NCBI GenBank assembly: GCA_965221345.1
Contig: CBDCSD010000001.1
Location: 1,062,455 to 1,126,454 of the forward strand
DNA: 64,000 nucleotides
Direction: 5' to 3'
DNA from: Caldilineaceae bacterium
Lineage (GTDB): Bacteria > Chloroflexota > Anaerolineae > Caldilineales > Caldilineaceae
In this document: positions 1 through 64,000 of the stretch, piece by piece
Layout: each line of letters opens with the position of its first letter
How positions within the stretch are numbered: position 1 is the first letter of the stretch
Program-made: the position numbers and the translations under genes
Notes under the pieces: generated by a model
Database searches by the model: none
Seen by the model: only the letters and a program-made list of their open reading frames with translations
Told to the model about the DNA's origin: nothing

Positions 1-1310
1 GCGGATCGTAATCGATCCATTTGCCATCGATTTCCGGGTCGTATTTGCCCGATTCGTTGATGCCCTGCCCGACTTCACCAAAACCACCGTAAACCGTTTC
101 CAGGATCAGGTTGCGGTCAACAGCGATCGACAAAGCCCGCCGGAAGTCCGCCTGGTCAAGAACCTCAGCCCAGTTGGGATCGACGTGGGCCGTATTGAAG
201 CCGACGCCCAGGTTTGTTTCTCGCTGGTAGAACAGCGTGTCGATTTGGGACTTTTCCTCATTCTCTTTGAACAGCGTGATATCGGCACCGGTGGTCGTTC
301 GGCGTATGTAGTGTGTTTCCCCGGCCAGGAACTTGAGCCTCTCGGTCTCGCCATCCGCGTCCCCCAGCAGGAAGTTCTCGCAATGGTCGGTGTAAGGCAA
401 CTGCCGGCCTTGCCTGTCTACTGCCCAGTAGTAGGGATTGCGTTCCAGACGGACCAGTTGTCCCTCCTTGTAGTCTACGATGCGCCAAGGCCACAGCACC
501 GGGCGCTCGGGGTCCTCCAAATAGCGGGGCAGTAGCCTGAGGGCGTCAAACATTTCCTGGAACTGCTCCTTCGGATCCTTGCCTGAAATCGGGTTAAAAG
601 CCGGGTGGAACTTCTCCACGAAATGAGGGGCGCAGCGGTCTATCGGCGAGGTCTCGCCGCCGGCAAATCCCTGGCTCTCCAACAGAAACAGGGGCTTGGA
701 CTTGCCGAACTTGATTTGCAGCGTGTAGTCATCAACGGCGATCAGTTCGTCCGCGCCAGGATCCAGATTGTACAGGCTTTGCGGGGAGTCCGCGAACTCC
801 GATGTCACAATGTGGTCCCACCACCACAAGATATCGGCGGTCGTATAAGGCTCACCGTCGGACCACCTGACGCCTTTGCGCAGGAAAAAGGTCAGCGATG
901 TGGAATCATCCGAGAACTCCCATCCCTCCGCAAAGTGCGCCACGAATTCACTGCGATCGGAAAGCAGCCGTGCGTAGTTGACCTGGGCCAGCATGTCGAT
1001 GTCCTTGACATGACCCAGTTTCAAGGTGCCGCCATAGCGGGCCTCCTCCGGCTCGAGAATCTGAACATCCTTGGCGTCCCAAACCAGTGGATTCTCGGGC
1101 AGGCGCTGTTCGAGCGGCGGCAACGTGCCGGACTCGACCATCTCGGCCAGCATCGGCGCCTCCGGTCCAGACGGGGCTGCGGGCGCCGCCTCCATCTCCG
1201 CGGGCGCCGCCTCCTGCGCCGCGGGGGCGCATGCCGCCATTATGGCACCTGTCGCCGCTATCGCAGACAGACGCAAAAACGTTCGACGCGTGATCTCTCG
1301 CTCTGACATG
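1..1310 (-). CDS. ABC transporter substrate-binding protein, family 5 (peptide/oligosaccharide type); C-terminus lies beyond the window start
   Basis: Not in the ORF track because it has no in-window stop. Reverse-strand translation from ATG 1310-1308 (AGGAGG about 8 nt upstream) reads MSEREITRRTFLRLSAIAATGAIMAACAP (twin-Arg signal, lipobox Cys). It continues with RYGGTLKLGH, LTFFLRKGVRWSDGEPYTTADILWWW and LERNPYYW, typical of SBP_bac_5, and stays open to position 1. Confidence 0.8.
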
Positions 1311-1762
1311 GATCTTCCTCCTTGTGTTGAACTGCCGCGAGTTACATTTTCTTTAGAATCACGGAAGCGCGACGTTTTTGCAGGAGCGCCAGACAACAAT
1401 TCGCTATTGTCTCTACAATATCGCCGGAGAGAAAAATGGTATATTAAAGTATAAGTGTGGAATTCCGGCCTGTCAAATACGATTTTTTCGTCCCACCGTC
1501 GAATCTGCGCGGGATGGGGAATAATCGACGGTTCGAACTACCCGGCCGGGCGCCGGAGACCGCGCCGCTCTGACCGCCAACCTCCGGGCGAAGGCTGATT
1601 AGCGGCATAGAGGATTCTGGCGGTGGTCATGCCCGTTGTCGTGCCTCAAGCAGCGCGCAAGGCCGCGGTGGGGGAGATGGGGGACGGGGGAACTGGATAC
1701 GCGTCAACCTTCAGGCGGGAGGGCCGCCGCGAGTGATCAAGTTCAGCGTCGGCTATCGGAGT

Positions 1763-3010
1763 CTAGCGTTCGAAAACCTGCTCGTCCTCTTCCAGGCCGG
1801 CCAATACCTCGGTGCGCTCACCGTCGCTTACGCCAAGAGTGATGTCGACCTCGACCGTGCTTTCACCCTCTTTGACCAGCGCGTAGCGCCGGTTGAAGTA
1901 ACTGTGGATCGCGACATTCGGGATGGTCAGGATGTTCTCCTTTCGTTCCACAACAATGCGTGGATCGGCAAAGGCTCCGATCTCCAACTCCATGTCGGGC
2001 GCAGAGAACTCGATCCGAATTGGTAGCCCTTCGTCGCCTCCGGTGGGTGTTGAGGCCTGGATTAGCAGGCCCTTTACTTCCCTCCGTGGGTAGTCGCGGA
2101 AAAGGATCGTCACTGTTTGACCGATCCGCAACTTCGGCAACTCCTCCTCGCCGGGAGACGAGCTTCTGACCTCCAGGGCGTCCGGCGCTGCCAGCCCCAT
2201 AACCGGTGCGTATTCTGCGATCAACTGCCCAACTTCGCCGTCCGTGTAGCGCACCACCCCGTCGAAGGGCGCCAACAACTGCGCCTGCTCGATTCGATCC
2301 TGGAGCATCTCCACATCAATCGCCATGAGCTCCACCTGCGCCTGGTAGAGCGCAATCTCACGGTCATGCTGATCCGCCAGCAGCTTGAACCTCGTCTCCG
2401 CGGCTGCGGCCGTCAACTCCAAGCGCGCGATGTCGGGTTCGTCTGCGCCGCCGCCTGCCTGTTCCAACGCCAGCCTGTCCATTTCCAGGGTCGCCACTGC
2501 CTCCGCCAATTCCAGAGCTTTGGCTCCCTGGGCCGCGTGCAGCCGCAGTCGGGCGATCTCCAACTGTTTCTGCGCTTTGGCAAGTTCATGCGGTAGAAAG
2601 CCGACATCCAGCTCGGCCACCAGCTGTCCTGCCTCTACGGTGTCGCCCGCATCGACAAGAAATCCGTTCAGGCGGCCACCGATGCGGAAGGAGAGGTTCA
2701 CCCGCCGCTCTGAATCTACCAAACCCAACAGTGTCACGCTGTCGACGATATCGCCGCGTTCAATTCGGTGAACCGTTTTGGGGAGCGGTACGGGCGTGGG
2801 AATAGGAGTAGGAGTAGGGGTAACCAATACGTCGCCGGGCAACCGTTCACAACCGGCTAAAAGCGCGGCCAGAATCAGCAGGCAGACAGCCAGGCAAAAG
2901 GGAAAAATGACAGAACCCGCAAGACATTCCGTTTTCGCGCCAAGCGGCAAATGAGTTGGCGCAGAACGAGGCCAAAGAAGTGGAGCGAATGGCTTGATGC
3001 TCCGTCCCAT
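1763..3010 (-). CDS. HlyD-family / efflux periplasmic adaptor-like lipoprotein, with no transporter partner nearby
   Basis: Part of ORF 1763..3322. It has a hydrophobic signal ending LAALLAGC, a lipoyl-like IGGRLNGFLVDAGDTVEAGQLVAELD, a long coiled-coil stretch and a beta-barrel tail. Start placed at ATG 3010 (MGRSIKPF, AGGA upstream). The upstream 104 codons run through a heptamer repeat and overlap the next gene. Confidence 0.6.
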   Translation of the reverse strand: MGRSIKPFAPLLWPRSAPTHLPLGAKTECLAGSVIFPFCLAVCLLILAALLAGCERLPGDVLVTPTPTPIPTPVPLPKTVHRIERGDIVDSVTLLGLVDSERRVNLSFRIGGRLNGFLVDAGDTVEAGQLVAELDVGFLPHELAKAQKQLEIARLRLHAAQGAKALELAEAVATLEMDRLALEQAGGGADEPDIARLELTAAAAETRFKLLADQHDREIALYQAQVELMAIDVEMLQDRIEQAQLLAPFDGVVRYTDGEVGQLIAEYAPVMGLAAPDALEVRSSSPGEEELPKLRIGQTVTILFRDYPRREVKGLLIQASTPTGGDEGLPIRIEFSAPDMELEIGAFADPRIVVERKENILTIPNVAIHSYFNRRYALVKEGESTVEVDITLGVSDGERTEVLAGLEEDEQVFER

Positions 3011-3127
3011 TTTTTCCTGGATCGGTCTTCTCCGCATTGCCAATGGCTTCTTGTCGATCTTCGCATAGCCTAATCTATTGCAGATCATCGCGGGATTCTG
3101 CTCTCTGCGGCGGCCCTTCGCTCGTTC

Positions 3128-3225
3128 TGACCACTGACCACTGACCACTGACCACTGACCACTGACCACTGACCACTGACCACTGACCACTGACCACTGA
3201 CCACTGACCACTGACCACTGACCAC
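3128..3225. repeat. Perfect heptanucleotide tandem repeat (TGACCAC)x14
   Basis: Counted directly: 14 uninterrupted 7-nt units from 3128 to 3225. The tract lies 5 nt beyond the stop codon of the oxidoreductase gene (3231) and about 120 nt upstream of the HlyD-like start. Confidence 0.97.
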
Positions 3226-3230
3226 TGGGT

Positions 3231-4337
3231 CTACACGGTCTCCTCGGGTCTGACCTCGCGTCCCTCTTGCGCCGACAACTGCGCCGCGCGACAGAACCGG
3301 AGTACCTCCTTACCCTCCTCACCGCTCAGCGGCGACTGCCGTCCCTCCGCAATGGCGTCAACGAAGTCGTGTACGCCGGCCACGAAACTGGTTCCCCAAT
3401 CCGAGTCTACCTCGGGAAACTGCGTGGTCTTGCCGTCCCGGTACATCTCCAACGCCGGTCTGTCCAGCAGCATCGAGGTACAGCGGTTCACCCAGATGAA
3501 GCCGTGCGAGCCGGTCAACTCGACCCACTCGTCTTCAGGGCGTCCGTACTTGGTTGGAACCAGCATGTCGTCGGAGGTGACTGCTTCGTAGGAGCCGTAC
3601 TTTTCGCCGTTCCGGTATTTCCAGATGACGACCGCCGGGCTGTCAAGCATCCAACCATGTTGTATCGGGCGGTGTGTGATCCAGGCGAACACCTTTTCCA
3701 CCGCGCCCAAGTACCACCGGGCAATCGAAAAGAGATGGTATCCATAATCTAGGATGACCCGACCTCCGCCGCTCTGGGCAGGGTCGAACCGCCATACCCA
3801 GCGCCTGTAGGGTATCTCCCAGTCCTCTCCCGTGGTACCCTGCACGCACTTGATGCGTATCGAAAGCGGCTCGCCAATCGCACCGGCGTCGAGAAGCTGC
3901 TTGGCCTTGACCAGCGGCGGATAAAAGCGAAAGTTTTCAAACACGCGCATCAACTTGCCCGCACGCTGCGCAGCTTCGATAATCGCATCGCACTCGGCAA
4001 CGCTGATCGCCATCGGCTTCTGGATGGAGACGTGCTTGCCTGCCTCCAGCGCCGCAATGCCCATCTCCGCATGAAGATGGTGGGGCGTGATCACCTCCAC
4101 CGCATCCACTTCGGGGTCGGCGAGCAGATGCCGGTAGTCGGTGTACGTCTTCCCAACCTGCCACTCGGAGGCGCGCCGCTGCAGCAGCGCCTCGTCCACA
4201 TCGCAGACGGCGTGAAGTTCCGCTTTGGGATTGTCCTTGTAGCCGAGGTAGTGCAGGTCGGTGATGGCGCCGGCGCCGATGAAGCCTACGCGCAGCTTCT
4301 TCGTGCCGCCGCGGAGGCGTTGCGCGCCGCCGCTCAT
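3231..4337 (-). CDS. Gfo/Idh/MocA family oxidoreductase
   Basis: N-terminal Rossmann motif LRVGFIGAGAI, then EVDAVEVITPHHLHAEMGIAALEAGKHVSIQKPMA, typical of the family. Its ATG overlaps the upstream stop in an ATGA junction at 4334-4337. Confidence 0.9.
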   Translation of the reverse strand: MSGGAQRLRGGTKKLRVGFIGAGAITDLHYLGYKDNPKAELHAVCDVDEALLQRRASEWQVGKTYTDYRHLLADPEVDAVEVITPHHLHAEMGIAALEAGKHVSIQKPMAISVAECDAIIEAAQRAGKLMRVFENFRFYPPLVKAKQLLDAGAIGEPLSIRIKCVQGTTGEDWEIPYRRWVWRFDPAQSGGGRVILDYGYHLFSIARWYLGAVEKVFAWITHRPIQHGWMLDSPAVVIWKYRNGEKYGSYEAVTSDDMLVPTKYGRPEDEWVELTGSHGFIWVNRCTSMLLDRPALEMYRDGKTTQFPEVDSDWGTSFVAGVHDFVDAIAEGRQSPLSGEEGKEVLRFCRAAQLSAQEGREVRPEETV

Positions 4338-5974
4338 TGCTCCCCCTCAAACATGCGCGCCGACGGTTCCATTATCGGCCATGGCAACGTTCCCGGCAGT
4401 TCGATCAACGCACTCCTGTCCGCTTCGATCGCCTTCGCAACCGCAGGTCCAAGCTGTTCGATCGATGTCACCCTGCAGCCGTCAACGCCGAACGCCCCCG
4501 CCAGCGCGACGAAGTCCGGGTTCACAAGGTCGACCGCGTGTGCCTGCCCGTAGCGTGCCATCTGCTGTGGCTTCAAAACACCGTATGCCGAGTCGTTGAA
4601 GACCAAAGTGACAATCGGCACATCAAGCTGCACCGCGGCCGCCAGCTCCTGGCAATTGAACAGGAATCCACCGTCGCCGCAAAGCGCTACCACCGGTCGG
4701 TCCGGCCGCGCTACCTTGGCCCCGATCGCCGCCGGCAGCCCGAAGCCTAGCGTGCAGAACCCCCACGGGTATATGTTTGTGCGCGGCTCATATATGTCGA
4801 GCAGACGCCGGCACCAATACGCCGCCACCGTCAAATCGCTCACGATGATCGTATCGCGCGGCAGCGCCTTTCGCAGCGTCTGTACAAGTTCAACGCCTTC
4901 GGGAGCGCGCGCCTGACAGTAGCGCCAAATCTTCTGCCGCAATTTGGCGATCCCAGCGGCACTGCCATTTTCCTGCCTACCCAAATCCTGCAACTGCGAG
5001 TTGATCAATTGCAGCGCCGCGCGCGCATCTCCCACAACGCCGACCGTGGCCGGATAGTTGCGGTCGATCTCCTCCGGATCGATATCGATGTGGATCAGCG
5101 AGTCCGGCATACACAAGCCCCAGCGATCCGTCTCTTCCTCGGTAAAGCGCGTGCCGACCGCCAGCATCAGATCAGATTCGGCCAGAAACGCCCGCGCGGC
5201 AGGATGCAGGATGGTTGCGCCGGCGGCCAGCGGGTGGTCGTCTGCAACCGCGCCTTTGCCCAGCACCGTCGTGAAGATCGGCGCCTGCAAACGTTCGGCC
5301 AGCTGGCGCACCTCCGCGCCGGCACCACTGCTGATCACGCCCCCGCCCGCCCAGATGACCGGCCGCCGCGCCGCTCGCAACAGCCGCGCCGCCCGCTCCA
5401 CCTGCTCCGGTTCCGGCCCCGGCCGATCCACCGCAGCCGGCGCGGGCATCGTCACCTCGTCACTTTCGTCCAGCGTATCGCAGGGAATCTCCACCGCCGT
5501 CGGCCGCGGCCGACCGCTCAGCATCTGCGCGAACGCCTCCCGCATCACACCGGGGATCGCCTCCACCGTGTCCGCGCGCGCCCGCCACTTCGTCACCGGC
5601 GCAAAGCTCCCCAACTGGTCCTGGCACTCATGCAGATAGCCCTTGTCCAGCCCAATCCCCTCTGCCGGGATCTGGCTGGCAATGCACAAAACGGGCGAAG
5701 AATCGCTGAAGGCCGTTCCCAGCGAGGCCAGCGTGTTGAGGGCGGCCGGCCCCGTCGTGCTAATGCATACTCCGACCTCGCCGCTCGCCCTGGCATAACC
5801 ATCGGCCATAAATGCTGCACCCTGTTCATGGCGGGCAAGGATGTGCCTGATGCCGCCTGCCGCGCGCAATGCTTCGTATATGCCAAGATTGTGCGTGCCC
5901 GGAATGCCGAACACCGTGTCGACGTTGTGTGCCGCCAGCGAACGAACAACAGCCTCACCACCGGTTAAGCGCAT
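4334..5974 (-). CDS. Thiamine-pyrophosphate-dependent enzyme (acetolactate synthase-like family)
   Basis: MRLTGGEAVVRSLAAHNVDTVFGIPGTHNLGIYEAL..HEQGAAFMADGYAR..STTGPAALN matches the TPP_enzyme N-terminal signature. The C-terminal CGDGGFLFNCQELATAV-like segment fits a TPP-binding motif. Confidence 0.88.
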   Translation of the reverse strand: MRLTGGEAVVRSLAAHNVDTVFGIPGTHNLGIYEALRAAGGIRHILARHEQGAAFMADGYARASGEVGVCISTTGPAALNTLASLGTAFSDSSPVLCIASQIPAEGIGLDKGYLHECQDQLGSFAPVTKWRARADTVEAIPGVMREAFAQMLSGRPRPTAVEIPCDTLDESDEVTMPAPAAVDRPGPEPEQVERAARLLRAARRPVIWAGGGVISSGAGAEVRQLAERLQAPIFTTVLGKGAVADDHPLAAGATILHPAARAFLAESDLMLAVGTRFTEEETDRWGLCMPDSLIHIDIDPEEIDRNYPATVGVVGDARAALQLINSQLQDLGRQENGSAAGIAKLRQKIWRYCQARAPEGVELVQTLRKALPRDTIIVSDLTVAAYWCRRLLDIYEPRTNIYPWGFCTLGFGLPAAIGAKVARPDRPVVALCGDGGFLFNCQELAAAVQLDVPIVTLVFNDSAYGVLKPQQMARYGQAHAVDLVNPDFVALAGAFGVDGCRVTSIEQLGPAVAKAIEADRSALIELPGTLPWPIMEPSARMFEGEQ

Positions 5975-6077
5975 TGATCAGTAACTCCTGTGAATTGTGG
6001 ACAGAGGATAGAATACACCAGTGGATAATAGACAATGGGCACCGACATCTCTAGCGGTCGGACATTGCAGTTACCAA

Positions 6078-6098
6078 CCACTAGCCACTAGCCACTAA
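6078..6098. repeat. Short heptamer tract CCACTAG-CCACTAG-CCACTAA, related to the 3128-3225 unit
   Basis: Read directly. The third unit merges into the left terminus of the IS. Confidence 0.6.
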
Positions 6099-7592
6099 TA
6101 CTACAACCGCACATTGATAAGATAGGGTTCCTTCGGCGATAATGAGAGCAAGCAAGCTAAGCTGGAGGAGCTATGGAACTGAGCGAATTGGACAGATGGG
6201 CGGACGAATTTGAAGCGTTTCACAGTCGGTTTTCCTCGTTGTTTGGACGTAGAGAGGTACAACAGCAAGCGGTAAAGTATGTGCAAGGGTTGGTGTCGCC
6301 GGTGGAACGGAAGAATGGCTGGCAGTTGGCGGAAGCGGTGGGCGACAAGAGGCCGGATGCGACGCAACGATTGCTGTACAAGACGAAGTGGGATGCAGAA
6401 GCGGTGCGAGATGCGTTGCAGCGATTTGTGATAGAGGGGTTCGGCGATGCGGAAGGCATCGGGGTGGTCGACGAGACGGGATTTCTCAAGAAGGGGGCAA
6501 AATCGGCGGGCGTACAGCGTCAGTATAGTGGAACGGCAGGCAAGGTGGAGAACTGTCAGTTGGGCGTGTTCCTGACCTATGCGACGACGCAGGGACATAC
6601 CTTTCTGGACCGACGGCTCTATCTGCCTGAGGAATGGTGTGCGGACAGAGAGCGCTGTAAAGAAGCGAAAGTGCCTGCCGACGTCGGATTTGCCACCAAG
6701 TCTGAACTGGCGGCTGCGATGTTGCGCCATGCGTGGCGGCTGGGTGTGCCGATGCGCTGGGTGACGGCAGACGAGGTCTACGGTGAGGCGCGTGCGCTGC
6801 GATATGCGGTGGCCGAAAGTGGTCGTTGGTATGTGTTTGCTGTGGGGGTCCAGAACAGCGTATGGCTGGTGCGTCCAGAGGTAGGCGTCCCTGCCTGGAA
6901 GGGAAACGGTCGCAAACCTTTCAAAGCGCGCGTTCTTGATGAAAGCGCACGACCGGTACGGATCCCCGCGGTGGTCGCATCCTGGCCTGACAGCCGTTGG
7001 CAACGTCTGCAGGTCGCGGCAGGGGAAAAAGGAGCTCGCATCTACGACTGGGCCTGCCAACGGGTCGTGGAAAATCAAGACCAGATGCCGGGACGGGACA
7101 GCTGGCTCCTGGTGCGACGTTCGCTGACCAAGCCGCACGAATGCGCCTACTTTCTCTCCAATGCGCCGCCTGACACTGCGCTGCTGACCCTGGCCCAGGT
7201 CGCCTCGACTCGCTATACCATTGAACAGTGTTTCGAAGAGGCCAAAGGCGAAACCGGCCTCGACCACTATCAGGTGCGCTATTGGCCCAGTTGGTATCGA
7301 CACATTACACTCTCGATGATGGCACATGTATGGCTCGCCTGGCTCCGTCTCAGACGCAACCAGAAAAAGGGGGGCTTGAATCCTTTCTGGCCGAGTTGAG
7401 CGTGCCTGAAATCAGGCGTCTGCTTGAAATCGCCTTGCCCTTGCCACCTCGTTCGCCCCCCTTACGGCTTGCCTGGTCCCTCTGGCGCCGCGCCAGACGA
7501 CATCAAGCTCGTCAATGTCACTGCAGACGCCTCTCCCAACTCTCTGTCATTCCATCCCTATTGCAACCGCCTTAAATGCGGTTGTAGTATTA
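6096..7592 (+). mobile_element. IS701-family insertion sequence, apparently intact (1497 bp)
   Basis: Perfect 16-bp terminal inverted repeats: TAATACTACAACCGCA at 6096-6111 and its reverse complement at 7577-7592. They enclose a single full-length DDE transposase ORF. Confidence 0.88.
6173..7399 (+). CDS. IS701-family DDE transposase
   Basis: 408 aa. MELSELDRWADEFEAFHSRF..VERKNGWQLAEAVGDKRPDATQRLLYKTKWDAEAVRDALQRFV..GVVDETGFLKKGAKSAGVQRQYSGTAGKVENCQ is the conserved IS701-type N-terminal block. Confidence 0.88.
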   Translation: MELSELDRWADEFEAFHSRFSSLFGRREVQQQAVKYVQGLVSPVERKNGWQLAEAVGDKRPDATQRLLYKTKWDAEAVRDALQRFVIEGFGDAEGIGVVDETGFLKKGAKSAGVQRQYSGTAGKVENCQLGVFLTYATTQGHTFLDRRLYLPEEWCADRERCKEAKVPADVGFATKSELAAAMLRHAWRLGVPMRWVTADEVYGEARALRYAVAESGRWYVFAVGVQNSVWLVRPEVGVPAWKGNGRKPFKARVLDESARPVRIPAVVASWPDSRWQRLQVAAGEKGARIYDWACQRVVENQDQMPGRDSWLLVRRSLTKPHECAYFLSNAPPDTALLTLAQVASTRYTIEQCFEEAKGETGLDHYQVRYWPSWYRHITLSMMAHVWLAWLRLRRNQKKGGLNPFWPS

Positions 7593-8540
7593 CGCGTCGA
7601 CCCCAAACTCCGCCTGGAATTTCGTCCACACACTTTCGTCGACAGGTGTAGCCGCGGCGCGGATGTTTGCCTCCAGCTGCTCAGCGTTCAGGCTGCCGAT
7701 CGGGTTGCCGTGGATGCGCTCTTCACGGAGGCAGAACTGAAGCGCAAGCTGTAAAAGGTCAACATCCTCTTGTTGACACCAGTGCCAGATTTTGCGCGCC
7801 TCTTCTATATCGCTCTCGCCCTTATAGCCGCCCTTTTCCCGAGCCTCTTCGATATCGGCTCCGGTGAGCAGCCCGCGCAGGATCGACCAACCGTTGAGCA
7901 CGCCGACGTCGGCCGCGGCCGCGGCGGGCAGCAGCTTGTCTGCCGCAGTCTGGCGAATCAGATGGTAATCGTTGAAACAGAGCAGGAAGTCGACGTCCCC
8001 GGTGGCAATCGCCTGCAGATGAAAGTCGTGCGGGTTCATTCCGAAACCGACATGGCGGACCTGGCCGCTCGCTTTGAGCTCTAGTAGACCTGCCAGCGTG
8101 CCATGCTTCGCCAGTGTAGGTTCCATCCGCGTCGGATCGTGGATCAACATGCCGTCGAAATAGTCGGTCCCCAGAATCTCCAGCTGATCCTCTACGTCGC
8201 GAATGGCGCGGTCCGCCGAAAAGTCGGCTTCACTATCGCCGCGGTACCCGCCCCAAGCCGCGTTGGAATGGCAGCAGAGGCGCCCGGTTACGATGACATC
8301 GCCGCGCGGGATTTCGCGCAGCGCCAGTCCCAACTTGCGCAGCGAGTCCCCGTAACAGCGGGCGCAGTCGAAATGATTTGAGCCCAAGGACACCGCGTGC
8401 TTCACCAGGGCCACGGCATCCTCGTCGCTGACAAATCCAAAGTGGTTGCCGAAGCCCTGTGTGCCAAAGGGAATGACGGGTATCTCAAGCTCGGTGCGGC
8501 CGAGACGGCGGCGGGGCATCGAAAGGGCGGCTTGGTTCAT
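7590..8540 (-). CDS. Aldo/keto reductase (paralog 1)
   Basis: 316 aa. RRRLGRTELEIPVIPFGTQGFG..HFDCARCYGDS is typical of the AKR family. The stop codon TAA (7590-7592) lies inside the IS right terminus. Confidence 0.88.
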   Translation of the reverse strand: MNQAALSMPRRRLGRTELEIPVIPFGTQGFGNHFGFVSDEDAVALVKHAVSLGSNHFDCARCYGDSLRKLGLALREIPRGDVIVTGRLCCHSNAAWGGYRGDSEADFSADRAIRDVEDQLEILGTDYFDGMLIHDPTRMEPTLAKHGTLAGLLELKASGQVRHVGFGMNPHDFHLQAIATGDVDFLLCFNDYHLIRQTAADKLLPAAAAADVGVLNGWSILRGLLTGADIEEAREKGGYKGESDIEEARKIWHWCQQEDVDLLQLALQFCLREERIHGNPIGSLNAEQLEANIRAAATPVDESVWTKFQAEFGVDA

Positions 8541-8634
8541 AGCTTTTCTCCTAGGTTGAATATAGGTTTACGCCATGCCGGGTTGTTCCGTATCATGGCT
8601 TGACTAAAAAGTTGATCGATCTGCGCCATACTTC

Positions 8635-9591
8635 TCAATGCCGCGCATCGACACCGAATTTTTCCTGGAATTTGGCCCACACGCTTTCGTCCAGCGGCGT
8701 TGATGCGGCACGGATGTTGGCCTCAAGTTGCTCCACATTCAGGCTGCCAATCGGATTTCCGTGGATGCGCTCTTCCCGCAGGCAGAACTGGATCGCCAGT
8801 TGGAGAAGATCGACCTCCTCCTCCCTGCACCACTGCCACATGGCGCGAGCCGCCTCGGCGTCGTCGTCATGCCGGTGGCGGCGTTGCCCAATCACCTCAT
8901 CGATATCGGCGCCGGTCAGCAGGCCGCGCAGAATCGACCAGCCGTTCATGACGCCAACATCGGCTGCGTGGGCCGCGGGCAATACGGTGTCGGCGGCGGT
9001 TTGGCGGACGAGATTGTAGTCGTTGAAGCATAGGATCAGATCGACTTCGCCAGTCGCAATTGCCTCTACGTGGAAATCATGCGGTTCCATCCCATATCCG
9101 ACATTCCGCACCAATCCGCGTGCTTTCAACCGCAGTAGACCGGCAAGAGTACCATCTCTGGCCAGCGTGGGTTCGATACGATTAGGATCGTGGATCAGCA
9201 TGCCGTCGAAATAGTCGGTCCCGAGCAGTTCCAGCTGGTCTTCCACGTCGCGTATGGCGCGTTCGGCCGAATAATCGGCTTCCCCAGCACCGCGATAACC
9301 CCCCCAAGGCGCATCCGAGTGACAGCAAAGGCGTCCTGTGATGATCACTTCGGGGCGCGGAATCTCGCGCAAGGCCAGGCTCAACTTGCGCATCGAGTCT
9401 CCGTAGCAGCGGGCGCTGTCAAAATGATTGGCGCCCAGTGACACCGCATGCTTTATCAGGCCAACGGCATCCTCGTCGCTGACGAAGCCGAAGCTGTTGC
9501 TGAATCCCAGCGTGCCAAAGGGAATTACGGGAATCTCGAGTTCGGTGCGGCCGAGGCGGCGGCGAGGCAGCGAAAGGGGCGCTTGGGTCAT
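8635..9591 (-). CDS. Aldo/keto reductase (paralog 2, tandem duplicate)
   Basis: 318 aa, colinear with and highly similar to 7590..8540 along its whole length. It ends KFGVDARH where paralog 1 ends EFGVDA. Confidence 0.88.
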   Translation of the reverse strand: MTQAPLSLPRRRLGRTELEIPVIPFGTLGFSNSFGFVSDEDAVGLIKHAVSLGANHFDSARCYGDSMRKLSLALREIPRPEVIITGRLCCHSDAPWGGYRGAGEADYSAERAIRDVEDQLELLGTDYFDGMLIHDPNRIEPTLARDGTLAGLLRLKARGLVRNVGYGMEPHDFHVEAIATGEVDLILCFNDYNLVRQTAADTVLPAAHAADVGVMNGWSILRGLLTGADIDEVIGQRRHRHDDDAEAARAMWQWCREEEVDLLQLAIQFCLREERIHGNPIGSLNVEQLEANIRAASTPLDESVWAKFQEKFGVDARH

Positions 9592-9594
9592 TGA

Positions 9595-10227
9595 TCAACT
9601 CCCTGGGTTGCACCATGCCAGGCTGTTGCGCAACAAGGCCTGGTATGGGGGGTGGCGCCAGACTTCAGGGTTGTGGCCTGGCGTCAGGACGCAGACGCGC
9701 CCATCGCCTTCCGTGCGGGTCCATCCGGCCGGCTGCCTGCCATGTTCGGATTCGGTATCGAGAAAGAGGTCCACGTTCGGATCGTTCATCTCCATCATGT
9801 AATGTTCGTCCCTCAGCGTAAATGGCGCGCTGCCCTCCGTCAGAGGATGGTCGGGGCGCGGCGCGACCGTTACGGGGCATTGCGGCGGGTGGCCGGTGAA
9901 TACGCCTCCCATCAGTCGGCAAAGCGAGGGCGCGTTGTCGTACAGCGCCGTACCCGAATGTAGAATAAGGAGACCGTTGCCGGCGGCGACAAAATTGACA
10001 AATGCCTTTCCGGTTTCCTCGGAGGCCCAAGGTTCATGGTCCACCTGCGAACGGTTGTTGGCCTTGGAGAAGATGACGAGGGGGTATTGGTTCAAACTGT
10101 CTGCGTGCCATCCTGATGGATCCTCCACCCAATCTAACTGAAGGCCGGGCTGTCCAAGGGCCGCCAGCCCGTCCCGCGTAAGCGAGGCAGGGTGGGCGCT
10201 GTCATCGCAAAAAACCAGAGTGTGCAT
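9595..10227 (-). CDS. ThuA domain-containing protein (trehalose-utilisation-like)
   Basis: 210 aa. LLILHSGTALYDN, GGVFTGHPPQCPVTV, HPLTEG..F.L.DEHY and VLTPGHN match the ThuA-like pattern. The gene lies 3 nt upstream of AKR paralog 2. Confidence 0.75.
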   Translation of the reverse strand: MHTLVFCDDSAHPASLTRDGLAALGQPGLQLDWVEDPSGWHADSLNQYPLVIFSKANNRSQVDHEPWASEETGKAFVNFVAAGNGLLILHSGTALYDNAPSLCRLMGGVFTGHPPQCPVTVAPRPDHPLTEGSAPFTLRDEHYMMEMNDPNVDLFLDTESEHGRQPAGWTRTEGDGRVCVLTPGHNPEVWRHPPYQALLRNSLAWCNPGS

Positions 10228-10346
10228 TTTAATTTTCCTTTAGACCGCCTCATTGAAATGCGTAACGAATATTGGGGACTCCGCCATGTATTATACAGGA
10301 ATTTCAACGATTTCGCAGTTCAGACCAGGGTATTCGCATTTGCGAC

Positions 10347-11015
10347 TTATAGAACGTTGAGAAAACAGTCCTGATTCCAGCCAGCACGTTTGCTTTTGGC
10401 TGCGATGCCGATTTTCGCGGTTTTCTGGTGGCGCAGGAAATTGAAGGTCATACGGCGATCGATAGCGATGTTATGTAGTGCATGAACTTGGCGGATGCGG
10501 CTGTCGTCACGAAAGGCGATGTCCAAGAATCAGTGGACCGAATTCTTACTTCCCCAGTGTCCATGTGTGCCAGACATGAGTTGTTTGGCAATTAGTGGGC
10601 AGACTGGAGATGAAGTGTCAATTCATAAAGGAGGTATGGTCAGGCAAACATCGTTCCCATTCGACCATAACCAGATTCTGGAGCTGTGACTATTCCCCAT
10701 ATGGGTTCATATAGTTGAGGATTGGTGGGTCGGCGGTAGCCCAGCGGCGACGGATTTCGAAGCGACCGTGGTCCTTTTCGACGGTCTGGTGGTAGTCGCG
10801 GTGGAGATGCACGAATTCTCTTTCCCGTACGCAGGTGAACATCGTGCGCACCTCATCATACAACTGGGCTTGATACTGTTGAGTGCCAGAACATAGTCGG
10901 CGCCTCGCTCGGTCGGCAACTGCGCAATCGACTCCTGACAGCCTATGGCATTGATCGTAACAATGCAGCCGGACACCATCAGCAACTGCAACAACTCGTG
11001 AAAAAAGCAATCTCA
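10347..11015 (-). pseudogene. ISAs1-family transposase remnant (3-prime part only, frameshifted)
   Basis: Pieces sit in at least three frames: LLQLLMVSGCIVTINAIGCQESIAQ..GADYVLAL; HQTVEKDHGRFEIRRRWATADPPILNYMNPYGEW; HWGSKNSVHWFLDIAFRDDSRIRQVHALHNIAIDRRMTFNFLRHQKTAKIGIAAKSKRAGWNQDCFLNVL followed by a stop. No N-terminal half and no terminal repeats were seen. Confidence 0.75.
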
Positions 11016-11046
11016 TCCTTGATACCGCTTGTGAGGCTCCTCAGGT

Positions 11047-12015
11047 TCATTCTTTTTGTCGTGTTAGAGTAGCTTTCGAGAGGCGCGTGCGACTGCCCAC
11101 GAGCGTCACAGAATCGCAACTGGACTGCGCGTGCTCCGGACGGCGCGCAGGGCACGCAGTCGACTTGCCGAACGACCGGAGGATTGGCCTGGGCCAGCAT
11201 TTCAGCGTAATTCTGGTCGTCCCCGCCATCCAGCCATGCAAGTTTCACTTCGCCCAAATGAAACGGGCCAAAGACGCCGGTCAGTGGGCTGCCCGATTCG
11301 ACAGGTTCAGCTCGCAGGTGCTTATGCGAGCAGCCCTCGGAGGTTACGTTGACATTGGAGCTGGGATAACCCCCGACGTACCAGTCGAGATCCTGACTCG
11401 GTGATTTACTCGGGCCCTTTGCGGAGAGGCCCCACGCTCTCCTTCACCATGTGGAAGAGACTCAGCTTGCCAAAATCCAATCCACCTGCGTCTCACCGCG
11501 ACTGAAGGTTCAGCATGAAACCGACGCGCCCTCGTCCGGTTATGTTTCGAAGGGAAAGTAGGTCAAACCCAGGCAGAAGGCGTCGTCGCCCTCCCGGTTG
11601 ACGAATGCAATTCATCCGGCTGTCGAGTCGACACCGATCTTCCCCAAGCGGAAGAAATATTATGCGCAAGTAAGGTTGGAGCACACCTCGCGCTATATTT
11701 CGGGCGTGGCCTCTTCTACGAACATGACGTTTTAGACGCTGCCGCACCCTGCCAATGGTCTGGGCGATCCCAGCCCTGGGGCGCAGGCAAAGCCTTGTCG
11801 CTGCCGTAATTCTTCTGGGCTTCGATAATTCCGTCCTCCATGTTTTCGTCGGAGGTGAAGAGGCTGCCGGCGGGGCTGCGGTCGATCCACAGAGAGGGAA
11901 AGGGTCCCTGGTCATAGCCCATCAGGCGACCGCCTATGTCGGGCGCGGCGAACAGGTCGACGAGGCAGGTACTCTATTTGACAGCCCTCCCAGCCGTGAT
12001 AGTCGTTCTGGGTCG
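11047..12015 (-). pseudogene. Decayed paralog of the 17814..19142 gene
   Basis: Fragment MGYDQGPFPSLWIDRSPAGSLFTSDENMEDGIIEAQKNYGSDKALPAPQGWDRPDHW aligns to MAYDLGNYPYLWFDRNLAGKLFSDEENMGDGSIAAWKNYGGDKTWPAPQGWDRPDQW. Fragment GEVKLAWLDGGDDQ..AVQLRFCDARGQ aligns to GEVELVWLDGEDDE..AVQLRFRDPQGQ. The piece is about 970 bp against 1329 bp for the intact gene, with broken frames. Confidence 0.75.
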
Positions 12016-12149
12016 GATTCGCCCCTGCTCGATAGGGACACATGCGTAGTGAACACCTTCAAAGAGGGGGTCAATCTCGGGCGCTGTACAGTCCGGTTCA
12101 ACATCGTCCTGAACCAATCAATTTTCTTGGTAACCGCTCCTTATCGCTT

Positions 12150-13025
12150 CTATTTTATGCCAGTCAAGGCCACCCCGCGCACGATAGTACGCGTCATCAA
12201 CGCAAAAAGAATCAATATCGGCACCACCCCGATCGTCGCACCGGTGATCACCAGATCTACCCGCGTGGCAAACTCCCAGGCTAAACTGGCTATGCCCAGC
12301 GGCAAAGTGCGCATTTCTCTCGAAGAGATAATCATGAACGGCCACCACAGAGAGTTCCATGACCACAGAAAGACAAAGACCCCCAGTGCAGAGAGCGCGT
12401 TAAGGGATAGCGGGAGCATGATCTTCCAGTAAATCCACATCTCACCCGCTCCATCCACGCGCGCAGCGTCAACCAAATCGCTGGGGATGCCTTCCATGAA
12501 TTGGCGCATCAGAAAGATGCCAAACGCGTTTACCATAAAGGGAATTACCAACCCAAGATAAGAGTCCAACATTCCCAATCGGGCAATTAAGAAATAGAGA
12601 GGCAGCACGACAACGGCAAACGGGACCATCATACTGCTGATGATTGTCATGAAAACTGCTTCTTTGAAGGCGAAGTCGAACTTGGCGAAAACATATCCGC
12701 ATATAGAGCTTGTAAAGAGAATTACCAGCGTTACTACTGACGAAACGCCCGCGCTGTTCAGAAAGTAGCGCAAAAAGGGCAACTCCCCCGTCAACATGGC
12801 ATAGTTGCCCAACGTGAACTCTTTGGGCCACAGCGTTGGTTTGAGCGACAGGATCTCCTGGTATGGCTTAAACGACGACAACACCATCCAGACGAAGGGA
12901 ACAAACATCCCCGCCGCTACGGCCAGCATGACGAGTATTAGGACAACTCGCTCAAACGTTATGTTTGGCCCGCCCCACGCCCTGGGCGAATTGCCAAACT
13001 CAGATATGGATGACGGCCTGTCCAT
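12150..13025 (-). CDS. Carbohydrate ABC transporter permease (MalG-like)
   Basis: 291 aa, multi-pass membrane protein with the EAA-type loop DAARVDGAGEMWIYWKIMLP. Confidence 0.88.
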   Translation of the reverse strand: MDRPSSISEFGNSPRAWGGPNITFERVVLILVMLAVAAGMFVPFVWMVLSSFKPYQEILSLKPTLWPKEFTLGNYAMLTGELPFLRYFLNSAGVSSVVTLVILFTSSICGYVFAKFDFAFKEAVFMTIISSMMVPFAVVVLPLYFLIARLGMLDSYLGLVIPFMVNAFGIFLMRQFMEGIPSDLVDAARVDGAGEMWIYWKIMLPLSLNALSALGVFVFLWSWNSLWWPFMIISSREMRTLPLGIASLAWEFATRVDLVITGATIGVVPILILFALMTRTIVRGVALTGIK

Positions 13026-13133
13026 CTCGCAACTCTCAGTTTCCTATTCTGGTTTCCAAGGCCAACGACCCTGGCTCAGAGTGGCCATCGCGCACACTCG
13101 CGATCCCTCTGTCGACGTATTCCCCGCATGGGC

Positions 13134-14084
13134 CTAATATTCCCACTTGGGCCGCAACAGTCGAAATTGGATCATTGTAAATATAAGGATGATAATAAAC
13201 ATCACCAGCGAAATCGCAGACGCCGCTCCCATATCAGTTCGCAAAATGCCCTCGTTGTAGATCAGGTAGGAGAGCACATAGGTAGCGTAACCAGGGCCAC
13301 CTGATGTCATAACCAGAATCAGATCGAATACCTGGAATGAGCCAATCAGCGTGATAACCGTTACAAAGAGCGTCGTATGGGAGAGAAGAGGCAGGGTGAT
13401 TTTCCAGAAAAGCTGCCAGCGGCTGGCGCCATCGATCCGGGCTGCCTCCAAGAGATGCTCCGGAATGCTCATCAGTCCAGCCAGAAAGATGACGGCCCCA
13501 AAGCCGATATGCTGCCAGATGTCCACAGCCACGACGGAATAAAGCGCCTGGTCGGCCACGGTGATGAACCCTTGACGCGGCAGACCAAAGTCAGCCAACT
13601 GGGCGTTGATCGGCCCAAAGCGTGGATGATAGAGCCATTTCCAAAGTACGGCGATGGCAGCACTGGGACAGACGATAGGGGCAAAGACGCAGAAGAGATA
13701 GAAGCGCTGTGTACGTCGAAACTGGTACAGCAGCAGGGCCGTCAGTAAGCCCAGCGGCACCAATGCGCCCGTGCGGACAATTACATAGAGCAGGGTGTTC
13801 CTGAATGCGTCCTGAAAGCGCGAAGTCGGCAGCAGGAGATCGCTATAGTTCCTGAAGAGTACAAATTGGCTGGCACGGGGGTCTTCAATGATCCAGAGGT
13901 GGAGGCTGACCCAGATGGCATAGAGAATCGGATAAATCAGAAAGACGAAATAGTATATCAGGACCGGGGTCAGCACCAGCCACGGAAAGGCATTTCGGGG
14001 AATGCGCAGGCGGCTCAGCAACACATCACCGATTCGTTCGCTCATTTGACCGCCGCTCGAATCTTCTACCGTTGCCAACCCCAA
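13134..14084 (-). CDS. Sugar ABC transporter permease (MalF-like)
   Basis: 316 aa with EAARIDGASRWQLFWKITLPLL. The start is uncertain: TTG at 14084 or ATG 39 nt downstream. Confidence 0.85.
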   Translation of the reverse strand: MGLATVEDSSGGQMSERIGDVLLSRLRIPRNAFPWLVLTPVLIYYFVFLIYPILYAIWVSLHLWIIEDPRASQFVLFRNYSDLLLPTSRFQDAFRNTLLYVIVRTGALVPLGLLTALLLYQFRRTQRFYLFCVFAPIVCPSAAIAVLWKWLYHPRFGPINAQLADFGLPRQGFITVADQALYSVVAVDIWQHIGFGAVIFLAGLMSIPEHLLEAARIDGASRWQLFWKITLPLLSHTTLFVTVITLIGSFQVFDLILVMTSGGPGYATYVLSYLIYNEGILRTDMGAASAISLVMFIIILIFTMIQFRLLRPKWEY

Positions 14085-14123
14085 ACCTCCCCAAAATGTT
14101 TTGGTTGTAGGGGAACTGTGCCA

Positions 14124-14174
14124 GGGGATTGGGGACTCGAACGTGGTCCATTCTTATCGCTGCCCCCAATCCCC
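14124..14174 (-). promoter_or_regulatory. Intercistronic stem-loop between the binding-protein and permease genes
   Basis: Perfect 11-bp stem GGGGATTGGGG / CCCCAATCCCC with a 29-nt loop, in the 132-nt gap after the binding-protein stop. Confidence 0.5.
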
Positions 14175-14216
14175 GGTACCTCTGGACGGGATCCTCCCTG
14201 GAGCGTGCCATCCGCT

Positions 14217-15653
14217 CTACGACATGGGTATCCCCTCCATCAACTCATCCGGCAAACCATCCCACTGGATCTGAACCGGGTCCAGACCGGGATACTTGTC
14301 CTCGTACTGCGCCATCTCATCGTTCAGCGCGGCTTCCATTTCGACTAGCGTTTCCTCGACAGTCAGTTCCTGCTGGAGCATCCTGTTCATCATTGGCCAC
14401 ATGATGTCGTACTCCAGCGTATCCATGTTGCCGAAGGGCCCGTAGTAGCGGTATTGCCCCTTGGTAATGGCGTCCAACACGGGGGCCAGATACGCACCCT
14501 TTCCTGTAACAAAGAAGTCGTCCCCGAAGTTGATCTCCTTCAAGGGCGAAATACCCGGATTCTGCTCCAACATGGCGCGCTGCACTTCCCACTGGGCGCA
14601 ATAGGAGAGAAACTCCGTGACACTATCCTTGTTCTGCGTGCCTGACCAGACCGCCAGGTTCCATGTGTCGGAGTGGTTAAAGATGGCCGGCTTGCCTGCC
14701 GTAAATCCCGGCTTAACGATAAATCCCAGTCTCAGACCGGGGAAGGCTGTACCGGAATAGGGCACGAACTCCGGCCATTTGAAGGCTAAGCTTGCCAATC
14801 CCTGCGCCAGTGCATCAGAACTGTTGTTGCCAAGAGCAGGGTCATCGAGACGCTTATCCCACACCAAGTCATAGAAAAACTGCATCGCCGCCGAAGATTC
14901 GTCCGTCTGCAGCGTGAAGACTTGATTGTCATTATCGAACCAGGTGCCGCCCATATCGATGATAGCGCTCAGCCAATATATCGGGTTGTTCCCGTCGCCG
15001 GTAAACATCAAGCCGGCGCGCAGCACGTCATCCCCCTCTCTGATAACCAGCTGCTCCGCATACTCCAACATATGGTCGATACTCTCAAAGACGGTGGGGT
15101 GATCCAGCCCAGCCTCCTCTAGATGATCCAGGTTGGCCACCAGGCCCGCGTCGCCCGGTGGGTCGGGCACACCAATAGCATAGAGGTTGCCTTCGTATAG
15201 CGACTGGAGGTACGTTTCGGGCATGAAGTCTCTTTTGGCTTGCTCCAAAGTCACGATGTCCGGCGTCACCGGCGCGATATGCCCGGCCAAAGCCAGCTCC
15301 AGCAACGCGGTCCCGTGCATTACAAAAATGTCGGGAGCCTCATCGGCCGACATGGCCGCGCGCAGCTTTGCGCTATATTGACCGGGCTGCGGCTGATAGT
15401 CCAATGTGAACCCGCGCTCCCCTGCCTCCAGGAACACGTCAATCGCCGCTCCCATCATCCACTCGTGCGGCGGGAAACTCATACTCCACATTTCAACCGA
15501 GCCTTCTTCCGCCATAACCGCTTCCGATTCGCCCGAGGTCGCCTCCTCTTGTGCCGGCGCGGCCGGTGCAACACATGCCGCCAGTAGAGAGGCGCCCGTC
15601 ACTGTTCCCGTCGTCTTCAAAAAGTCTCGTCGATTCAAGCGTTTTGCATTCAT
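14217..15653 (-). CDS. Extracellular solute-binding protein (CUT1 sugar ABC)
   Basis: 478 aa. MNAKRLNRRDFLKTTGTVTGASLLAACVAP gives a twin-Arg/lipoprotein signal. It is the first gene of the cassette. Confidence 0.88.
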   Translation of the reverse strand: MNAKRLNRRDFLKTTGTVTGASLLAACVAPAAPAQEEATSGESEAVMAEEGSVEMWSMSFPPHEWMMGAAIDVFLEAGERGFTLDYQPQPGQYSAKLRAAMSADEAPDIFVMHGTALLELALAGHIAPVTPDIVTLEQAKRDFMPETYLQSLYEGNLYAIGVPDPPGDAGLVANLDHLEEAGLDHPTVFESIDHMLEYAEQLVIREGDDVLRAGLMFTGDGNNPIYWLSAIIDMGGTWFDNDNQVFTLQTDESSAAMQFFYDLVWDKRLDDPALGNNSSDALAQGLASLAFKWPEFVPYSGTAFPGLRLGFIVKPGFTAGKPAIFNHSDTWNLAVWSGTQNKDSVTEFLSYCAQWEVQRAMLEQNPGISPLKEINFGDDFFVTGKGAYLAPVLDAITKGQYRYYGPFGNMDTLEYDIMWPMMNRMLQQELTVEETLVEMEAALNDEMAQYEDKYPGLDPVQIQWDGLPDELMEGIPMS

Positions 15654-16600
15654 GGTGGCCCTCCTCAGACCGTAGAAGATTGATCCGTGTCAGTTGTGCC
15701 CCTGCTCGATAGGGGCACAAGCGTTGTGAACACGTGCTAAAAAGCGATCAACTCTCAGGCGTTTTCAGTGGGACTGATGCAAGCCGAGGTCATTTCCTCA
15801 ACCCAATTCAGTAGAAATTCCTCATGATGACAAGGGGCTGCCAAGACCTGTTGAACCGTCTGAACCGGAGATGACCCGGTTTCAGCATTTCTCGGCAACC
15901 ATTCTCGACCGGGAAGACTAAGGGACACAATAGGGCTTCTACATTTCCTGCTTCTCCTTTCCTGTACCTTTTATATGGCATTTCCATGTGGAAAAGTCAG
16001 CACTATTGTAGATGAAAAATGAAATAGTAACAAACACGTAAAACCGACCATGATTAGTGCCAAAGTTGCCATGGCCAATTCATGAATTATTTGAATCACA
16101 TCCCGGTATCAACCACTTTCGGACGGTCCCGCATCTGGATCGTTTCCGACAGATTTTCAGCCCCGTTGCAGCACAACTGCTCCGTCCTCACGTACTCGAG
16201 GCGGAAAAAATCCTCATAGCCCGCTTCCTGCAGCAGGCGCGGATGGTCGACTATATTCTTCTCGAACTTCGACTATAAGAGATTCTCAAACCGGCCGCGC
16301 GAGTGAAAGTGGGCCGTGAAGGGGATCAGCTTTTCGTCTTGGTGGTCGCTAAGCGAAAATTCTAGACAATGTGCGTGATTTCCAGCGTCAGCGTAAGCCC
16401 AGGCGTCATCTCCAGCAGGCACAGCGTCTGGTCAGGCGTGCGCCACCCATTCCACGTTGCGCCCCACAGCCCAATCGCAGCCCTTCTGTATTTCCTATCA
16501 GCAGTACCCAACCCAGTACACCTGTGTACTTATTTCACGCGGCAGTAACGCGAATCGGGCAGTGAATCACGACAATCTCACAGAATGTGAGCAATGCCGC

Positions 16601-17809
16601 TCAGACACCTGCCGCCGCCAATGCCTCACCCCATAAGACCAGCAGGCGCACCAATTCCGCACGATTTGCCGAGCTCTCCTCAGCCAGCGCCAGCGCCTTG
16701 ACACTGGGTGGATTACTCATCGGCACATGCTCACCGGCCTCCAGCAGGTTGGCAATCGTCTCCAGTAGGCCCACCCCTGCCGCGTAATCGGAATTAGTTG
16801 TACCGAGCCACTCCTTCGCCTGGCCAAGCACGCGTGTGGCGGCACCCTCCTTATCCACATTGGGCGCCACCATCTCCGGTCCCCGGCGCCGGAAGAAGCC
16901 GCGAATTGCGGCCGCGATGCTGGGGTCCCGCACCGTCCCGTCCGGGTAGACGACGCCGTGAATATCCCGCCAGCGGCTTACGCCGATCATTAGTTCCCAC
17001 AAATACCAGCCGATGCCGGCCTCCTGGCAGATCTCCAGTGTAACGTCATATGGGTTGGCGCGGGCCAGGCAGGCCAGCTCAGAGATGAAGATTGGCTTTT
17101 GATTGGCCTCCGCAATGCGGTTTCCTTCGTCAATGTGGGCGCGGATCGCGGCGCGTGTGTTCCTGTAGTCGTGGAAGGAGAGTACATCCACATGCGTCTC
17201 CACCTGCGCCAGATTCGCCGCATAGGCTACGCCCACGGTGATCGGATGCGCGCCGTCCAACTCCTTCATGACACCGCAGAAATGATGCACGAAGTTCCAG
17301 ATAATGCTGATGCGACTGTCGCGGTCGGGAACGTCTTCACCCACCCAGCTCGTGACCATCGGCTCGTTCATCATGTCCCACATGACCAGACCAGGCTCCG
17401 GCCCCAACGTCTGCACCAGATCGCGGCAGTATGCCTCGCCGGCCGGCCAGAAGTCGGGCCCCAGCCGCTGCACGCCCGGATTGGGGATCCACTTGTTCTC
17501 GGTCGAACCATAGGTTGGCAGCGTGTCGTCAAAACAGGAATCCCACACCACCGGCATGACGCTGATTCCCCGGTCGTGGGCCGCGCGCACAAAGTGTCTC
17601 AGCCGGGCCAGGAAGCTCCGGGGATCGTGTTCGTAAACCACGTAGGCCAAAAAGGGGCGGGCGCTGTTCAGGCCCAATCGCTGCGCATAGGTCAACTCTC
17701 TCTCGACTAGAGCTTCATCGTAATCGCGCCAGAATGCAATATCGTTGACAGCCGTGCTGGGAACGTAATTGAAACCGCGCAGATGTTGATAGCGTTTAAG
17801 AAGTTCCAC
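16601..17809 (-). CDS. Glycoside hydrolase, clan GH-A (GH5/cellulase-like)
   Basis: LRGFNYVPS.., VMWDMMNEP (the NEP acid/base motif) and IFISELA (candidate nucleophile Glu). Start moved to GTG 17809 (AGAGGA upstream, 5 nt after the upstream stop), because the 480-aa track ORF would overlap the upstream gene by about 230 nt. Confidence 0.75.
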   Translation of the reverse strand: MELLKRYQHLRGFNYVPSTAVNDIAFWRDYDEALVERELTYAQRLGLNSARPFLAYVVYEHDPRSFLARLRHFVRAAHDRGISVMPVVWDSCFDDTLPTYGSTENKWIPNPGVQRLGPDFWPAGEAYCRDLVQTLGPEPGLVMWDMMNEPMVTSWVGEDVPDRDSRISIIWNFVHHFCGVMKELDGAHPITVGVAYAANLAQVETHVDVLSFHDYRNTRAAIRAHIDEGNRIAEANQKPIFISELACLARANPYDVTLEICQEAGIGWYLWELMIGVSRWRDIHGVVYPDGTVRDPSIAAAIRGFFRRRGPEMVAPNVDKEGAATRVLGQAKEWLGTTNSDYAAGVGLLETIANLLEAGEHVPMSNPPSVKALALAEESSANRAELVRLLVLWGEALAAAGV

Positions 17810-17813
17810 AGGT

Positions 17814-19142
17814 TCAGTCCTCTGATGAAGTGGGAATGGGGCAGTGGTCGAGCAGCGCGCCCGTCTGCCCCTGCGGATCGCGGAAGCGCAACTGGACAGC
17901 GCCTGCGCCAGGCGGCGCGCTGCGCACGCAGTCGACTCGCAACACGTCGAGAGGATTGGCCGGCGCCAGCGTCGCCGCGGAAATCTCGTCGTCCTCGCCA
18001 TCCAGCCAGACGAGTTCCACTTCGCCAACTTGAAACAGGCCAAAGACGCCGGTCAGTCGAATGCCAGCGTCTACAGCATCGGCCCGCAAGCGCTCGTGCG
18101 AGCAGCCTGCCCCTGTAACATTGACGATGGGACCGGGGCAGCGGGCGACGTACCAGTCGAGATCCAGACTCTGTGTTTCGCCCGGGGCCATCGTGCGCAG
18201 AGGCCCCAGGACTTCCGCCTCTACATGGAACAGATTCAGCTTGCCGAAATCCAGACCGCCCACGATCTCACCGTGACCGGTGGTCCAGCATTCAACCGAC
18301 GCACCCCCGTCCGGGTAACTATCGCCAGGAAAATACGGAAAGCACTGGCAGAAGGCGTAGTCGCTCTCCTGGTTAACGAAAGCGATCCACCCGGCCGTCG
18401 AGTCGACGCCGATTTTGCCGAGGCGGTACAGATACTGCGCGCCCAAAAGGTTGGGGCGCACCTCGCGCTGCCATTCGGGATTATCCTCTTCGCCGAACAT
18501 GACGTTGTACCCGCGGGTAAACCCGCTGTCAGAGTTGGTGGGGATGTAGAGCCAGGCCTGGTCATTGTGCGTCTCCTGACCGCTGGCGTCGCGGCGGGTC
18601 GCATCCACCTGGACCACATCCCAAATACTCCAGGTCCGCTCCTGCTCGGAGATATTTGTCATCTCCAAGTGAAGGCTGACGCGGCCCCCGCCCGCATGGA
18701 GCGTAATCTGGCGCCTGATCTGGACGCCCGTTCGCGGGTCCGGCAAGCTGGTCATGCATATCGAAGCTGCTGCGGCCGAACTGTCCACGACTTCGAGCGT
18801 ATAGCGCCCTGTGTCGAGGACGGGATCAGGCGGACCGTGCCACTGGTCCGGGCGGTCCCAGCCCTGGGGCGCCGGCCAGGTCTTGTCGCCGCCGTAGTTC
18901 TTCCAGGCTGCGATACTGCCGTCCCCCATATTCTCCTCATCGGAAAAGAGCTTGCCCGCCAAATTGCGGTCGAACCACAGATAGGGATAATTTCCCAGAT
19001 CATAAGCCATTATGCGGCCGCCTACGTCGGGCACGGCCACCAGGTCCACGAGGCCGTTGCTCAATTTGACAGCCCGCCAGCCGTGAAAATCGATCCGGTC
19101 AATGCGGCAACCTGATCCCGCTGCGTTCTGATCAGCCATCAA
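17814..19142 (-). CDS. Conserved hypothetical protein (possibly a DUF4380 / aldose-epimerase-like beta-sandwich)
   Basis: 442-aa ORF with coherent composition, tightly packed before the GH gene, and with a decayed paralog at 11047-12015. The family name is only a recollection. Confidence 0.65.
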   Translation of the reverse strand: MMADQNAAGSGCRIDRIDFHGWRAVKLSNGLVDLVAVPDVGGRIMAYDLGNYPYLWFDRNLAGKLFSDEENMGDGSIAAWKNYGGDKTWPAPQGWDRPDQWHGPPDPVLDTGRYTLEVVDSSAAAASICMTSLPDPRTGVQIRRQITLHAGGGRVSLHLEMTNISEQERTWSIWDVVQVDATRRDASGQETHNDQAWLYIPTNSDSGFTRGYNVMFGEEDNPEWQREVRPNLLGAQYLYRLGKIGVDSTAGWIAFVNQESDYAFCQCFPYFPGDSYPDGGASVECWTTGHGEIVGGLDFGKLNLFHVEAEVLGPLRTMAPGETQSLDLDWYVARCPGPIVNVTGAGCSHERLRADAVDAGIRLTGVFGLFQVGEVELVWLDGEDDEISAATLAPANPLDVLRVDCVRSAPPGAGAVQLRFRDPQGQTGALLDHCPIPTSSED

Positions 19143-19217
19143 AACTGTTCCTCCAGAAATGAGGAGCGAGTGAAGAGGAGAGAGAAAAGAGACAAACAGT
19201 TTTCTTTTCGTTTTGCC

Positions 19218-20135
19218 TCATTCCTCATCAAATTTCGCTTTACGAATGTACAGCCTGGACTCGGCCGCGAGCTGCTTTTCGTAGCCCTTCCAGGAGTAAG
19301 GATCGACACTGGCCACCGGAAAGACGCGGCGCACATCCGCGCGTGCCACCGGCAGGTCCTCCGCTGTTTTGACCCAGGGCAGCAACGACTCGCTGCTCAA
19401 ATAGTGGCTGACCAGCACGCGGCGGTAACTGGCCTGCGTGCGGTTGCGCATCGACTGGTGCAGAAGATAGCCGTTGAAGAAGACGACGCTGCCTGCCTTG
19501 ACCTCGACCGGAATCTGGGGCGATTCATCGAAACCGGTCGCCATGTCATCGTGCGTGTCGAACTCGTCGGGATTGCCGTGCTTTTGGGTGGGATAGAGAT
19601 AGCCCGCCTGCTGCGAACCCGGAATCACCCACATACAACCGTTTTCAACATACGCATCGTCAATCGCGATCCAGGCGCCGATCAGCGAGCGGTCCCGTGT
19701 TGGAATGTAGTTCTCGTCCTGATGCCAGGACTGTCCCTGGTAACCGGGCGGCTTGATGAAGAGCATCGACTGCATGCACTTTACATTGCCCGACCAGTGC
19801 GCCAGATGCGCGCCGGTGATCTGGCTCAAAACGCCGCTGATGTTGGAGTGGCGCGTATACTTCTCCATCACCGAGCTTACATAATGCGGCTGATGGATGG
19901 CAAGAATCTTGGAGAGCACCTCGTCATCGCTAAGCTCGGCCGCAACCGGCTGGATCGTCTGATTGGGATAACCGCCGCGCGCCAGTTTGATGATGTCACG
20001 CTTCAACTCGTCCAGTTCACCCGCGCTCAGAAGGTCTGGCACAGCCAGATATCCGTTGTCCACATAGAAGTCGACCTGCCCCTGGTCCACCACAACGGGC
20101 ACTTTGATTCGTTCGCTTACCAGCGCATCCGTCAT
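19218..20135 (-). CDS. Phytanoyl-CoA dioxygenase (PhyH) family Fe(II)/2OG oxygenase
   Basis: FYVDNGYLAVPDLLSAGELDELKRDI, SWHQDENY (HxD) and GSVVFFNGYLLHQS. ATG 20135 is preferred because AAGGAG lies 12 nt upstream. Confidence 0.85.
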   Translation of the reverse strand: MTDALVSERIKVPVVVDQGQVDFYVDNGYLAVPDLLSAGELDELKRDIIKLARGGYPNQTIQPVAAELSDDEVLSKILAIHQPHYVSSVMEKYTRHSNISGVLSQITGAHLAHWSGNVKCMQSMLFIKPPGYQGQSWHQDENYIPTRDRSLIGAWIAIDDAYVENGCMWVIPGSQQAGYLYPTQKHGNPDEFDTHDDMATGFDESPQIPVEVKAGSVVFFNGYLLHQSMRNRTQASYRRVLVSHYLSSESLLPWVKTAEDLPVARADVRRVFPVASVDPYSWKGYEKQLAAESRLYIRKAKFDEE

Positions 20136-20224
20136 CGCGTACACAACTCCTTATAGCGTGTATTTCCATTCCTATCTCAAGTTGAACAGTTCTTCGTTAC
20201 CGAAAATGCGTCGCCCCTCACCCT

Positions 20225-21433
20225 TCAATTCAGATCCGCAATCGACTCCTGCACTGCCACAATCGTGTCCTCGATATCCTTCTTGGAATGGGAGAGGGTG
20301 AGGAACATCGGGTGGCCGGGATGCAGGTAGTAGCCGCGCGCCAGGCAACCCTGGAGCATGGCGATGCAGCGATCCTTGTCCTCCTCCTCCATCACCGGAG
20401 TGGGCATAGGACCCGTGCCGGTCAGCCGGTAGCCGAGGCCGCCCTCTTCGCAAGCCGCGTTCACGCCCTCGATCAGGCGATTGCCGATCTTCCACTGGTA
20501 AGCGATACCGTCGCGGCGCTTGACCTCGTTGATGACCGTCTCGATGCAGACCAGGCTGGGCAGATCGCAGTGGAAGGTCGCCGCCATCCAGCTGGACTGA
20601 CACTGCGGCGATCCGAGGATCTCCTTGCGCCCGGCGACGAAACTGCCGGGATAACCGTTGCAGCAGGCTTTGCCGAAGGTTGTCAGATCCGGGGTGACGC
20701 CGTAGTACTCGCCGGCGCCGCCGAAGGCTACACGGAAGCCGACCTTGACCTCGTCGAAAATACAGAGCGCGCCGTAGTTGTGAGCCATATCGACGCAACC
20801 CTGCAGGAAGCCCTCCGGCGGCCCGTCGCCGCGAATCGTCTCCATAATAAGGCAGGCGACCTGGCTGTCATTCTGTTTGAAGCAGTCTTCGATGGCATCG
20901 AGATCGCCGTAGGGAACTTCGATCGTGAGTGGAGCGATTACGGCAGGCGCGCCCTCGTCCTCGGTGCGAGACCAGTCGTGCCAACCGTGATAGCCGCAGC
21001 GGAGGACCTTGTCGCGACCGGTGTAGGCTCTCGCCAGCCGCACCGCCGCCGACGTGGCCGCGCTGCCGCCGATCAGAAATCCGAGCATCTCCACTGCCGG
21101 GATCAGGTCGATCAGCATCTGCGCGACTTCAAGTTCCTTGGGATGCGCTGTGCTGTAGATGGTGCCTTCCTCCATCTGCGCCTGCACTGCCGCGTTGACC
21201 ACAGGGTCGTTGTAGCCGAGCAGGATGGGGCCGAAGCCCATCAGATAGTCCAGATATTCGTTGCCGTCCACGTCCCAGAAGCGGGCGCCGGCCGCGCGCT
21301 GCGTAAAGACGGGATAGCCGAGCGCCAGCATCTCGTGGCTGCGCTTGTGCCCCTGGCACCCGCGCACAATCAACTGGTCGGAGCGGTCAAGCAGGGCCTT
21401 GGACTGTTCGATGTTGTAGGGTTTGACTGGCAT
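20225..21433 (-). CDS. Class III aminotransferase (glutamate-1-semialdehyde aminomutase-like)
   Basis: GARFWDVDGNEYLDYLMGFGPILLGYNDP, GGSAATSAAVRLARAYTGRDK and FDEVKVGFRVAFGGA (PLP lysine context). Start at ATG 21433 with AGGAG upstream. Confidence 0.88.
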   Translation of the reverse strand: MPVKPYNIEQSKALLDRSDQLIVRGCQGHKRSHEMLALGYPVFTQRAAGARFWDVDGNEYLDYLMGFGPILLGYNDPVVNAAVQAQMEEGTIYSTAHPKELEVAQMLIDLIPAVEMLGFLIGGSAATSAAVRLARAYTGRDKVLRCGYHGWHDWSRTEDEGAPAVIAPLTIEVPYGDLDAIEDCFKQNDSQVACLIMETIRGDGPPEGFLQGCVDMAHNYGALCIFDEVKVGFRVAFGGAGEYYGVTPDLTTFGKACCNGYPGSFVAGRKEILGSPQCQSSWMAATFHCDLPSLVCIETVINEVKRRDGIAYQWKIGNRLIEGVNAACEEGGLGYRLTGTGPMPTPVMEEEDKDRCIAMLQGCLARGYYLHPGHPMFLTLSHSKKDIEDTIVAVQESIADLN

Positions 21434-21557
21434 AGCCTTATACTCCTGTTGAGTAGTGCGCAAGGCAAACTGTGAACGCATTCATTATACATTGATTAGG
21501 AAGATCGAGCTGCGCTGTCGCAACCGCGTGGAGGGACGCAGCGCTATCTACTTCTGC

Positions 21558-22373
21558 TTACTTCAGCGCGCCGGCATCTCCGAAGACGATGGGGCAGTAG
21601 CGTGGATCGTCGATGAATGTGGTTAGCCCCTGGCGGACATCATCCTTCGGGCGGGACTTCTCCGTGCGCATGTGAACGGCGAAACTGCGTCGCGGCTGCG
21701 AGGACAGGTTGGGGGCGCTGCCGTGAAATGTCAGCTTCTGATGAAAGCTGGCGCTGCCCGGCGGCAAGATGGCAGGCTCCTCTTGCCACTCCTGATTTTG
21801 CTCAGCCCGAATGGCGTCGCGCAGGGCTTCGTAATCCTGAGAAAAGAAGTCGCTCTTGGTGGACAAGCCCCACTTGTGGGAACCGACCACGAAGTTCATC
21901 GGGCCACAGTCAGGGGCGACATCGCTCAGCGCAACCCAGGCCGTGAACAACTCGCTGTCATCTTCCCAGATACTCCAGTAGTTGTAGTCCTGGTGCCAGC
22001 CAACATGGGTTCGGACCTGGTCACCGGCAACCGCCGGCGGCTTATACAACAGTTGCACCCACCATACTTGCACTGCTTCTGCGCCAGTGATCTCGGCCGC
22101 TTTTGCCCCCAAACCAGGGTGTGAGACAACCTCCATAATGGCCTGGCTGGCGATCTGTGGCATCTCGATTTTGCAGAGCGAGTCGGGATCGTCACCAGGC
22201 GTCCAGGACGAAGGGCGCGGCGGAATGCCCGTATCATACTTACCCGCCCTCAATGCGTCCATGCCAGCTATGGCCGGTTCCACGACGTCCGCCGGTACCA
22301 GCGGCTCCGGGCAGATGTAGAAGCCATCGTCCTGATAACGCTCCCGAGCCAAGACAATCTCATCGACCTTCAT
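21558..22373 (-). CDS. PhyH family Fe(II)/2OG oxygenase
   Basis: YQDDGFYICPEPL, GWHQDYNYW and GSASFHQKLTFHGSAPN. Start at ATG 22373 with GGAGGA upstream. Confidence 0.82.
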   Translation of the reverse strand: MKVDEIVLARERYQDDGFYICPEPLVPADVVEPAIAGMDALRAGKYDTGIPPRPSSWTPGDDPDSLCKIEMPQIASQAIMEVVSHPGLGAKAAEITGAEAVQVWWVQLLYKPPAVAGDQVRTHVGWHQDYNYWSIWEDDSELFTAWVALSDVAPDCGPMNFVVGSHKWGLSTKSDFFSQDYEALRDAIRAEQNQEWQEEPAILPPGSASFHQKLTFHGSAPNLSSQPRRSFAVHMRTEKSRPKDDVRQGLTTFIDDPRYCPIVFGDAGALK

Positions 22374-22526
22374 CCTGTGTCCTCCTGAGGTGTTCAATCC
22401 AATACACTTGTGACGGAAAGTGCAATATGCCAGGTGCGGGCGAGACGCAATCGACAATTAGGCGCCTCGCCTTCTCTTACGCTACACGCATTTGGGAAAA
22501 CGGCAAGTTTTCAAATCGAGGGCAGA

Positions 22527-23393
22527 TCAGGTTCCTTGTAGTCCAGTCAAGGTAATGCCCTGTATGAAGGTGCGCTGTACCAGATAGAAGATAACAATGA
22601 TGGGTACGGTAAGTGCGGTCGAGGCCGCCATCAGCAGATGGAACTCCGTATCGTGCTCGGAATGGAACATCTGCAGCCCGACAGCAATCGTGAACATATC
22701 GCTATCTCTCAGGTAGAGCAGTGGTCCAAGGAAGTCCGACCAGCTGCTCAGAAACTGGAAGAGGACAACGGTTGCCAGCGCCGGCTTCGTCAGGGGCAGG
22801 ATCAGTTGCAAGTAGATGCGCGGCTCGGATGCCCCGTCGATTCGGGCGGCGTCGGTCAACTCACCAGGAATCGTCATGAAGAACTGTCGTAGTAAAAAGA
22901 TATAAAAGGGAACACCGAAGAAAAGAGGCAATACGAGCGGCAGATAGGTGTTAATCCAGCCAATCCTGGCAAAGAGAACATAGAGGGGAAGCATCGTAAC
23001 CGGAAAAGGAATCATGATCGTCATCAGCATCACTACGAAGAGGACATCCCGCCCCGGCCAGTTGATATGCGAGAATCCATACGCTACCATTGGACAAGAG
23101 ATCAGTACGCCAACGATAGAGCCGAGCGTGATCACCATCGTGTTGCCTACGTAGCGAAAGAACGGAATGTATGTCACGGCCTCCTCGTAGTTTTGCCAGC
23201 GGAATGTGTCGGGAAACCAGCCGGGCGGCCATTTCATCAACTCCACGGGCGCCTTCAACGAAGTCATGAGCATCCAGAAAAAGGGAAGTATGAACATGAC
23301 CGATATGGTCAGAAGGATGGCAAGCAAGAGGGAGCGCGTGAACAGGACGGTCCAGTTCATTTCAGGCGCGGACGTGTCCGTTTTTGATAGCAT
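22527..23393 (-). CDS. Carbohydrate ABC transporter permease
   Basis: 288 aa with DAARIDGASEPRIYLQLILPL. Confidence 0.88.
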   Translation of the reverse strand: MLSKTDTSAPEMNWTVLFTRSLLLAILLTISVMFILPFFWMLMTSLKAPVELMKWPPGWFPDTFRWQNYEEAVTYIPFFRYVGNTMVITLGSIVGVLISCPMVAYGFSHINWPGRDVLFVVMLMTIMIPFPVTMLPLYVLFARIGWINTYLPLVLPLFFGVPFYIFLLRQFFMTIPGELTDAARIDGASEPRIYLQLILPLTKPALATVVLFQFLSSWSDFLGPLLYLRDSDMFTIAVGLQMFHSEHDTEFHLLMAASTALTVPIIVIFYLVQRTFIQGITLTGLQGT

Positions 23394-23468
23394 GGCAATG
23401 TGGGATGGTTGCAGCCCTGCGCGGCGGCGGGACTTGACCGGGTGGCCTCCTGATTTGGCGCCGGCGCG

Positions 23469-24401
23469 TTAGGTATCTGTCGTCGTCCCTCTCTCGCCGC
23501 CGCTGTAATGAACCCATCCAGAAGTGCGAAAGATGACCAAAGTACAGGCGAGAATAATCAGAAACAGTATCCAGGCCATTCCGCTGGCATGACCCATTCT
23601 CATATAAACAAAGGCTTGACGATAAAGATACATCACGTAGAAAAGCAGCGACTTGGCCGGCTGTCCACTGCCTCCTGTCATGACGTGCGGAGCCGTGAAT
23701 ATCTGGAAAATCGCAATGATCGAAATGACAAGCTGGAAGAAAATAACCGGGGTGAGCAGTGGTATCGTCACATGGCGGGTTTTTTGGCCAACGCCGGCGC
23801 CGTCGATCTCGGCGGCTTCATAAAGCGACTGGGGAATATCCTGCAAGCCCGCCAAAAATATGACTACTCCATAACCAACGGTCCATAGCGACATCAGCAG
23901 AAGAGTGGGTTTGGACCAGTCTTCGTCGGTAAGCCAGCCAGGCCCGTTGATGCCGAAAAGCTCCCACAGCAGCCCGTTTACGACGCCAAACTGGGGGTTG
24001 AACAGCCATAGCCACATGATGGCCAGCGCCACGCTAGGCACCAGCGTAGGAACGAAAATGATGGTGCGAAAGACCGATTCTCCCAGCACCTTCTGATTGA
24101 GGAGAAGGGCAAGCCCGAAACCAACCGCAATCGACGTGGGTACGCTCAGCAGTGCAAAGATGACCGTATTGGAGAGGCTCTTGGAAAACAGAGCGTCGTC
24201 GAAGAGCATGTCGGCGTAGTTTTCGAGACCCACCCATTTCGGCGGCGACATGATGTCGTAGTCGGTCATACTAAAGACCAAAGAAGCGCCGATCGGATAG
24301 GCCGTAAAACATATCAAGCCGATGAGCCAAGGGGAGATGAAAATGAGTCCCCACATCAGCTTGCGGCGCACGATCTTGCTTTCCCGGACCGACTTTAACA
24401 C
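23469..24401 (-). CDS. Sugar ABC transporter permease
   Basis: 310 aa with EAAEIDGAGVGQKTRHVTIPLL. Confidence 0.88.
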   Translation of the reverse strand: MLKSVRESKIVRRKLMWGLIFISPWLIGLICFTAYPIGASLVFSMTDYDIMSPPKWVGLENYADMLFDDALFSKSLSNTVIFALLSVPTSIAVGFGLALLLNQKVLGESVFRTIIFVPTLVPSVALAIMWLWLFNPQFGVVNGLLWELFGINGPGWLTDEDWSKPTLLLMSLWTVGYGVVIFLAGLQDIPQSLYEAAEIDGAGVGQKTRHVTIPLLTPVIFFQLVISIIAIFQIFTAPHVMTGGSGQPAKSLLFYVMYLYRQAFVYMRMGHASGMAWILFLIILACTLVIFRTSGWVHYSGGERGTTTDT

Positions 24402-24434
24402 GAACTTTTCCTTTCCCTATGAAGGAGGGGGGGC

Positions 24435-24475
24435 AGAGAGAAGTGAGACAGCGCCTCTCATTCTCACTCCTCTCT
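24435..24475 (-). promoter_or_regulatory. GA-rich intercistronic stem-loop after the binding-protein gene
   Basis: AGAGAGAAGTGAGA pairs with TCTCACTCCTCTCT (13 of 14). It is followed by CTCACTTTTCG, an 11-mer also found at 53504-53514. Confidence 0.5.
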
Positions 24476-24525
24476 ACTCACTTTTCGGAGATTTTACACG
24501 CCTCTTCCCGTGCAGCGTTCCTTGG

Positions 24526-25869
24526 CTACAGGTATTCCTGCAACTCTTCGTTGAGTCTGGCGTTCAGATCATCCAGCGCCTCTTGCACATCCACCTTGTC
24601 GTGCATGATATCGTCGAATGCGTCACTCAGGCCCGCCCATGCCATATCACTCATCGGCGTCGGCGGCATGATGCCGGCAAAGGGCAAGGTATCGACGAAG
24701 AAGCTCATCGCCGGGTTTTCGCGGAACGCGGGGCTCTCACCATGCTCGATGTAAGGCGAGAAATTCGACCTGCCCAGATTGTAGGCTTCGATGTTGTCAC
24801 GCTGTGCCAGCCAGTTCAGAGCCCTGAACGAGTCGTCCAGGTAGCCTACGCCACGGGGGATGGCCCAACTCCAGCCACTGGTCCAGGTGGCTTCTTGCCC
24901 GCCCTCGCGCGGGTAAGGAATCCAGCTGGCGCCATATTCCATGTCAGGGGCATATTTCCTGAAGTTGGAGATCATCCAGTTGCCGTTGATCATCATCGGC
25001 ACCACGCCCATGATGAACGGATCCTGGGCCTGCGCACCGAACGCTTCGGTAAAGGAAGTGATCACATTGATGCCGCCGTACTGGTCTCGCCACTCCCTCA
25101 TCCATTCCCACAGGGCCACTACTTGCGGATGGTTCACGGTCAGCTCAAGTGTATCGGGATTCATGAATTGGGCTCCCCAACTGAATCCCCAGGTGTAAAT
25201 CCAGCGGCCCTGGAAGGCCCACGGGATGAAGCCGATCGATTCGTAGCGCTCTCCGGTTTTACTCGTCAGCGCCTCCGCAGCCACAGCAATCTCATCGATG
25301 TGGGTGGGCGGGCTATCTGGATCGAGACCGGCCTCTCGGAACAGGTCCTTTCTGTAGTAGAGGACGCGTCCGTCCATCGAGTAGAGGAAAGCATACCACT
25401 TGCCTTTCCACAAGTTCTGGTCGTTGACCGCCTTGTAGAATAGGCCGGTGGTGAGGTCGGCCGCGCTCATCCTGTCTGTAAGATCGATCAGGGCTTCGTT
25501 TTCCGCCCACAGCGGCACCGAGGCCGGTTCAAAATCGACCAGGTCCGGTGGAATTCCTGCGGCGATGTCGGCCATGAGCGCCTCTGATGCCAGCGTACCT
25601 GCAGTACGCGCCGCGCCCCAGGTATACTCCAGACGTAGATCCGGGTTTTCCTCGTTGAATTGGACTATCAGGTTCCTCTTCAATTCTCCGACCAGGCCCG
25701 AAGGGGCGTGAACACCCGCGTACTCAAGCTGGACGATTTCGGGTCTGACAGGAACGGCGGTCACCTCTACCTCGACGGTCGTTGGCACGGCACAGGCAGC
25801 CAGTGCCGCAGCGCCCATGCTCCCAGCTCCAATGCGCAGAAAGTCCCGGCGTGAAAGCTTCTTCCTCAT
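24526..25869 (-). CDS. Extracellular solute-binding protein (CUT1 sugar ABC)
   Basis: 447 aa with MRKKLSRRDFLRIGAGSMGAAALAACAVP. Confidence 0.88.
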   Translation of the reverse strand: MRKKLSRRDFLRIGAGSMGAAALAACAVPTTVEVEVTAVPVRPEIVQLEYAGVHAPSGLVGELKRNLIVQFNEENPDLRLEYTWGAARTAGTLASEALMADIAAGIPPDLVDFEPASVPLWAENEALIDLTDRMSAADLTTGLFYKAVNDQNLWKGKWYAFLYSMDGRVLYYRKDLFREAGLDPDSPPTHIDEIAVAAEALTSKTGERYESIGFIPWAFQGRWIYTWGFSWGAQFMNPDTLELTVNHPQVVALWEWMREWRDQYGGINVITSFTEAFGAQAQDPFIMGVVPMMINGNWMISNFRKYAPDMEYGASWIPYPREGGQEATWTSGWSWAIPRGVGYLDDSFRALNWLAQRDNIEAYNLGRSNFSPYIEHGESPAFRENPAMSFFVDTLPFAGIMPPTPMSDMAWAGLSDAFDDIMHDKVDVQEALDDLNARLNEELQEYL

Positions 25870-26494
25870 TTTGCGCTTCTCCTTTCCAATGGCGGGGCAG
25901 ATTCGATTGCTGCCGGTTTGACTGATTTATCTCGAAGCGTTTTCTACGGAGTCACCTCCTTTGTTCTGCAAACGGGCGTTTGCGAACGAAGGTAGTACCA
26001 ACTGCAGCGATTCACGAATAGGGCGTTCAAATGGCAGTTATGGCCTTTCCGCTTGATGAAGTGGACAAGAACAGGTCGAATGCCTAAGCCTCAGCCTGGA
26101 GATCGATGCGGAAAGTCTCGGAGTAGGTATGAGTCTAGGCAAAGTATACATCGCTTTTAAGTTGAGGCAAACGCAGAAAAATTTAGGGGTGGCAGGTTAA
26201 ACTCTGGTTCGTTCCAGGAGGAGATTGGAGGCGCCGTGACTGCTTGGGTCCGCTGAAGGCAATTGCGTGGGCAGTTTAGCGTTGTGGAGCGGTGAAAACG
26301 ACCAGGAACGGCATCGTGGCAGTATGCGATTTACCTGGTTCGAGGTAACGACTCAGCCAGAGTCAATTCGCGACCATTGAGGTAAACTGCGCCCTGGCGT
26401 TTCGGGCGCGCTCTCCCAAAGGGCAACCGCGACCTGGAGTGAGGGGTGCGAAGAGGTGTCAATCTTCCCACCCCTCTCCACGCACTCCTCGCCT

Positions 26495-27682
26495 TCAGAC
26501 GCCTGCCAACCGCAGCGCCTCCAGCGTCTCGTAGCAGGCGCCCAGCGGGTGGTAGTCGGTCTTGGAAGGCGGGCTCTTGAGATCGTCGTATTTCTGATTG
26601 TTGGCATCCAGGATCCGGTACCATCCGCCGTACTCGTGATCGACGAAATGCTTGTCGGAGTAGGTCCATGCCTTGTCGTACCAATCCCAATAGCTGTCAT
26701 CGCCGGTGCGCAGCGCCAACGCCGCCGCGGCCGCAAATGTTTCCGACAGCACCCAGTAGTAGCGGTCGCGGTCGAGGATGGTGCCGTCCGGCGCGAAGGT
26801 GTAGTGCATGCCGCCGTTCTCGTCGTCCCAGCTTTTCTCGAGCGCGACGTCGAAGAGGTGGCGGGCGCGCGGCAGCATCCACTCCTCCGGCCGGTAGCGT
26901 TCCAGGATCAGCAGCAGCTTGGACCACTCGGTGAAGTGGCCGGGCAGGTAACCGTAGGGCTTGAACAGGTTCTGGGGATCGTCCTTGTTGTAGTCCCAGT
27001 CATGGCTCCAGTCGGTGCGGTAATGTTCCCAGACGAGCCCGTCCGCCTTATCTGCCATGTCGACGCAGATGCGCCGCGCCAGCAGGTGGGCGCGGTCAAG
27101 GTAACGGGATTCGCTGGTTGCCTCGTACGCGCAGAGCATCGCCTCGCACATGTGCATGTTGGCGTTCTGGCCGCGGTAGGGATCGATCGCGTTCCAGTCG
27201 CCGTCAGCGATCAGGTCGGCATAGAGCTGCGCGTCCGGCTCCCAGAAGCGCGTTTCCAGCAGTTCGTAAACTTCTGAGGCGAACGCGGCCGCGCCGTCAA
27301 CCCCGGCCTTGGCCGCGGCCGCCGCCGCCAGCAGCACGAAGGCGTGCCCGTAGCAGTGGCGGTCACCGTCCTCCACCTCCCGGCCATGCAGCACCCACGC
27401 GAATCCGCCGTCAGCCTGCCGGTGCATTTCCTGGAGACAGCGCAGCCCATGCGCGGCCGCGTCCCGGTAGGCAGGCTCCTCCAGCGCCAGTGACGCCATC
27501 GAGTAGCAGTAAACAAACCGGCAGGTACCTACCAGGTGCTTAGTCATGCGGTCAAAGACCGAGCCGTCGTCGCGCATCTGGTTGACGAAGCCACCGTACT
27601 CTTCGTCGATACAGGTGGGATGGTAAAAGGCGACGATACTGCCAATGTGATTTCGCAGGAAGTCGGCATCACGGTATGACAT
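26495..27682 (-). CDS. AGE-family epimerase/isomerase (N-acylglucosamine 2-epimerase / cellobiose-mannose epimerase-like)
   Basis: FYHPTCIDEEYGGFVNQ.., KHLVGTCRFVYCYS and HCYGHAFVLLA. Start at ATG 27682 (AGGAGA upstream), which avoids overlap with the upstream gene. Confidence 0.82.
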   Translation of the reverse strand: MSYRDADFLRNHIGSIVAFYHPTCIDEEYGGFVNQMRDDGSVFDRMTKHLVGTCRFVYCYSMASLALEEPAYRDAAAHGLRCLQEMHRQADGGFAWVLHGREVEDGDRHCYGHAFVLLAAAAAAKAGVDGAAAFASEVYELLETRFWEPDAQLYADLIADGDWNAIDPYRGQNANMHMCEAMLCAYEATSESRYLDRAHLLARRICVDMADKADGLVWEHYRTDWSHDWDYNKDDPQNLFKPYGYLPGHFTEWSKLLLILERYRPEEWMLPRARHLFDVALEKSWDDENGGMHYTFAPDGTILDRDRYYWVLSETFAAAAALALRTGDDSYWDWYDKAWTYSDKHFVDHEYGGWYRILDANNQKYDDLKSPPSKTDYHPLGACYETLEALRLAGV

Positions 27683-27738
27683 CTCTGTTTCTCCTATCTG
27701 CGTGTTTGCGGTAGGGTCCCCGGCACTGGAAGCCTCCC

Positions 27739-29676
27739 TCAAATCCAAGGTCCCCAGGGATCACATTTCTGCAGCCGTTCACCCAGAGCGGCGTAAATAT
27801 CGGGCAAGTCGAAGGTCGCCAGGCAGTTCTCTAACATGGTCGAGAAAGGCCAGTTGTGCAAGGGGTTGTCGATCAGCAACTGGTAGCTCGGCAGATAGTG
27901 GACAAGCTCACATGTCGGCTGAGAAGCGTGCAAAAGAGCAGCCAGCGCGACCGGTACCGAGCCGACGCCGCGGCCAATCAGATGTACCTCTGCGCCGCCG
28001 TCCACCAGGCAGTCGATCGTGCGTATCAGGTCCAGCATCCGGCGTCCAAGATAACTCTCGCCCATCATGCTGCCAAAGCTGGCATAGAGATAGTCGGCCC
28101 CGTAGGGTTCGAGCAGGTCGCTGGAACCGCAGGACGCGGGGAAGCTCTGGCCTGTCCCGCGCAGGTCGGCGGCCAGTATGCGCTGCCCCTCGCTCAGACT
28201 CCGCTGCAGCCAGGGCAGCGTGGCGCAATCCTCTTCGCTGGAAAGATGGCCGGCGTATAGAGAGACGGGCCCCCGCGGCCGGCGGCACTGGTTTTCCAGG
28301 TCGCCGAACATGGTCAGTATGACCTGAATGCCCGGTTCGCTTTCCACTGCGAATTGATAGCCCTTTCCAGTCGCTGCGTCCTGCCCGCCGCTGCGCCGCA
28401 GGTAGCGGAAGTGGGGCGCCGTGTCCGGCGCCTGTATCTGTAAGAGCCTGCTTACAGCTTCCTGTAGGCCCGAGTATTCAAGGAGGGGGCGTTGCGCTAT
28501 CAGTTCTTTGGCCCGCGCTTGCGTGAAGCCGAAGATCTTTTTACTGCCGAACGGGACCACCTCCCCTTCGGCGGCGTTGAGCTGCGTCTCCGCGATCTCC
28601 TCCATAGGAGCTTCCTGGCACTCGACGTCCAGCCCGGCATGTTTGATGAAGAAGCCGTACATCGCTTCGCGTGCATGTTTGTGAAAGCCGTGATCAAGGT
28701 GGCCGACGCTGATTTCAGCGGAATCAGGCGAACCCAGCAGGGTATGGATCTTTTTCACTTCGGCGTGCGCCTGGCGCGCGCCGCGCAGGTCGAAATAGCA
28801 GTTTTCCTCGGCCAGTATCATCGTGGGACGCGGCGCATAGGCCAGCAGCAGGTCTGCTTCGTCCAGGCCAAACGCCAGCGCCCGCGGCGGGTTCTGTTCG
28901 GCGTCAGCCGGCAGTTCATTTTCGAGGTTGCACAGCCAGCTGGTGATGAAGCAGTCCGGCGCCGCCATCGTGATGCGCGGGTCGAGGGCCGTCAACTGTG
29001 TGGTCTGGGTTCCGCCGCCGGAGCAGCCGGTGACGCCGACTCGGCTCGTGTCCGTCTCCGGCCGCTCCAGCAGATAGTCGAGGCCGCGGATGGCATCCCA
29101 GGCGAACCAACTGCCAATAAAGTCGCCGGTCAGCAACATGCGGTTGCCGATCATATTGTGGGCAACCGTCGAGCGGGGGCCTGATTCCCCTTCGGGCACG
29201 CCCTCCTCGGCGTAGAACTGGCGCCGCTCGCCCTGCGAAACGGGGTCTACAATCAGGACGGCGAAGCCCTTGCTGGCCAGCCCGCGGGCGAAGAACTGGT
29301 AGGGCCCATAAGCTTTTCCGTTTTCGGAATGGCCGCAAAGCCCGAGGACGCAGGGCAGTTCGGCGTCAAAATGCGCCGGCAAGAAAAGGTTTGCGCTGAC
29401 GAGAAAACCGGGCCGGCTCTCATAGACGATCTTTTCCAGGCGGATTTCTCCGAGATCCGACGTACCCGTTGTCCGCGCATTGAGGTCTGTTCTGGCTGGC
29501 AATGCGGGGAAGCAGCGCGCAGCCTTCGCGCGCACGTCGTCCACGTATGCCTGGGCCGCCGCCCGCGTCTGGATGGCGGCCAGCCTGTCGGCCCGCTCCT
29601 GCAAAATTCTGCGTACGCGGCCGACCGTGTACTCGTGGACCATATGGCCGTAACGATTATTGTGCATAGATTGCAT
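27739..29676 (-). CDS. Alpha/beta hydrolase (acetyl-xylan-esterase / dienelactone-hydrolase-like), 645 aa
   Basis: Nucleophile elbow VGVTGCSGGG (GxSxG) preceded by LCGHSENG. Confidence 0.7.
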   Translation of the reverse strand: MQSMHNNRYGHMVHEYTVGRVRRILQERADRLAAIQTRAAAQAYVDDVRAKAARCFPALPARTDLNARTTGTSDLGEIRLEKIVYESRPGFLVSANLFLPAHFDAELPCVLGLCGHSENGKAYGPYQFFARGLASKGFAVLIVDPVSQGERRQFYAEEGVPEGESGPRSTVAHNMIGNRMLLTGDFIGSWFAWDAIRGLDYLLERPETDTSRVGVTGCSGGGTQTTQLTALDPRITMAAPDCFITSWLCNLENELPADAEQNPPRALAFGLDEADLLLAYAPRPTMILAEENCYFDLRGARQAHAEVKKIHTLLGSPDSAEISVGHLDHGFHKHAREAMYGFFIKHAGLDVECQEAPMEEIAETQLNAAEGEVVPFGSKKIFGFTQARAKELIAQRPLLEYSGLQEAVSRLLQIQAPDTAPHFRYLRRSGGQDAATGKGYQFAVESEPGIQVILTMFGDLENQCRRPRGPVSLYAGHLSSEEDCATLPWLQRSLSEGQRILAADLRGTGQSFPASCGSSDLLEPYGADYLYASFGSMMGESYLGRRMLDLIRTIDCLVDGGAEVHLIGRGVGSVPVALAALLHASQPTCELVHYLPSYQLLIDNPLHNWPFSTMLENCLATFDLPDIYAALGERLQKCDPWGPWI

Positions 29677-29955
29677 CCTATGGAGTGTAAAGTTGAAAAC
29701 AGTTTATCCCTCAATGCCGCTCATCGCAACCCCTTGAACGAGCTTCTCCTTCCAGAACTCTGTCGCGATCAAGCCGGCAATAGCACGATGATCGAGGCAG
29801 ACTGGCCAAGTAAAAAAATGTCAGGAAGGAGCGGCAAACCAAGTGAAGTTTGAGCTATAGACCGGCTCTAGGAAGTTGCGACGGTAACCGCGACCCATGG
29901 TATGGCCCCCCCAGTCTGGATTTCAAGCTAGTAAAGAATGGACTGTAGAGATGTC

Positions 29956-30426
29956 CAGGGCAATTGCATCAAATTGGGACAAACCCACGTGAGGCTGCCT
30001 GAATCGGGTAGGGGCGCCCCTTGTGGGCGCCCTTCTCAGGGCAAAACGCCGAGAGAAGACAATAGGTAGGGGCACCCCTTGTGGGTGCCCTTTACAAGGC
30101 AAAACGCCGAGAGAAGACAATAGGTAGGGGCACCCCTTGTGGGTGCCCTTTACAAGGCAAAACGCCGAGAGAAGACAATAGGTAGGGGCACCCCTTGTGA
30201 GTGCCCTTTACAAGGCAAAACGCCGAGAGAAGACAATAGGTAGGGGCACCCCTTGTGGGTGCCCTTCTCTAGGCATAGCGCCGAGAGAAGACAATAGGTA
30301 GGGGGCACCCCTTGTGGGTGCCCTTCTCTAGGCAAAACGCCGAGAGAAGACAATAGGTAGGGGGCACCCCTTGTGGGTGCCCTTCGTCGGCTATTTTGGC
30401 GTCCGAATTAAGATGCGTTTGCCCTG
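29956..30426 (+). mobile_element. Inverted-repeat-bounded non-coding element (MITE-like), copy 1, containing a tandem array
   Basis: Left arm CAGGGCAATTGCATCAAATTGGGAC. The reverse complement of the right arm is CAGGGCAAACGCATCTTAATTCGGAC, an imperfect roughly 26-nt inverted repeat. Both arms recur at 56736-56990. The element is flanked by GTAGAGATGTCC and GTAGAGGTGTCC. Confidence 0.6.
30007..30385 (+). repeat. Tandem array: six 58-59-bp units plus a partial seventh, each with an 8-bp-stem hairpin
   Basis: Unit starts (GGTAGGGG) at 30007, 30065, 30123, 30181, 30239, 30297 and 30356. Each unit contains GGGCACCC-CTTGT-GGGTGCCC followed by (T/C)..GGCAAAACGCCGAGAGAAGACAATA. Confidence 0.95.
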
Positions 30427-30510
30427 TAGAGGTGTCCCGGCACCATTGACCAGGTCCGATTTACGCGGTATAAATGGGGCAATCCCTGCATGAATGAGAA
30501 GGAGATCGGT

Positions 30511-31200
30511 ATGCCAAGCCCCTTCCCCGGCATGGACCCATACTTGGAGCACGACGGACGCTGGTCGGACTTACGCCAGCGCCTGATAGTCTATATTTCT
30601 GAATCGCTTCGACCTCAACTGAGGCCGAAGTACATTGCACAAATTGACGTGAGGATTGAACATAGACCACAGGGCAAGGGGGAAGAACGACGGATTCCCT
30701 ATCTTCGAATTGTCAATCTCCCATCTGGGGACGCGGTCACAATGATTGAGGTACTGGGTCCAGCCAATAAGCAGGGGAGCGGAAGAGACCGGTATTTCCA
30801 ACTGCAGGACAAACTGCTCAACTTGCCGGTCAACCTGGTCGAAATCGATCTTCTGTCGAGGCCCACCACAACCTCTGCCCGCTTTTCAGAGTTGCACTCC
30901 CCCCATGACTGGCGATACAACATTTGCATCAATCGCCCTCAAAAGCATAGGGGTGTGGAAGTCTACGCGATTCCCCTGAGAGACCGGCTTCCGCGCTGCA
31001 AGATTCCCCTGCTACCGGAAGATGATGACGCTGTGCTGGACCTGCCTGCCATTCTTGCGCGCTGTTACGAGGTCGGCGGCTATTACCTGCTGCTTGACTA
31101 CAGCAAACCGCCGCCGGTCCCGTTGAGCAAGGCCGAGGAAGAGTGGATGGAAGCGTTGCTCCTGGAAAAGGGCTTGAGAAATAGGCCTGTTCAGCAATAG
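30511..31200 (+). CDS. DUF4058 family protein, internally deleted copy
   Basis: MPSPFPGMDPYLE.. N-terminus and IEVLGPANK..VNLVEIDLL core, with GAGAAGGAGA upstream. Compared with the neighbour it lacks about 38 residues, including the VPDVLVV strand. Confidence 0.8.
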   Translation: MPSPFPGMDPYLEHDGRWSDLRQRLIVYISESLRPQLRPKYIAQIDVRIEHRPQGKGEERRIPYLRIVNLPSGDAVTMIEVLGPANKQGSGRDRYFQLQDKLLNLPVNLVEIDLLSRPTTTSARFSELHSPHDWRYNICINRPQKHRGVEVYAIPLRDRLPRCKIPLLPEDDDAVLDLPAILARCYEVGGYYLLLDYSKPPPVPLSKAEEEWMEALLLEKGLRNRPVQQ

Positions 31201-31430
31201 GTTCGAGATGAAATCTCAAAACGTTGTCAAGATGCTCTGCTTTCAATTCAACCACCAGCGGATTCCTGAAGGAATAAGAATATTCATTCGTTCATGATTC
31301 GGAAGCGGCCAAGCCATGTCAATGACGTCGAACTGGGGCGGAGAGAAGGGTCCCTGCGTTTTCATTGCACGTTATCGGGTCGTGCGACCCAACAGACATT
31401 TCAAATGGCAAGAGCGTACAGGAGATAAGT

Positions 31431-32228
31431 ATGCCTAGTCCTTTCCCCGGTATGGACCCATACTTGGAAAAACGCTCAATTTGGCCTGGCCTGCATCTGC
31501 GCTTGCTCTACAATATCTCAGAGGCTCTTCAACAGCAGGTGCGCCCCAAATACATCGCCAACATTGGGGAACGGATTGAACTTGAGACTCTGAATAAGGT
31601 TTATGTTCCGGACGTCCTGGTAGTCGGGCCGTCCCGAGAACTGGCGGAGACGCGAATTTCTTCGGGCGCGCTCGTTGCCGACGAACCACAGACAATTAGT
31701 GTTTTGGATGAAGAGCGCCGCGTTCCCTATCTTGAAATTATCTATCGCGAGACGGGTGATGTGGTCACGGTGATAGAAGTATTGAGTCCAACCAATAAGG
31801 AAGGCAGAGGGCGAGATCAGTATCTTGAGAAGCAGGATGAACTGCTCAGTTCACCGGTCAATCTGGTTGAGCTCGATCTCCTGTCAGGGCAGCCTGCGAC
31901 TTTTGCCCGTCTCTTCGACATTAATGCCCCCCATGACTGGCGTTACATCATCAGCGCTAGCCGCCCCCAGCGGCGCAATCAGGTGGAAGTCTACGCGATC
32001 CCGCTGAGAAACCGGCTTCCGCGCTGCAAGATTCCCCTGCTACCTGAAGATGATGACGCTGTGCTGGACCTGCCTGCCATTCTTGTGCGCTGTTACGAAG
32101 TCGGCGGCTATGACCTGCTTCTTGACTACAGCAAACCGCCGCCGGTCTCGTTGAGCAAGGCCGAGGCGGAGTGGATGGAAGCGTTGCTCCTGGAAAAGGG
32201 CTTGCGAACAGCGCCGGCGCAGCAATAG
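31431..32228 (+). CDS. DUF4058 family protein (full-length; PD-(D/E)XK-like)
   Basis: MPSPFPGMDPYLEKRSIWPGLHLRLL.., VYVPDVLVV, VIEVLSPTNK, VNLVELDLL and C-terminal LLDYSKPPPVSLSKAEAEWMEALLLEKGL. AGGAGA upstream. Confidence 0.85.
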   Translation: MPSPFPGMDPYLEKRSIWPGLHLRLLYNISEALQQQVRPKYIANIGERIELETLNKVYVPDVLVVGPSRELAETRISSGALVADEPQTISVLDEERRVPYLEIIYRETGDVVTVIEVLSPTNKEGRGRDQYLEKQDELLSSPVNLVELDLLSGQPATFARLFDINAPHDWRYIISASRPQRRNQVEVYAIPLRNRLPRCKIPLLPEDDDAVLDLPAILVRCYEVGGYDLLLDYSKPPPVSLSKAEAEWMEALLLEKGLRTAPAQQ

Positions 32229-32307
32229 CCTCACGACGAATTCTCGATACGACGACAAGTCAGTCTGTGAAAGAAGTATCCTGCCCGTTTAGGATGAGGA
32301 GATCGCC

Positions 32308-33675
32308 TTGCCTTCCGATCCAGTCTTCCCCCTCATTCAACTTCCCGCCGACTACACGTCCCAACGCGCCACGAGGCGAGTCAATCTGGCCCCCGGGCAG
32401 ACTGTTGATCTCATAAGCGCCCAAGGCCCCGGCTGCGTCCGACATTTCTGGATTACCAGCACACTGCCAGATGAACTTGACATCGAAATCACATGCGATG
32501 AAGAGCAGCCGCAGGTCATAATGAGGCTGCATCAGTTCTTCGGCGTCCTGCTGGGAAAAGACCCCTATCGCATCGAGTCGGCGCCGCTCAAGCTGCTGCC
32601 CAAGAATGGCTACAACTCCTACTTCCCGCTACCGTTCCAGAATTCGTGCAGTATCACTCTGCGCAATACAGGACAGCAATCGACCTCCGTCTGGTCGATG
32701 GTCAACTGGCAGCAGTACGACGAGCGACTGTCGCTCACGCCCTACCGGTTGCACGCTCAATTCACTGAGGAGAAACCAGCACAGCCGCTCGGTACAACCC
32801 TGCTCGGCGCAATCCGAGGTAGTGGATTTGTCGCCGGCCTCTTCCACGCAGTCCGGCGCCATGACTACCGCGACATGATCTGGCATACGGGCGGAGATAC
32901 CTGGCTGATCGACGGCGAAACCAATCCCCACGTCCTGCGGGGGATCGGCAGCGAGGATCTCTTCGGCCACTCCTTCGGCATGTACCCGGACATGAGCGAA
33001 TGGACAGGGGCGCCGCACGTCGTTGGCCTGAACGCCGACTGTGCTGAGGTCGTCGCCTACCGCTTTTTCGGCGCGGATAGCATAGCGTTCAAATCTTCGC
33101 TTTCGTTGCGCTTCGGCACGCGCGCCAACGACATGGAGAGCGTCCTGTACTACTACAAATCGGCGGAGAGCGACACCACTGCAGTAGAGACGCCGCAGGA
33201 ATGGACACTCTCCGGGCCGTTTGACTGCCAGACATGGGACGACTTCGATCGCGCCGAGTTTCCTGAGACGCCTGCAGAAGAGTGGCCGGCCAAATGGGAT
33301 TGGAGCAGGCGCAGCCTGACCGCTGTGAAGACAGCGCCGGAACTGACCTGGATCGACTTTTGCCGCTGGTTTCGCCGCGATGCCACCGGCAACACGGGCA
33401 CGCAGCCAGTCGATGCCGCCGCTTACGCCGAGACCGTCATAGCGGCCCAGTCGGAAAAGAGGGCGGTGCTGCGTATCGGTTTTGACGACTGGCTGAAAGT
33501 GTGGCTTAACGACAAGCTCATCGCCACCTCGAGGCACGACGAAGGCTTCGCGATCAGCGAAGTTCCTGTCACTCTCAATCGGGGCGAGAACAGGCTGCGT
33601 CTGAAATTGAGCAACTTCGACAACGATGAATGGCGCTGCTGGGCATTCAGCTGTGTGATCCGGCCCGCCGATTGA
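32308..33675 (+). CDS. DUF2961 domain protein (GH172-type glycoside hydrolase family)
   Basis: GPGCVRHFWITS, GYNSYFPLPFQNSCSITLRN and VNWQQYD fit the DUF2961 pattern. TTG start with GAGGAGA upstream. Confidence 0.7.
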   Translation: MPSDPVFPLIQLPADYTSQRATRRVNLAPGQTVDLISAQGPGCVRHFWITSTLPDELDIEITCDEEQPQVIMRLHQFFGVLLGKDPYRIESAPLKLLPKNGYNSYFPLPFQNSCSITLRNTGQQSTSVWSMVNWQQYDERLSLTPYRLHAQFTEEKPAQPLGTTLLGAIRGSGFVAGLFHAVRRHDYRDMIWHTGGDTWLIDGETNPHVLRGIGSEDLFGHSFGMYPDMSEWTGAPHVVGLNADCAEVVAYRFFGADSIAFKSSLSLRFGTRANDMESVLYYYKSAESDTTAVETPQEWTLSGPFDCQTWDDFDRAEFPETPAEEWPAKWDWSRRSLTAVKTAPELTWIDFCRWFRRDATGNTGTQPVDAAAYAETVIAAQSEKRAVLRIGFDDWLKVWLNDKLIATSRHDEGFAISEVPVTLNRGENRLRLKLSNFDNDEWRCWAFSCVIRPAD

Positions 33676-33712
33676 ACGCCTCCCGTTTGAAGGCCCCTCG
33701 GTTGGGCGCGCC

Positions 33713-35182
33713 TTAGAGGGACATCTCCCAGACCTGCACGTTGCTGATCGTCGCGCTGCCGGCCTCGACCGCGAAGCCCAGCCGCCCGCCCGACTTGTGG
33801 TCCATCGTGTAGCATTGGATATGCACGTCGTCGATGTAAAACTCGACATGCGCATCGCGCAGCAGGACCCGCCAGCGCGCCGGCTGGCCAACCGAATAGC
33901 GAAACGGCTTTCTGTCCTGCGGCCTGAACGAGTAACCGTCGTAGCGCCCGACCCCCACGTGACCGTCGCTCTGCGCCAGCAGCAACGTCCCCTCGTTGGC
34001 TGCCTCCCCTTCCACGAAAATACCTGCCCCGGAGAGCGCCGCATCCGAACTATGCGGCGTCAGTTCCGCCTCCAGGATGACGCCGCGCCCGGTGTTGTAC
34101 TGGACGGGCAACATGGCCAGCCCTCCCGAGTCTGCGCCCAATGTCGCTTGGCTTGTTGCCACTGTGCAGACGTCGTCTTGCAGGCCGTACAGCTGGCAGT
34201 CCTCTAGGACGACCGGCATTTCTTTGCCCTTCAACGCCTCGTTGCCAGTCCACCAGTGCAGGCTCAAAATGCCGGCGTCGTCCCGCTGCACCGACTTCAA
34301 GGGCGAGAAGTAGATATCCTCGGGGCCGGCGTGCCCGCTGCGTGGCACCGTATGATGGTTGAGCAACAGCTCGTCACCGCAGCGGTAGAAGCGAGCGAAG
34401 TAGGTGTAAAGAATTGGGCTGCTGCTCAGGAACGGGGCCTGCTGCGGGTCCAGCTCGTACGGCCCGGACTGGCTTTCCGAGTTCAGCACGAACATGCCGC
34501 CCTCGCCCGCCGGCAGCCGCGACCGCTGCCGGGCGCCAAGCGGCGCGGCGCCCACTCCCAAAAGCATGTAGTGTCGGTCGCCGAACTTTTCCACCGCGCC
34601 GACCTCGACGCGGTCCCCCCATACGCCGGTCTCGATCACCGGCGGCGCCGCCCGAAAGTGGCGGCCGTCGTCAGATACCACGCAGCCGGCCGTGCCGCAC
34701 AAACCCGCCGGACCATGTCGCGCCACCGCCGTCAAGAATCCGATGTAGCCCTCGCCTTCCTCGCGCGGCAGCGCCCAGATGCAGTCCCAACGCGGGCGGG
34801 TGAATGTCGGGTCGTCCGCGTACCAGCGCGAATCCGCCCGGCAGATATATTCCTCGTCCGGCAAGCGCCGCCAGTGCAACAGGTCATCCGACTCGGCAAA
34901 GAAGATCTCCTGCAAGTTGGCTCGTTCCTCAGAGAAGTTGAGCATGAACTTGTCACCGACGCGCCAGACCATGCCGGTGCCCAGCCAGACGGCATCATCC
35001 GCCTTGTGGATGATGGGGCCGTGGTCGTCGAAGTGGACGCCGTCAGTGGATACGGCCACACTCATACCGTCCCAGCGCACATCCGCGCGCGAGTTGTGCA
35101 GATAGAAGAGATAGTGTTTGCCCTCGTGGTAATAGAGCCAAGTGTCCCACATACGCGCGACGATGCTGGGTTTGAAGATCAT
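33713..35182 (-). CDS. Putative beta-propeller glycoside hydrolase (GH32/GH43-like) with a C-terminal lectin/LamG-like domain
   Basis: 489 aa. MWDTWLYYHEGKHYLFYLH.., DGVHFDDHGPII, and the C-terminal VEFYIDDVHIQCYTM..GRLGFAVEAG typical of concanavalin-like sandwiches. The family call is tentative. Confidence 0.55.
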   Translation of the reverse strand: MIFKPSIVARMWDTWLYYHEGKHYLFYLHNSRADVRWDGMSVAVSTDGVHFDDHGPIIHKADDAVWLGTGMVWRVGDKFMLNFSEERANLQEIFFAESDDLLHWRRLPDEEYICRADSRWYADDPTFTRPRWDCIWALPREEGEGYIGFLTAVARHGPAGLCGTAGCVVSDDGRHFRAAPPVIETGVWGDRVEVGAVEKFGDRHYMLLGVGAAPLGARQRSRLPAGEGGMFVLNSESQSGPYELDPQQAPFLSSSPILYTYFARFYRCGDELLLNHHTVPRSGHAGPEDIYFSPLKSVQRDDAGILSLHWWTGNEALKGKEMPVVLEDCQLYGLQDDVCTVATSQATLGADSGGLAMLPVQYNTGRGVILEAELTPHSSDAALSGAGIFVEGEAANEGTLLLAQSDGHVGVGRYDGYSFRPQDRKPFRYSVGQPARWRVLLRDAHVEFYIDDVHIQCYTMDHKSGGRLGFAVEAGSATISNVQVWEMSL

Positions 35183-35243
35183 TTTCAGTTCCTTTCCGAC
35201 GGGAATTGACAGCGGCCAGTGAGCAAGGGGCGAACATTCGTGG

Positions 35244-36122
35244 TTACCCTTTCACGCCCGTAATCACTATGCCTTGGATGTAATGCTTCTGCGCCACGAA
35301 GAATAGGAGCACCGGCGGAAGCATGGCAATGAAGGAGACGACCATCAGTTCCGACCACAGCACGCCGTGCGCAGCACGCAGAAACGATAACGCGATTGCA
35401 AGCGGGTACGTTTCCATCCGGCTCAAATAGATCAAGGGCCCCAGAAACTCGTTCCACGACCACGTGAACGCAAAGATCGCGGTGATGCCCAGCGCCGGCT
35501 TGCTCAACGGCAGCAGGATGCGCACGAACAGTCCTATGACACTGCAGCCGTCAATCCGCGCCGCGTCGTCCAGCTCCCGCGGGATCGTCGAATAAAACTG
35601 GCGCAGCAAAAAGATGAAATAGGCGTTGGCAAAGAAATGCGGGACGATCAGAGGGTTGTACGAGTTGATCCAACCAATCTTGGAAAACAGTATAAACAGA
35701 GGGATCATCGTTACCTGCTGGGGCAGCATCATCGTACTCAGTACGATGATGAACAGGACCCGGCTGCCTCGAAACTGTAAACGCGCGAAGGCGAAGGCAA
35801 CGATGGCGTTGGAGAGAACCGTTCCCAGCGTGATCATGAGGCTCATGTACATCGAGTTGCGGATAAACACCAGGAACGAGACCGGGAAGATCGTCACCGC
35901 CCGAATGTAGTTCGACCACTCAAACGGGTCCGGAATCCAGATCGGCGGAAATTTCGTGATCTGGTGGGGCGCTTTGAGCGATGTGGAGAGCATCCAGGCC
36001 AGTGGGATCATGACCACGATTGCACCGGCAATGAGAACAATGTGGATCAGGATGGACTGCGTCCTCTGGCTCCGTCTTAAGCTCGCACGAGATGTCCCGA
36101 TTCCTATGGCAGCGCCGCTCAT
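35244..36122 (-). CDS. Carbohydrate ABC transporter permease
   Basis: 292 aa with DAARIDGCSVIGLFVRILLPL. Overlaps the upstream permease gene by 4 nt. Confidence 0.88.
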   Translation of the reverse strand: MSGAAIGIGTSRASLRRSQRTQSILIHIVLIAGAIVVMIPLAWMLSTSLKAPHQITKFPPIWIPDPFEWSNYIRAVTIFPVSFLVFIRNSMYMSLMITLGTVLSNAIVAFAFARLQFRGSRVLFIIVLSTMMLPQQVTMIPLFILFSKIGWINSYNPLIVPHFFANAYFIFLLRQFYSTIPRELDDAARIDGCSVIGLFVRILLPLSKPALGITAIFAFTWSWNEFLGPLIYLSRMETYPLAIALSFLRAAHGVLWSELMVVSFIAMLPPVLLFFVAQKHYIQGIVITGVKG

Positions 36123-37099
36123 GACCTCTTCCCTCCAATATCGGTCTCATAGTAAACCCACGCCTTCGACGATCTGAAGAGCAGAAGTGTGAAGACCAGG
36201 AGAATCAGGAAGAAGATCCACGCATACGCGCTGGCGTACCCCATCCGATACTGCCGAAAAGCTACCTGATACAGGTACAGCACCATCATTAAAGTGGCAT
36301 TGACAGGGCCCCCCTTGCCCTCGGTCATCACGTACACGTTGGTGAACACCTGCGAAGACCAGATGATCTGCGTGACCACGACAAAGAACAGTGTCGGGCT
36401 GATCATCGGAATGGTGATGCTGCGGAACCGGCGCCAGATGCCGGCCCCGTCGATCGTGGCGGCCTCGTACAACTCGGTAGGAATGCCCTGCAGCCCCGCC
36501 AGGAAGATGAGCATGTTTGAACCCGAGCCCCAGACGCTCATGATCACCAGTGCCAGCTTCGCCGTGCCCCTGTCGTACAGCCAGCGCGGTCCCTCGATCC
36601 CGACCAGCGACAACGCCCAGTTGATCAGCCCGAATTCCGGCTGAAACAACCACAGCCACAGCAGCGAAGTGGCGATGGAAGGGATTATCGCGGGCAGATA
36701 ATAGACGATTCGGTATGTGGGCTGTCCCGAGATGTTCTGATTGAGCAGAATGGCGATGAAAAAACCAACGCTTATCGTCAAGGGGATGCTGAGGAAAACG
36801 TAATAAGCCGTGTTGTACAGCGTGGTCCAGAACAGCGTTCGCGTCGAATCGAAGGAGAGAAGCTTCGTATAATTTTCAAAGCCTACAAACTCAAGTGTAA
36901 ATAGATCGGTCTCAGTTAAACTCAGGCCGAGCGAGGTCAGCATTGGACCGACAATGAACGCCAGAAATCCAATCACCCATGGGGAAATCAGGAGGTAAGC
37001 GATTAGCTCCTCCCGCTGACGCAACGTGCGCCGCGACCAGAAATTCGAGGAGAGCATCCTTGTCAAGGCAGTTCGGCCGCTCTGTGCTTGGGCGCCCAT
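36119..37099 (-). CDS. Sugar ABC transporter permease
   Basis: 326 aa with EAATIDGAGIWRRFRSITIPMI. Confidence 0.88.
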   Translation of the reverse strand: MGAQAQSGRTALTRMLSSNFWSRRTLRQREELIAYLLISPWVIGFLAFIVGPMLTSLGLSLTETDLFTLEFVGFENYTKLLSFDSTRTLFWTTLYNTAYYVFLSIPLTISVGFFIAILLNQNISGQPTYRIVYYLPAIIPSIATSLLWLWLFQPEFGLINWALSLVGIEGPRWLYDRGTAKLALVIMSVWGSGSNMLIFLAGLQGIPTELYEAATIDGAGIWRRFRSITIPMISPTLFFVVVTQIIWSSQVFTNVYVMTEGKGGPVNATLMMVLYLYQVAFRQYRMGYASAYAWIFFLILLVFTLLLFRSSKAWVYYETDIGGKRS

Positions 37100-37147
37100 G
37101 TAGACGATCCCCTATCCGAATTCGAGTTGCAAAAGAGGAGGAGAGAG

Positions 37148-37215
37148 GTGAGTGTTCAATCCCCTTGACGCGGGCGGCACCCGAGCAAGGCCTCACTCTC
37201 TCCTCTTTCTCACTC
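37148..37215 (-). promoter_or_regulatory. GA-rich intercistronic stem-loop after the binding-protein gene
   Basis: GAGGAGAGAGGTGAG pairs with CTCACTCTCTCCTC (14 bp with one bulge) and a 39-nt loop. It sits in the gap between the binding-protein stop (37233) and the permease start (37099). Confidence 0.45.
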
Positions 37216-37232
37216 CTCGAAATTCAACTTGA

Positions 37233-38564
37233 TCAGGCAAAAAGCTCGTCGATTCGCTCTACGATCAGATTGACGCCTTCTTCCAGCCCGATGTCACCAG
37301 TCACCCAGATCTGCTCCCAAATCGGAGTAAAGACTTCCGAGTTGACCTTCTCGTTCTCCTGGAAGGCAGGGTTCAGCCGTGCATGGTCCATGATGCGGGA
37401 GAAGGCGGCCACGTCGTAACCTTCAACCGCGCCCATCGACTCATTGTCCCAGGCAGTGCCGGCCACGCTGCGCCGCGACGGTTGCAGGCCGACAATGCTC
37501 AGCGCCATCACCTCTTGAGCCTCTGGTGAGGTCAGAAACGTCGCCAACTGCACTGACGCGTCCGGCTCCTTCGTCTTCTTGGCAATGACATAGCCGTTGG
37601 CAAAAGTGAGGCCCGCCCTGCCGCCGTCGCGTACCACCGGCAAATCTGTAAAGTCCCACTCGAATTCGTTCTCACGAATATAGTTTGTGACAGTCCAACT
37701 GTGGGACTCCATGAACGCCACTTTGCCGGTCGAAAAGACGTTCCACCAACCGACTTCAGGAATCGAGCCCGCGGCCGGCGCCACCGGATTGTCACCATAA
37801 ATCTGGTCGTGGTTGAACTTGAGACCCTCCAAAGACCTTTCGCTGTCCAGGAGGCATTTCGTACCAAAGACTTCGGCATTCATCCACTCGCCGCCGTTCA
37901 TCCAGACGTAGTGTTGCAGATAACCCTGGGCCACGTAATTTCCCCACTGGACAGTCTTGCCGTCGGCGTCGCGCCTGGTCGTTGCCTCGTATGCCGCCAG
38001 ATAGTCGTCCCAGGTCCAGTCGCCGCTAGGATGCTCGATCCCGGCTTCATCCAGCAGGTCCTTGTTATAGGCCATCACCACCGTCGACACATACTTGGGC
38101 AATCCGAACAACTGCCCATCCATGAGATGGGCATTGACGATGGCGGGATAGAAGTCCTCAAGGTAATCGCTGTCGAAATAATCGTCCAGCTGCAGCAGCT
38201 GGCCCTTCTGCATCAGGTTATAGTTGATGTTGCCCCAAACGAACATGACATCGGGCGAATCGCCGGCTACCGCCTGCGTATAAAGTTTGTCGGCGTAGTC
38301 GGGCGACTCCGCGTTTTCAAACGTCACGTTGATGCCGGGATTTCCCTCCTCGAAACTGGGTATGATCTCGTCCGTCCAGAATGCAATACCCTCCGGACCG
38401 ACCCAACTTCCCTCTGCCAGTCTGATCTCGATAGGCTCCTCGGCCATCGCCGACCCTGATTCGTCAGGGGCGGCCGCCGGTGCGACGCAGGCCGCAAGCA
38501 GCCCGCCGCCGGCCGTCGTCGCCGACAGGCGCAGAAAATCGCGTCGGTTCATTCGTTTATTCAT
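37233..38564 (-). CDS. Extracellular solute-binding protein (CUT1), paralog A
   Basis: MNKRMNRRDFLRLSATTAGGGLLAACVAP. ATG 38564 with AGGAGG 5 nt upstream. Confidence 0.88.
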   Translation of the reverse strand: MNKRMNRRDFLRLSATTAGGGLLAACVAPAAAPDESGSAMAEEPIEIRLAEGSWVGPEGIAFWTDEIIPSFEEGNPGINVTFENAESPDYADKLYTQAVAGDSPDVMFVWGNINYNLMQKGQLLQLDDYFDSDYLEDFYPAIVNAHLMDGQLFGLPKYVSTVVMAYNKDLLDEAGIEHPSGDWTWDDYLAAYEATTRRDADGKTVQWGNYVAQGYLQHYVWMNGGEWMNAEVFGTKCLLDSERSLEGLKFNHDQIYGDNPVAPAAGSIPEVGWWNVFSTGKVAFMESHSWTVTNYIRENEFEWDFTDLPVVRDGGRAGLTFANGYVIAKKTKEPDASVQLATFLTSPEAQEVMALSIVGLQPSRRSVAGTAWDNESMGAVEGYDVAAFSRIMDHARLNPAFQENEKVNSEVFTPIWEQIWVTGDIGLEEGVNLIVERIDELFA

Positions 38565-38808
38565 CAATGCCTCCTGGTTCGCACGTGGAAGTGTCAATAT
38601 CAGTTTCGAACTCTTTACCCACTGTTACTTTCTTTACGCGCAGCCTCATCAGGTTGATTGGCGCGCATCCTCCCTTTCCACCTTACCCCGTTCCCCAAGC
38701 CGTCATCAATGCTGGCCGTTTCCCGCTGCACCCTACATTCCGAGGCCAGAAGGAATGCCCTCCAACTCATCCGGCACAAGGGCGATGCCTGTGCTAATCG
38801 TTCAAGTT

Positions 38809-38871
38809 AGGCCGGCGTGTTGTCCATCGCATTCCTTTGCAACCAAATTGCGGTGGGCAACACACCGGCCT
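38809..38871 (-). promoter_or_regulatory. Long stem-loop between the two binding-protein paralogs
   Basis: AGGCCGGCGTGTTG.. pairs with ..CAACACACCGGCCT and extends to roughly 22 pairs. The one C-A mismatch on the plus strand becomes a G-U pair on the minus (mRNA) strand. Confidence 0.5.
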
Positions 38872-38950
38872 TGCTCTATCTTCGTTCCGGATCGAGGCCT
38901 ACTCAATCTGCCAGGTCCCTACAAAATTTCGCCCGACCTACTCTCTGCGA

Positions 38951-40282
38951 TCAGGCAAAAAGCTCGTCGATTCGCTCCACGATCAGATTGACGCCTTCTT
39001 CCAGGCCGAGCTCATTTGTGACCCAAATCTGGTCCCAGATCGGATCGAGAACCTCCGATCTGACCTTCTCATTCTCCTGGAAGGCCGGGTCGAGCCGTGC
39101 GTGGTCCATGATGCGGGAGAATGCGGCCACATCATAGCCTGCTTTCGCGCCCATCGATTCCACATCCCAGGCTTCCCCTGCGACGCTGCGACGGGTCGGT
39201 TGCAACCCAACGATGCTGAGCGCCATCGCCCTTTGTGCCCGCGGGCCGGTCAGGAACCTCACCATTTCAACCGCCGCGTCCGGCTCCTTCGTCAATTTGG
39301 CGACGCCATAGCCATCGGCGAAGGTGATTCCGGCTTTGCCGCCATCTGGGGATAACGGCAGATCGGCGAAGTCCCACCTGAAGTCGTTTTCGCGGATGTA
39401 GTTGGTAACCGTCCAACTGTGGGATTCTACGAAAGCGACCTTTCCGGTCGAGAATACGTTGCTCCAACCGACTTCAGGAATCGAACCGGGGACAGGGGCG
39501 ACCTGAACGTCGCCGTAGATCTGGTCGTAGTTGAACTTGAGCGCCGCAATTGCCTCTTCACTGTCCAGCAGACATTTCGTGCCGAAGAGGGGGGCGTTCA
39601 TCCACTCGCCGCCGTTCATCCAGACGTAGTGTTCCAGAATGTTATGGGCCACGTAGTTGCCCCACTGAACGATATTGCCATCGTCGTCTCGCTTGGTCGT
39701 CGCCTCGTATGCTACCAAGAAATCGTCCCAGGTCCACGTGCCATCGGGGTAGTCTACGCCAGCCTCGTCGAGGAAGTCCTTGTTGTAGGCCACCGCTGCC
39801 GTCGACACGTACTTGGGCATCCCGTACAGTTTCCCGTCCAGCAGGTGGGCATCGAGTTTGGCGGGATAGAAATCCTCCAGGTCTTCGCTGTCGAAGTAGT
39901 CGTCCAGTTGCAGCAGCTGGCCCTTTTGCATCAGGTTATAGTTGATGCCACCCCAAATGAACATGACATCGGGAGCGTCGCCGGCGACCGACTGCGTGTA
40001 GAGTTTGTCGCGGTAGTCGGGTGACTCGGCGTTTTCGAATGTCACGTTGATGTTGGGTTGCTCTTCTTCGAAAGCGGGGATGATTTCGTCGGTCCAGAAC
40101 GCGATCCCTTCAGGACCGACCCAACTTCCCTCAGCCAGTCTGATCTCGATCGGCTCTTCGGCCATCGCCGCCCCCGAATCGTCCGGAGCCGCCGCGGGAG
40201 CGACGCAGGCGGCAAGCAGTCCGCCGCCGGCCGTCGCCGCCGAGAGGCGCAGAAAACTGCGTCGGTTCATTCGCTGTGTCAT
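38951..40282 (-). CDS. Extracellular solute-binding protein (CUT1), paralog B (tandem duplicate)
   Basis: MTQRMNRRSFLRLSAATAGGGLLAACVAP. Colinear with paralog A, with long identical stretches. ATG 40282 with AGGAGGA upstream. Confidence 0.88.
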   Translation of the reverse strand: MTQRMNRRSFLRLSAATAGGGLLAACVAPAAAPDDSGAAMAEEPIEIRLAEGSWVGPEGIAFWTDEIIPAFEEEQPNINVTFENAESPDYRDKLYTQSVAGDAPDVMFIWGGINYNLMQKGQLLQLDDYFDSEDLEDFYPAKLDAHLLDGKLYGMPKYVSTAAVAYNKDFLDEAGVDYPDGTWTWDDFLVAYEATTKRDDDGNIVQWGNYVAHNILEHYVWMNGGEWMNAPLFGTKCLLDSEEAIAALKFNYDQIYGDVQVAPVPGSIPEVGWSNVFSTGKVAFVESHSWTVTNYIRENDFRWDFADLPLSPDGGKAGITFADGYGVAKLTKEPDAAVEMVRFLTGPRAQRAMALSIVGLQPTRRSVAGEAWDVESMGAKAGYDVAAFSRIMDHARLDPAFQENEKVRSEVLDPIWDQIWVTNELGLEEGVNLIVERIDELFA

Positions 40283-40374
40283 CTTTTCCTCCTGGTTCGT
40301 GAGCTTCATTCCTTGTTAAAAACATGGCGTGATAACGAAATAGATGCCGTCTGGTCGACCCATTGTCACCTCCG

Positions 40375-41349
40375 TCACACCCTGTCCACGTATGGCGCTT
40401 CGCACGTACGCCTTGCCTCCCCTAAGCTCTGAAATACTGTTGCCGCGGCGCCTATCAGCCCTGAATCTGCGCCCATGGCTGCCGGTAGAATCGGCAACCC
40501 GCGGCTATTCTCCGCCCAGATGTGAGACCGAGTTGAGGCTACAAAGCTGTCCCAATACAGCCCACCTGCCGATCCAAGCCCTCCCCCCACGACTATTGCT
40601 TCGGGGTCCATCACGTTGACCAGAAAACCTACACTGTTGCCGAGTGCTTCGCCGGCGCTCCTGACAACCCTGACGGCCTCTGGGTCGCCTTCCTCGGCAG
40701 CTGCCGTTACCTCCTCGCCCCGTTCCACTACCCGCGAGCCGTGCCGGTTATATCTCGCTACCAGAGCAGGTCCGCTTGCGAACTCCTCCAGAATGGGATT
40801 CAAGGATGTGCCGCAAGAACTGCATTCCATCGCAAAAGGACTGCTGGCCATGATCAACGCGTTGCCGCGCGCGCCGGCGAAAGGTCTACCGTCCTGAACC
40901 AACGTACTCGAAATGCCGGTCCCAACCGTCACGTAGACGAACAGCCTGTACCCCCGCCCAGCGCCGAACATCGCCTCGGCCAGGGCCCCCGCTCGCACAT
41001 CCGATTCGACGACTGCCGGAGCCAGCGAAGAGAATGCAGCCCGCACGCCATCGCCCTGCCATGCCAGCGAATGTGCGCTGGTGATGTTCCCCTCCGGATC
41101 AACCAGTTCAGGTACGCCGACACCGATGCCCTGCAGTTCCAGATCCATCTTCCCGGCTTCAGCAATCAACTCCTCGGCCAGGGCCAGCGCATCGCCCAGC
41201 ACCGCGTCTCCACCGCGCCGCGGCAGTGTCGGGATGGTCCGGCGGGCGAGAATAACGCCGGAAGAATGAGCGACGAGTCCGGCCGCGATCTTTGTTCCTC
41301 CCACGTCCAGGCCGATGGCACAGGCCGTGGGATCAAGGTTCTCTACCAT
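40375..41349 (-). CDS. ROK family protein (sugar kinase or regulator)
   Basis: AIGLDVGGTKIAAGLV.. and GIGVGVPELVD. Start at ATG 41349 (MVENLD). The longer track ORF would overlap the cupin gene by about 245 nt. Confidence 0.78.
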   Translation of the reverse strand: MVENLDPTACAIGLDVGGTKIAAGLVAHSSGVILARRTIPTLPRRGGDAVLGDALALAEELIAEAGKMDLELQGIGVGVPELVDPEGNITSAHSLAWQGDGVRAAFSSLAPAVVESDVRAGALAEAMFGAGRGYRLFVYVTVGTGISSTLVQDGRPFAGARGNALIMASSPFAMECSSCGTSLNPILEEFASGPALVARYNRHGSRVVERGEEVTAAAEEGDPEAVRVVRSAGEALGNSVGFLVNVMDPEAIVVGGGLGSAGGLYWDSFVASTRSHIWAENSRGLPILPAAMGADSGLIGAAATVFQSLGEARRTCEAPYVDRV

Positions 41350-42220
41350 TGGAGAACAGATCCGGAATATCAGGCGAATACCGGGGCGCGATCCCGCAGA
41401 GAAAAGAAGTTGGCGCGCCCGACATATTGTAGTACTGGTGCGGCGTGCCCTCCGGGACGAAAAAGCCGTCGCCCGGACTGAGCTCATACCAGCGCGGCCC
41501 ATCGTTTTCGGGAACGCGCACGTTAAGCGCGCCCTCAAGCAGGTAGAGACTCTCATCGCCGCCATGCACTTCCACATCGCTGCGCTGTCCCGCCAGCAAC
41601 TCCATCCTCCCGACCGTCAGATGCTCGGTCGCGGCCAGGATTCCCACCAGCAATTGCTGATCTGCCCCCTCCAGCCGCCACAGCAGATCCGCCTCGCGCA
41701 CTACCCGTATCGTAAAGTTGGCCGTGGCTTCCGCTTGCACCTGCGGCCACCGGCCCAGCCACTGATCCTGCGAATACTTTGGCGCCGTCAGGTTCGGCTT
41801 CGTCTGCGCGTATGAACCCGACGTGCCCTGAGAAGGCGGCGGCGCGAAAAACTCGAGTACACGCAGCGGTTCCGGGCTGAAGTTGAAAGCGTGATGCCAG
41901 GTGTCGCGGCGGAAAAAGGCCGCTTCGCCCGGTTTGACCCGATGCACCTCGCCCGTTTCAGGATTGCTCAGCACCATCACACCGCTGAGGACGTACAACA
42001 CCTCATCGGCGGCAAAGATTGTACGATAGGCGTCCGAGTGACGAAAAGACCCGCCGGGGGCCAGACCGAAGACCAACTGGTGGATTTTTGCACTGGAAAC
42101 ATATATCCAGTCCGCCACCTCCCCCGACTCTTCGTCGCCCCAGAGATGGCGCGTAACCGTCTCGTAAGGGATGTGCGACGGGCCGTCAAAAGTAGGCCGC
42201 GGCGAGGCCGAATAACTCAT
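41333..42220 (-). CDS. Bicupin domain protein
   Basis: 295 aa with two cupin-like halves (EVLYVLSGVMVLSNPETGEVHRVKPGEAAFF and ESLYLLEGALNVRV..LSPGDGFFVPEGTPH). Confidence 0.75.
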   Translation of the reverse strand: MSYSASPRPTFDGPSHIPYETVTRHLWGDEESGEVADWIYVSSAKIHQLVFGLAPGGSFRHSDAYRTIFAADEVLYVLSGVMVLSNPETGEVHRVKPGEAAFFRRDTWHHAFNFSPEPLRVLEFFAPPPSQGTSGSYAQTKPNLTAPKYSQDQWLGRWPQVQAEATANFTIRVVREADLLWRLEGADQQLLVGILAATEHLTVGRMELLAGQRSDVEVHGGDESLYLLEGALNVRVPENDGPRWYELSPGDGFFVPEGTPHQYYNMSGAPTSFLCGIAPRYSPDIPDLFSNGREP

Positions 42221-43326
42221 CAGCGCTGTGTCCAGTCATGAACCTTGTGCGGCGCTACTTCCTCCTGCTCTTCCTCGAATGTAGGCGGCGTGAACGAGCT
42301 CTCGATCATTTTTTCCTGCCCGTCGCCGCCCGATTCCTGCGCCTTGAGCATGATTTCAAGGACATGAAATGCGTGCTCCGGCTTGATGTCAGGTGTCTTG
42401 TCGTTGCGGATGCAGTCTACGAGGTGGCGCAGGCCGTCTGTCCACTGCCAGCCTCTGTCCGTACCTTCGTGAATCTGCCAGGCGCCTACGTCGTTGCGCC
42501 ACAATTCATATCCGGTAGGGTTCCAGTCATCGCCCATCATTTGGATGGTGCCCTCGCTGCCATAGACCTCGAGAGCCGGGCTTCGATACTTCTGCATAGT
42601 GAAGCCTGTCGACACAACTCCGAATACCGACTCGCCCCAATCGATCAGCACGTGCGCGTTGTCCTCGGCCTCCACCCGCATCATCTCACCGCCTACAACG
42701 CGATCGGGAATCGCCACGCCCGTCATTGCCATCACCCGCTTGGCCGGTCCCAGCCAGCCCGTCAGGCAGGTGATGTTGTAAACGCCCAGGTCAAACAGCG
42801 CGCCGCCGCCTTTGAGGTAGAACCAAGGTCTCCAATCGGGCCCGGAATGGCCGTAGCGGGCGCGCGCCATTAACACCTTTCCAATATCTCCGCCGTGAAT
42901 GTGGCGCCACATCGTCTGATAGGTGGCACTCAGGACGACATGTGGAGCGCAAACGAGATGGCCCGGACTGTGCCGGGCCATTTCAACGATCTCTGCCGCT
43001 TCCGCCAGGGTCACAGCCATCGGTTTCTCGACCAGGACGTGTTTGCCTGCCGCCAGCGCCGCACGCGTGATCGGTCCGTGCTCTCGCATTGAGGTCAATA
43101 CCATCACCACGTCGACCTCTTCGGAATCGATAACCTCCTCGTAGTCGGTCGTGAATCGCTCAATGCCGAGCCTGTCCTGAACTACCTCCCGTACCTCTTC
43201 CCTGACGTCGCAGGCAATCGTAACGTCGACCGTGCCCACGGCCCGCATCGGTTGGATAAGCCTCATGTAAGGGCGCTGCATTACGCTGCCGCAGCCGACA
43301 ATCCCGATTCTCGTAGGTTGGGTCAT
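42220..43326 (-). CDS. Gfo/Idh/MocA family oxidoreductase
   Basis: RIGIVGCGSV.. and ALAAGKHVLVEKPMA. Its stop shares one nt with the cupin ATG (TGATG). Confidence 0.9.
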   Translation of the reverse strand: MTQPTRIGIVGCGSVMQRPYMRLIQPMRAVGTVDVTIACDVREEVREVVQDRLGIERFTTDYEEVIDSEEVDVVMVLTSMREHGPITRAALAAGKHVLVEKPMAVTLAEAAEIVEMARHSPGHLVCAPHVVLSATYQTMWRHIHGGDIGKVLMARARYGHSGPDWRPWFYLKGGGALFDLGVYNITCLTGWLGPAKRVMAMTGVAIPDRVVGGEMMRVEAEDNAHVLIDWGESVFGVVSTGFTMQKYRSPALEVYGSEGTIQMMGDDWNPTGYELWRNDVGAWQIHEGTDRGWQWTDGLRHLVDCIRNDKTPDIKPEHAFHVLEIMLKAQESGGDGQEKMIESSFTPPTFEEEQEEVAPHKVHDWTQR

Positions 43327-43382
43327 CTGAAATCTCCATCAATGCGAAATCACTGTCGCGGTCGACACAGTTGCCGCCATGG

Positions 43383-44408
43383 TTACACGGCCGACGTCCG
43401 GATCTTGTGCTGGGCAAATCGCTTGGCCCGCATCTCTTCGTGCGCCTCGTCTGAGCCGTCGTGGCTGGTGCCGAACCAGTGGTCGAAAGGCATGTCCGGT
43501 TCGCCGTAGTTGCACTCGAAGTAGCGGTGATGCAACTGATGAAAATAAGATGCCCCCGCCAGGTTGTACTTGCCGTTGACGATGACCGCCTCAAAGCCGA
43601 CATGGCCCTGCGCCGGTGTGAGACCTGCGTGCTGCAGGTTCAACACAACGTGAATCGGGTGTGACGGGATGATCCAGTGAATCGCCGCGCAACTGAAGTA
43701 TAGGATGTGCTCAATTGGATGCATCGACAGCCCGGACCAGGGGCCGACGTTGATGTTTCGGTGGTGCAGAAAGTGCCCGGCCTTGTAGAGCGGCGGCCAA
43801 TGCAGGAGCCGGTGTGTCCAGTAGAAGTGGAACAGCCGCCACAAAGGAATGGCACACAACAAGAGGACGAAGTAGACCGGATGCGCGCGCGGATCCAGGT
43901 AGGGAATGTACTCATTAGCGTAAAGCCACAGAGTTATCACCTCGTAAGCCGTCCAGATCGTGCCGCCGCTAATGCAACTCCAGAAGATGTTGTCGAATAG
44001 CTGGTTGCCGCCCAGGAACTGCTTCTTCCCCTTTGCCATCCAATCCGGCGTGTACTTGAACTGGAAGCCTTGCGACTTGCGCGCCCACAGCCACAGGTGC
44101 CACGCGCTGACAATCACAATCAACATGATCTGGTTGCGTACGAAAATATAAAGGATCCAGTCGGCGCTGAAACTCGTCATGCGGGACATCTCCGGCTGCA
44201 GATAGAGAACAGTCAGCGTGGCGATGACCATATAGATAAAATTCCAGGGAAAGAGGTAGTTGTACAACCATTTCGCCGCCTCCATCGGTTTGGGCGGCCA
44301 GGCGAAAATAGGATTGGGCAACTTGACCCCTTCCGGCTGCCAATTCCCGCGCTCGTCGCGCGGCATACCATCGCTTAAGCCATCCTTTTCAGCGCTAATG
44401 TCTGCCAT
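43383..44408 (-). CDS. Fatty acid hydroxylase / sterol desaturase superfamily membrane protein (copy 1)
   Basis: Histidine boxes HRLLHWPPLYK, HFLHHRN and HQLHHRYFECNYG, plus hydrophobic spans. Confidence 0.85.
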   Translation of the reverse strand: MADISAEKDGLSDGMPRDERGNWQPEGVKLPNPIFAWPPKPMEAAKWLYNYLFPWNFIYMVIATLTVLYLQPEMSRMTSFSADWILYIFVRNQIMLIVIVSAWHLWLWARKSQGFQFKYTPDWMAKGKKQFLGGNQLFDNIFWSCISGGTIWTAYEVITLWLYANEYIPYLDPRAHPVYFVLLLCAIPLWRLFHFYWTHRLLHWPPLYKAGHFLHHRNINVGPWSGLSMHPIEHILYFSCAAIHWIIPSHPIHVVLNLQHAGLTPAQGHVGFEAVIVNGKYNLAGASYFHQLHHRYFECNYGEPDMPFDHWFGTSHDGSDEAHEEMRAKRFAQHKIRTSAV

Positions 44409-44540
44409 GATCTCCCTCCTTGAGTATTGGCTCCGCGGCCCAAAGTGGTTCTGAGTTTCCTTTCGTGCCCGATGGCGTCCTGCCTTACTCTAAAGATTCA
44501 CCGTACTGTCTCAATAAAGAGTTCCTGATCAGCAATGCCT

Positions 44541-45278
44541 TCAACTATTGTGTTCCTCCACCGGCACACCTGCCAGGAGCCCGCTCTGATGCATGTCGGT
44601 CCACTCGTCCAGAAAGACCTTGTTCCAATGGTCGGTGAGCGGGTGATCGAGCATGTCGCGATAGACAGTCCACATCGTGACCAGCTCGTCAGCGCCGTCG
44701 CGGAAGGCGGCGTGGGCCGTCTCTACAGAGCGCACCAGTGCCGCCATGATGTAGGGGCGCTCGTCCCAGCCGCTGAACATGCGCACGCAGTCGCGGATCA
44801 GCTTGGTCGGATCGCCGCCCATCTCGCGCACCGGATCGCAGAAGGGCAGGATGTGGTCGACGCCGGCCTGCGCAACGGCCGCGGCCTGGTTCAGTGAGAA
44901 GACCGTCGTGCAAAAGGTCTCGACGCCCTCCTGCCTGAGAATGCCGAACGCCTTAAGCCCATTGAGCGTGCAGGGCAGCTTGAGGATGATCTGCGGCGAC
45001 ATGTCGGTGAAGACCTTGCCCACCGCCAGCAACTCTTCGACCGAATGGCCGTCGATCTCCATGACGACCGGTTTGTCGGTCATCTCCAGATAGGCCTCAA
45101 TCAGCGCGATGACGCTGCCGTAGGGTTTGGCGTACAGATTGAGCACCACCGTGTTGGTGACGATGCCGGCGATGCCCATGGGCATAAACTCCACAAGCTC
45201 TGCCGGCGGCCCGGCCAGCCAGATTGTCGGCCCGCGTCCGGTTGAGCGTGTCTTCGTGACAGATCCCTTCTGGTCCAT
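44541..45278 (-). CDS. Transaldolase-family protein (fructose-6-phosphate aldolase / TalC-like)
   Basis: GIAGIVTNTVV, IILKLPCTLNGLKA (Schiff-base Lys context) and FCTTVFSLNQAAAVAQAG. ATG 45278 with GAGGAAGGA upstream. Confidence 0.75.
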   Translation of the reverse strand: MDQKGSVTKTRSTGRGPTIWLAGPPAELVEFMPMGIAGIVTNTVVLNLYAKPYGSVIALIEAYLEMTDKPVVMEIDGHSVEELLAVGKVFTDMSPQIILKLPCTLNGLKAFGILRQEGVETFCTTVFSLNQAAAVAQAGVDHILPFCDPVREMGGDPTKLIRDCVRMFSGWDERPYIMAALVRSVETAHAAFRDGADELVTMWTVYRDMLDHPLTDHWNKVFLDEWTDMHQSGLLAGVPVEEHNS

Positions 45279-45391
45279 ATTTCCTTCCTCGTGGGTGTTG
45301 GCTTGTAAATCCAGGAATTCCAAGATGGGAATTCAGTAATTCCTGCCAGTTGCGTTCGATTTCTCATTCACATTACCGTCTGCCGAACCGC

Positions 45392-45720
45392 CTACTCGCC
45401 GGCGAAGATCGGATGAATCGCGTGTTCGCAGGGGCCGCCCACCTCCATCTCATCCGAGGCGCCGGCAAGGCGCGCCGCCTGCACAAAGTCCTCTTCACGC
45501 AGCGCCAGAAAGCGCCCGCGCACGACCCGCGCCAGCCCGGTCCAGCCAATCGAGGAGAGGATCAGCGTGATGGCGATATAGACCCTCGTCACCGGCCACT
45601 CCTTGGGAATCGCCGCGCTCAGAGCCAGCCAAAGCGGAATGCTGGGCATAGCGCGAATAAACTCGACAATGCGCTGGATCACTATGTCGGCCGTGCCGCT
45701 GAAGTAGCCGGCGATTCCGA
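45392..45720 (-). pseudogene. Chimeric fragment: DppC-type permease internal segment fused to the last ~25 codons of a PhyH gene
   Basis: 45459-45716 aligns at nucleotide level to 49341-49600 (the permease gene). 45392-45466 aligns to 48176-48251 (PhyH 3-prime end). The two join across the shared octamer GCGCCGGC. Confidence 0.8.
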
Positions 45721-45925
45721 TTCTTCGTCGCCCCAGAGGTGATGCGTCACCTCTGCATAAGGGATGTGCGCCGGTCCATCGAAAGTAGGCCGCGGCGAGG
45801 CTGAATAACTCATCAGCGCTGCATCCTTTCGTGAACCAGGTGGGGCGCTTCCTCTTCCTGCTCGTTCTCGAATGTAGGCGGCGTGAATGAGCTCTCGATC
45901 ATTTTGGCCTGCCCTTCGCGAACTG
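45721..45925 (-). pseudogene. Fragment copying the Gfo/Idh/MocA 3-prime end and the cupin 5-prime end
   Basis: Aligns to 42127-42325 including the native TGATG junction. It encodes MSYSASPRPTFDGPAHIPYAEVTHHLWGDEE, against MSYSASPRPTFDGPSHIPYETVTRHLWGDEE in the intact gene. Confidence 0.8.
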
Positions 45926-46257
45926 AGCATCAAGACCAGGATCCGAGAACGCTCCACTTCTGCGTTTGCGCTGCACGCGTCTCGCACCGACCCAGAAGTA
46001 CCTGCTGTACACCAAATCCGGACGGTAATCCACGCCCTCCCCGGACTGCGGCCAGGCGACCTCGTAGCCCAGAGGGACCTGATAGACAAAGAGTGCCTCC
46101 ACGCGGCCGCTGCTGGTCTGTCGCCGCCCATCGGTTACGTGCATCAGCGGACGAAAGCGGTCGCGGTCAAAGCGGTAGACGATATCTTCCAGTCCTGAAT
46201 TCCCCCGTTCGCCCGAATTCTTGGTGTCGGCGACATTCAGATTTCCCTTGATCAGGT

Positions 46258-47283
46258 TCAGGTCACTGATGTCTGAATGTTGTGCCGGGCGAGTCGCTTC
46301 GCACGCATCGCTACGTGCCCCTCGTCTGAGCCGTCGTGACTTGTGCCGAACCAGTAGTCGAAGGGCATGTCCTGCTCGCCGTAGTTGCACTCAAAGTAGC
46401 GGTGATGCAACTGGTGGAAATAGGATGCGGCAGACAGGTTGTACTTGCCGTTGACGATAACCGCTTCAAAGCCGACATGTCCCTGCGCTGGTGTGAACGC
46501 GGCGTGCTGCAGGTTCATCACCACGTGAATCGGGTGCGACGGGATGATCCAATGGATCGCCGCGCAGCTGAAGTAGAAAATATGCTCGATTGGATGCATC
46601 GACAACCCCGACCAGGGGCCGACATTGATGTTGCGATGATGCAGAAAGTGTCCCGCCTTGTAGAGCGGCGGCCAGTGCAGCAATCGATGCGCCCAGTAAA
46701 AGTGGAAGGTCCGCCATATACTGATAGCACACAGCAAGAGCACGAAGTAGACCGGGTGCGCGCGCGGGTCCAGGTAGGGGATGTACTCATTGGCGTAGAG
46801 CCAGAGTGTAAAAACCTCGTAGGCCGTCCAGATAGTACCGCCGCTGACACAACTCCAGAAGATGTTGTCGAACAGCTGGTTGCCACCGAGGAACTGCTTC
46901 TTCCCCTTCGCCATCCAGTCCGGTGTGTATTTTAATTTGAAGCCTTGCGATTTGCGCCCCCACAGCCACAGATGCCAGGCGCTGACGATGACGATCAGCA
47001 TGACCTGGTTGCGCACAAAGATGTAGAGGATCCAGTCAGCGCTGAACGTCTTCATACGGGCCATTTCCGGCTGCAGATAGATGACTGTCAACGCGGCGAT
47101 GGCCATATAAATGATATTCCACGGAAACATGTAGTTGAAGACCCATTTAGCGACCTCAACCGGCTTTGGCGGCCAGGCGAAAATGGGATTGGGCAACTTG
47201 ATTCCCTCCGGCTGCCAGTACCCGCGCTCATCGCGCGGCATTCCATCGATCAGACTATCTCTCTCAGCGCTAATGTCTGCCAT
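46258..47283 (-). CDS. Fatty acid hydroxylase / sterol desaturase superfamily membrane protein (copy 2)
   Basis: 341 aa, colinear with 43383..44408, same length, same His boxes. Scattered substitutions only. Confidence 0.85.
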   Translation of the reverse strand: MADISAERDSLIDGMPRDERGYWQPEGIKLPNPIFAWPPKPVEVAKWVFNYMFPWNIIYMAIAALTVIYLQPEMARMKTFSADWILYIFVRNQVMLIVIVSAWHLWLWGRKSQGFKLKYTPDWMAKGKKQFLGGNQLFDNIFWSCVSGGTIWTAYEVFTLWLYANEYIPYLDPRAHPVYFVLLLCAISIWRTFHFYWAHRLLHWPPLYKAGHFLHHRNINVGPWSGLSMHPIEHIFYFSCAAIHWIIPSHPIHVVMNLQHAAFTPAQGHVGFEAVIVNGKYNLSAASYFHQLHHRYFECNYGEQDMPFDYWFGTSHDGSDEGHVAMRAKRLARHNIQTSVT

Positions 47284-47403
47284 GATCTCCCTCCAGGAGG
47301 CTTGTCTCCGCGTTCCAAAGCGGCTATGAGTTTCCTTTCGAGTTCGTTGGCATCCTGCGTCATTCTACATATTTAGCACATTTTCGCAATGACGAATACC
47401 TTA

Positions 47404-47473
47404 TCAGCAATGCCCTCGGCCGTCGTGTTCCTCCACCGGCACACCAGCCAACAGCCCGCTCTGGTGCATGTCG
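47404..47473 (-). pseudogene. 3-prime fragment of a transaldolase-like gene carried along with the duplication
   Basis: 47417-47473 aligns to 44541-44597. It encodes ..MHQSGLLAGVPVEEH, as at the end of the 44541..45278 product. Confidence 0.6.
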
Positions 47474-47585
47474 GGAAAACCTACTCTACCTGAATCGTCA
47501 ATGGCGCCGAGTGAAAATCCCTTTCCAAACCGCAATACTCGTACCTCTACTGCGCGGGATTTCAAAGGGAACGCCTAGTGATTGG

Positions 47586-47825
47586 TCAAGTCCGTATGTA
47601 AACCTCCAGAAATTCTGCTCTTGAAATTCCTGCCTGCGTACAAATTCGGCGTAAAGTTGAACCTTTGATACGACGGTGATTCGGTAACGTCAATGAATTT
47701 CGGCTTCCATCAGTATTTTCTCGTATCATTGCAACATGGTTCCCAGTGCGAAGCACACGAAAGCCCAAGATTTCCAAAGTACTGATCACTCTTTGTTATG
47801 GCGCATCGACTGGGAAGCGCTGCAT
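47586..47825 (-). pseudogene. hicA: HicA-family toxin gene with an in-frame TAA at codon 10
   Basis: Reading from ATG 47825-47823 gives MQRFPVDAP, a stop (TAA at 47798-47796), then QRVISTLEILGFRVLRTGNHVAMIRE..LPNHRRIKGSTLRRICTQAGISRAEFLEVY, a YcfA/HicA-like pattern. A GTG at 47789 could restart translation to give 67 aa. Confidence 0.6.
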
Positions 47826-48049
47826 CAAACAGCAACGCCAGCTTCTGATATGAATACATCCAGAATTGGTTCATCAGTCTCGAATTCTTCGTCCCCGAAC
47901 GTCTCAATGTGAAACTTGATCGCAGAGGTGATGTCGGCTACTGATTCATCGAAGGTATCCCCCTCTCCCACAACAGTGCCCTTCAGACCGACAGGATAGG
48001 CGACATATCCGTCTTTATGCTTTTCGACTATGATTTTCAATAAACGCAT
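47825..48049 (-). CDS. hicB: HicB-like antitoxin (short form)
   Basis: MRLLKIIVEKHKDGYVAYPVGLKGTVVGEGDTFDESVADITSAIKFHIE matches the HicB N-terminal fold pattern. Its stop TGA shares one nt with the hicA ATG (TGATG). Confidence 0.65.
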   Translation of the reverse strand: MRLLKIIVEKHKDGYVAYPVGLKGTVVGEGDTFDESVADITSAIKFHIETFGDEEFETDEPILDVFISEAGVAV

Positions 48050-48175
48050 CTGATAATTCCCCCTCTATATTTCGAGTTGAAATCGTTCGCAAGCGGCGGG
48101 GTTTTCGATGACTACCCTTCGCTGACTGATCTGAATTCGAGCGGTGCAAACTCTACTACTTGACCTTCGAATTCG

Positions 48176-48973
48176 TCATTGCCCGGCAATGATCGGATGA
48201 ATCGCGTGTTCCCAGGGGCCGCCCACCTCCATCTCATCCGCGGCGCCGGCCGCGTCATTGCCTCCTGTAAAGCTGGTATAGTCAGGGATGTAAATGATGG
48301 CAAAGGCCCGCCGCGGCTTGTCGGTGCGGTTCGGGCCGGCGTAATGAAAAGTGCAGCCGTGGTGAAAGGTAACGCCGCCTGCGCGCATCGGCATCGCTAC
48401 CGGTTCAGGCGCGCTATAGCCCTGCTCCTTGAACCGCTCGACCACGCTCTCGCCCTCGGTGGTGAGGCTTATCGGCTCCAGCCTGCCGTGCTTATGCGTG
48501 CCGGGCACGAACTGCAGGCAACCGTTTTCGACGCTGACATCATCCAACGCAATCCAGGCCGACAGCGCGCCGACCGGGTCCATCGGCCAGTAGGGCGCGT
48601 CCTGGTGCCAGTTGGTCTCCTTGCTCACCTGGCCCGGCGGCTTGATCATCGCATGGTCATGGTAGATGCGCACGTGCCGGCAGCGGCTCAACTGGCGCGC
48701 GTACTCGCCCAGACGCACGTCAAACGCGATTTCTTTCGCCTGCGGGTAGTCGGTCCACAAGTTGACCATCTGGTTGAAGACGCGTTCATATTCCTCCGAG
48801 TGGCGACCACCCTTCTCAGCCCCCCGAATGCGCTCGCGCTCGCTGGCGACCGCATCATCCAACGCCTGCCGCAGCGACGCGATCTGTGCCTGCGAAAAAA
48901 AGTCGTGATATTGAATGTAGCCGTTCTGCTGGAAGAACTCTATCTCTGCAGGGTCAACCACTTTCTCCGTCAT
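48176..48973 (-). CDS. PhyH family Fe(II)/2OG oxygenase
   Basis: FFQQNGYIQYHDFF, NWHQDAPYW and GGVTFHHGCTFHYAGPN. Confidence 0.85.
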   Translation of the reverse strand: MTEKVVDPAEIEFFQQNGYIQYHDFFSQAQIASLRQALDDAVASERERIRGAEKGGRHSEEYERVFNQMVNLWTDYPQAKEIAFDVRLGEYARQLSRCRHVRIYHDHAMIKPPGQVSKETNWHQDAPYWPMDPVGALSAWIALDDVSVENGCLQFVPGTHKHGRLEPISLTTEGESVVERFKEQGYSAPEPVAMPMRAGGVTFHHGCTFHYAGPNRTDKPRRAFAIIYIPDYTSFTGGNDAAGAADEMEVGGPWEHAIHPIIAGQ

Positions 48974-49051
48974 CTTCCCATGTCCTGTCTTTGTGGAACC
49001 AATTCCGTCATAGAGTTGTTCTCTCCTGCGCTTTTTCGCCGCCTGTGCCTC

Positions 49052-50263
49052 TCACCGGGCATAGGGATCGGCGGCATCGCGCAGGCCGTCGCCCACAAAG
49101 TTGAAGGCCAGCACCGCGATGACCACCAGTAGCCCCGGCGCGAGCAGCCACGGCGCCAACGCCACCGCCTGCAAGTTCTGCGCCTCACGCAGCAACACGC
49201 CCCAACTGAGAGCCGGCGGCCGCATGCCCAGGCCCAGAAAGCTGAGACTGGTCTCGCTGAGGATCATCGAGGGAACGGCCAAAGTCAGCGAAGCAATAAT
49301 GTGGCTCATGAAGGAGGGCGTCATGTGGCGCACAATGATGCGGCCCTCCGACGCGCCGGCAAAGCGCGCCGCCTGCACAAAATCCTCTTCGCGCAACGAC
49401 AGAAAGCGCCCGCGTACTACCCGTGCCAGCCCGGTCCAGCCGATCAAGGAGAGGATAATAGTGATGGCGAAATAGACCCTCGTCACCGGCCAGTCCTTGG
49501 GAATCGCCGCGCTCAAGGCCAGCCAAAGCGGAATGCTGGGCATGGCCCGAATAAACTCGATAATGCGCTGGATCACTATGTCGGCCGTGCCGCCGTAGTA
49601 GCCGGAGATTCCGCCAAACATAACGCCCAGAACGAAGCTGACGATCACCCCGACCAGCCCGATCGAGGCGGAGATCCTTGTAGCCGCCAGCAAGCGGGAC
49701 AGCACGTCGCGGCCCAACCGGTCCGCGCCTAACAGGAAGACTTCGTCCTCACTGTCTTCGAGTCCAAACAGATGCAGATCGCTCTCTATAAAGCCCCAGA
49801 ACCTATAGGGGTCGCCCTTCACCATGAATTTGATCGGATGTTTTACCGACTTGTCCACTTCATAGATTTTGCGGAAAGTCTCAGGATCGCGCTCGCCCTC
49901 CAGGCCATACACGAAGGGCTGGAAATGGAACCCTTCCTCATCAAAGAATCGCAGTCTCTGCGGCGGCGCGTAAGCCGACTGCACATCGTGGCGCAACGGA
50001 TCGTAGGGCGCCAGAAACTCCCACGTGAGCGCCACCAGATAGAGCAGGATCAGCACGCCGCCGCTCAGCAGCGCCATCCTGTGCCGGCGGAAGCGCCACC
50101 ACATCAGCTGCCGCGGCGAAGCAACAAAAATCTTTTCGCGTTCGCTCGGGACCTCGATAAACTCCGAGTCGTCCGGAAGAATGGTATCCGGCCCCTCCGC
50201 AAGTTCCTGCGTCATGGATTTTCCCCGCACTGATACGGAGTCCGGAGGTCTGCCGCTGGCCAC
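49052..50263 (-). CDS. Peptide/oligosaccharide ABC transporter permease (DppC/OppC-like)
   Basis: Long N-terminal periplasmic loop, then LGADRLGRDVLSRLL and VQAARFAGASEGRIIVRHMTP. The start is uncertain: GTG 50263 or ATG 50215. Confidence 0.85.
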   Translation of the reverse strand: MASGRPPDSVSVRGKSMTQELAEGPDTILPDDSEFIEVPSEREKIFVASPRQLMWWRFRRHRMALLSGGVLILLYLVALTWEFLAPYDPLRHDVQSAYAPPQRLRFFDEEGFHFQPFVYGLEGERDPETFRKIYEVDKSVKHPIKFMVKGDPYRFWGFIESDLHLFGLEDSEDEVFLLGADRLGRDVLSRLLAATRISASIGLVGVIVSFVLGVMFGGISGYYGGTADIVIQRIIEFIRAMPSIPLWLALSAAIPKDWPVTRVYFAITIILSLIGWTGLARVVRGRFLSLREEDFVQAARFAGASEGRIIVRHMTPSFMSHIIASLTLAVPSMILSETSLSFLGLGMRPPALSWGVLLREAQNLQAVALAPWLLAPGLLVVIAVLAFNFVGDGLRDAADPYAR

Positions 50264-50267
50264 CGCT

Positions 50268-51257
50268 TCATTGCGTTTCCATGCGGATACGCGGATCGAG
50301 AACGGCCAACAGCATGTCCGAGATCAACGTGCCGACTACGGTCAGCACGCTCAACATCAACAGGAAGCTGGCCGCCAAATACATGTCCTGCGTCATCAGC
50401 GCTCCCAACAGCATCGGTCCGGTGGTGGGAAGACTTAAGACGACCGACACGATCGTGGCGCCCGAAATCAGATTGGGCAGGGTCCAGCCGACCGTGCTGA
50501 CGAAGGGGTTGAGCGCCACCCGCACCGGGTATTTCCGCACCAGCACCTGCTCTTTCAAACCCTTGGCGCGCGCAGTTTCGACATAGGGCTTGTTCAACTC
50601 GTCCAACAGATTGGCGCGCATGGTGCGGATCATTCCGGCTGTGCCGGACGTGCCCAGGATGATCAGCGGGAGCCACAAGTGGGTAAGCATGTCCCAGAAT
50701 TTGGCCAGGCTCCACGGCGCGGCCCGATACTCTTGAGAGAACAGCCCGCTCAACCGCAGGCCGAACTTGTCGAACGCGTACCACATGATCACCAACGCGA
50801 TCAGGAAATTGGGCAGCCCCAGGCCGATAAAGCCCAGCGTAGTGAAGATGTAGTCGCCAATCGAATACTGGTTGACCGCCGAATAGACGCCGATCAGAAA
50901 GCCCACCACCCAAGTGAAGAGGATGGTAGACAGGCTGATGAAAAAGGTCAGCGCCAGCCTCTCCCAGATGAGCGTCTCGACCGGCACGTTCCACTCAAAG
51001 GAGAAACCGAAGTTGCCGCGCAGGATATTGGTCACCCACTGCAGATAGCGCAAGGGTGCCGGCTTATCGAGGCCGAACTGCTTGCGCAACGACTCGAGCC
51101 GCTCCTTGTCGACGGGGTCGCCGCCGGCCGCAAGGTTGGCAGCGTAGGCGTCCAGGTAGTCGCCCGGCGGCAACTCGATCACTAGAAATGTAACAATGGT
51201 GATAAAGAAAAGTGTCGGTATCAGGAGCAGGATTCTGCGGACGATGAATGCGATCAT
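50268..51257 (-). CDS. Peptide/oligosaccharide ABC transporter permease (DppB/OppB-like)
   Basis: MIAFIVRRILLLIPTLFFITIVTFLVIELPPGDY.. and ARAKGLKEQVLVRKYPVRVAL. ATG 51257. Confidence 0.88.
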   Translation of the reverse strand: MIAFIVRRILLLIPTLFFITIVTFLVIELPPGDYLDAYAANLAAGGDPVDKERLESLRKQFGLDKPAPLRYLQWVTNILRGNFGFSFEWNVPVETLIWERLALTFFISLSTILFTWVVGFLIGVYSAVNQYSIGDYIFTTLGFIGLGLPNFLIALVIMWYAFDKFGLRLSGLFSQEYRAAPWSLAKFWDMLTHLWLPLIILGTSGTAGMIRTMRANLLDELNKPYVETARAKGLKEQVLVRKYPVRVALNPFVSTVGWTLPNLISGATIVSVVLSLPTTGPMLLGALMTQDMYLAASFLLMLSVLTVVGTLISDMLLAVLDPRIRMETQ

Positions 51258-51603
51258 TTCGTTGCTGACTCTGTGTCTGGCCGCCGCCAAGTGTCTGATC
51301 ACCTGGAGTCAGCGGCGGCGAAAGTGTCAGATCGACGAGCCGACACTACGCGAGGCAACCGGCATTATATACAGTGTAGACGGGGAAAAGCAAACGGGTT
51401 GAACGGAAACAGTGATTTCCAGAATAGGGGCGCGCTATCGCGTTAGCGCTGATGGAGGGGCATTTGTCAGGCTAATAATACCGATTTGGTGCTGCCAGCG
51501 CTTGACGACCCTCGCCCGAGCGTCGCACGAGAGATCACGAGAGATCGCGACCCACTGCTCCTTGTCAGCCGCGCTCGCTCTTGGCGGCGGCGCATCCAAC
51601 GGC

Positions 51604-52497
51604 CTAGCCCTTGATGCCGGTCATGACGATACCCTGAATGAAGTAGCGTTGGGCGATGAAGAAAGCGATCATGAGCGGGATGATCGACACAAGCGTCATG
51701 GCCATCAGCGGCCCAAGCCTGACATAGGTGTCGCCGCCTCCCATCTGCGTTTCGAACAAACGCAGACCCAACGCAATGGGAAACAACTTGGAGTCATTCA
51801 GATAAATTAGGGGGGTGATAAAGTTGTTCCAGTTGAATGAAAAGTTCAATATCGCCAGAACGCCGATAACAGGCTTTGACAGGGGCAGGATGATGTGACG
51901 GTAAATGCCAAACCAACTGCAGCCGTCGATTCGCGCCGCCTCATCCAGGTCGGTCGAAATCGTCATGTAGAACTGCCGCATCAGAAAGACGTCATAAGCC
52001 GCCGACAACCATTCCGGCGCCATGATCGGCCAGAATGTATTGACCAAATGTAGACGACTCCAGAACAGATAAGTAGGAATCAGGGTCACCTGCGGCGGCA
52101 GCATCATCGTTGCCAGAAGAACGAAAAAGATGATCGTGCGACCCTTGAACGGAATGCGCGCGAATCCAAAGGCCACCAGTGAATTGGTGATCAGTATGAC
52201 GGCAGTGTTCGTAACCGTGATGAAGATCGTGTTCATGTAGAATAGCAGGAACGGCATCTCCCGCCATGGATCAATGTAGTTTGCCCAGCGCAATTCGGGC
52301 GGAATCCAGACTATGGGGATGCGGTTGATCAGTTCAGGGGATTTCAACGAGGTCGAGATCATCCACAGCAAAGGCGTGGAAAAGATAAACGCTCCCACTG
52401 TTATGACCACATACAGAACGGTGCGACCGGCGATATGCTCAAGCCGGAATCGGCCCTTACCCCGCTGAATGGCTGGCAGCGACTGTCCCCTGATCAT
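51604..52497 (-). CDS. Carbohydrate ABC transporter permease
   Basis: EAARIDGCSWFGIYRHIILPL. ATG 52497 forms an ATGA overlap with the upstream stop. Confidence 0.88.
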   Translation of the reverse strand: MIRGQSLPAIQRGKGRFRLEHIAGRTVLYVVITVGAFIFSTPLLWMISTSLKSPELINRIPIVWIPPELRWANYIDPWREMPFLLFYMNTIFITVTNTAVILITNSLVAFGFARIPFKGRTIIFFVLLATMMLPPQVTLIPTYLFWSRLHLVNTFWPIMAPEWLSAAYDVFLMRQFYMTISTDLDEAARIDGCSWFGIYRHIILPLSKPVIGVLAILNFSFNWNNFITPLIYLNDSKLFPIALGLRLFETQMGGGDTYVRLGPLMAMTLVSIIPLMIAFFIAQRYFIQGIVMTGIKG

Positions 52498-53429
52498 CCT
52501 TTTACTTCTCCCGCGTAGTAGACCCAAGCCTCCGAGCTGCGCACTACCAGCACCGTCAAGAGCATCACGATCGCGAAGAGTACCCAGGCAATGGCCGAAG
52601 CATATCCGAAGTGGAACTGCTGGAATCCCTTGCGGTACAGCAGAAGAACCATCGTCAACGTGGAGTTGTCAGGCCCTCCCGCCGTGATAATGAAAGACTG
52701 TGTAAAGATCTGCCACGCGCCGATAATGCTGATGATAAGATTGAAGTAGATGGTCGGCGTCAGCATCGGCAGCGTGATCCGCCAAAAGCGATGCCAGGCG
52801 TTGGCCCCGTCTATAGAGGCCGCATCGTACAGATCGGTCGGAATCCCCTGCAGACCTGCCAAGTACAGCAGCATATTCCCGCCCGCTGCCCAAACCCCCA
52901 TCAGTATGAAGGCAGGCATCGCCCACGTCGTGGAAAAGAGCCACTTCGGTCCCTCTATCCCCACGAGCGCCAATCCCTGGTTGATCAACCCCCAGCGCGG
53001 CTGGAGCAGATACTTCCACAGGATGGCGACCGCAACGCCCGAAACTATCGAGGGCAGATAATAGACGACGCGATAGACCCCCTGCAACTTGATGCCCTGA
53101 TTCAGCAGCAAAGCGATCACGAGCGAGAAGACGAGCGCAAGCGGCACCATGCCGAAGGCGTAATATGCGGTGACCGAGAGACTCTTCCAGAACAGGGGAT
53201 CGCTGAACAACCTCGTGTAGTTCTTAAGACCGATGAATTCGAAAGTCGTGAAAAAGTCCGTCTTGAAGAGGCTGATCCCAAACGAGGCAAGCATCGCGCC
53301 GGCGTTGAGCGTCAGAAATTTGATGATCCATGGGGAGATAAAGAGGTAGCCTGCAATGTTCATACGGGCTTGCGGCGAAAGGGTAAACCGGCGAGGCGCC
53401 GGCGAACCGCCAGAGACTGCTTGCGCCAT
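52494..53429 (-). CDS. Sugar ABC transporter permease
   Basis: DAASIDGANAWHRFWRITLPML. ATG 53429 with GGGAGGAAC upstream. Confidence 0.88.
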   Translation of the reverse strand: MAQAVSGGSPAPRRFTLSPQARMNIAGYLFISPWIIKFLTLNAGAMLASFGISLFKTDFFTTFEFIGLKNYTRLFSDPLFWKSLSVTAYYAFGMVPLALVFSLVIALLLNQGIKLQGVYRVVYYLPSIVSGVAVAILWKYLLQPRWGLINQGLALVGIEGPKWLFSTTWAMPAFILMGVWAAGGNMLLYLAGLQGIPTDLYDAASIDGANAWHRFWRITLPMLTPTIYFNLIISIIGAWQIFTQSFIITAGGPDNSTLTMVLLLYRKGFQQFHFGYASAIAWVLFAIVMLLTVLVVRSSEAWVYYAGEVKG

Positions 53430-53461
53430 AGTTCCTCCCACTGTGAGGAGAGTGCGAAGAA

Positions 53462-53496
53462 GAGTGAGGAGAGAGAGCAACTCTGTCTCCTCACTC
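53462..53496 (-). promoter_or_regulatory. GA-rich intercistronic stem-loop after the binding-protein gene
   Basis: GAGTGAGGAGAGAGAG - CAA - CTCTGTCTCCTCACTC (15 of 16 pairs, 3-nt loop). CTCACTTTTCG at 53504-53514 abuts the binding-protein stop. Confidence 0.55.
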
Positions 53497-53514
53497 CTGC
53501 TCTCTCACTTTTCG

Positions 53515-54885
53515 TTATTCCAGGCTGGCCTGGTACGCTTCCACCTCCGCGCAAACCTCGATCAAATGGCTCGGATCCTCGTCACCCAGATTGAAGACCC
53601 TCTCCATCGCCGGGCCGATCAGTTCCATCGCCGCGTCGTTGTCCTTGAACCAGATCACATTCTCCAGATAGCCCATTTCCGTCATCTCGGGGATGATTTC
53701 AAGGTGCTTGTCCGCAATCGAGGGGAACTCATCACGGTAGACATCGACCGCCTTGGCCAAGAGGGACTTGCGTATCGGCAGTGAACCTTCCGAACGCAGC
53801 GTGCCCAGTTCCTGGAATACCGGGCCTGCCAGGAAATTGATGAATTCCCACGCTTCGTCAGGATAGCTGCTGCCCTTCCAGATCGACCAGGCATCGGCAT
53901 CGCCCAGCGCATTGCGCTGCACCGGCCCGCTGGGCACGTGTGCGTAGTCCCAGTTTATCTGCTGGCCAACCTGCTCTGACTGCTGCGCCGGCCGCACATT
54001 GAACCAGGGGATGGCTACCCGCCCGGACACGAAGTCGTCGTATGTCCCACTCACGTCCTCCGGTCGGATAAATGGATTCGGCTCCTTGACCCACATGTTC
54101 TCGTACAGCCAGTTCATGGCCTGCTGTGAGGAAGGTTCATCCAGCCAGCAGTCAGTGTCGTCGTTGGGATTGACGTAGTCGCCCCCAAAGCTGCGCAGCC
54201 AGCCGAAGAACTCCGCCGAGGAAGTGGCGATCAGCCGCGTGCCCCAGACGTCGGTCGTGCCGTCGCCGTCGCGATCATGGGTTAGCGCCTCAGCCATATT
54301 CGTGAGTTCTTGCCAGTCCCAGTCCGCGCCAAAGTTGGCAGGATAGTCAACGCCGAACTCATCGAAAACATCCTTGTTGTAGGCCATGCAGCGCACATCA
54401 ATGTACTTGGGCATGCCCACGCGAATGCCCCGGATGCGCAGCCTGGTCCACTGGGCCTCGATAAAGTCGTCCAGATCCTCTTCCGTCAGGTCGCGGTCAA
54501 CGTAGGGCTGGATGTCCAGGATCAGGTCCTTGGCGACCCAGACATAGAAGATGTCGGGCCAGGCCTGGAAGATATCGACCGCATCGCCCGCGATCATCGA
54601 CGTCACCAGCTTGTCCGCCCAGCCGCTTGCAGCTGTCTCAACATTGATATTGATCTGGGGATCCGTATTCTCAGTGAAATTGTCCTTGATAATGTCAGGA
54701 AATACCTCCTGTGCCTTCTGCGAGTGTGGTCGGGACATGAAACGCAGCGTGATGGTTTCTGCGGCGGGCATGTCGTCGCCAGGTGCCATCGTCTGCGCGG
54801 GGACGCAGGCTGCCATGGCAACACCGACAGTTCCTATAGTAGCGCCCTTGAGAATATCGCGGCGCGTTAGCCTCTTTGCATTCAT
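53515..54885 (-). CDS. Extracellular solute-binding protein (CUT1 sugar ABC)
   Basis: 456 aa with MNAKRLTRRDILKGATIGTVGVAMAACVP. Confidence 0.88.
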   Translation of the reverse strand: MNAKRLTRRDILKGATIGTVGVAMAACVPAQTMAPGDDMPAAETITLRFMSRPHSQKAQEVFPDIIKDNFTENTDPQININVETAASGWADKLVTSMIAGDAVDIFQAWPDIFYVWVAKDLILDIQPYVDRDLTEEDLDDFIEAQWTRLRIRGIRVGMPKYIDVRCMAYNKDVFDEFGVDYPANFGADWDWQELTNMAEALTHDRDGDGTTDVWGTRLIATSSAEFFGWLRSFGGDYVNPNDDTDCWLDEPSSQQAMNWLYENMWVKEPNPFIRPEDVSGTYDDFVSGRVAIPWFNVRPAQQSEQVGQQINWDYAHVPSGPVQRNALGDADAWSIWKGSSYPDEAWEFINFLAGPVFQELGTLRSEGSLPIRKSLLAKAVDVYRDEFPSIADKHLEIIPEMTEMGYLENVIWFKDNDAAMELIGPAMERVFNLGDEDPSHLIEVCAEVEAYQASLE

Positions 54886-55073
54886 GCTGTCACCTCCAGT
54901 ACAGGGGGCGAGAAACCTCGCCGTCTGGGTAGTTGGTCTTGCCCAATGGTGTGGGCGAACCGGCCCTCCGCCGCTGTCGGGCGAAAACTAAATACAGACA
55001 CGGGAAACGATTCGCGCAGCAAGCACGTAGACTGCTGTGACCTCTTCCACCCCCTTTCCAATCCTACTGTACA

Positions 55074-56282
55074 TCACTCTTCGCTTCGCACCCGCCCCAC
55101 TGCGTCCCACAAGGCCGCAGCCATATACTCGTTCTCCTCCTCCTTCATGAGCGGGTGCAAGGCCATACAAAATAAGCGCGCGCTGAGTTCATCGGAGTCG
55201 GGCAGTTCCTGGCCGGCAGTCTGCTCACGAAGGAACGTTGAATCCGCATAGACCGCACGGTTGTAGACCCCGCACCCCACCCCGTGTTCTTCATTCATTA
55301 TCTGCATGAGACGGTCGCGCTTCTCCCCGGCCCATTCGCGCGGCACCAGCATCGTGTACAGGTAATAGGTATGTTCATAGCCGGGCGGCTCGTAAGGCAG
55401 CGTCAGTTCGGGAATGCCCCTCAGCAGTTCGTCCCGCTCTTTGGCCGCCTTCACCCGTTGCGCGGTCATCTCGTCAAGACGCCGCAGTTGCACCAGGCCG
55501 ACCGCCGCCTGCACCTTGGTAATCTTGTAATTCGTGCCCCAGCCGTCATGCGCCGATCCAAACTGCCGGATGCCGCGCAACTTGACGGCCATCTCCGCGT
55601 CATCTGTGGTGACAGCCCCGCCTTCGCCCAGCGTGGTCATCAGCTTCATCGTGTGGAAACTGAAAACCGTCATCCAGCCCTTTGCGCCGATCTTGGTACC
55701 TTTGTAACCGCCGGCGCCGGCGCGGGCCGCGTCCCCAACCACCTTGAGTGGGCCATGCTGTGGGTGGGGATGGCGCTCCGCAATCTCCTGCAAAGCATCC
55801 ATGTCCGCCGACAGCCCGTTCATGTGGACGGGGAAGATAGCGCGCGTGCGCGGCGTAATGCGCTTCTCCACGTCTGCCGGGTCCATGTTAAAGGTCCGGG
55901 GATCAACCTCGCACCAGACTACCTGACCGCGCTGTCCGATTACCGCCATCGCCGCCGCCCGGAAGTTGATGGCCGGTACGATCACCTCGTCACCCGGCTC
56001 CAGATCCAGACACATCATTGCCATATCCAGGCCGGTTCCAGCGCCGTTAATCGATATCGCTTCAGCCGCCCCGCAGTACTTGGCAAACCCTTCTTCGAAT
56101 TCCAGGATCTCCGGGCAGATGAAGCCGAAGCCTACCGTAGTAGGATCCATCGAGTCCCGGATCGCCTTGGTGGCAGCTTCCACTTCCTCTTCCGTATACC
56201 ATCCCCCCAGCAGCGGTTCGGCGGGCCAGAACGGCCCCGGTCGTCCCCGGCCGAGAATCTTCTTGCGGCGGCTTTCATCCAT
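55074..56282 (-). CDS. DegT/DnrJ/EryC1/StrS family aminotransferase (sugar aminotransferase/dehydratase type)
   Basis: INGAGTGLDMAMMCLDLEPGDEVIVPAINF and FSFHTMKLMTTLGEGGAVTT (PLP lysine context). Confidence 0.82.
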   Translation of the reverse strand: MDESRRKKILGRGRPGPFWPAEPLLGGWYTEEEVEAATKAIRDSMDPTTVGFGFICPEILEFEEGFAKYCGAAEAISINGAGTGLDMAMMCLDLEPGDEVIVPAINFRAAAMAVIGQRGQVVWCEVDPRTFNMDPADVEKRITPRTRAIFPVHMNGLSADMDALQEIAERHPHPQHGPLKVVGDAARAGAGGYKGTKIGAKGWMTVFSFHTMKLMTTLGEGGAVTTDDAEMAVKLRGIRQFGSAHDGWGTNYKITKVQAAVGLVQLRRLDEMTAQRVKAAKERDELLRGIPELTLPYEPPGYEHTYYLYTMLVPREWAGEKRDRLMQIMNEEHGVGCGVYNRAVYADSTFLREQTAGQELPDSDELSARLFCMALHPLMKEEENEYMAAALWDAVGRVRSEE

Positions 56283-56735
56283 GGTTCTGCACTCTCCTTC
56301 TCGCTTTGGTCACGTTCGCCGTGTGCGCGGCATCGAATCATGCCGAGAATCGTCACGTCTTCGACGTCTCCTGCCGGCGCGCAGGCTACGTAGCGCTGTA
56401 GGTCTCACAACGGAACTGCGCGGTCGCCAGCCTTGAGGCGGCAACACGCAATGGCAAGTGATGTTGGTATCCTGCATGGGAGAGGCACCCTCCTCTTCGG
56501 GAAAGAGCCATCAAGGGAATTTGTGGATATTATAAAATATCATTTTCCCCACTCAAAACGCCTGAAATCAGGGGGATCTATCCCAGATTTGTGGGCAAAC
56601 GCTGTCTGAACCAGGATTCTCGGGATTACAGGAATGTCAGGATTGCAGGCCATGGTTCGACTCACGATCAATCTTTCCGTTTCGGCTGAAAAGGCAGATC
56701 GCACCGGCCCAACAATTTTGGATGCACGACCTGCC

Positions 56736-56990
56736 CAGGGCAATTGCATCAAATTGGGACAAAACCATGTGAGGCTGCCTGAATCGAGAAGGGCGCTCAC
56801 AAGGGGCGCCCTTCTCAGGGCATAACGCCTAGTACTGTGCAGATCGTAGTGCGCTATCGCAAATTCCATACGTCTTTGGCGACTGGAGGCCAGTTTCTTG
56901 GCCGGAAAAAGAAGACAATTGGTAGGGGCGCCCCTTGTGGGCGCCCTTTGTCGGCTATTTTGGCGTCCGAATTAAGATGCGTTTGCCCTG
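56736..56990 (+). mobile_element. Inverted-repeat-bounded hairpin element, copy 2 (no tandem array)
   Basis: Same left arm (CAGGGCAATTGCATCAAATTGGGACAAAACCATGTGAGGCTGCCTGAATCG) and same right arm (GTCGGCTATTTTGGCGTCCGAATTAAGATGCGTTTGCCCTG) as copy 1. It holds two GGGCGCCC-type hairpins, one of them inverted, and about 80 nt of unique interior. Confidence 0.6.
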
Positions 56991-57530
56991 AAGACCCCCT
57001 ACCGGCACTTGTCTGAATCGACCATTTGTGCTAAGGTCAGCGCCTGCTGGGCTAGACGGGAACTGTCTTACAACCGCAAGCAGAGCTGCAGCCCACAAGG
57101 ACGAAAACGAAATGTCATTCCGTCACCCGTTCCCGGCGATCCGACCGGCCATTGCCATCACCGAAAGCGACAACAAAATCACCCAACTTGACCTGCCCGA
57201 GCTGCAATGGTGGCCGATTATTCCGACGCTTGGCGACCCTATTCCTGAACCCAAGGGCGAGCGCCCGATGCTGGCATGAGCAGGTGAGAAGAGGCAAGCA
57301 TGGCAGACGGATAGTGGGGGGCGAAGCAGGCGCTGTTGGGGTGGGGCGGTGTGTGAAGAATGAGCGGGGACGGACGGGGGCACGCAAACTTGACAATTTT
57401 AGGAATTCAAGGCAAATTGTCATAATATGAATACAACATTTAATCGAAATACACGCCTTCATTCTTGACTTGTGTATATGGTCCTGTCGTTGTAGATTAT
57501 GACATCTTGAGAAAGGAAGGAAGCAAGGTT

Positions 57531-58067
57531 ATGTCGACAGAAAATCTACAAATTCGTGTCGTTAAGAGTCGCCCCGACATTTTCGAGCAAGTCATTCTAT
57601 TTGTGTTGGACAAAGTTGGGGCTAAACCAAATGTTGGAGAAACGGTTCTCCATAAACTCTTCTATTTTATCGACTTCGACTATTACGAGAAATATGAAGA
57701 GACTCTGATGGGAGAAACGTATGTTAAGAGTAATTATGGGCCAACATCCGTAAGTCTGGTTCGGAAATTGAACAGCATGGAAGAGAAAGGAGAAATCGAA
57801 AAAACGGAGAGAGAATATCATAATTATGTTCAGAGGAAATACCTTATAGCTGGGCACCTGAAGCCACACACTCTGTCAGCCCGCGATGTCGAGCATATTG
57901 AAGGTGTACTGGATCGGCTCTCTGACATGAGCGCTACAGAGATATCTGAGTACTCCCACAATGATACTCCCTGGAAATGCGCTGCGTTCGACCAACCAAT
58001 TCCCTATGAGAGTGTCTTTTACCGCGACGACGTATACTCCGTTAAGGAGTATGACGATGAAATTTGA
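57531..58067 (+). CDS. Panacea (DUF4065) domain protein, SocA-like antitoxin candidate
   Basis: 178 aa. VLHKLFYFIDFDYYEKYEETLMGETYVKSNYGPTSVSL and the C-terminal LSARDVEHIEGVLDRLSDMSATEISEYSHNDTPW fit the DUF4065 pattern. AAGGAAGGAAG upstream. Low GC. Confidence 0.7.
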   Translation: MSTENLQIRVVKSRPDIFEQVILFVLDKVGAKPNVGETVLHKLFYFIDFDYYEKYEETLMGETYVKSNYGPTSVSLVRKLNSMEEKGEIEKTEREYHNYVQRKYLIAGHLKPHTLSARDVEHIEGVLDRLSDMSATEISEYSHNDTPWKCAAFDQPIPYESVFYRDDVYSVKEYDDEI

Positions 58068-58208
58068 AAGGGATCTACATAGCGAATCCAATCGATATTT
58101 CTTGCTTCTACGATTCCAAGGTGCAGCCCGTGTGAAAAGTCTTGGGATCAGATTGAACTATTAAGTAACTATGTCCATGTCTTACTCTTCTACCATTAAG
58201 GGATATTT

Positions 58209-58562
58209 GTGGACAAACTTCAATGCAATGAACTACGTCAATTCACAAGGGATTTCAAGAGACTATCAAAGAAATATCGTTCACTTCCCGATGATCTTGC
58301 TCAATTCATTAAGATTATTTCTGCTGAACCTCCTAAGCCATCTCAACGTGTTAGTATCATTACACAACATGAATCCTTGTGGATCATAAAAGCCCGTTTG
58401 GCATGTACGTATTTGAAGAATAGTGACCTTCGCATCATCTTTGCATATTTTACTCAAGAGCGCAGGGTAGATTTCATTGAACTCTATTTCAAGGGAGACA
58501 AAGACCGCGAAGACAGAGCACGAATCGAAAGGTATTTGCAAGAGCGGCAAGATAACGTTTAG
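58209..58562 (+). CDS. RelE/ParE-superfamily toxin candidate
   Basis: 117 aa, GTG start. FTRDFKRLSKKYRSLPDDLAQFI.. then LRIIFAYFTQERRVDFIELYFKGDKDREDRARIERYL matches the F.K.FKKL.KKYRSL / RVIY...L..IY.K pattern of this toxin family. Confidence 0.65.
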   Translation: MDKLQCNELRQFTRDFKRLSKKYRSLPDDLAQFIKIISAEPPKPSQRVSIITQHESLWIIKARLACTYLKNSDLRIIFAYFTQERRVDFIELYFKGDKDREDRARIERYLQERQDNV

Positions 58563-58599
58563 ACTAAGCACCGCAGTCAAGATATCAACAGACCAGACG

Positions 58600-58633
58600 C
58601 GTCCCGATGGAAACATCGGGACGTTATTCGTTT
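58600..58633 (+). terminator. Rho-independent-type terminator after the toxin gene
   Basis: CGTCCCGATG - GAAA - CATCGGGACG (perfect 10-bp stem, GNRA-like loop) followed by TTATTCGTTT. Confidence 0.65.
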
Positions 58634-58661
58634 CAGCTAACTGATTGCGCCCAGACCAATA

Positions 58662-61600
58662 ATGCCCACCCTCACCCTCAAACCCACGCATAAGCCGGTC
58701 AAATCCTACTACGCCGCGCTCGACCGGTTCGCCCAACTCGGCGTTACGCATGAGAGCGCGGTGCGCGCCGCCTTCCAGACTCTGCTCGAACACTGTGCCC
58801 GCCAGTGTGGCTGGACGCTGGTGCCGGAACACGCCATCAGCCCGCAGCGCAACAAGCGCATTGTCGTCGACGGCGCGCTGATCGACGATTTCCGGCTGAC
58901 GCACGGCTACTGGGAGGCAAAGGACATCGACGACGACCTGCCCACCGAAGTCGAGCGCAAATTCGCGGCCGGCTACCCGCGCGACAACATCCTCTTCCAG
59001 ACGCCGCAGCGGGCGATGCTGTGGCAGAACGGGCGGTTGGCGCTGGACGCCGACCTGACGGACGCGGGGGAGCTGATCGAGACGTTGCAGATGTTCTTCG
59101 GCTACCGCCCGCAGGAGTACGCGGCGTGGGAGGAGGCGGTCGCCCAGTTCAAAGACAGGGTGGCCGACATCGGGAACGGCCTGGCAGAGCTGATCCGGAA
59201 GGAGCGGCAGAGCAACCGCCGCTTCACCGCCGCCTTCGCCGAGTTTCTGGACAAATGCCGCCAGTCGATCAACCCAAATCTGGCCGAGGCCGCGGTCGAG
59301 GAGATGCTGATCCAGCACCTGCTGACCGAGCGGCTCTTCCGCACTGTCTTCAACAACCCGGACTTCACCCGTCGCAACGTCATCGCCAATGAAATAGATA
59401 GCGTGATCAACGCGCTCACCTCGCACTCGTTCAGCCGCGACGAGTTCCTGAAGAGCCTGGACCCCTTCTACGCCGCCATCGAGCGCACGGCGGCGACGAT
59501 CAGCGATTTTTCGCAGAAGCAGCACTTTCTCAACACGGTCTACGAGCAGTTCTTCCAGGGCTATTCGGTCAAGGTGGCGGATACACACGGCATCGTCTAC
59601 ACGCCGCAGCCGATCGTCGATTTCATGGTGAAGAGCGTGGCCGCGATCCTGGAGCGGGAGTTTGGCCGTTCGCTGGCCGACGAGGGCGTTCACATCATCG
59701 ACCCGTTCGTCGGCACCGGCAACTTCATCGTGCGCATGATGCGCGAGATCCCGCGCACTGCGCTGGCGCGCAAATACGCCTCCGAGCTGCACTGCAACGA
59801 GGTGATGCTGCTGCCCTACTACATCGCCAGCATGAATATCGAGCACGAGTACTACGACGCCACCGGCAGGTACGAGCCGTTCGAGCGCATCTGCCTGGTG
59901 GACACGTTCGACCTGGCCGAGGACCGCCAGCTGCCGCTGTTCGCGCCGGAGAACACGCAGCGGGTAGAAAACCAGAAGCGGTTGCCGATGTACGTGGTGA
60001 TCGGCAATCCGCCCTACAACGTGGGGCAGGTGAACGAGAACGACAACAACAAGAACCGTAAGTACCCGACGATGGACAGGCGGGTTGCGGAGACGTATGC
60101 AAAAGCCTCTATGGCGACGAATAAGAATAAACTCTCCGATGCCTACGTAAAGTCAATTCGCTGGGCATCGGATCGGATAGGCAAAGAAGGAGTGGTTGCC
60201 TTCGTGACCAACAATGGGTTTCTCGATAGTATTTCGTTTGATGGGATGCGAAAATACCTCGCCGAGGGCTTCGATGCGATCTACATCTTAGATTTGGGCG
60301 GGAACGTGCGGAAGAATCCGAAGCTGTCAGGCACGACGCACAACGTTTTTGGCATTCAGGTCGGTGTCAGTATCAATTTCCTTATCAAGAAGAGCGGCAA
60401 GGCAGATACACAAACTGGAATGTTCTACGCACGTGTCGATCAGAACTGGCGTAAGGAAGAGAAGCACCGATTTCTCGACGCGAAAGAACAGTACGGCAAT
60501 ATCGACTGGAAGCCGATAACGCCGGATAAGCGGCACACTTGGCTTACCGAGGGACAGCACGCCGAATATGAAAGCTTTATCCCAATTGGAACTAGGGAAG
60601 CGAAGACTGGGAAAGGCGAGGCAATTGATGTGACATTTGAGATTTATAGTCTCGGTGTCAGTACGAACCGTGACGCTTGGGCTCGAAATTTCAATCGCAG
60701 CGCACTTACTGAGAATATGCGTCGGATGATCGATACTTATAACGGACAGGTGTTCAAGTGGGAGCGTCAGACGAGTCCTAGTACAACCGTTGACGACTAT
60801 GTGGTATACGATGACAAAGAGATCAGTTGGAGTAGGGACCTAAAAGCGAAGTTGAAGCGTGGCAGGTTCGCTGAATACGCTGAACACAAGGTCAGGGAAT
60901 CACTTTATCGACCGTTTACAAAGTCACACCTCTACTTTGACCGGGCGATGAACGATATGGTGTATGTCGTCCCGTCCATCTTCCCCTCAATGGATTCCGA
61001 AGAAGAAAATAGAGCTATTTGCATGACTGATAAGGGTTCTGAGAAGCCATTTATGACTTTGATGAGTTGCCAAATTGCTGATTTACATTTGGTGGGTGCA
61101 GGCTGCGGCTCCCAATGCTTCCCCTTCTACACCTACGACGAGGACGGCAGCAATCGCCGCGAAAACATCACCGACTGGGCGCTGGCCCGATTCCGCGCCC
61201 AGTACGGCGACGAGACGATCAGCAAGTGGGACATCTTCCACTACGTCTACGGCCTGCTGCACCATCCCGTTTACCGTGAACGTTACCAGGCCAACTTGAA
61301 GCGCGAGTTGCCGCGCATCCCCTTCGCCCCCGACTTTCGCGCCTTCGCTGCGGCCGGCGCGCGCTTGGCGCAGATCCACGTCGGCTATGAGGAGCAGCCG
61401 CAATACCCGCTCCAACAGATCGAAACGCCGCAGATGGCACTCGACTGGCGCGTCGAGAAGATGCGCCTCTCCAAAGACAAAGCGCAGCTGCGCTACAACG
61501 GCTTCCTGACGCTGGACGGCATCCCCGCCGAAGCGTTCAACTACCGCCTGGGCAACCGCTCAGCGCTGGAGTGGGTGATCGACCAGTACCGCGTCAAGAC

Positions 61601-61778
61601 CGACAAACGCAGCGGCATCGTCAACGACCCCAACCGCGCCGACGAACCGGAGTACATTGTACGCCTGATCGGCAAGGTGATCAGCGTCAGCCTGGAGACG
61701 GTGGCGATTGTAGAGGGTTTGCCGGATTTGGGAATTGAGGACGCAAAAGAGGAGAAGCCCCCCGCCGTCCACGCATAA
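58662..61778 (+). CDS. Single-chain restriction-modification enzyme candidate (Type IIG / Type ISP-like: PD-(D/E)XK-like N-terminus + gamma-class N6-adenine methyltransferase + Type ISP-like C-terminal specificity domain; no helicase)
   Basis: 1038 aa. VVDGAL(x11)YWEAKD gives D70..E85-A-K87. Motif I is IIDPFVGTGNF (about 59699-59725) and motif IV is IGNPPYNV (NPPY at 60006-60017). The C-terminus LPRIPF..VGYEE..YNGFLTLDGIPAEAFNYRLGNRSALEWVIDQYRVKTDKRSGIVNDPN is typical of the Type ISP C-terminal domain. Confidence 0.75.
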   Translation: MPTLTLKPTHKPVKSYYAALDRFAQLGVTHESAVRAAFQTLLEHCARQCGWTLVPEHAISPQRNKRIVVDGALIDDFRLTHGYWEAKDIDDDLPTEVERKFAAGYPRDNILFQTPQRAMLWQNGRLALDADLTDAGELIETLQMFFGYRPQEYAAWEEAVAQFKDRVADIGNGLAELIRKERQSNRRFTAAFAEFLDKCRQSINPNLAEAAVEEMLIQHLLTERLFRTVFNNPDFTRRNVIANEIDSVINALTSHSFSRDEFLKSLDPFYAAIERTAATISDFSQKQHFLNTVYEQFFQGYSVKVADTHGIVYTPQPIVDFMVKSVAAILEREFGRSLADEGVHIIDPFVGTGNFIVRMMREIPRTALARKYASELHCNEVMLLPYYIASMNIEHEYYDATGRYEPFERICLVDTFDLAEDRQLPLFAPENTQRVENQKRLPMYVVIGNPPYNVGQVNENDNNKNRKYPTMDRRVAETYAKASMATNKNKLSDAYVKSIRWASDRIGKEGVVAFVTNNGFLDSISFDGMRKYLAEGFDAIYILDLGGNVRKNPKLSGTTHNVFGIQVGVSINFLIKKSGKADTQTGMFYARVDQNWRKEEKHRFLDAKEQYGNIDWKPITPDKRHTWLTEGQHAEYESFIPIGTREAKTGKGEAIDVTFEIYSLGVSTNRDAWARNFNRSALTENMRRMIDTYNGQVFKWERQTSPSTTVDDYVVYDDKEISWSRDLKAKLKRGRFAEYAEHKVRESLYRPFTKSHLYFDRAMNDMVYVVPSIFPSMDSEEENRAICMTDKGSEKPFMTLMSCQIADLHLVGAGCGSQCFPFYTYDEDGSNRRENITDWALARFRAQYGDETISKWDIFHYVYGLLHHPVYRERYQANLKRELPRIPFAPDFRAFAAAGARLAQIHVGYEEQPQYPLQQIETPQMALDWRVEKMRLSKDKAQLRYNGFLTLDGIPAEAFNYRLGNRSALEWVIDQYRVKTDKRSGIVNDPNRADEPEYIVRLIGKVISVSLETVAIVEGLPDLGIEDAKEEKPPAVHA

Positions 61779-61793
61779 AGGAGAACAACACGA

Positions 61794-62717
61794 ATGAAAC
61801 ACGACGCCAGCAAACATCTCGTCTACCTCAGCGGCGAGATGCTGCCGCCGGATCAGGCCAGGATATCCGTTTTCGACACGGCCGTAACCCTGGGCGATAC
61901 CGTTACCGAGTCGACCCGCACTTTCGGCCACAAACCCTTCAAGCTGGAGCGGCACATCGACCGCCTCTACAAATCGCTCAAGGTCAGCCGCATCAATCCG
62001 GGGCTGTCACCGGCGGAGATGACCGCCATCACTCTCGAAGTCCTGGAGACCAACCTGCCCCACGTGCCGCCACAGGAGGATGTCTGGATCGTGCACAACA
62101 TCTCGCGCGGCATGGGCGCGGCCGCGGCCGACCCCACCCTGCAACGCTCCCCTGCCACCATCATCATCAACACCGCGCCCATGATTCTGAAAGACTGGGC
62201 TGGCTTCTACACCGCCGGCTGTCACGCTGTGACGCCCTTCAGCCGCGCAATCCCCACGCAGTCGCTCGACGCGCGCATCAAGAATCGCAGCCGCCTCGCC
62301 TATACCCTGGCCGAAGCCGAGGTCAAACTGGTCGACCCGCAGGCGCAGAGCATTATTCTGGATACCGATGGCAACGTAACCGAAAACAAGGGCGGCAACT
62401 TCTTCATCTGGGCTGATGGTGTTCTCAAGACGCCCCACGCTCGCGGCGCACTCGCCGGCATCTCCCGCGAGACCGCTCTCGAACTGGCCTGCGAACTGGA
62501 CATTCCCACGCAAATTACCGACTTCCAGCCCTACGACATCTACACAGCCGACGAGGCCTTTTTCACCAGTACGCCCTACTGCATTATGCCGGCCACCAAG
62601 TTCAACGGCCTGCCGGTAGGCGAAGGCGCGGTCGGTCCCATGACCATGCGTCTGCTGCAGGCCTGGAGCGACCTGGTGGGCCTCGATATCGTGGCTCAGG
62701 CCCAAAGTCATTTGTGA
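61794..62717 (+). CDS. Class IV aminotransferase (branched-chain / D-amino-acid aminotransferase family)
   Basis: 307 aa. VFDTAVTLGDTVTESTRTF, LERHIDRLYKS and GGNFFIWADGVLKTP..ALAGISRET. AAAGGAG upstream, 16 nt after the preceding stop. Confidence 0.8.
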   Translation: MKHDASKHLVYLSGEMLPPDQARISVFDTAVTLGDTVTESTRTFGHKPFKLERHIDRLYKSLKVSRINPGLSPAEMTAITLEVLETNLPHVPPQEDVWIVHNISRGMGAAAADPTLQRSPATIIINTAPMILKDWAGFYTAGCHAVTPFSRAIPTQSLDARIKNRSRLAYTLAEAEVKLVDPQAQSIILDTDGNVTENKGGNFFIWADGVLKTPHARGALAGISRETALELACELDIPTQITDFQPYDIYTADEAFFTSTPYCIMPATKFNGLPVGEGAVGPMTMRLLQAWSDLVGLDIVAQAQSHL

Positions 62718-62754
62718 AGTGAGAAGGGTGGAGAGCGGGGCGGCCCAACAGGCC

Positions 62755-63423
62755 TCAGTGTGAGGGGACCCTTTCAAACACTGTAATCTGCCAGAATCCT
62801 TCCGTGTCCGCATGCACCTGCTCCAGGCCATCCCGGACGGCGATTGAGTGAACCTCCGCGTGGGGATGCACGAAAGTGCGGAAATCCTTGCGTTTCAACT
62901 TGAGGTACACGTTGAACAGCCCGAATGCAATGCGTACCCACCACTTTTCTCTGGGATAACTCAGAGCAAGATATCGCTCGGCCTTGCTCGCTGAGGCCCC
63001 GAGCAGCTGGTTCAGATGGGGATAGCAGCAGATCACCCGGTCCAGGACCACTGCATCGGCGGAGTCGATCCCGTCGGCGGCGGCAGTGAAGTCGCCGTGA
63101 AGATATTGCACTTGGCTGTCCTGGCCCAATCGCTCGCTAATCGTGCGGGCGGCGTTGATATACGCAGAGGAAGCCTCGACGGCCACCGCGCTTTCGGCAA
63201 GGCCTCGGCGCAGCAGTTCATGATGCACGCCGCCGGCCCCGCTACCGACATCTAACAAACGAAGCGGTTCGGCACAGTTCTCCACCAGAAATGCAATCAG
63301 GGCTTCGCCCCGCGCCTCCAAGCCATTACGAATGTAGGCGTCGGCCTCTCTGTTCGCCCATTCGGTATCGAACATTCCCTCATAATCGCCGGACTCGGGC
63401 GGTTGGCAACAAGGGCACGGCAT
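62755..63423 (-). CDS. Class I SAM-dependent methyltransferase
   Basis: LRLLDVGSGAGGVHHELL (motif I) and AVVLDRVICCYP. The N-terminus has a Cys cluster, MPCPCCQPPE. Confidence 0.75.
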   Translation of the reverse strand: MPCPCCQPPESGDYEGMFDTEWANREADAYIRNGLEARGEALIAFLVENCAEPLRLLDVGSGAGGVHHELLRRGLAESAVAVEASSAYINAARTISERLGQDSQVQYLHGDFTAAADGIDSADAVVLDRVICCYPHLNQLLGASASKAERYLALSYPREKWWVRIAFGLFNVYLKLKRKDFRTFVHPHAEVHSIAVRDGLEQVHADTEGFWQITVFERVPSH

Positions 63424-63441
63424 AGGACATCTCCTGGTAAG

Positions 63442-64000
63442 CTAATTGCGATTGGCTGTAGCGCTGGGCGGAAATAACAGATGCAAACGCGCCAGTGTTA
63501 CCTCCGGTTGCCATACGTCAATTTCGACTGTTGGGATCTGTGTTTCAAAGTTGTAAACGACCAAACGCAAATCGTAATTACCGGACTGGAGATCGGCTGG
63601 AAAGTCAATAAGAAACATAGAGTCGGCTACCTCGTTGTCAGTCCAGCTGCTGGTGGGTGTGTGGTTTGCCAACTTTCTGATCTTACTATCGGCCTGGTAG
63701 ACGATTTCGCCGCTGTCATTGTAGAGGCGCAATGACAAGGCGTAGTCAACATCCAAAGGCGGGCCAATTTGCCACTGCAGGAAACCCCACAATGAGCCCT
63801 CTTGCTCCAGTTCAATCGACTGGTGGGAAGCCAATTGGTCCTGTCCTTGTCCTAAGGCAATCCCTGTAAGAGCGATGCCACCATCATAACGGACAGTGAT
63901 CGGCTCCAAGTAATCATAGAGAGTCCAGGATCGATCTAGGGATACATCCGTATACTCGTGGACACTAAATTCCGAATACTGTTCTGTACTCAAATATCGA
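63442..64000 (-). CDS. Hypothetical protein, C-terminal part (N-terminus probably beyond the window end)
   Basis: The frame is open to the last base of the window. The track start (63993) is a TTG with in-frame sense codons upstream. No family was recognised. Confidence 0.5.
   Translation of the reverse strand, partial: RYLSTEQYSEFSVHEYTDVSLDRSWTLYDYLEPITVRYDGGIALTGIALGQGQDQLASHQSIELEQEGSLWGFLQWQIGPPLDVDYALSLRLYNDSGEIVYQADSKIRKLANHTPTSSWTDNEVADSMFLIDFPADLQSGNYDLRLVVYNFETQIPTVEIDVWQPEVTLARLHLLFPPSATANRN

Follow-up and report, generated by a model that had tools for sequence, protein, structure and literature searches.

The BOX elements of Streptococcus pneumoniae (Croucher et al. 2011, PMC3049150) are built as boxA-(boxB)n-boxC. 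Non-coding elements of another kind, the MITEs derived from DDE-type IS, include Correia/NEMIS, RUP, Nezha and MITEAba12. In the table of REPs given by Nunvar et al. (2010, PMC2817692), the form is GTAG followed by a GC-rich palindrome. Finally, the direction in which mobile DNA lies has been related to replication: Gomez et al. (2014, PMC3971601) reported skew-linked orientation in several IS families, including IS200/IS605, with ISAs1 showing only a weak tendency, towards the leading strand.

Here we analyze a tandem array of hairpin units in a 64,000-nt stretch of a Caldilineaceae genome (the window). We conclude, with a probability of roughly 0.88, that the array is the interior of a MITE, a tandemly amplified module within an element derived from an ISAs1-family IS.

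Results

A tandem array of hairpin units

TRF places a tandem array at positions 30007-30385 of the window (+ strand), with a period of 58 bp, 6.5 copies, 95% matches, 0% indels and a score of 642. This bears out an earlier note on the same DNA, which had described about six and a half 58-bp units with a near-constant 33-nt segment. Each unit begins with GTAG and continues into a hairpin with a 9-bp stem and a 4-5-nt loop, followed by a linker that is 33 nt long after six of the seven hairpins and forms a second, weak hairpin. On reading the sequence, the hairpin GGGGCACCC-CTTGT-GGGTGCCC, said to be identical from unit to unit, is indeed present in all seven (30011-30032, 30069-30090, 30127-30148, 30185-30206, 30243-30264, 30302-30323 and 30361-30382), and both of the variants that had been pointed out, GTGAGTGCCC in unit 4 and TCTCTAGGCATAGC in unit 5, can be seen. 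No ORF spans the array, as had been claimed; the only ones that extend into part of it are two on the minus strand, 65 and 67 aa long. Because the unit length is not a multiple of 3, the array cannot encode a repeated peptide.

The array is enclosed by a mobile element

The units and hairpins of the earlier description are real, but the array does not stand alone, and the description lacked the flanking arms, the inverted repeats and the 10-bp duplication. The array sits inside a complete MITE of 471 bp (29956-30426, + strand; C1:1092410-1092880 in the genome), made up of a left arm, seven hairpin modules and a right arm. The left arm is 51 nt long (29956-30006, +), its first ~26 nt, CAGGGCAATTGCATCAAATTGGGAC..., being the left terminal inverted repeat. 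The right arm, of 44 nt (30383-30426, +), ends in the right terminal inverted repeat, ...GTCCGAATTAAGATGCGTTTGCCCTG. Comparison of the flanks identifies a 10-bp target-site duplication, with the left copy, TAGAGATGTC, at 29946-29955 and the right copy, TAGAGGTGTC, at 30427-30436, the two differing by one mismatch.

When 26 hairpin clusters were aligned with their flanks, the boundaries were sharp on both sides (left CAGGGCAATTGCATCAAATTGGGACAAACCCACGTGAGGCTGCCTGAATCG, right CCCTTCGTCGGCTATTTTGGCGTCCGAATTAAGATGCGTTTGCCCTG), and the edges of the MITE in this alignment read CAGGGCAATTGC... and ...GCGTTTGCCCTG. The ends are imperfect inverted repeats of ~26 nt, as is apparent when the left end, CAGGGCAATTGCATCAAATTGGGAC, is set beside the reverse complement of the right end, CAGGGCAAACGCATCTTAATTCGGAC. 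The window holds a second copy of the MITE, 255 bp long (56736-56990, +; C1:1119190-1119444), with two hairpins 135 bp apart and a degraded duplication.

A family of MITEs in the genome

We searched the whole genome, which comprises 5.88 Mb in 2 contigs (C1 and C2) at 58.5% G+C. The 58-bp unit occurs at 140 places and is thus a genome-wide family, with arrays of the window's unit at 13 further loci. Allowing up to 4 mismatches, we found 229 copies of the hairpin core in 89 clusters, with the consensus GTAG-GGGCRCCC-CTTGT-GGGYGCCC. BLAST with both arms returned 60 left and 60 right ends, which combine into 47 complete MITEs of 108-1339 bp. A 10-bp duplication is perfect at 17 of these 47 and has at most one mismatch at 29.

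The complete MITEs vary chiefly in the number of hairpin modules, from 1 to 22. In the minimal form, of ~121 bp, a single GTAG-hairpin lies between a left arm of 51 nt and a right arm of 47 nt. Larger MITEs differ in both the number and the type of module: besides the 58-bp unit there are units of 46, 53 and 57 bp and a 'long' unit of 128/135 bp, which is always found at the 3' end. All hairpin arrays run head-to-tail on one strand.

Two observations concern unusual copies. At C1:1560217-1561681 and C2:1834043-1835040 there are complex nests where a MITE-like left end comes back every ~340 bp, accompanied by N-terminal fragments of an ISAs1 transposase; these may be tandemly amplified IS/MITE hybrids. 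Two 314-bp MITE copies, at C1:23536-23849 and C2:1693119-1693432, share identical flanks over 150 bp or more in both directions, which indicates either a segment duplicated between the contigs or strain heterogeneity in the assembly.

The parent is an ISAs1-family IS

Among 31 genomes of the genus, 17 contain ISAs1 matches at E <= 1e-30, and full-length matches without stops were found at ten loci in nine genomes. The sister-species IS is 1253 bp long and has a 397-codon open frame that scores 437-447 bits against NF033564 (ISAs1 transposase), for which the cut-off is 70. Seven intact copies that we examined measure 1251-1254 bp, and four of them are flanked by perfect 10-bp duplications. Across these seven, the left end, CAGGGCAATTGCATCT(A/T)AATTGGG, is identical to that of the MITE over 15-24 nt. 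The right end, ...AAGATGCG(A/T)(A/T)TGCCCTG, is likewise that of the MITE, with the last ~18 nt matching. Beyond ~25 nt from each end, the interior of the MITE is unrelated to the IS. Intact copies are carried by G019, G001, G002, G003, G012 and others; the four copies in G019 are identical, suggesting that the element is active.

CAGGG... ends and duplications of 8-10 bp are typical of the ISAs1 family, and the IS of the sister species has CAGGGC... ends and a duplication of 10 bp. Because the termini and the duplication length are common to both elements, we conclude that the MITE is the non-autonomous partner of an ISAs1-family IS.

A search of the MITE's own genome for an intact transposase with MITE-matching ends yielded decayed remnants only. 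A few decayed elements with MITE-like ends contain fragments of an ISAs1-type transposase, one of which matches PF13808 (E = 9e-6, below the curated cut-off). The sole near-complete ISAs1 gene (C2:3591540-3592486; NF033564, E = 8e-90 by hmmscan) is frameshifted and has different ends (CAGGGCTATAGTGAAC...). A second copy of ISAs1 in this genome is matched by both PF13808 and PF01609. With its matching transposase decayed, the MITE is probably immobile in its own genome now.

The window also contains a decayed transposase remnant of the ISAs1 family, at 10326-11000 on the minus strand (C1:1072780-1073454), with NF033564 fragments and in-frame stops. It ends in ...ATGCGAATACCCTG, a diverged form of the right end of the MITE and IS.

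Insertions and array growth among related species

Searching other genomes extended the family beyond this one: 23 of 24 same-genus genomes carry the MITE family, and in 16 other families of the class it is almost absent. At the locus orthologous to the window's copy, the nearest species, G022, has the same insertion and the same duplication, within flanks that are 94-96% identical, and it has 17 hairpins in place of the 7 found here. Three species more distant than G022 (G023, G042 and G024) have an empty site, with the alignment running straight across the junction.

Units resemble their neighbors most closely. Within the genome studied, identity is 0.93 between adjacent units, 0.90 within arrays and 0.84 between arrays, and for the linker alone it is 88% within an array compared with 79% between arrays. 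This likeness within arrays, together with the private variants that arrays carry, argues that units are gained and lost locally once the element has inserted. Direct observation covers the termini, the duplication, the multiple copies, the IS, the empty sites, the difference in hairpin number at one locus and the likeness of units within arrays; the MITE behaves as a modular variable-number locus.

These findings fit a simple sequence of events. An ISAs1-family DDE transposase would move the MITE in trans, recognizing the shared termini (CAGGGCAATTGCATC...) and making 10-bp target duplications. Once inserted, MITEs with at least two hairpin modules would gain or lose units locally, presumably by replication slippage or by unequal recombination between the 25-nt direct repeats of the hairpins. 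The outcome would be a variable-number array, such as the one that has 7 hairpins here and 17 in G022. At this locus the MITE appears to have inserted 19 bp ahead of the -35 box in a promoter-like motif that was already present, where it looks like a passenger.

A REP-like hairpin inside and outside the MITE

The hairpin of the array has the form of a REP, with a GT[AG]G head, an imperfect palindrome, an extragenic position and its 229 copies. It is also not confined to the MITE. Of the hairpin clusters, 40 are not part of a complete MITE; about 21 of these have unrelated flanks, and arrays outside the MITEs show other periods, of 46, 53, 57 and 70 bp.

Changes in the stem tend to preserve pairing. 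At stem pair 10-22 we counted 20 GC, 16 AU and 9 GU pairs, so that pairing is kept through changes on both sides, and in five sequences CG has given way to GC at pairs 11-21 and 12-20. The covariation score of the stem is 0.194 compared with 0.116 for shuffled alignments, and none of 500 shuffles scored as high. Since the compensatory changes come from few lineages, we take this covariation as moderate evidence only; it hints that the hairpin itself may be constrained.

A search for a Y1/RAYT transposase (PF01797) was negative for all 31 genus genomes, this one and 30 others, and positive for E. coli and five other named control genomes. The alternating or inverted arrangement of BIMEs and REPINs was also absent, all arrays being head-to-tail on one strand. 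With no RAYT in these 31 genomes and only head-to-tail arrays, the hairpin is REP-like yet lacks a defining feature of REP systems.

MITEs and hairpins are oriented by GC skew

We express orientation by the sign of the GC skew rather than by leading or lagging strand. In all 47 complete MITEs, the left-to-right strand, which is the sense of the ancestral transposase, lies on the C-rich strand of negative GC skew: 36 are '+' in negative-skew DNA and 11 are '-' in positive-skew DNA. There is no exception, even within local skew inversions, and the minimal one-hairpin MITEs follow the rule as well. The top strand of the MITE is itself slightly G-rich, so the rule is not an effect of composition. 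In other genomes, where skew was taken from noisy 8-kb windows, 17 of 22 MITE copies fit, and the five misfits all have an absolute skew of at most 0.047.

The autonomous IS does not share this behavior. Ten intact copies in six sister genomes divide 5 to 5 by skew, and the transposase is therefore not what gives the MITE its bias. Solo hairpins, which lie outside any MITE in unrelated flanks, fit the rule in 20 of 21 cases. In our rough gene calls we found no strand bias of genes with skew, and the tRNA genes showed none either (15/14). Two other candidate explanations were rejected. Neighboring genes are only weakly linked to the orientation of the MITE, with the downstream gene co-oriented in 30 of 47 cases, and when we looked for 7- or 8-mers skewed in the manner of KOPS that might underlie the polarity, only generic G-rich words came up, with no sharp motif.

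A rule without exception among 47 copies is unexpected for a DDE-type MITE that is scattered passively, and it counts against a plain MITE reading. Selection, or a strand-specific process, on the REP-like hairpin cargo is the likeliest cause; we favor the cargo because the parent IS is not polarized.

Two further classes of repeat in this genome are also oriented. Intergenic arrays with a 48-49-bp period (relatives 91-140 bp; consensus CTCCGCGGCCCTCCGCGGACAAAAAGGTGTTAAGGTGTT, unit CTCCGCGG...) form a larger second family, in which 38 of 39 are oriented by the local skew. Examples lie at C1:701299-702210, C1:1669488-1670763 and C2:1976350-1976894, none of them inside the MITE finding. Heptamer arrays, represented by 78 TRF rows of period 7 genome-wide, include one in the window at 3127-3227 (CTGACCA x14.4). 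Their commonest classes are ACCACTG and ACTATCC, and they are reminiscent of the STRR repeats of cyanobacteria. In 73 of 77, the C-rich version is on the C-rich strand of the genome.

Relating skew to replication gives mixed signals in this genome. The dnaA gene (C2:1404626-1406098) is near a plus-to-minus skew switch and has three near-consensus DnaA boxes just upstream, and skew switches lie at C2:~1.24 Mb and ~3.555 Mb. Both 16S genes (C1:507899 and C2:1424302) lie on the + strand where the skew is negative or neutral. The positions of dnaA, the DnaA boxes and the 16S genes would mean a C-rich leading strand; one copy of tuf is on the G-rich strand, which argues against this. Two readings fit: an oriC located away from dnaA, or a C-rich leading strand in this lineage.

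Is the hairpin, rather than the MITE, the active unit?

The polarity raises the most serious alternative to our reading. The active unit might be the REP-like GTAG-hairpin, spread or maintained through a fork-linked process on single-stranded DNA, in the manner of REP/RAYT and IS200/IS605. The ISAs1-type arms would then be one carrier among others, and the arrays a direct-repeat analogue of the BIME with a possible host role in protein binding or chromosome polarity. The GTAG and GC-rich palindrome form at 229 copies speaks for this view, as do the clusters in unrelated flanks with array periods of their own, the compensatory stem changes, and a skew rule obeyed by 20 of 21 solo clusters and 47 of 47 MITEs when the autonomous IS stands at 5 of 10. 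However, PF01797 is absent from this genome and the 30 others of the genus in spite of positive controls, and head-to-tail arrays are unlike alternating BIMEs or inverted REPINs. Moreover, the window copy has a clean 10-bp duplication outside ISAs1-type termini, from which we infer that it arrived by DDE transposition and not by insertion of a hairpin. On balance we regard this alternative as improbable, though worth keeping in view, and prefer the ISAs1-derived MITE.

The DUF4058 neighborhood

Outside the MITE, 19 bp downstream, the sequence reads as a promoter-like motif, TTGACC and TATAAA with 17 nt between them (30446-30474, +), which may be the promoter of the DUF4058 gene that follows. 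It was missed by a consensus promoter scan, since the -10 hexamer has A at position 6. The first DUF4058 gene (30511-31200, +; Pfam PF13267, E = 1e-56) is a neighbor that lies outside the element. It belongs to a tandem DUF4058 pair at 30511-32228 and matches the Pfam model in two stretches, without positions ~69-99.

The earlier note had offered an insulator or terminator stack in front of these genes as one role for the array. In its broader form, the proposal is that the array is a functional multi-hairpin RNA or a stack of this kind that regulates the downstream DUF4058 genes, and we consider it very unlikely. Its position 19 bp upstream of the promoter-like motif would suit such a role, but the species with an empty site (G023, G042 and G024) keep both TTGACC-17 nt-TATAAAT and the DUF4058 start codon. 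Genome-wide, the only DUF4058 genes are the two at this locus, compared with 47 MITEs whose neighbors are unrelated genes in every arrangement, and the link to DUF4058 was rejected on these grounds. The number of units, 7 and 17 in close species, also speaks against regulation. As for termination, a search of 29600-30700 found no terminator-like site on either strand, and the hairpins are trailed by TTCACAAGG or TTCGTCGG, not by a T-run. Nor does the array resemble a described RNA: Rfam 15 gave no match in the whole window at the gathering score (the best sub-threshold hit has 20.5 bits against 50) and nothing credible in 29600-30800 at permissive E-values. The predicted fold of the array is strong, at -236.9 kcal/mol with z = -10 relative to shuffles, but this is expected of any tandem palindrome regardless of function. 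The window copy of the MITE probably has no host function, and a protein-binding or RNA role of the array is possible.

Finally, the regular spacing is all that favors an assembly artefact (a collapse or expansion stutter) or a degenerate CRISPR, and either can be set aside, as the earlier note had done, given the substitutions private to single units, the unit arrays at 13 other loci and in independently assembled genomes, including the sister genome with 17 hairpins, and a strong hairpin per unit within a 58-bp unit that is 95% identical throughout, with a constant 33-nt linker incompatible with the variable spacers of a CRISPR.

Discussion

With the array placed inside an ISAs1-derived MITE, it should be annotated as a repeat of a mobile element and not as an RNA gene or regulatory array. 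The element adds a documented pair of ISAs1-family MITE and IS for the poorly studied Caldilineaceae (Chloroflexota). It also provides a clean example, outside the streptococci, of an arm-(module)n-arm element with variable module number, which could serve for strain typing in metagenomes. In a full-text literature search we found neither a published account of an ISAs1-derived MITE nor one of this element, and a search for MITEs with internal tandem repeats did not return the window's element either.

A polarized MITE beside an unpolarized parent separates the contribution of the transposase from that of the cargo. Additionally, the MITE, the solo hairpins and two other repeat classes are all polarized, which points to a strand-asymmetric force on intergenic repeats, one that known RAYT biology does not account for. 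A more speculative idea, to which we give a low probability, is that a genus-wide GTAG hairpin, whether solo, in arrays or in MITEs, is held in fork orientation by a process that requires neither RAYT nor the ISAs1 transposase. If so, the process could be a novel strand-specific enzyme acting on single-stranded hairpins, or selection. In the latter case, the hairpins and the 48-49-bp and heptamer arrays would serve or disturb some function linked to replication, for example chromosome polarity or the processing of the lagging strand. On this idea the MITE would be a carrier that persists or is lost according to how its cargo is oriented.

How, then, does the element compare with known systems? 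It resembles the replication-oriented IS of PMC3971601 in that orientation tracks the local sign of the GC skew and not the direction of genes. It departs from the ISAs1 pattern reported there, since here the autonomous ISAs1 copies show no bias and the MITE a bias of 100%, and two unrelated repeat classes are biased as well. With REP, BIME and REPIN sequences (PMC2817692) it shares the GTAG head, a GC-rich imperfect palindrome of ~22 nt, an extragenic location, hundreds of copies and frequent higher-order arrays. Unlike them, it has no RAYT/Y1 in 31 genus genomes, its units stand head-to-tail with a fixed linker, and about half of the hairpin clusters ride in a DDE-type MITE.

The likeness to the DDE-IS-derived MITEs (Correia/NEMIS, RUP, Nezha and MITEAba12) is closer. 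They too have terminal inverted repeats and a duplication of the parent's length, and are non-coding and intergenic, with tens of copies and empty sites in relatives. What differs here is the ISAs1 parent, the tandem REP-like modules inside and the uniform orientation by skew.

The parallel with BOX (PMC3049150) extends furthest. Both BOX and the MITE are small, non-coding and interspersed, with terminal modules whose inverted repeats resemble the ends of a resident IS. In both, an internal stem-loop occurs in variable tandem number, the long arrays are the most variable between strains, and the internal module folds largely independently of the arms. The two are unrelated in sequence, belong to Firmicutes and Chloroflexota, respectively, and have units of 45 and 58 bp; strict orientation by GC skew is a feature of the MITE, and the passages of PMC3049150 used here mention none for BOX. 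In architecture and behavior the MITE is closest to the pneumococcal BOX, and by mechanism it is an ordinary DDE-type MITE.

Follow-up and report, generated by a model that had tools for sequence, protein, structure and literature searches.

The plus-strand genes at 57531-61778 of the window, as the whole 64,000-nt stretch analysed is called here, code for a Panacea/SocA antitoxin, a 117-aa RelE-fold protein and a 1038-aa homologue of the restriction-modification (RM) enzyme DrdV. They are probably two self-sufficient modules of known kind, a toxin-antitoxin (TA) pair and an RM enzyme, that sit in a defence-gene hotspot of a Caldilineaceae chromosome (phylum Chloroflexota) as historically linked neighbours without functional coupling. 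Together they are not a new three-gene system, and no sign of joint working was seen. The sequence-only reading of this DNA located its four features correctly, namely the second copy of a repeat element, an AT-rich segment, two small ORFs and the 1038-aa ORF, but did not recognise their combination as a described system; the RM protein is a DrdV-type Type IIL enzyme and the TA pair is of the PanAT type, a class already known (PMC8832971).

The first gene of the pair, panA (57531-58067, plus strand), encodes a standalone Panacea-domain antitoxin of 178 aa that matches PF13274 (SocA_Panacea) with 71 bits where 25.7 is the cut-off (E 1.9e-19). Its ATG at 57531 is served by the ribosome-binding site GGAAGGAAG, while the mechanically called ORF begins with a TTG at 57465. 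Among the loci collected for comparison (designated L001 onwards), PanA is 88% identical to its counterpart in L001, at equal length (178/178 aa), and 63-70% identical to those of L002 and L168-L179. The panT-like toxin gene (58209-58562, plus strand; 117 aa) has a product with no match in Pfam, NCBIfam or PDB sequence searches; its AlphaFold2 model (pLDDT 91.3) finds RelE as the best Foldseek hit (1wmi_A, E 1.1e-4), and the top 50 hits are all RelE-superfamily structures (RelE, YafQ, HigB, YoeB and ParE). The profile match and the predicted fold uphold the earlier call of a Panacea protein and a RelE/ParE-like toxin in an AT-rich segment. Homologues of the 117-aa protein number 172, P0001-P0003 being among the full-length ones.

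In every examined locus with upstream sequence, the toxin gene lies directly 3' of a Panacea gene (L001, L002, L003-L007, L168-L175 and L177-L179); L176, a 505-nt sequence carrying the toxin gene alone, falls outside this test. The antitoxin of the Patescibacteria-type loci L003-L007 is an HTH-Panacea protein. The two genes are thus a conserved module in all contexts examined, like the PanAT systems, in which the genes for a Panacea/DUF4065 antitoxin and a small toxin likewise form a conserved adjoining pair. There the Panacea domain partners a wide range of toxin folds, ParE and MqsR among them, and the standalone architecture is reported to neutralise the toxin directly (Kurata et al. 2022, PMC8832971; Ernits et al. 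2023, PMC10440598). The subtype in the window differs in that the genes are 141 nt apart instead of overlapping, often by 11 nt, as in L002 and among L168-L179; the partner, a family of about 110-117 aa outside Pfam, NCBIfam and PDB, could be among the 41 un-annotated toxin clusters of PMC8832971. With the ribosome-dependent mRNA endonucleases RelE, YafQ, HigB and YoeB the 117-aa protein shares a similar predicted topology (beta-alpha-alpha-beta4-alpha), and its family has invariant basic and aromatic residues (K61, R75, Y93 and K95) that the model places on the sheet. Unlike those enzymes, it lies outside their sequence profiles and is paired with Panacea, not with RelB, DinJ, HigA or YefM. 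We infer that PanA would bind and neutralise the downstream toxin as in a type II PanAT-style pair, and that the freed toxin would most likely cut mRNA on the ribosome, although the predicted fold alone may also be compatible with a ParE-like, gyrase-poisoning activity.

The RM gene (58662-61778, plus strand) encodes a single-chain Type IIL enzyme of 1038 aa, which agrees with the nuclease-methylase-specificity fusion read from the sequence at the outset. It is collinear end-to-end with the Deinococcus enzyme DrdV (1029 aa; PDB 7lo5/7lvv), residues 14-1021 aligning with 7-1025 of 7lo5 at E 5.9e-216; Pfam finds ISP_coupler, N6_Mtase and Type_ISP_C domains, and PADLOC assigns the protein to REase_MTase_IIG (E 5e-245). 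As in DrdV, an N-terminal PD-(D/E)xK nuclease is followed by a helical connector, an N6-adenine methyltransferase and a target-recognition domain, with no translocase domain. The D...ExK, FxGxG and NPPY motifs common to the two enzymes are legible in the translation as D...EAK, DPFVGTGNF and NPPY. Nuclease and methyltransferase both have their motifs intact; identity to DrdV is only moderate. LlaGI and LlaBIII are homologous over residues 187-1026, from the coupler through the methyltransferase to the recognition domain (E 1e-150 to 1e-164), but where they carry an N-terminal half of about 580-740 aa with an Mrr nuclease and a RecA-type translocase, the enzyme described here has a DrdV-type nuclease of about 160 aa. 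By analogy, the polypeptide would recognise an asymmetric site, mark self DNA by methylating one strand, and cut unmethylated DNA at a fixed distance once several enzyme-bound sites assemble.

Within this gene, a low-GC segment at 60010-61060 (residues ~450-800, the late methyltransferase and the recognition-domain core) has a mosaic profile, with 45-52% GC against 57-69% elsewhere and 52-84% identity to the L173 and L002 enzymes against 82-98% elsewhere, the C-terminal tail standing at 63%. The L174 enzyme is split in the same way (84%, then 54%), and even homologues with an overall identity of 81% are divergent in this region. Judged from composition and identity, the segment is probably a swapped specificity module, and the recognition region would have been exchanged through recombination.

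The setting of these genes is defined by conserved flanks. To the left lies a DegT/DnrJ/EryC1-family aminotransferase gene (55074-56282, minus strand; Pfam PF01041, E 2.5e-85), the first gene in a minus-strand sugar ABC operon and 84-98% identical across Caldilineaceae MAGs L008-L021; to the right, a class-IV aminotransferase gene (61794-62717, plus strand; PF01063, E 2.7e-34), 83-96% identical in L008, L011-L015 and L019-L021, closes an ancestral plus-strand operon. In at least 10 related Caldilineaceae genomes the interval holds a conserved operon of ~8.8 kb, in which a 266-aa gene, a 335-aa gene and an ABC transporter precede the class-IV aminotransferase gene. Nucleotide alignment shows that the window retains only the first ~38 codons of the 266-aa gene (57112-57225, plus strand), whose N-terminus MSFRHPFPAIRP... 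corresponds to MSINHPFPAFRP... in the L011 ORF; the native upstream region starts at 56995, and 56995/57018-57224 aligns with the equivalent position in L008-L015 (70-87% nucleotide identity). With the operon present in these relatives and only the start of its first gene left in the window, the site is a variable hotspot. Its variable segment runs from near 57225 to near 61776, similarity to relatives picking up again at 61774-61777. At its left edge lies the 3' relic of a HicB-like antitoxin gene (57230-57284, plus strand), 89% identical in nucleotides to the 3' end of an L009 ORF that is complete at 93 aa (PF15919 HicB_lk_antitox, E 1.4e-10).

Neither the TA nor the RM genes were found at this site in L008, L009-L015, L019-L021 or L087, and the view of the block as a variable island holds, all three genes being missing in the closest relative, L008 (flanks 97% identical in nucleotides), and in at least 10 other Caldilineaceae genomes. 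L009 carries other low-GC cargo here, the HicB-like gene with an AAA_15/AAA_21 ATPase, and the 5' end of the RM gene survives in L008 and L009 as a relic of 55-62 nt that breaks off at the same point in both. GC is 41.5% in the TA genes against 57.9% in the whole window, and 38-44% over 57400-58600 with flanks of about 58-60%. Two details of the island reading have to be revised. An empty site with the DegT gene adjoining the class-IV aminotransferase gene had been predicted, whereas relatives have the ~8.8-kb operon, lost from the window; and the plus strand, taken as an oddity of the island, is the orientation of that ancestral operon.

Nor does the inverted-repeat element open the island, since ~230 nt of native sequence (56995-57224), comprising the promoter and 5' end of the 266-aa gene, intervene. 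This MITE-like copy 2 (56736-56990 on the plus strand as bounded by its terminal inverted repeats, 56732-56994 in full) has imperfect repeats at 56736-56760 and 56965-56990 (21/26 positions matching) and GC-rich hairpin cores at 56791-56811 and 56926-56946; the entire element folds to -127.7 kcal/mol (z = -7.6). Copy 1 (29952-30430) is bordered by a 10-bp direct repeat with 9/10 positions matching, and the copies share 5' and 3' ends that are 92% and 94% identical; hairpin cores number nine in the window against 0.01 expected. The element was found neither in L008 at this site nor in the other fetched TA or RM loci; it is a separate repeat within native intergenic DNA, outside the island. Also outside, a repeat family of ~160-169 nt is represented by one copy (56571-56727); it is present as two inverted copies in L008 and was not found at this site in L009-L013, and its tandem 169-bp arrays (4-11 copies, 72% identity) precede the TA pair in L002, L173 and L174.

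Whether the TA and RM modules belong together is the question on which the readings diverge. In three genomic contexts this TA lineage has an RM gene nearby, intact or as a 5' relic, a linkage above what random clustering of defence genes in islands would lead one to expect. Toxin and RM genes are 99 nt apart in the window, and L001 has the identical junction, followed by only the first 105 nt of the RM gene; relics (nt 49-185) directly follow the toxin gene in L172, L177 and L178 as well, L001 and these three loci being two other contexts. An RM gene lies downstream of the pair at 3.3 kb in L002 and at 5.2 kb in L173 and L174, and the three genes do co-occur elsewhere in this sense. At L164, an unrelated RM-homologue locus, a different Panacea plus RelE-like pair is found directly downstream of the RM gene.

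These facts would suit a two-layer cassette with the RM enzyme as first line and the PanA/RelE-like pair as linked back-up: were the enzyme blocked or destroyed by a phage, or the cassette lost, PanA would be inactivated and the toxin would halt translation, in abortive infection or addiction. A precedent for such an RM-guarding toxin is the anticodon nuclease PrrC of the EcoprrI type Ic restriction cassette, encoded between the hsd genes and kept silent by the RM proteins themselves. The toxin gene here is likewise physically linked to an RM locus; unlike prrC, it has its own antitoxin and terminator, and relatives dispense with the linkage. A sensor role for Panacea has been proposed (Ernits et al., PMC10440598), and the independent pair abutting a DrdV-like gene in L164 points the same way. 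Between the modules, however, stands an intrinsic-terminator-like hairpin (58599-58634, plus strand; 11-bp stem, GAAA loop, T-rich tail) in a segment with a folding z of -4.8; compensatory changes in the stem preserve it in L001, L175 and L176, in L175 although no RM gene follows. The 37 nt from its tail to the RM ATG show no promoter-like site or Shine-Dalgarno sequence, so RM expression may need read-through from the TA operon, itself a form of coupling. Variable cargo of 3-5 kb separates the modules in L002, L173 and L174, the RM gene of L174 is fragmented, and the pair persists without an RM gene in at least seven loci. The toxin family is found in 0/80 loci of more distant RM homologues (47-73% identity), of which 56 include 1.2 kb or more of upstream sequence; the distant TA loci L003-L007 have no such RM gene. 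Each module type is known to act alone (DrdV, bioRxiv 10.1101/2021.01.06.425610; PanAT, PMC8832971). The conserved terminator, the variable cargo and the 0/80 count make the modules appear independent, and functional coupling is quite unlikely. Of the two options left by the sequence-only reading, independent modules are the better fit and a coupled unit the poorer one; even so, in this lineage the modules have clearly travelled or persisted together.

A somewhat unlikely, though better placed, alternative is that the pair mainly stabilises the island or hotspot as an addiction module, with no defence role of its own, while the RM gene, like other cargo, is carried along beside it. In L002, L173 and L174 the pair borders the variable cargo on its left side; in rhamnose-operon loci it stands beside variable inserts, which code for an MFS protein of 687 aa (L172), an unknown protein of 978 aa (L179) and a protein of 924 aa (L168). 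It also outlives neighbours that remain as relics. Yet several rhamnose-operon loci (L169, L177) have nothing to stabilise, mobility genes are not associated with the pair, and sequence alone does not tell stabilisation from defence. That the three ORFs are non-functional leftovers of an old insertion is highly improbable: relics do lie all around (the truncated 266-aa gene, the HicB relic, RM relics in relatives) and the panA-toxin gap departs from the 11-nt overlap, but the ORFs are full-length (PanA against L001, the toxin against P0001-P0003, the RM enzyme against DrdV), the RM motifs are preserved, and the 141-nt gap type recurs in L001 and L175 and is hence maintained.

Two independent modules with a common past therefore remain the preferred reading. 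The ancestor of this TA lineage would have had both modules adjacent, inherited or moved together; later, in different genomes, they would have been parted by inserted cargo or the RM gene lost, the TA pair carrying its own terminator. The three contexts could partly represent rearrangement inside one lineage (L001, L002, L168-L179) and not independent moves. In the window, the modules would have taken the place of most of the native operon upstream of the class-IV aminotransferase gene. For this Caldilineaceae genome, the outcome would be a sugar-uptake operon partly replaced by two ordinary defence modules.

The plus-strand block amid mostly minus-strand metabolic genes, which the sequence-only reading had described with an AT-rich segment, is borne out by ORF listing and composition. 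It comprises three ORFs: a Panacea antitoxin gene, panA (57465-58067 and 200 aa from a TTG start, or 57531-58067 and 178 aa from an ATG with a strong ribosome-binding site), a gene for a 117-aa putative toxin (58209-58562) and a gene for a 1038-aa single-chain restriction-modification (RM) enzyme (58662-61778). A class-IV aminotransferase gene on the same strand (61794-62717) starts 15 nt past the RM stop codon. GC content dips to 38-44% over 57400-58600 and to about 49% over 60000-61000, against approximately 58-60% in the flanks, and the antitoxin and toxin (TA) genes average 41.5% compared with 57.9% for the whole window. A 521-aa minus-strand ORF (58281-59846) was dismissed as an artefact arising antisense to the GC-rich RM gene.

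Read from the left, the layout starts with native upstream DNA and about 38 codons of a 266-aa gene (56995-57225), continues with 55 nt left over from the 3' end of a HicB-like antitoxin gene (57230-57284; 89% identity to a 93-aa HicB_lk_antitox ORF that is complete in the related genome L009), and then passes through the TA cassette to the RM gene; the match to relatives' sequence starts again at 61774-61777, right of the RM gene. Because the native gene start and the HicB-like relic lie at the left edge and homology returns at the right, the variable segment is placed at about 57225-61776, where it appears to have taken the place of part of an operon and not of an intergenic gap. An 83-aa ORF at the left edge (57028-57279) is a chimera in which ~38 codons from the start of the native 266-aa gene are joined to the final ~17 codons of the HicB-like antitoxin gene; family searches gave no match for this small ORF or for that at 58054-58164. 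The stretch 57225-61776 showed no integrase, transposase or tRNA gene, so the only route of mobilisation proposed is recombination in the flanks.

Comparison with relatives supports the island in substance and corrects its boundaries. A scan of genomes using the DegT protein as query assigns the window to Caldilineaceae. The TA and RM genes are absent from all of the Caldilineaceae genomes L008-L021 and from locus L087, including the closest species representative, L008 (OZ244843.1), whose flanks are 97% identical to the window at the nucleotide level. Relatives lacking these genes were thus found, as the sequence-only reading had anticipated, but their site is not the expected empty gap between the DegT aminotransferase gene (55074-56282, minus strand) and the class-IV aminotransferase gene. 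In L009-L015, L019-L021 and L087 these two genes lie about 9.3-9.8 kb apart and enclose a conserved 8.8-kb plus-strand operon with the 266-aa gene, a 335-aa gene, two permease genes, two ATPase genes and a gene for a 726-aa binding protein, which rules out a plain insertion between them. At the same spot L009 carries other low-GC cargo, namely a HicB-like gene, an AAA_15/AAA_21 ATPase gene and a gene for a 187-aa partner, and in L010 a 496-aa ORF that, judged by eye, looks like a transposase is inserted nearby. In L008 and L009, moreover, 55-62 nt of the RM 5' end survive as a relic that breaks off at one and the same point and immediately precedes the conserved promoter of the 335-aa gene; since both keep this relic, the hotspot would formerly have held an RM gene of the same kind as the present one. 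That promoter (TTGACA...TATAAT), which in relatives sits upstream of the 335-aa gene, is missing from the class-IV aminotransferase gene's operon in the window (61778-61794 region). Given this loss and the short distance of 15 nt to the RM stop, the aminotransferase gene in the window probably relies for its expression on read-through out of the RM gene.

The inverted-repeat hairpin element, which had been taken as the opening of the island, turns out not to be part of it. Its two copies (29952-30430 and 56732-56994, the latter spanning 56736-56990 when measured between the outer ends of its repeats) are bounded by imperfect terminal inverted repeats of 25/26 nt (CAGGGCAATTGCATCAAATTGGGAC and the reverse complement of GTCCGAATTAAGATGCGTTTGCCCTG; 21 of 26 positions agree). 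Inside are GC-rich hairpins, seven tandem 58-nt units in copy 1 and two, in opposite orientation, in copy 2. Copy 2 folds as a single long hairpin (z = -7.6), copy 1 is flanked by a 10-bp direct repeat (9/10 matching), and the element as a whole looks like a MITE. Copy 2 is situated to the left of the island boundary, within native intergenic DNA. Except for one isolated hairpin core in locus L089, the element is missing from all 179 fetched loci, among them the equivalent site of L008 and the other TA and RM loci; a role as boundary or att-like site was rejected on this ground and on account of the native sequence in between, and its association with the island is coincidental. Just left of copy 2 (56571-56727) lies a single copy of a repeat family of about 160-169 nt, which in three other TA loci is present as 4-11 nearly perfect 169-bp tandem copies just ahead of the Panacea gene (L002, 3829-5263; L173, 8664-9253; L174, 7429-9263) and which occurs in L008 as two inverted copies. 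Rfam searches over 56200-58700 returned nothing credible, the best hits (SprD, MicX) falling far under gathering scores and none matching the repeat, and identification of either element as a known RNA was dropped. Elsewhere in the window, at 3113-3245, the 7-nt unit CTGACCA is perfectly repeated in tandem in about 15 copies.

PanA matches the Panacea/DUF4065 (SocA) family PF13274 over its full profile (positions 1-113 of 113; E 1.9e-19; 71.1 bits against a gathering cut-off of 25.7) and is a standalone domain with neither HTH nor any other extension. Ten toxin homologues were looked up, and the toxins in the loci examined are 46-79% identical to that of the window. Wherever upstream sequence is available (L001, L002, L003-L007, L168-L175 and L177-L179; the 505-nt contig L176 holds the toxin gene only), a Panacea gene lies immediately upstream of the toxin homologue, often with an 11-nt overlap, and in L003-L007 the antitoxin is of the HTH-Panacea type. 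Such adjacency is the operational signature of the PanAT system (PMC8832971), and standalone Panacea proteins have been reported to neutralise toxins directly (PMC10440598). The window pair is therefore best described as a candidate PanAT-type module, with putative toxin and antitoxin activities, whose toxin belongs to a family outside the profile libraries. In a sister clade (L168-L172 and L177-L179) the pair is GC-ameliorated (52-55% GC), has the 11-nt gene overlap and is found at a constant site of a rhamnose-type operon, flanked by ABC permease and GH106 genes, with variable inserts just downstream (a 687-aa MFS protein, a 978-aa protein without Pfam match, a 924-aa protein). On the Patescibacteria-type contigs L003-L007 (~2069-2839), the HTH-Panacea and toxin genes adjoin a divergent gene for a DpnI-like methyl-directed restriction endonuclease.

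The toxin family comprises 172 detected homologues, mostly of 109-117 aa and many from Patescibacteria-type metagenome bins; F12, Y23, L26, D29, P41, K61, C66, L69, R75, Y93 and K95 are invariant in an alignment of 43 sequences. The protein has no relevant Pfam match at E <= 10, none in NCBIfam or PADLOC, and none in the PDB by phmmer or with a profile of the 43 sequences; its sole sequence-profile match is PHROG 5869 (E 2.6e-4), whose function is not known. The AlphaFold2 model (pLDDT 91.3, pTM 0.85) predicts a RelE-type fold with an N-terminal strand, two helices and an antiparallel sheet (E5-8, H10-22, H26-39, E48-53, E57-64, E74-81, E86-94, H103-115), and all of the top 50 Foldseek matches in the PDB are RelE, YafQ, HigB, YoeB or ParE toxins, the best being the archaeal RelE 1wmi_A (E 1.1e-4, target-normalised TM 0.77). 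The "RelE/ParE-like" label of the sequence-only reading thus holds at the level of the fold but not as a sequence family: membership of the superfamily is predicted solely from the modelled structure, since Pfam, NCBIfam and PDB sequence searches gave no match. The invariant K61, R75, Y93 and K95, together with the near-invariant R63, fall on predicted strands and resemble the Lys/Arg/Tyr set of RelE; the fold by itself would suit either ribosome-dependent mRNA cleavage (RelE branch) or gyrase poisoning (ParE branch).

The RM protein combines nuclease, connector, gamma-class N6A methyltransferase and recognition domain in a single polypeptide (Pfam ISP_coupler 162-282, N6_Mtase 286-521, Type_ISP_C 659-1002). 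It matches positions 6-1012 of the 1024-position PADLOC profile REase_MTase_IIG, and its residues 14-1021 align end to end with the solved Type IIL enzyme DrdV (7lo5; E 5.9e-216), the motifs VVDGALIDD...GYWEAKD (PD-(D/E)xK), IIDPFVGTGNF (FxGxG, SAM-binding) and VIGNPPYNV (NPPY) lying at matching positions. [quoted passage not shown] A Type ISP enzyme was ruled out, the N-terminal translocase half being missing, and sequence comparison identifies a predicted DrdV-like Type IIL enzyme. DrdV methylates one strand and swaps nuclease domains between enzymes on separate DNA sites (bioRxiv 10.1101/2021.01.06.425610). The gene is a mosaic: residues ~450-800 (60010-61060) have 45-52% GC against 57-69% in the remainder and are 52-84% identical to the enzymes of L173 and L002, while identity elsewhere is 82-98%, save for a C-terminal tail at 63%. 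The L174 enzyme shows the same split. Both the low GC and the divergence of this region suggest that the recognition module was exchanged by recombination, and such an exchange would alter specificity.

The link between the two modules was examined from the TA side and from the RM side. In the long-read contigs L002, L173 and L174 the TA pair is followed by 3.3-5.2 kb of variable cargo (PIN/DUF433, HATPase_c_3 and a C5 methylase in L173 and L174; DUF4145 and others in L002) and then by an RM gene 81-84% identical to that of the window, fragmented in L174. L001 shares the window's TA-RM junction, yet its RM gene is reduced to the first 105 nt, and in L172, L177 and L178 the pair within the rhamnose-type operon is followed by an RM relic (nt 49-185). 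No RM trace accompanies the pair in L168, L169-L171, L175 or L179, and the distant TA homologues (L003-L007) lack this RM gene. From the RM side, 80 metagenome loci with homologues 47-73% identical were surveyed, 56 of them with at least 1.2 kb of upstream sequence, and the toxin family was found in none of the 80 by tblastn with 121 family members and an HMM. Since TA-side loci show RM genes or relics and the 80 RM-side loci lack the toxin, the linkage is real but limited to one lineage and repeatedly broken. The RM 5' relics are unlikely to mark a fixed cassette end or recombination site, as their breakpoints differ (nt 62 in L008 and L009, nt 105 in L001, nt 49-185 in L172, L177 and L178). 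On the unrelated metagenome contig L164 (2423-3410, minus strand), a different Panacea gene (197 aa) and a 136-aa RelE/HigB-like ORF lie directly downstream of a DrdV-like RM gene, with an apparent duplicated RM 3'-end fragment beyond the pair.

Between the toxin and RM genes lies a hairpin (58599-58634) with an 11-bp stem and a T-rich tail, kept with compensatory changes in L001, L175 and L176. Because this conservation extends to loci with no RM gene behind, the hairpin is read as terminating transcription of the TA operon. The RM ATG follows after just 37 nt, and as no promoter is evident in that interval, the RM gene may be expressed by read-through from the TA operon, an arrangement that would suit a functionally coupled cassette. 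Such coupling is nonetheless improbable, and the undescribed three-gene system suspected in the sequence-only reading resolves into a PanAT-type pair and a DrdV-like Type IIL enzyme. PADLOC assigned just the RM gene, with weak domain-level matches for PanA (E ~1e-3) and none for the toxin, and the three genes do not occur together in any of the 80 RM-homologue loci or in the loci of the distant TA homologues. A more elaborate version, drawn by analogy with the PrrC/EcoprrI guard, would make the Caldilineaceae pair and the DrdV-like enzyme a co-inherited two-layer cassette in which PanA senses RM loss or phage inhibition and frees the toxin, the guard thus being built from a PanAT module. We consider it a long shot; if true, the recurrent RM 5' relics beside the pair would be scars of a once obligate partnership. 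That two independent modules have become neighbours by history is the probable explanation.

None of these points is expected to surprise specialists, and their value is modest. A RelE-superfamily fold and a conserved Panacea partner can now be given to a widespread family of ~115-aa proteins outside the profile libraries; a DrdV-type enzyme with a swapped-looking, compositionally distinct recognition module is useful for specificity engineering; and the recurrent TA-RM adjacency with its relics offers a test case for whether TA modules guard restriction systems or merely accompany them. The locus itself is a well-resolved chromosomal defence hotspot, in which known modules oust metabolic genes and turn over among close relatives.

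Follow-up and report, generated by a model that had tools for sequence, protein, structure and literature searches.

A stand-alone gene of probable DrdV-type Type IIL restriction-modification function, with a mosaic DNA-reading segment, in a Caldilineaceae genome

Background

Type IIL enzymes form a subclass of the Type IIG restriction-modification (RM) enzymes. Among structurally solved proteins, the best full-length relative of the gene presented here is DrdV from Deinococcus wulumuqiensis 479 (PDB 7LO5/7LVV), a 1029-aa enzyme encoded by a single gene and devoid of helicase. DrdV cuts DNA without ATP, its active site is composed of D64, E79 and K81 plus E25 and K94, and its methyltransferase (MTase) and target recognition domain (TRD) are traced by its authors to an origin shared with the Type ISP enzymes (Shen et al., bioRxiv 10.1101/2021.01.06.425610). 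In the Type ISP enzymes LlaGI (PDB 5FFJ) and LlaBIII (PDB 4XQK), an SF2 ATPase motor stands between the nuclease and the coupler, and the recognition loops belong to the TRD and to the C-terminal part of the MTase. MmeI, the prototype of Type IIL (PMC2731913, PMC4833311), belongs to a different sequence family. An enrichment of RM and toxin-antitoxin (TA) systems has been documented in sponge symbionts (PMC5649159).

Here, we analysed a 64,000-nt stretch (hereafter the window) of contig CBDCSD010000001.1 from a Caldilineaceae genome (GCA_965221345.1), focusing on a single large gene in which an initial annotation, made from the letters alone, had recognized a fused nuclease-like, N6-adenine methylase and Type ISP-like specificity protein without helicase.

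Results

Gene and domain architecture

The open reading frame starts with ATG, contains no internal stop and encodes a 1038-aa product. Its features, together with those discussed below, are located as follows:

58599..58624, plus strand: terminator-like hairpin whose 11 pairs are followed by a T-rich tail, ~28 nt ahead of the start codon of the RM gene
58662..61778, plus strand: complete gene of the predicted DrdV-type Type IIL RM enzyme (open reading frame and translation)
58662..59141, plus strand: PD-ExK endonuclease domain, aa 1-160 (match to the DrdV endonuclease domain, active site, AF2 model, Foldseek)
58869-58871, 58914-58916 and 58920-58922, plus strand: codons of the predicted catalytic residues D70, E85 and K87, with E31 and K100 as accessory residues
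59145..59516, plus strand: helical connector (coupler), aa 162-285 (Pfam, model, DrdV alignment)
59517..60371, plus strand: gamma-class N6-adenine MTase, aa 286-570 (Pfam, alignment)
59700-59726, plus strand: motif I DPFVGTGNF, aa 347-355
60006-60017, plus strand: motif IV NPPY, aa 449-452
60096..61100, plus strand: low-GC3 mosaic cassette, codons 479-813, running through the C-terminal part of the MTase and the variable TRD (GC3, entropy, dS)
60372..61721, plus strand: Type ISP-like TRD, aa 571-1020 (Pfam, TRD matches)

A phmmer alignment joined residues 14-1021 of the protein to residues 7-1025 of DrdV (7lo5_A) with an E-value of 5.9e-216, and the PADLOC profile REase_MTase_IIG (PDLC03621) was matched over its full length (positions 13-1020 of 1024, E 2.9e-209). 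Matches of such strength and length lie well outside what chance would produce. That 7LO5 is DrdV was verified through the residues named in the DrdV paper (K8, R12, D15, E41, R46, D224, E230, D231, K251 and R252) and through the Foldseek title. From N- to C-terminus, the protein consists of a PD-ExK endonuclease, a helical connector, a gamma-class m6A methyltransferase and a Type ISP-like TRD. Neither Pfam nor the structure-sequence alignments revealed an ATPase or helicase domain in the 1038 residues, in agreement with the initial annotation, whose fused three-part reading is supported by the full-length DrdV match, its cut-and-modify activity being predicted from sequence. The protein and DrdV thus share length, domain order, single-gene organization and absence of helicase, as well as the PD-ExK active-site residues, motif I, NPPY and the Type ISP-like TRD; with this same architecture already known in the DrdV-type Type IIL class, the helicase-less layout is no oddity. 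They are nonetheless distant, with 31-35% identity over aa 1-300 in a structure-based alignment. Compared with its 96% homologue, the whole gene displayed a dN/dS of 0.12, which indicates that it is functional.

N-terminal nuclease domain

The nuclease triad D70/E85/K87, lying within VVDGALIDDFRLTHGYWEAKD and first put forward as a guess, turned out to be the exact counterpart of the catalytic D64/E79/K81 of DrdV, while E31 and K100 aligned to DrdV E25 and K94. Taken alone, residues 14-174 matched the DrdV endonuclease domain (E 3.3e-28). An AF2 model of aa 1-300 (pLDDT 78.5) positioned D70 on a strand at 67-74 and E85 and K87 on a strand at 77-86, with low confidence around residues 56-78, including D70 (pLDDT below 50 at 56-65 and 69-78). 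Searched with Foldseek, this model matched DrdV chains alone (E 1e-17 to 1e-6), with TM-scores of 0.79-0.82 and rmsd of 2.0-2.2 against the isolated DrdV endonuclease chains; no other PD-(D/E)XK nuclease was significantly matched, and spurious hits to helical proteins, PI3K p85 among them, were drawn by the long connector helices. Profile search and structure prediction therefore both recovered the PD-ExK fold of DrdV and place the N-terminal domain in a characterised family, contrary to the earlier view that it could not be so placed.

None of 47 close homologues departs from the five residues D70, E85, K87, E31 and K100, and in a diverse set of 150 representatives sharing at most 50% pairwise identity these persist in 94-98%. 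The dN/dS of the nuclease domain against the 96% homologue (0.10) reveals purifying selection. The possibility that this region lacked a nuclease fold and conserved D/E/K residues, raised at the outset, is thus contradicted on both counts. The domain family comprises 1796 representative clusters in which the domain is always N-terminal, the complete proteins measuring ~1000-1095 aa. One 1029-aa representative (P0186) was considered as DrdV itself and discarded, its N-terminal domain being 33% identical to that of DrdV.

Connector, methyltransferase and target recognition domain

The connector is all-helical in the AF2 model, aligns to that of DrdV and carries a match to Pfam ISP_coupler (PF22240) at aa 162-282 (E 5.8e-19). 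The MTase, matched by Pfam N6_Mtase at aa 286-521 (E 2e-12) and also by Eco57I, can be aligned with the MTase domains of DrdV, LlaGI and LlaBIII; motif I and NPPY are located where the initial annotation had read them, as are D70, E85 and K87. The Type ISP-like specificity block that it had described corresponds to Pfam Type_ISP_C at aa 659-1002 (E 1e-107), and the TRD matches those of DrdV (E 3e-78), LlaGI and LlaBIII. Coupler, MTase and TRD are homologous to those of LlaGI and LlaBIII over residues 187-1026 (E 7e-164 and 6e-150, respectively). Unlike in these Type ISP enzymes, no motor is inserted: the alignments begin at the coupler, at residue 187, and the N-terminal nucleases of LlaGI and LlaBIII have no sequence alignment with the nuclease here. 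Similarity to MmeI was limited to PF20473 (MmeI_Mtase), whose score of 14 bits (E 0.029) falls short of the 27-bit cutoff, and no MmeI structure appeared among the sequence matches of the protein.

A mosaic DNA-reading cassette

A two-breakpoint fit delimited codons 479-813 as a segment of low GC3 (0.55 inside vs 0.89 outside), in which column entropy rises to 1.1-1.6 bits, compared to 0.1-0.6 elsewhere. Homologues with 95% scaffold identity drop to 55-68% in this cassette, and the taxonomic signal carried by scaffold identity is lost there. Synonymous divergence moves in both directions: against the 96% homologue, dS is 0.029 in the cassette and 0.18-0.33 in the flanks, so that a near-identical cassette (dS 0.03) resides in two scaffolds diverged to dS 0.2-0.3, whereas against the syntenic copy of another genome (G006), dS reaches 2.5 in the cassette vs 0.67-0.84 in the flanks. 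Low GC3 in the cassette characterizes all 29 Caldilineaceae copies (0.58 vs 0.82). These patterns show codons 479-813 to have an evolutionary history of their own, as a segment clearly swapped in from another copy.

By means of the LlaGI loop positions and the alignment of the protein to the solved structures, the counterparts of the LlaGI recognition loops were found to fall inside this cassette, i.e. the region bearing the recognition loops of LlaGI and LlaBIII is the one that varies here. The variable part of the TRD differs from that of DrdV by indels and changed residues. Because the segment that reads DNA has diverged and has an origin of its own, the target of the enzyme is probably other than the CATGNAC of DrdV.

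Genomic neighbourhood and expression signals

The gene is surrounded by ABC-transporter genes, aminotransferases and a TA pair, with a Panacea-domain gene as its upstream neighbour; on the downstream side, a class IV aminotransferase follows after 15 nt. No separate methylase, specificity or helicase gene was found beside it; for the first two, this had already been noticed from the letters. Across the ±4 kb flanks of 80 related loci, no conserved partner gene was detected, the commonest family reaching 9/81, which argues that the enzyme stands alone. The Panacea TA pair is not a conserved neighbour in these loci; instead, a HicB-like gene precedes the 96% homologue, together with an AAA_15/AAA_21 ATPase.

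The hairpin at 58599..58624 probably ends the upstream small gene, and no Shine-Dalgarno (SD)-like motif precedes the RM ATG. Together, these two features weigh against our preferred explanation, expression of the gene being a prediction. We also considered that the gene might be dead; this was rejected, given that 49 of 68 paralogues likewise have no SD-like motif and that dN/dS is low.

Discussion

Proposed mechanism and competing explanations

Taken together, these results make it very probable that the product of the gene is a Type IIL RM enzyme of DrdV type, intact and self-contained; judging from its sequence, it would be a typical representative of an anti-phage RM family that is already known and structurally solved. 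By homology to DrdV, the single polypeptide would clamp an asymmetric target between MTase and TRD and flip one adenine into the NPPY pocket, where it would be slowly methylated with SAM on one strand, thereby protecting the host. Cutting would be the alternative outcome on foreign DNA that is unmethylated, once several molecules have bound their targets and encounter one another: the protomers would then oligomerise, the N-terminal PD-ExK nuclease of each (D70/E85/K87, assisted by a divalent metal) being lent in trans, and both strands would be cut at a fixed distance downstream of the target. ATP and a helicase would play no part. By analogy, licensing of cleavage is expected to come from oligomerisation of site-bound molecules, unlike the translocation and collision of Type ISP enzymes. 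The MmeI family follows the same logic, with nuclease, gamma-MTase and TRD in one chain, modification of one strand, a need for several sites and shifts of specificity through the TRD.

The oligomeric arrangement may differ in its details, as the charged residues that build the dimer and tetramer interfaces in DrdV have no one-for-one equivalents: K8/R12/D15/E41/R46 are replaced here by S15/A19/R22/R47/T52, and D224/E230/D231/K251/R252/K259 by N231/R237/R238/S258/R259/D267. Charge is reversed at several of these positions (E41 to R47, E230 and D231 to R237 and R238, K259 to D267), and these reversals could be compensatory. Such divergence of the interface, along with the lack of strong-expression signals and a nuclease activity that is predicted, would suit an orphan or regulatory methyltransferase that retains an inactive nuclease domain and acts by methylation alone. 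We consider this very unlikely, since none of the five active-site residues is lost here and the family as a whole conserves them, the nuclease domain evolves under purifying selection and its predicted fold matches the active domain of DrdV.

Even less probable is a Type ISP enzyme now deprived of its helicase, either reliant on a translocase in trans or persisting as a decaying remnant. The closeness of connector, MTase and TRD to LlaGI and LlaBIII, the derivation of the Pfam domain names from Type ISP and the presence in the genus of a Type ISP-sized relative (in genome G017, with an open frame of 1610 aa) are consistent with this origin. However, the nuclease is one of the DrdV family, whose top 150 carriers include no protein of Type ISP length, and a helicase gene is neither nearby nor conserved beside the relatives (80 loci); moreover, the helicase-less form constitutes a huge conserved family under selection, and DrdV itself cuts without ATP. 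It is, in our view, extremely unlikely that the protein serves as the MTase of a defence system made of several genes (BREX PglX/BrxX-like or MADS mad2-like) rather than being a self-contained RM enzyme. Such a role is suggested by a secondary PADLOC match to mad2 (E 2e-26) and by a BREX structure paper which presents BrxX/PglX as a site-specific methyltransferase and cites DrdV. But the REase_MTase_IIG profile matches more strongly than mad2 by ~180 orders of magnitude, PglX gave no match to the protein in the PADLOC search at E-values up to 0.1, brx, pgl and MADS genes are absent within ~6 kb, and no partner is conserved across the 80 loci.

Distribution and possible exchange of specificity modules

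The DrdV-type family is common to metagenome-assembled genomes (MAGs) of Caldilineaceae, Poribacteria and Latescibacterota, and within a single genus some genomes carry no copy and others at least 25. The genome of the gene presented here contains a paralogue as well, and genome-derived copies number 580 or more. Tentatively, and with slightly less than an even chance in our estimation, these probably sponge-associated and co-resident lineages may share across phyla a pool of DrdV-type enzymes in which the 479-813 cassette would be exchanged between lineage-specific scaffolds, forming a community-wide specificity library. In favour of this view are the agreement of scaffold identity, but not of cassette identity, with taxonomy, the persistently low cassette GC3 of the Caldilineaceae copies and the occurrence of one cassette in two diverged scaffolds. 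The literature yielded no paper joining sponges with Type IIL, Type IIG or MmeI, general RM and TA enrichment alone being documented; the range of copy numbers and the three-phylum spread add detail to that enrichment (PMC5649159). A comparable case is the domain movement in RM systems of Helicobacter pylori (PMC3983042), where a specificity segment with its own history is likewise exchanged between conserved paralogous scaffolds. Unlike in that case, the enzyme here is of DrdV type, the pool appears common to three phyla of uncultured MAGs, and exchange is deduced from sequences.

The practical value of the gene is modest: it probably offers a new recognition specificity, Type IIL enzymes serving as reagents and engineering scaffolds. 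The sharp natural boundaries of the cassette mark where the specificity module is exchangeable in this scaffold.

Identity and domain architecture

The window gene at 58662-61778 is a further member of the DrdV-type Type IIL restriction-modification (RM) family, which is already known, and its more interesting aspects are the mosaic structure of its specificity cassette and the expansion of the family. The gene and the domains of its product are as follows.

58662-61778, + strand: RM gene, ATG start, 1038 codons, zero internal stops
aa 162-282: ISP_coupler (Pfam)
aa 286-521: N6_Mtase (Pfam)
aa 659-1002: Type_ISP_C (Pfam, E 1e-107)

Translation agreed with the initial annotation on the reading frame and on the motifs DPFVGTGNF (residues 347-355), NPPY (449-452) and D70/E85/K87, held in the stretch VVDGALIDDFRLTHGYWEAKD, while Pfam revealed neither an ATPase nor a helicase domain in the protein, as had been described. 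A 521-aa antisense ORF (58281-59846, minus strand), overlapping the 5' half of the gene where sense-strand GC3 is ~0.9, is most likely a compositional artefact.

A PDB sequence search matched the protein end to end with 7lo5_A (also 7LVV; 1029 aa; query 14-1021, E 5.9e-216). Residues 1-203 by themselves matched the same chain (E 3.3e-28), which places the N-terminal nuclease domain, left unplaced in the initial annotation, in a characterised family. The PADLOC profile REase_MTase_IIG (1024 positions) also covered the full length (E 2.9e-209). 7LO5 is DrdV: its Foldseek title reads "cryoEM structure DrdV-DNA complex", and residues K8, R12, D15, E41, R46, D224, E230, D231, K251 and R252 of the DrdV paper all coincide with the aligned 7lo5_A letters. 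DrdV is a 1029-residue single-chain Type IIL enzyme whose nuclease forms the N-terminus, followed by a helical connector, the MTase and, at the C-terminus, the TRD. It methylates one adenine on one strand of its target CATGNAC and cuts 10/8 bp downstream upon assembly of several target-bound molecules; according to its authors, both MTase and TRD closely resemble their LlaGI and LlaBIII counterparts (bioRxiv 10.1101/2021.01.06.425610).

Apart from the charged interface residues, all features of the DrdV-type Type IIL family that can be tested from sequence were found in the window protein, bearing out the functional reading initially proposed. By contrast, the ATPase motor that defines Type ISP enzymes is absent, and the protein falls outside the MmeI sequence family (PF20473 below threshold, Pfam); it should nevertheless work like MmeI.

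Nuclease domain and proposed mechanism

In DrdV, D64 and E79 coordinate the metal located at the scissile phosphate. Mutation of K81, the canonical PD-ExK lysine, abolishes catalysis, and K94 and E25 complete the nuclease site (bioRxiv 10.1101/2021.01.06.425610). DrdV D64/E79/K81/K94/E25 align with D70/E85/K87/K100/E31 of the window protein, all five being invariant among its 47 close homologues. Residues 1-175, searched against 1.84 billion cluster representatives (E up to 0.001), recovered 1796 proteins carrying this domain, N-terminal in every case, with complete proteins of about 1000-1095 aa. None of the best 150 of these had the length of a Type ISP protein, and 4 of the 5 full-length representatives tested shared the Pfam architecture of the window protein. 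Conservation extended to 150 diverse sequences (D70 145/148, E85 145/149, K87 144/149, K100 137/146, E31 136/140).

An AlphaFold2 model of residues 1-300, produced from 41 sequences (mean pLDDT 78.5, low confidence at 56-78), displayed the order alpha-alpha-beta-beta-beta-alpha-beta-beta-beta-alpha followed by a helical bundle, with D70 on the second strand, within the low-confidence stretch, and E85/K87 where the third strand ends. Its only significant PDB matches by Foldseek were DrdV chains, with a TM of 0.79-0.82 and an rmsd of 2.0-2.2 Å to the isolated endonuclease chains 7lvv_C/D. Because the active site is conserved and the fold matches DrdV, the alternative of a non-nuclease N-terminus with unconserved D, E and K residues does not hold, and the nuclease proposed in the initial annotation stands.

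Extrapolating from DrdV, the MTase-TRD clamp would hold the asymmetric site with the target adenine flipped into the NPPY pocket, and methylation would be slow. Where several unmethylated sites are occupied together, the bound protomers would dimerise via the connector and further protomers would be recruited by nuclease-nuclease contacts, two PD-ExK sites then making an ATP-independent cut in each strand at a fixed distance. However, the charged residues of the DrdV interfaces are not conserved (K8/R12/D15/E41/R46 versus S15/A19/R22/R47/T52; D224/E230/D231/K251/R252/K259 versus N231/R237/R238/S258/R259/D267). Several positions are charge-reversed relative to DrdV, and these reversals could be compensatory; the assembly may therefore have a geometry other than that of DrdV.

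Mosaic specificity cassette

A two-breakpoint fit delimited a cassette at codons 479-813 (nt 60096-61100), spanning the C-terminal MTase and the variable TRD, with a GC3 of 0.55 versus 0.89 over most of the gene. Entropy among close homologues reached 1.1-1.6 bits at residues 571-810 versus 0.1-0.6 elsewhere, and homologues with 95-96% identity over the nuclease domain and 90-95% over the C-terminal TRD dropped to 55-68% within the cassette. LlaGI reads DNA through loops I-III in the C-terminal MTase and loops IV-VI plus a helix in the TRD (PMC4872093). Mapped through the PDB sequence alignment, with the chain offset checked by Y1021 as the NPPY tyrosine, the equivalents of loops II-VI would fall at about residues 484-811, within the cassette.

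By synonymous divergence, the cassette has its own history: compared with a 96% identical homologue of another assembly, its dS was 0.029 and that of the flanks 0.18-0.33, while the syntenic copy of a same-genus genome (G006) gave 2.5 for the cassette and 0.67-0.84 for the flanks. Across 80 loci, identity of the scaffold outside the cassette (N-/C-terminal parts) tracked taxonomy (Caldilineaceae 84/82%, Latescibacterota 77/73%, Poribacteria 74/76%), whereas cassette identity did not (59.5%, 63.8% and 59.9%, respectively). The GC3 drop occurred in all three groups, from 0.82 to 0.58 across 29 Caldilineaceae copies. These data fit swapping of the DNA-reading segment among copies, as known in other RM families (e.g. 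PMC3983042), so the target of the window enzyme is probably not CATGNAC.

Genomic context and selection

The gene lies among an ABC-transporter binding protein and permease, a DegT-type aminotransferase, small unannotated ORFs and the features below, with a class IV aminotransferase and a small-molecule methyltransferase downstream; no tRNA gene was found within the window.

56300-58661 and 61774-61794: variable slot (L089, L091, L092, L093), between the DegT-type and class IV aminotransferase genes
57465-58562: low-GC pair (0.41-0.48), directly upstream of the RM gene
57531 (likely ATG): Panacea/SocA-domain gene, first of the pair (Pfam E 2e-19)
58209-58562: 117-codon ORF, second of the pair, without Pfam match
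58599-58624: terminator-like hairpin, ending ~28 nt before the RM ATG

Homology with RM-less relatives, in which an Opp/Dpp-type ABC operon occupies the slot, stops near 57238 and restarts at 61774. The G006 copy sits at the same place, with homology from 58661, one base ahead of the ATG, and the 96% homologue lies behind the same DegT gene; upstream of it are a HicB-like gene and an AAA_15/AAA_21 ATPase, and the Opp operon is kept. Given these differing contents, the site is a variable accessory slot in the genus. In a near-identical strain, the slot holds the HicB-like gene, AAA_15/AAA_21 ATPase, RM gene and Opp operon; in the window, only the Panacea TA pair and the RM gene.

No conserved partner gene was detected in the 4-kb flanks of 80 related loci, the commonest flanking family being housekeeping and present in only 9/81 loci, and the Panacea/117-codon pair is not conserved beside the RM family; the enzyme thus stands alone. 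Against the 96% homologue, the whole gene gave a dN/dS of 0.12 and the nuclease domain 0.10, values indicating that purifying selection maintains a functional product. No Shine-Dalgarno motif precedes the RM ATG; since 49 of 68 paralogues also lack one, its absence is characteristic of the family and does not mark damage to this copy.

Distribution and copy number

The best 120 of at least 8000 protein matches were 77-96% identical to the window protein. The best 80 of more than 582 relatives in the genome collection were MAGs without exception, belonging to Caldilineaceae, Poribacteria and Latescibacterota (67-83% identity), lineages that are typical sponge symbionts. Enrichment in RM and TA systems is documented in sponge symbionts, including 5-6 Mb Caldilineaceae bins (PMC5649159). 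The family occurred in 17 of 19 genomes of the window's genus, copy numbers per genome ranging from 0 to at least 25, and was absent from all 12 genomes examined in other families of the class. It is strongly expanded in two same-genus genomes: G006 carries at least 25 copies in 5.1 Mb (25 of 44 candidates scored) and G009 17 in 4.4 Mb, versus 0-5 in sister genomes.

Multiple copies are found on OY282381.1 (L017, L029, L030, L038, L044, L047, L051, L056, L062, L074, L080), several sharing 92-99% identical upstream sequence over 140-230 nt and downstream repeat units of 100-230 nt in both orientations; these flanks suggest that the copies arose by duplication of a compact cassette. In another same-genus genome, a 1610-aa open frame (G017:C388:6774-9443) aligns with residues 154-1022 (38% identity) and probably encodes a genuine Type ISP enzyme.

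The window's own genome (G000) harbors two intact copies and short fragments.

C1:1451047-1454109 (L002:1504-4572): second intact paralogue, 1022 aa, 67-68% identical, same catalytic residues
C1:24577-24774, C1:26068-26244, C2:1694159-1694356, C2:1695649-1695825, C1:332381-332681, C2:1254659-1254796: family fragments

Identity between the second paralogue and the window protein falls to 47% in the nuclease domain (dN/dS 0.67) and to 29% at residues 781-815, close to the counterpart of loop VI; the specificity of this paralogue is probably different. Among the fragments, the last 60-66 aa of the protein recur in two pairs spaced by ~1.5 kb, and the others are N-terminal pieces, one of which contains a stop; they represent either relics or portions of repeated elements.
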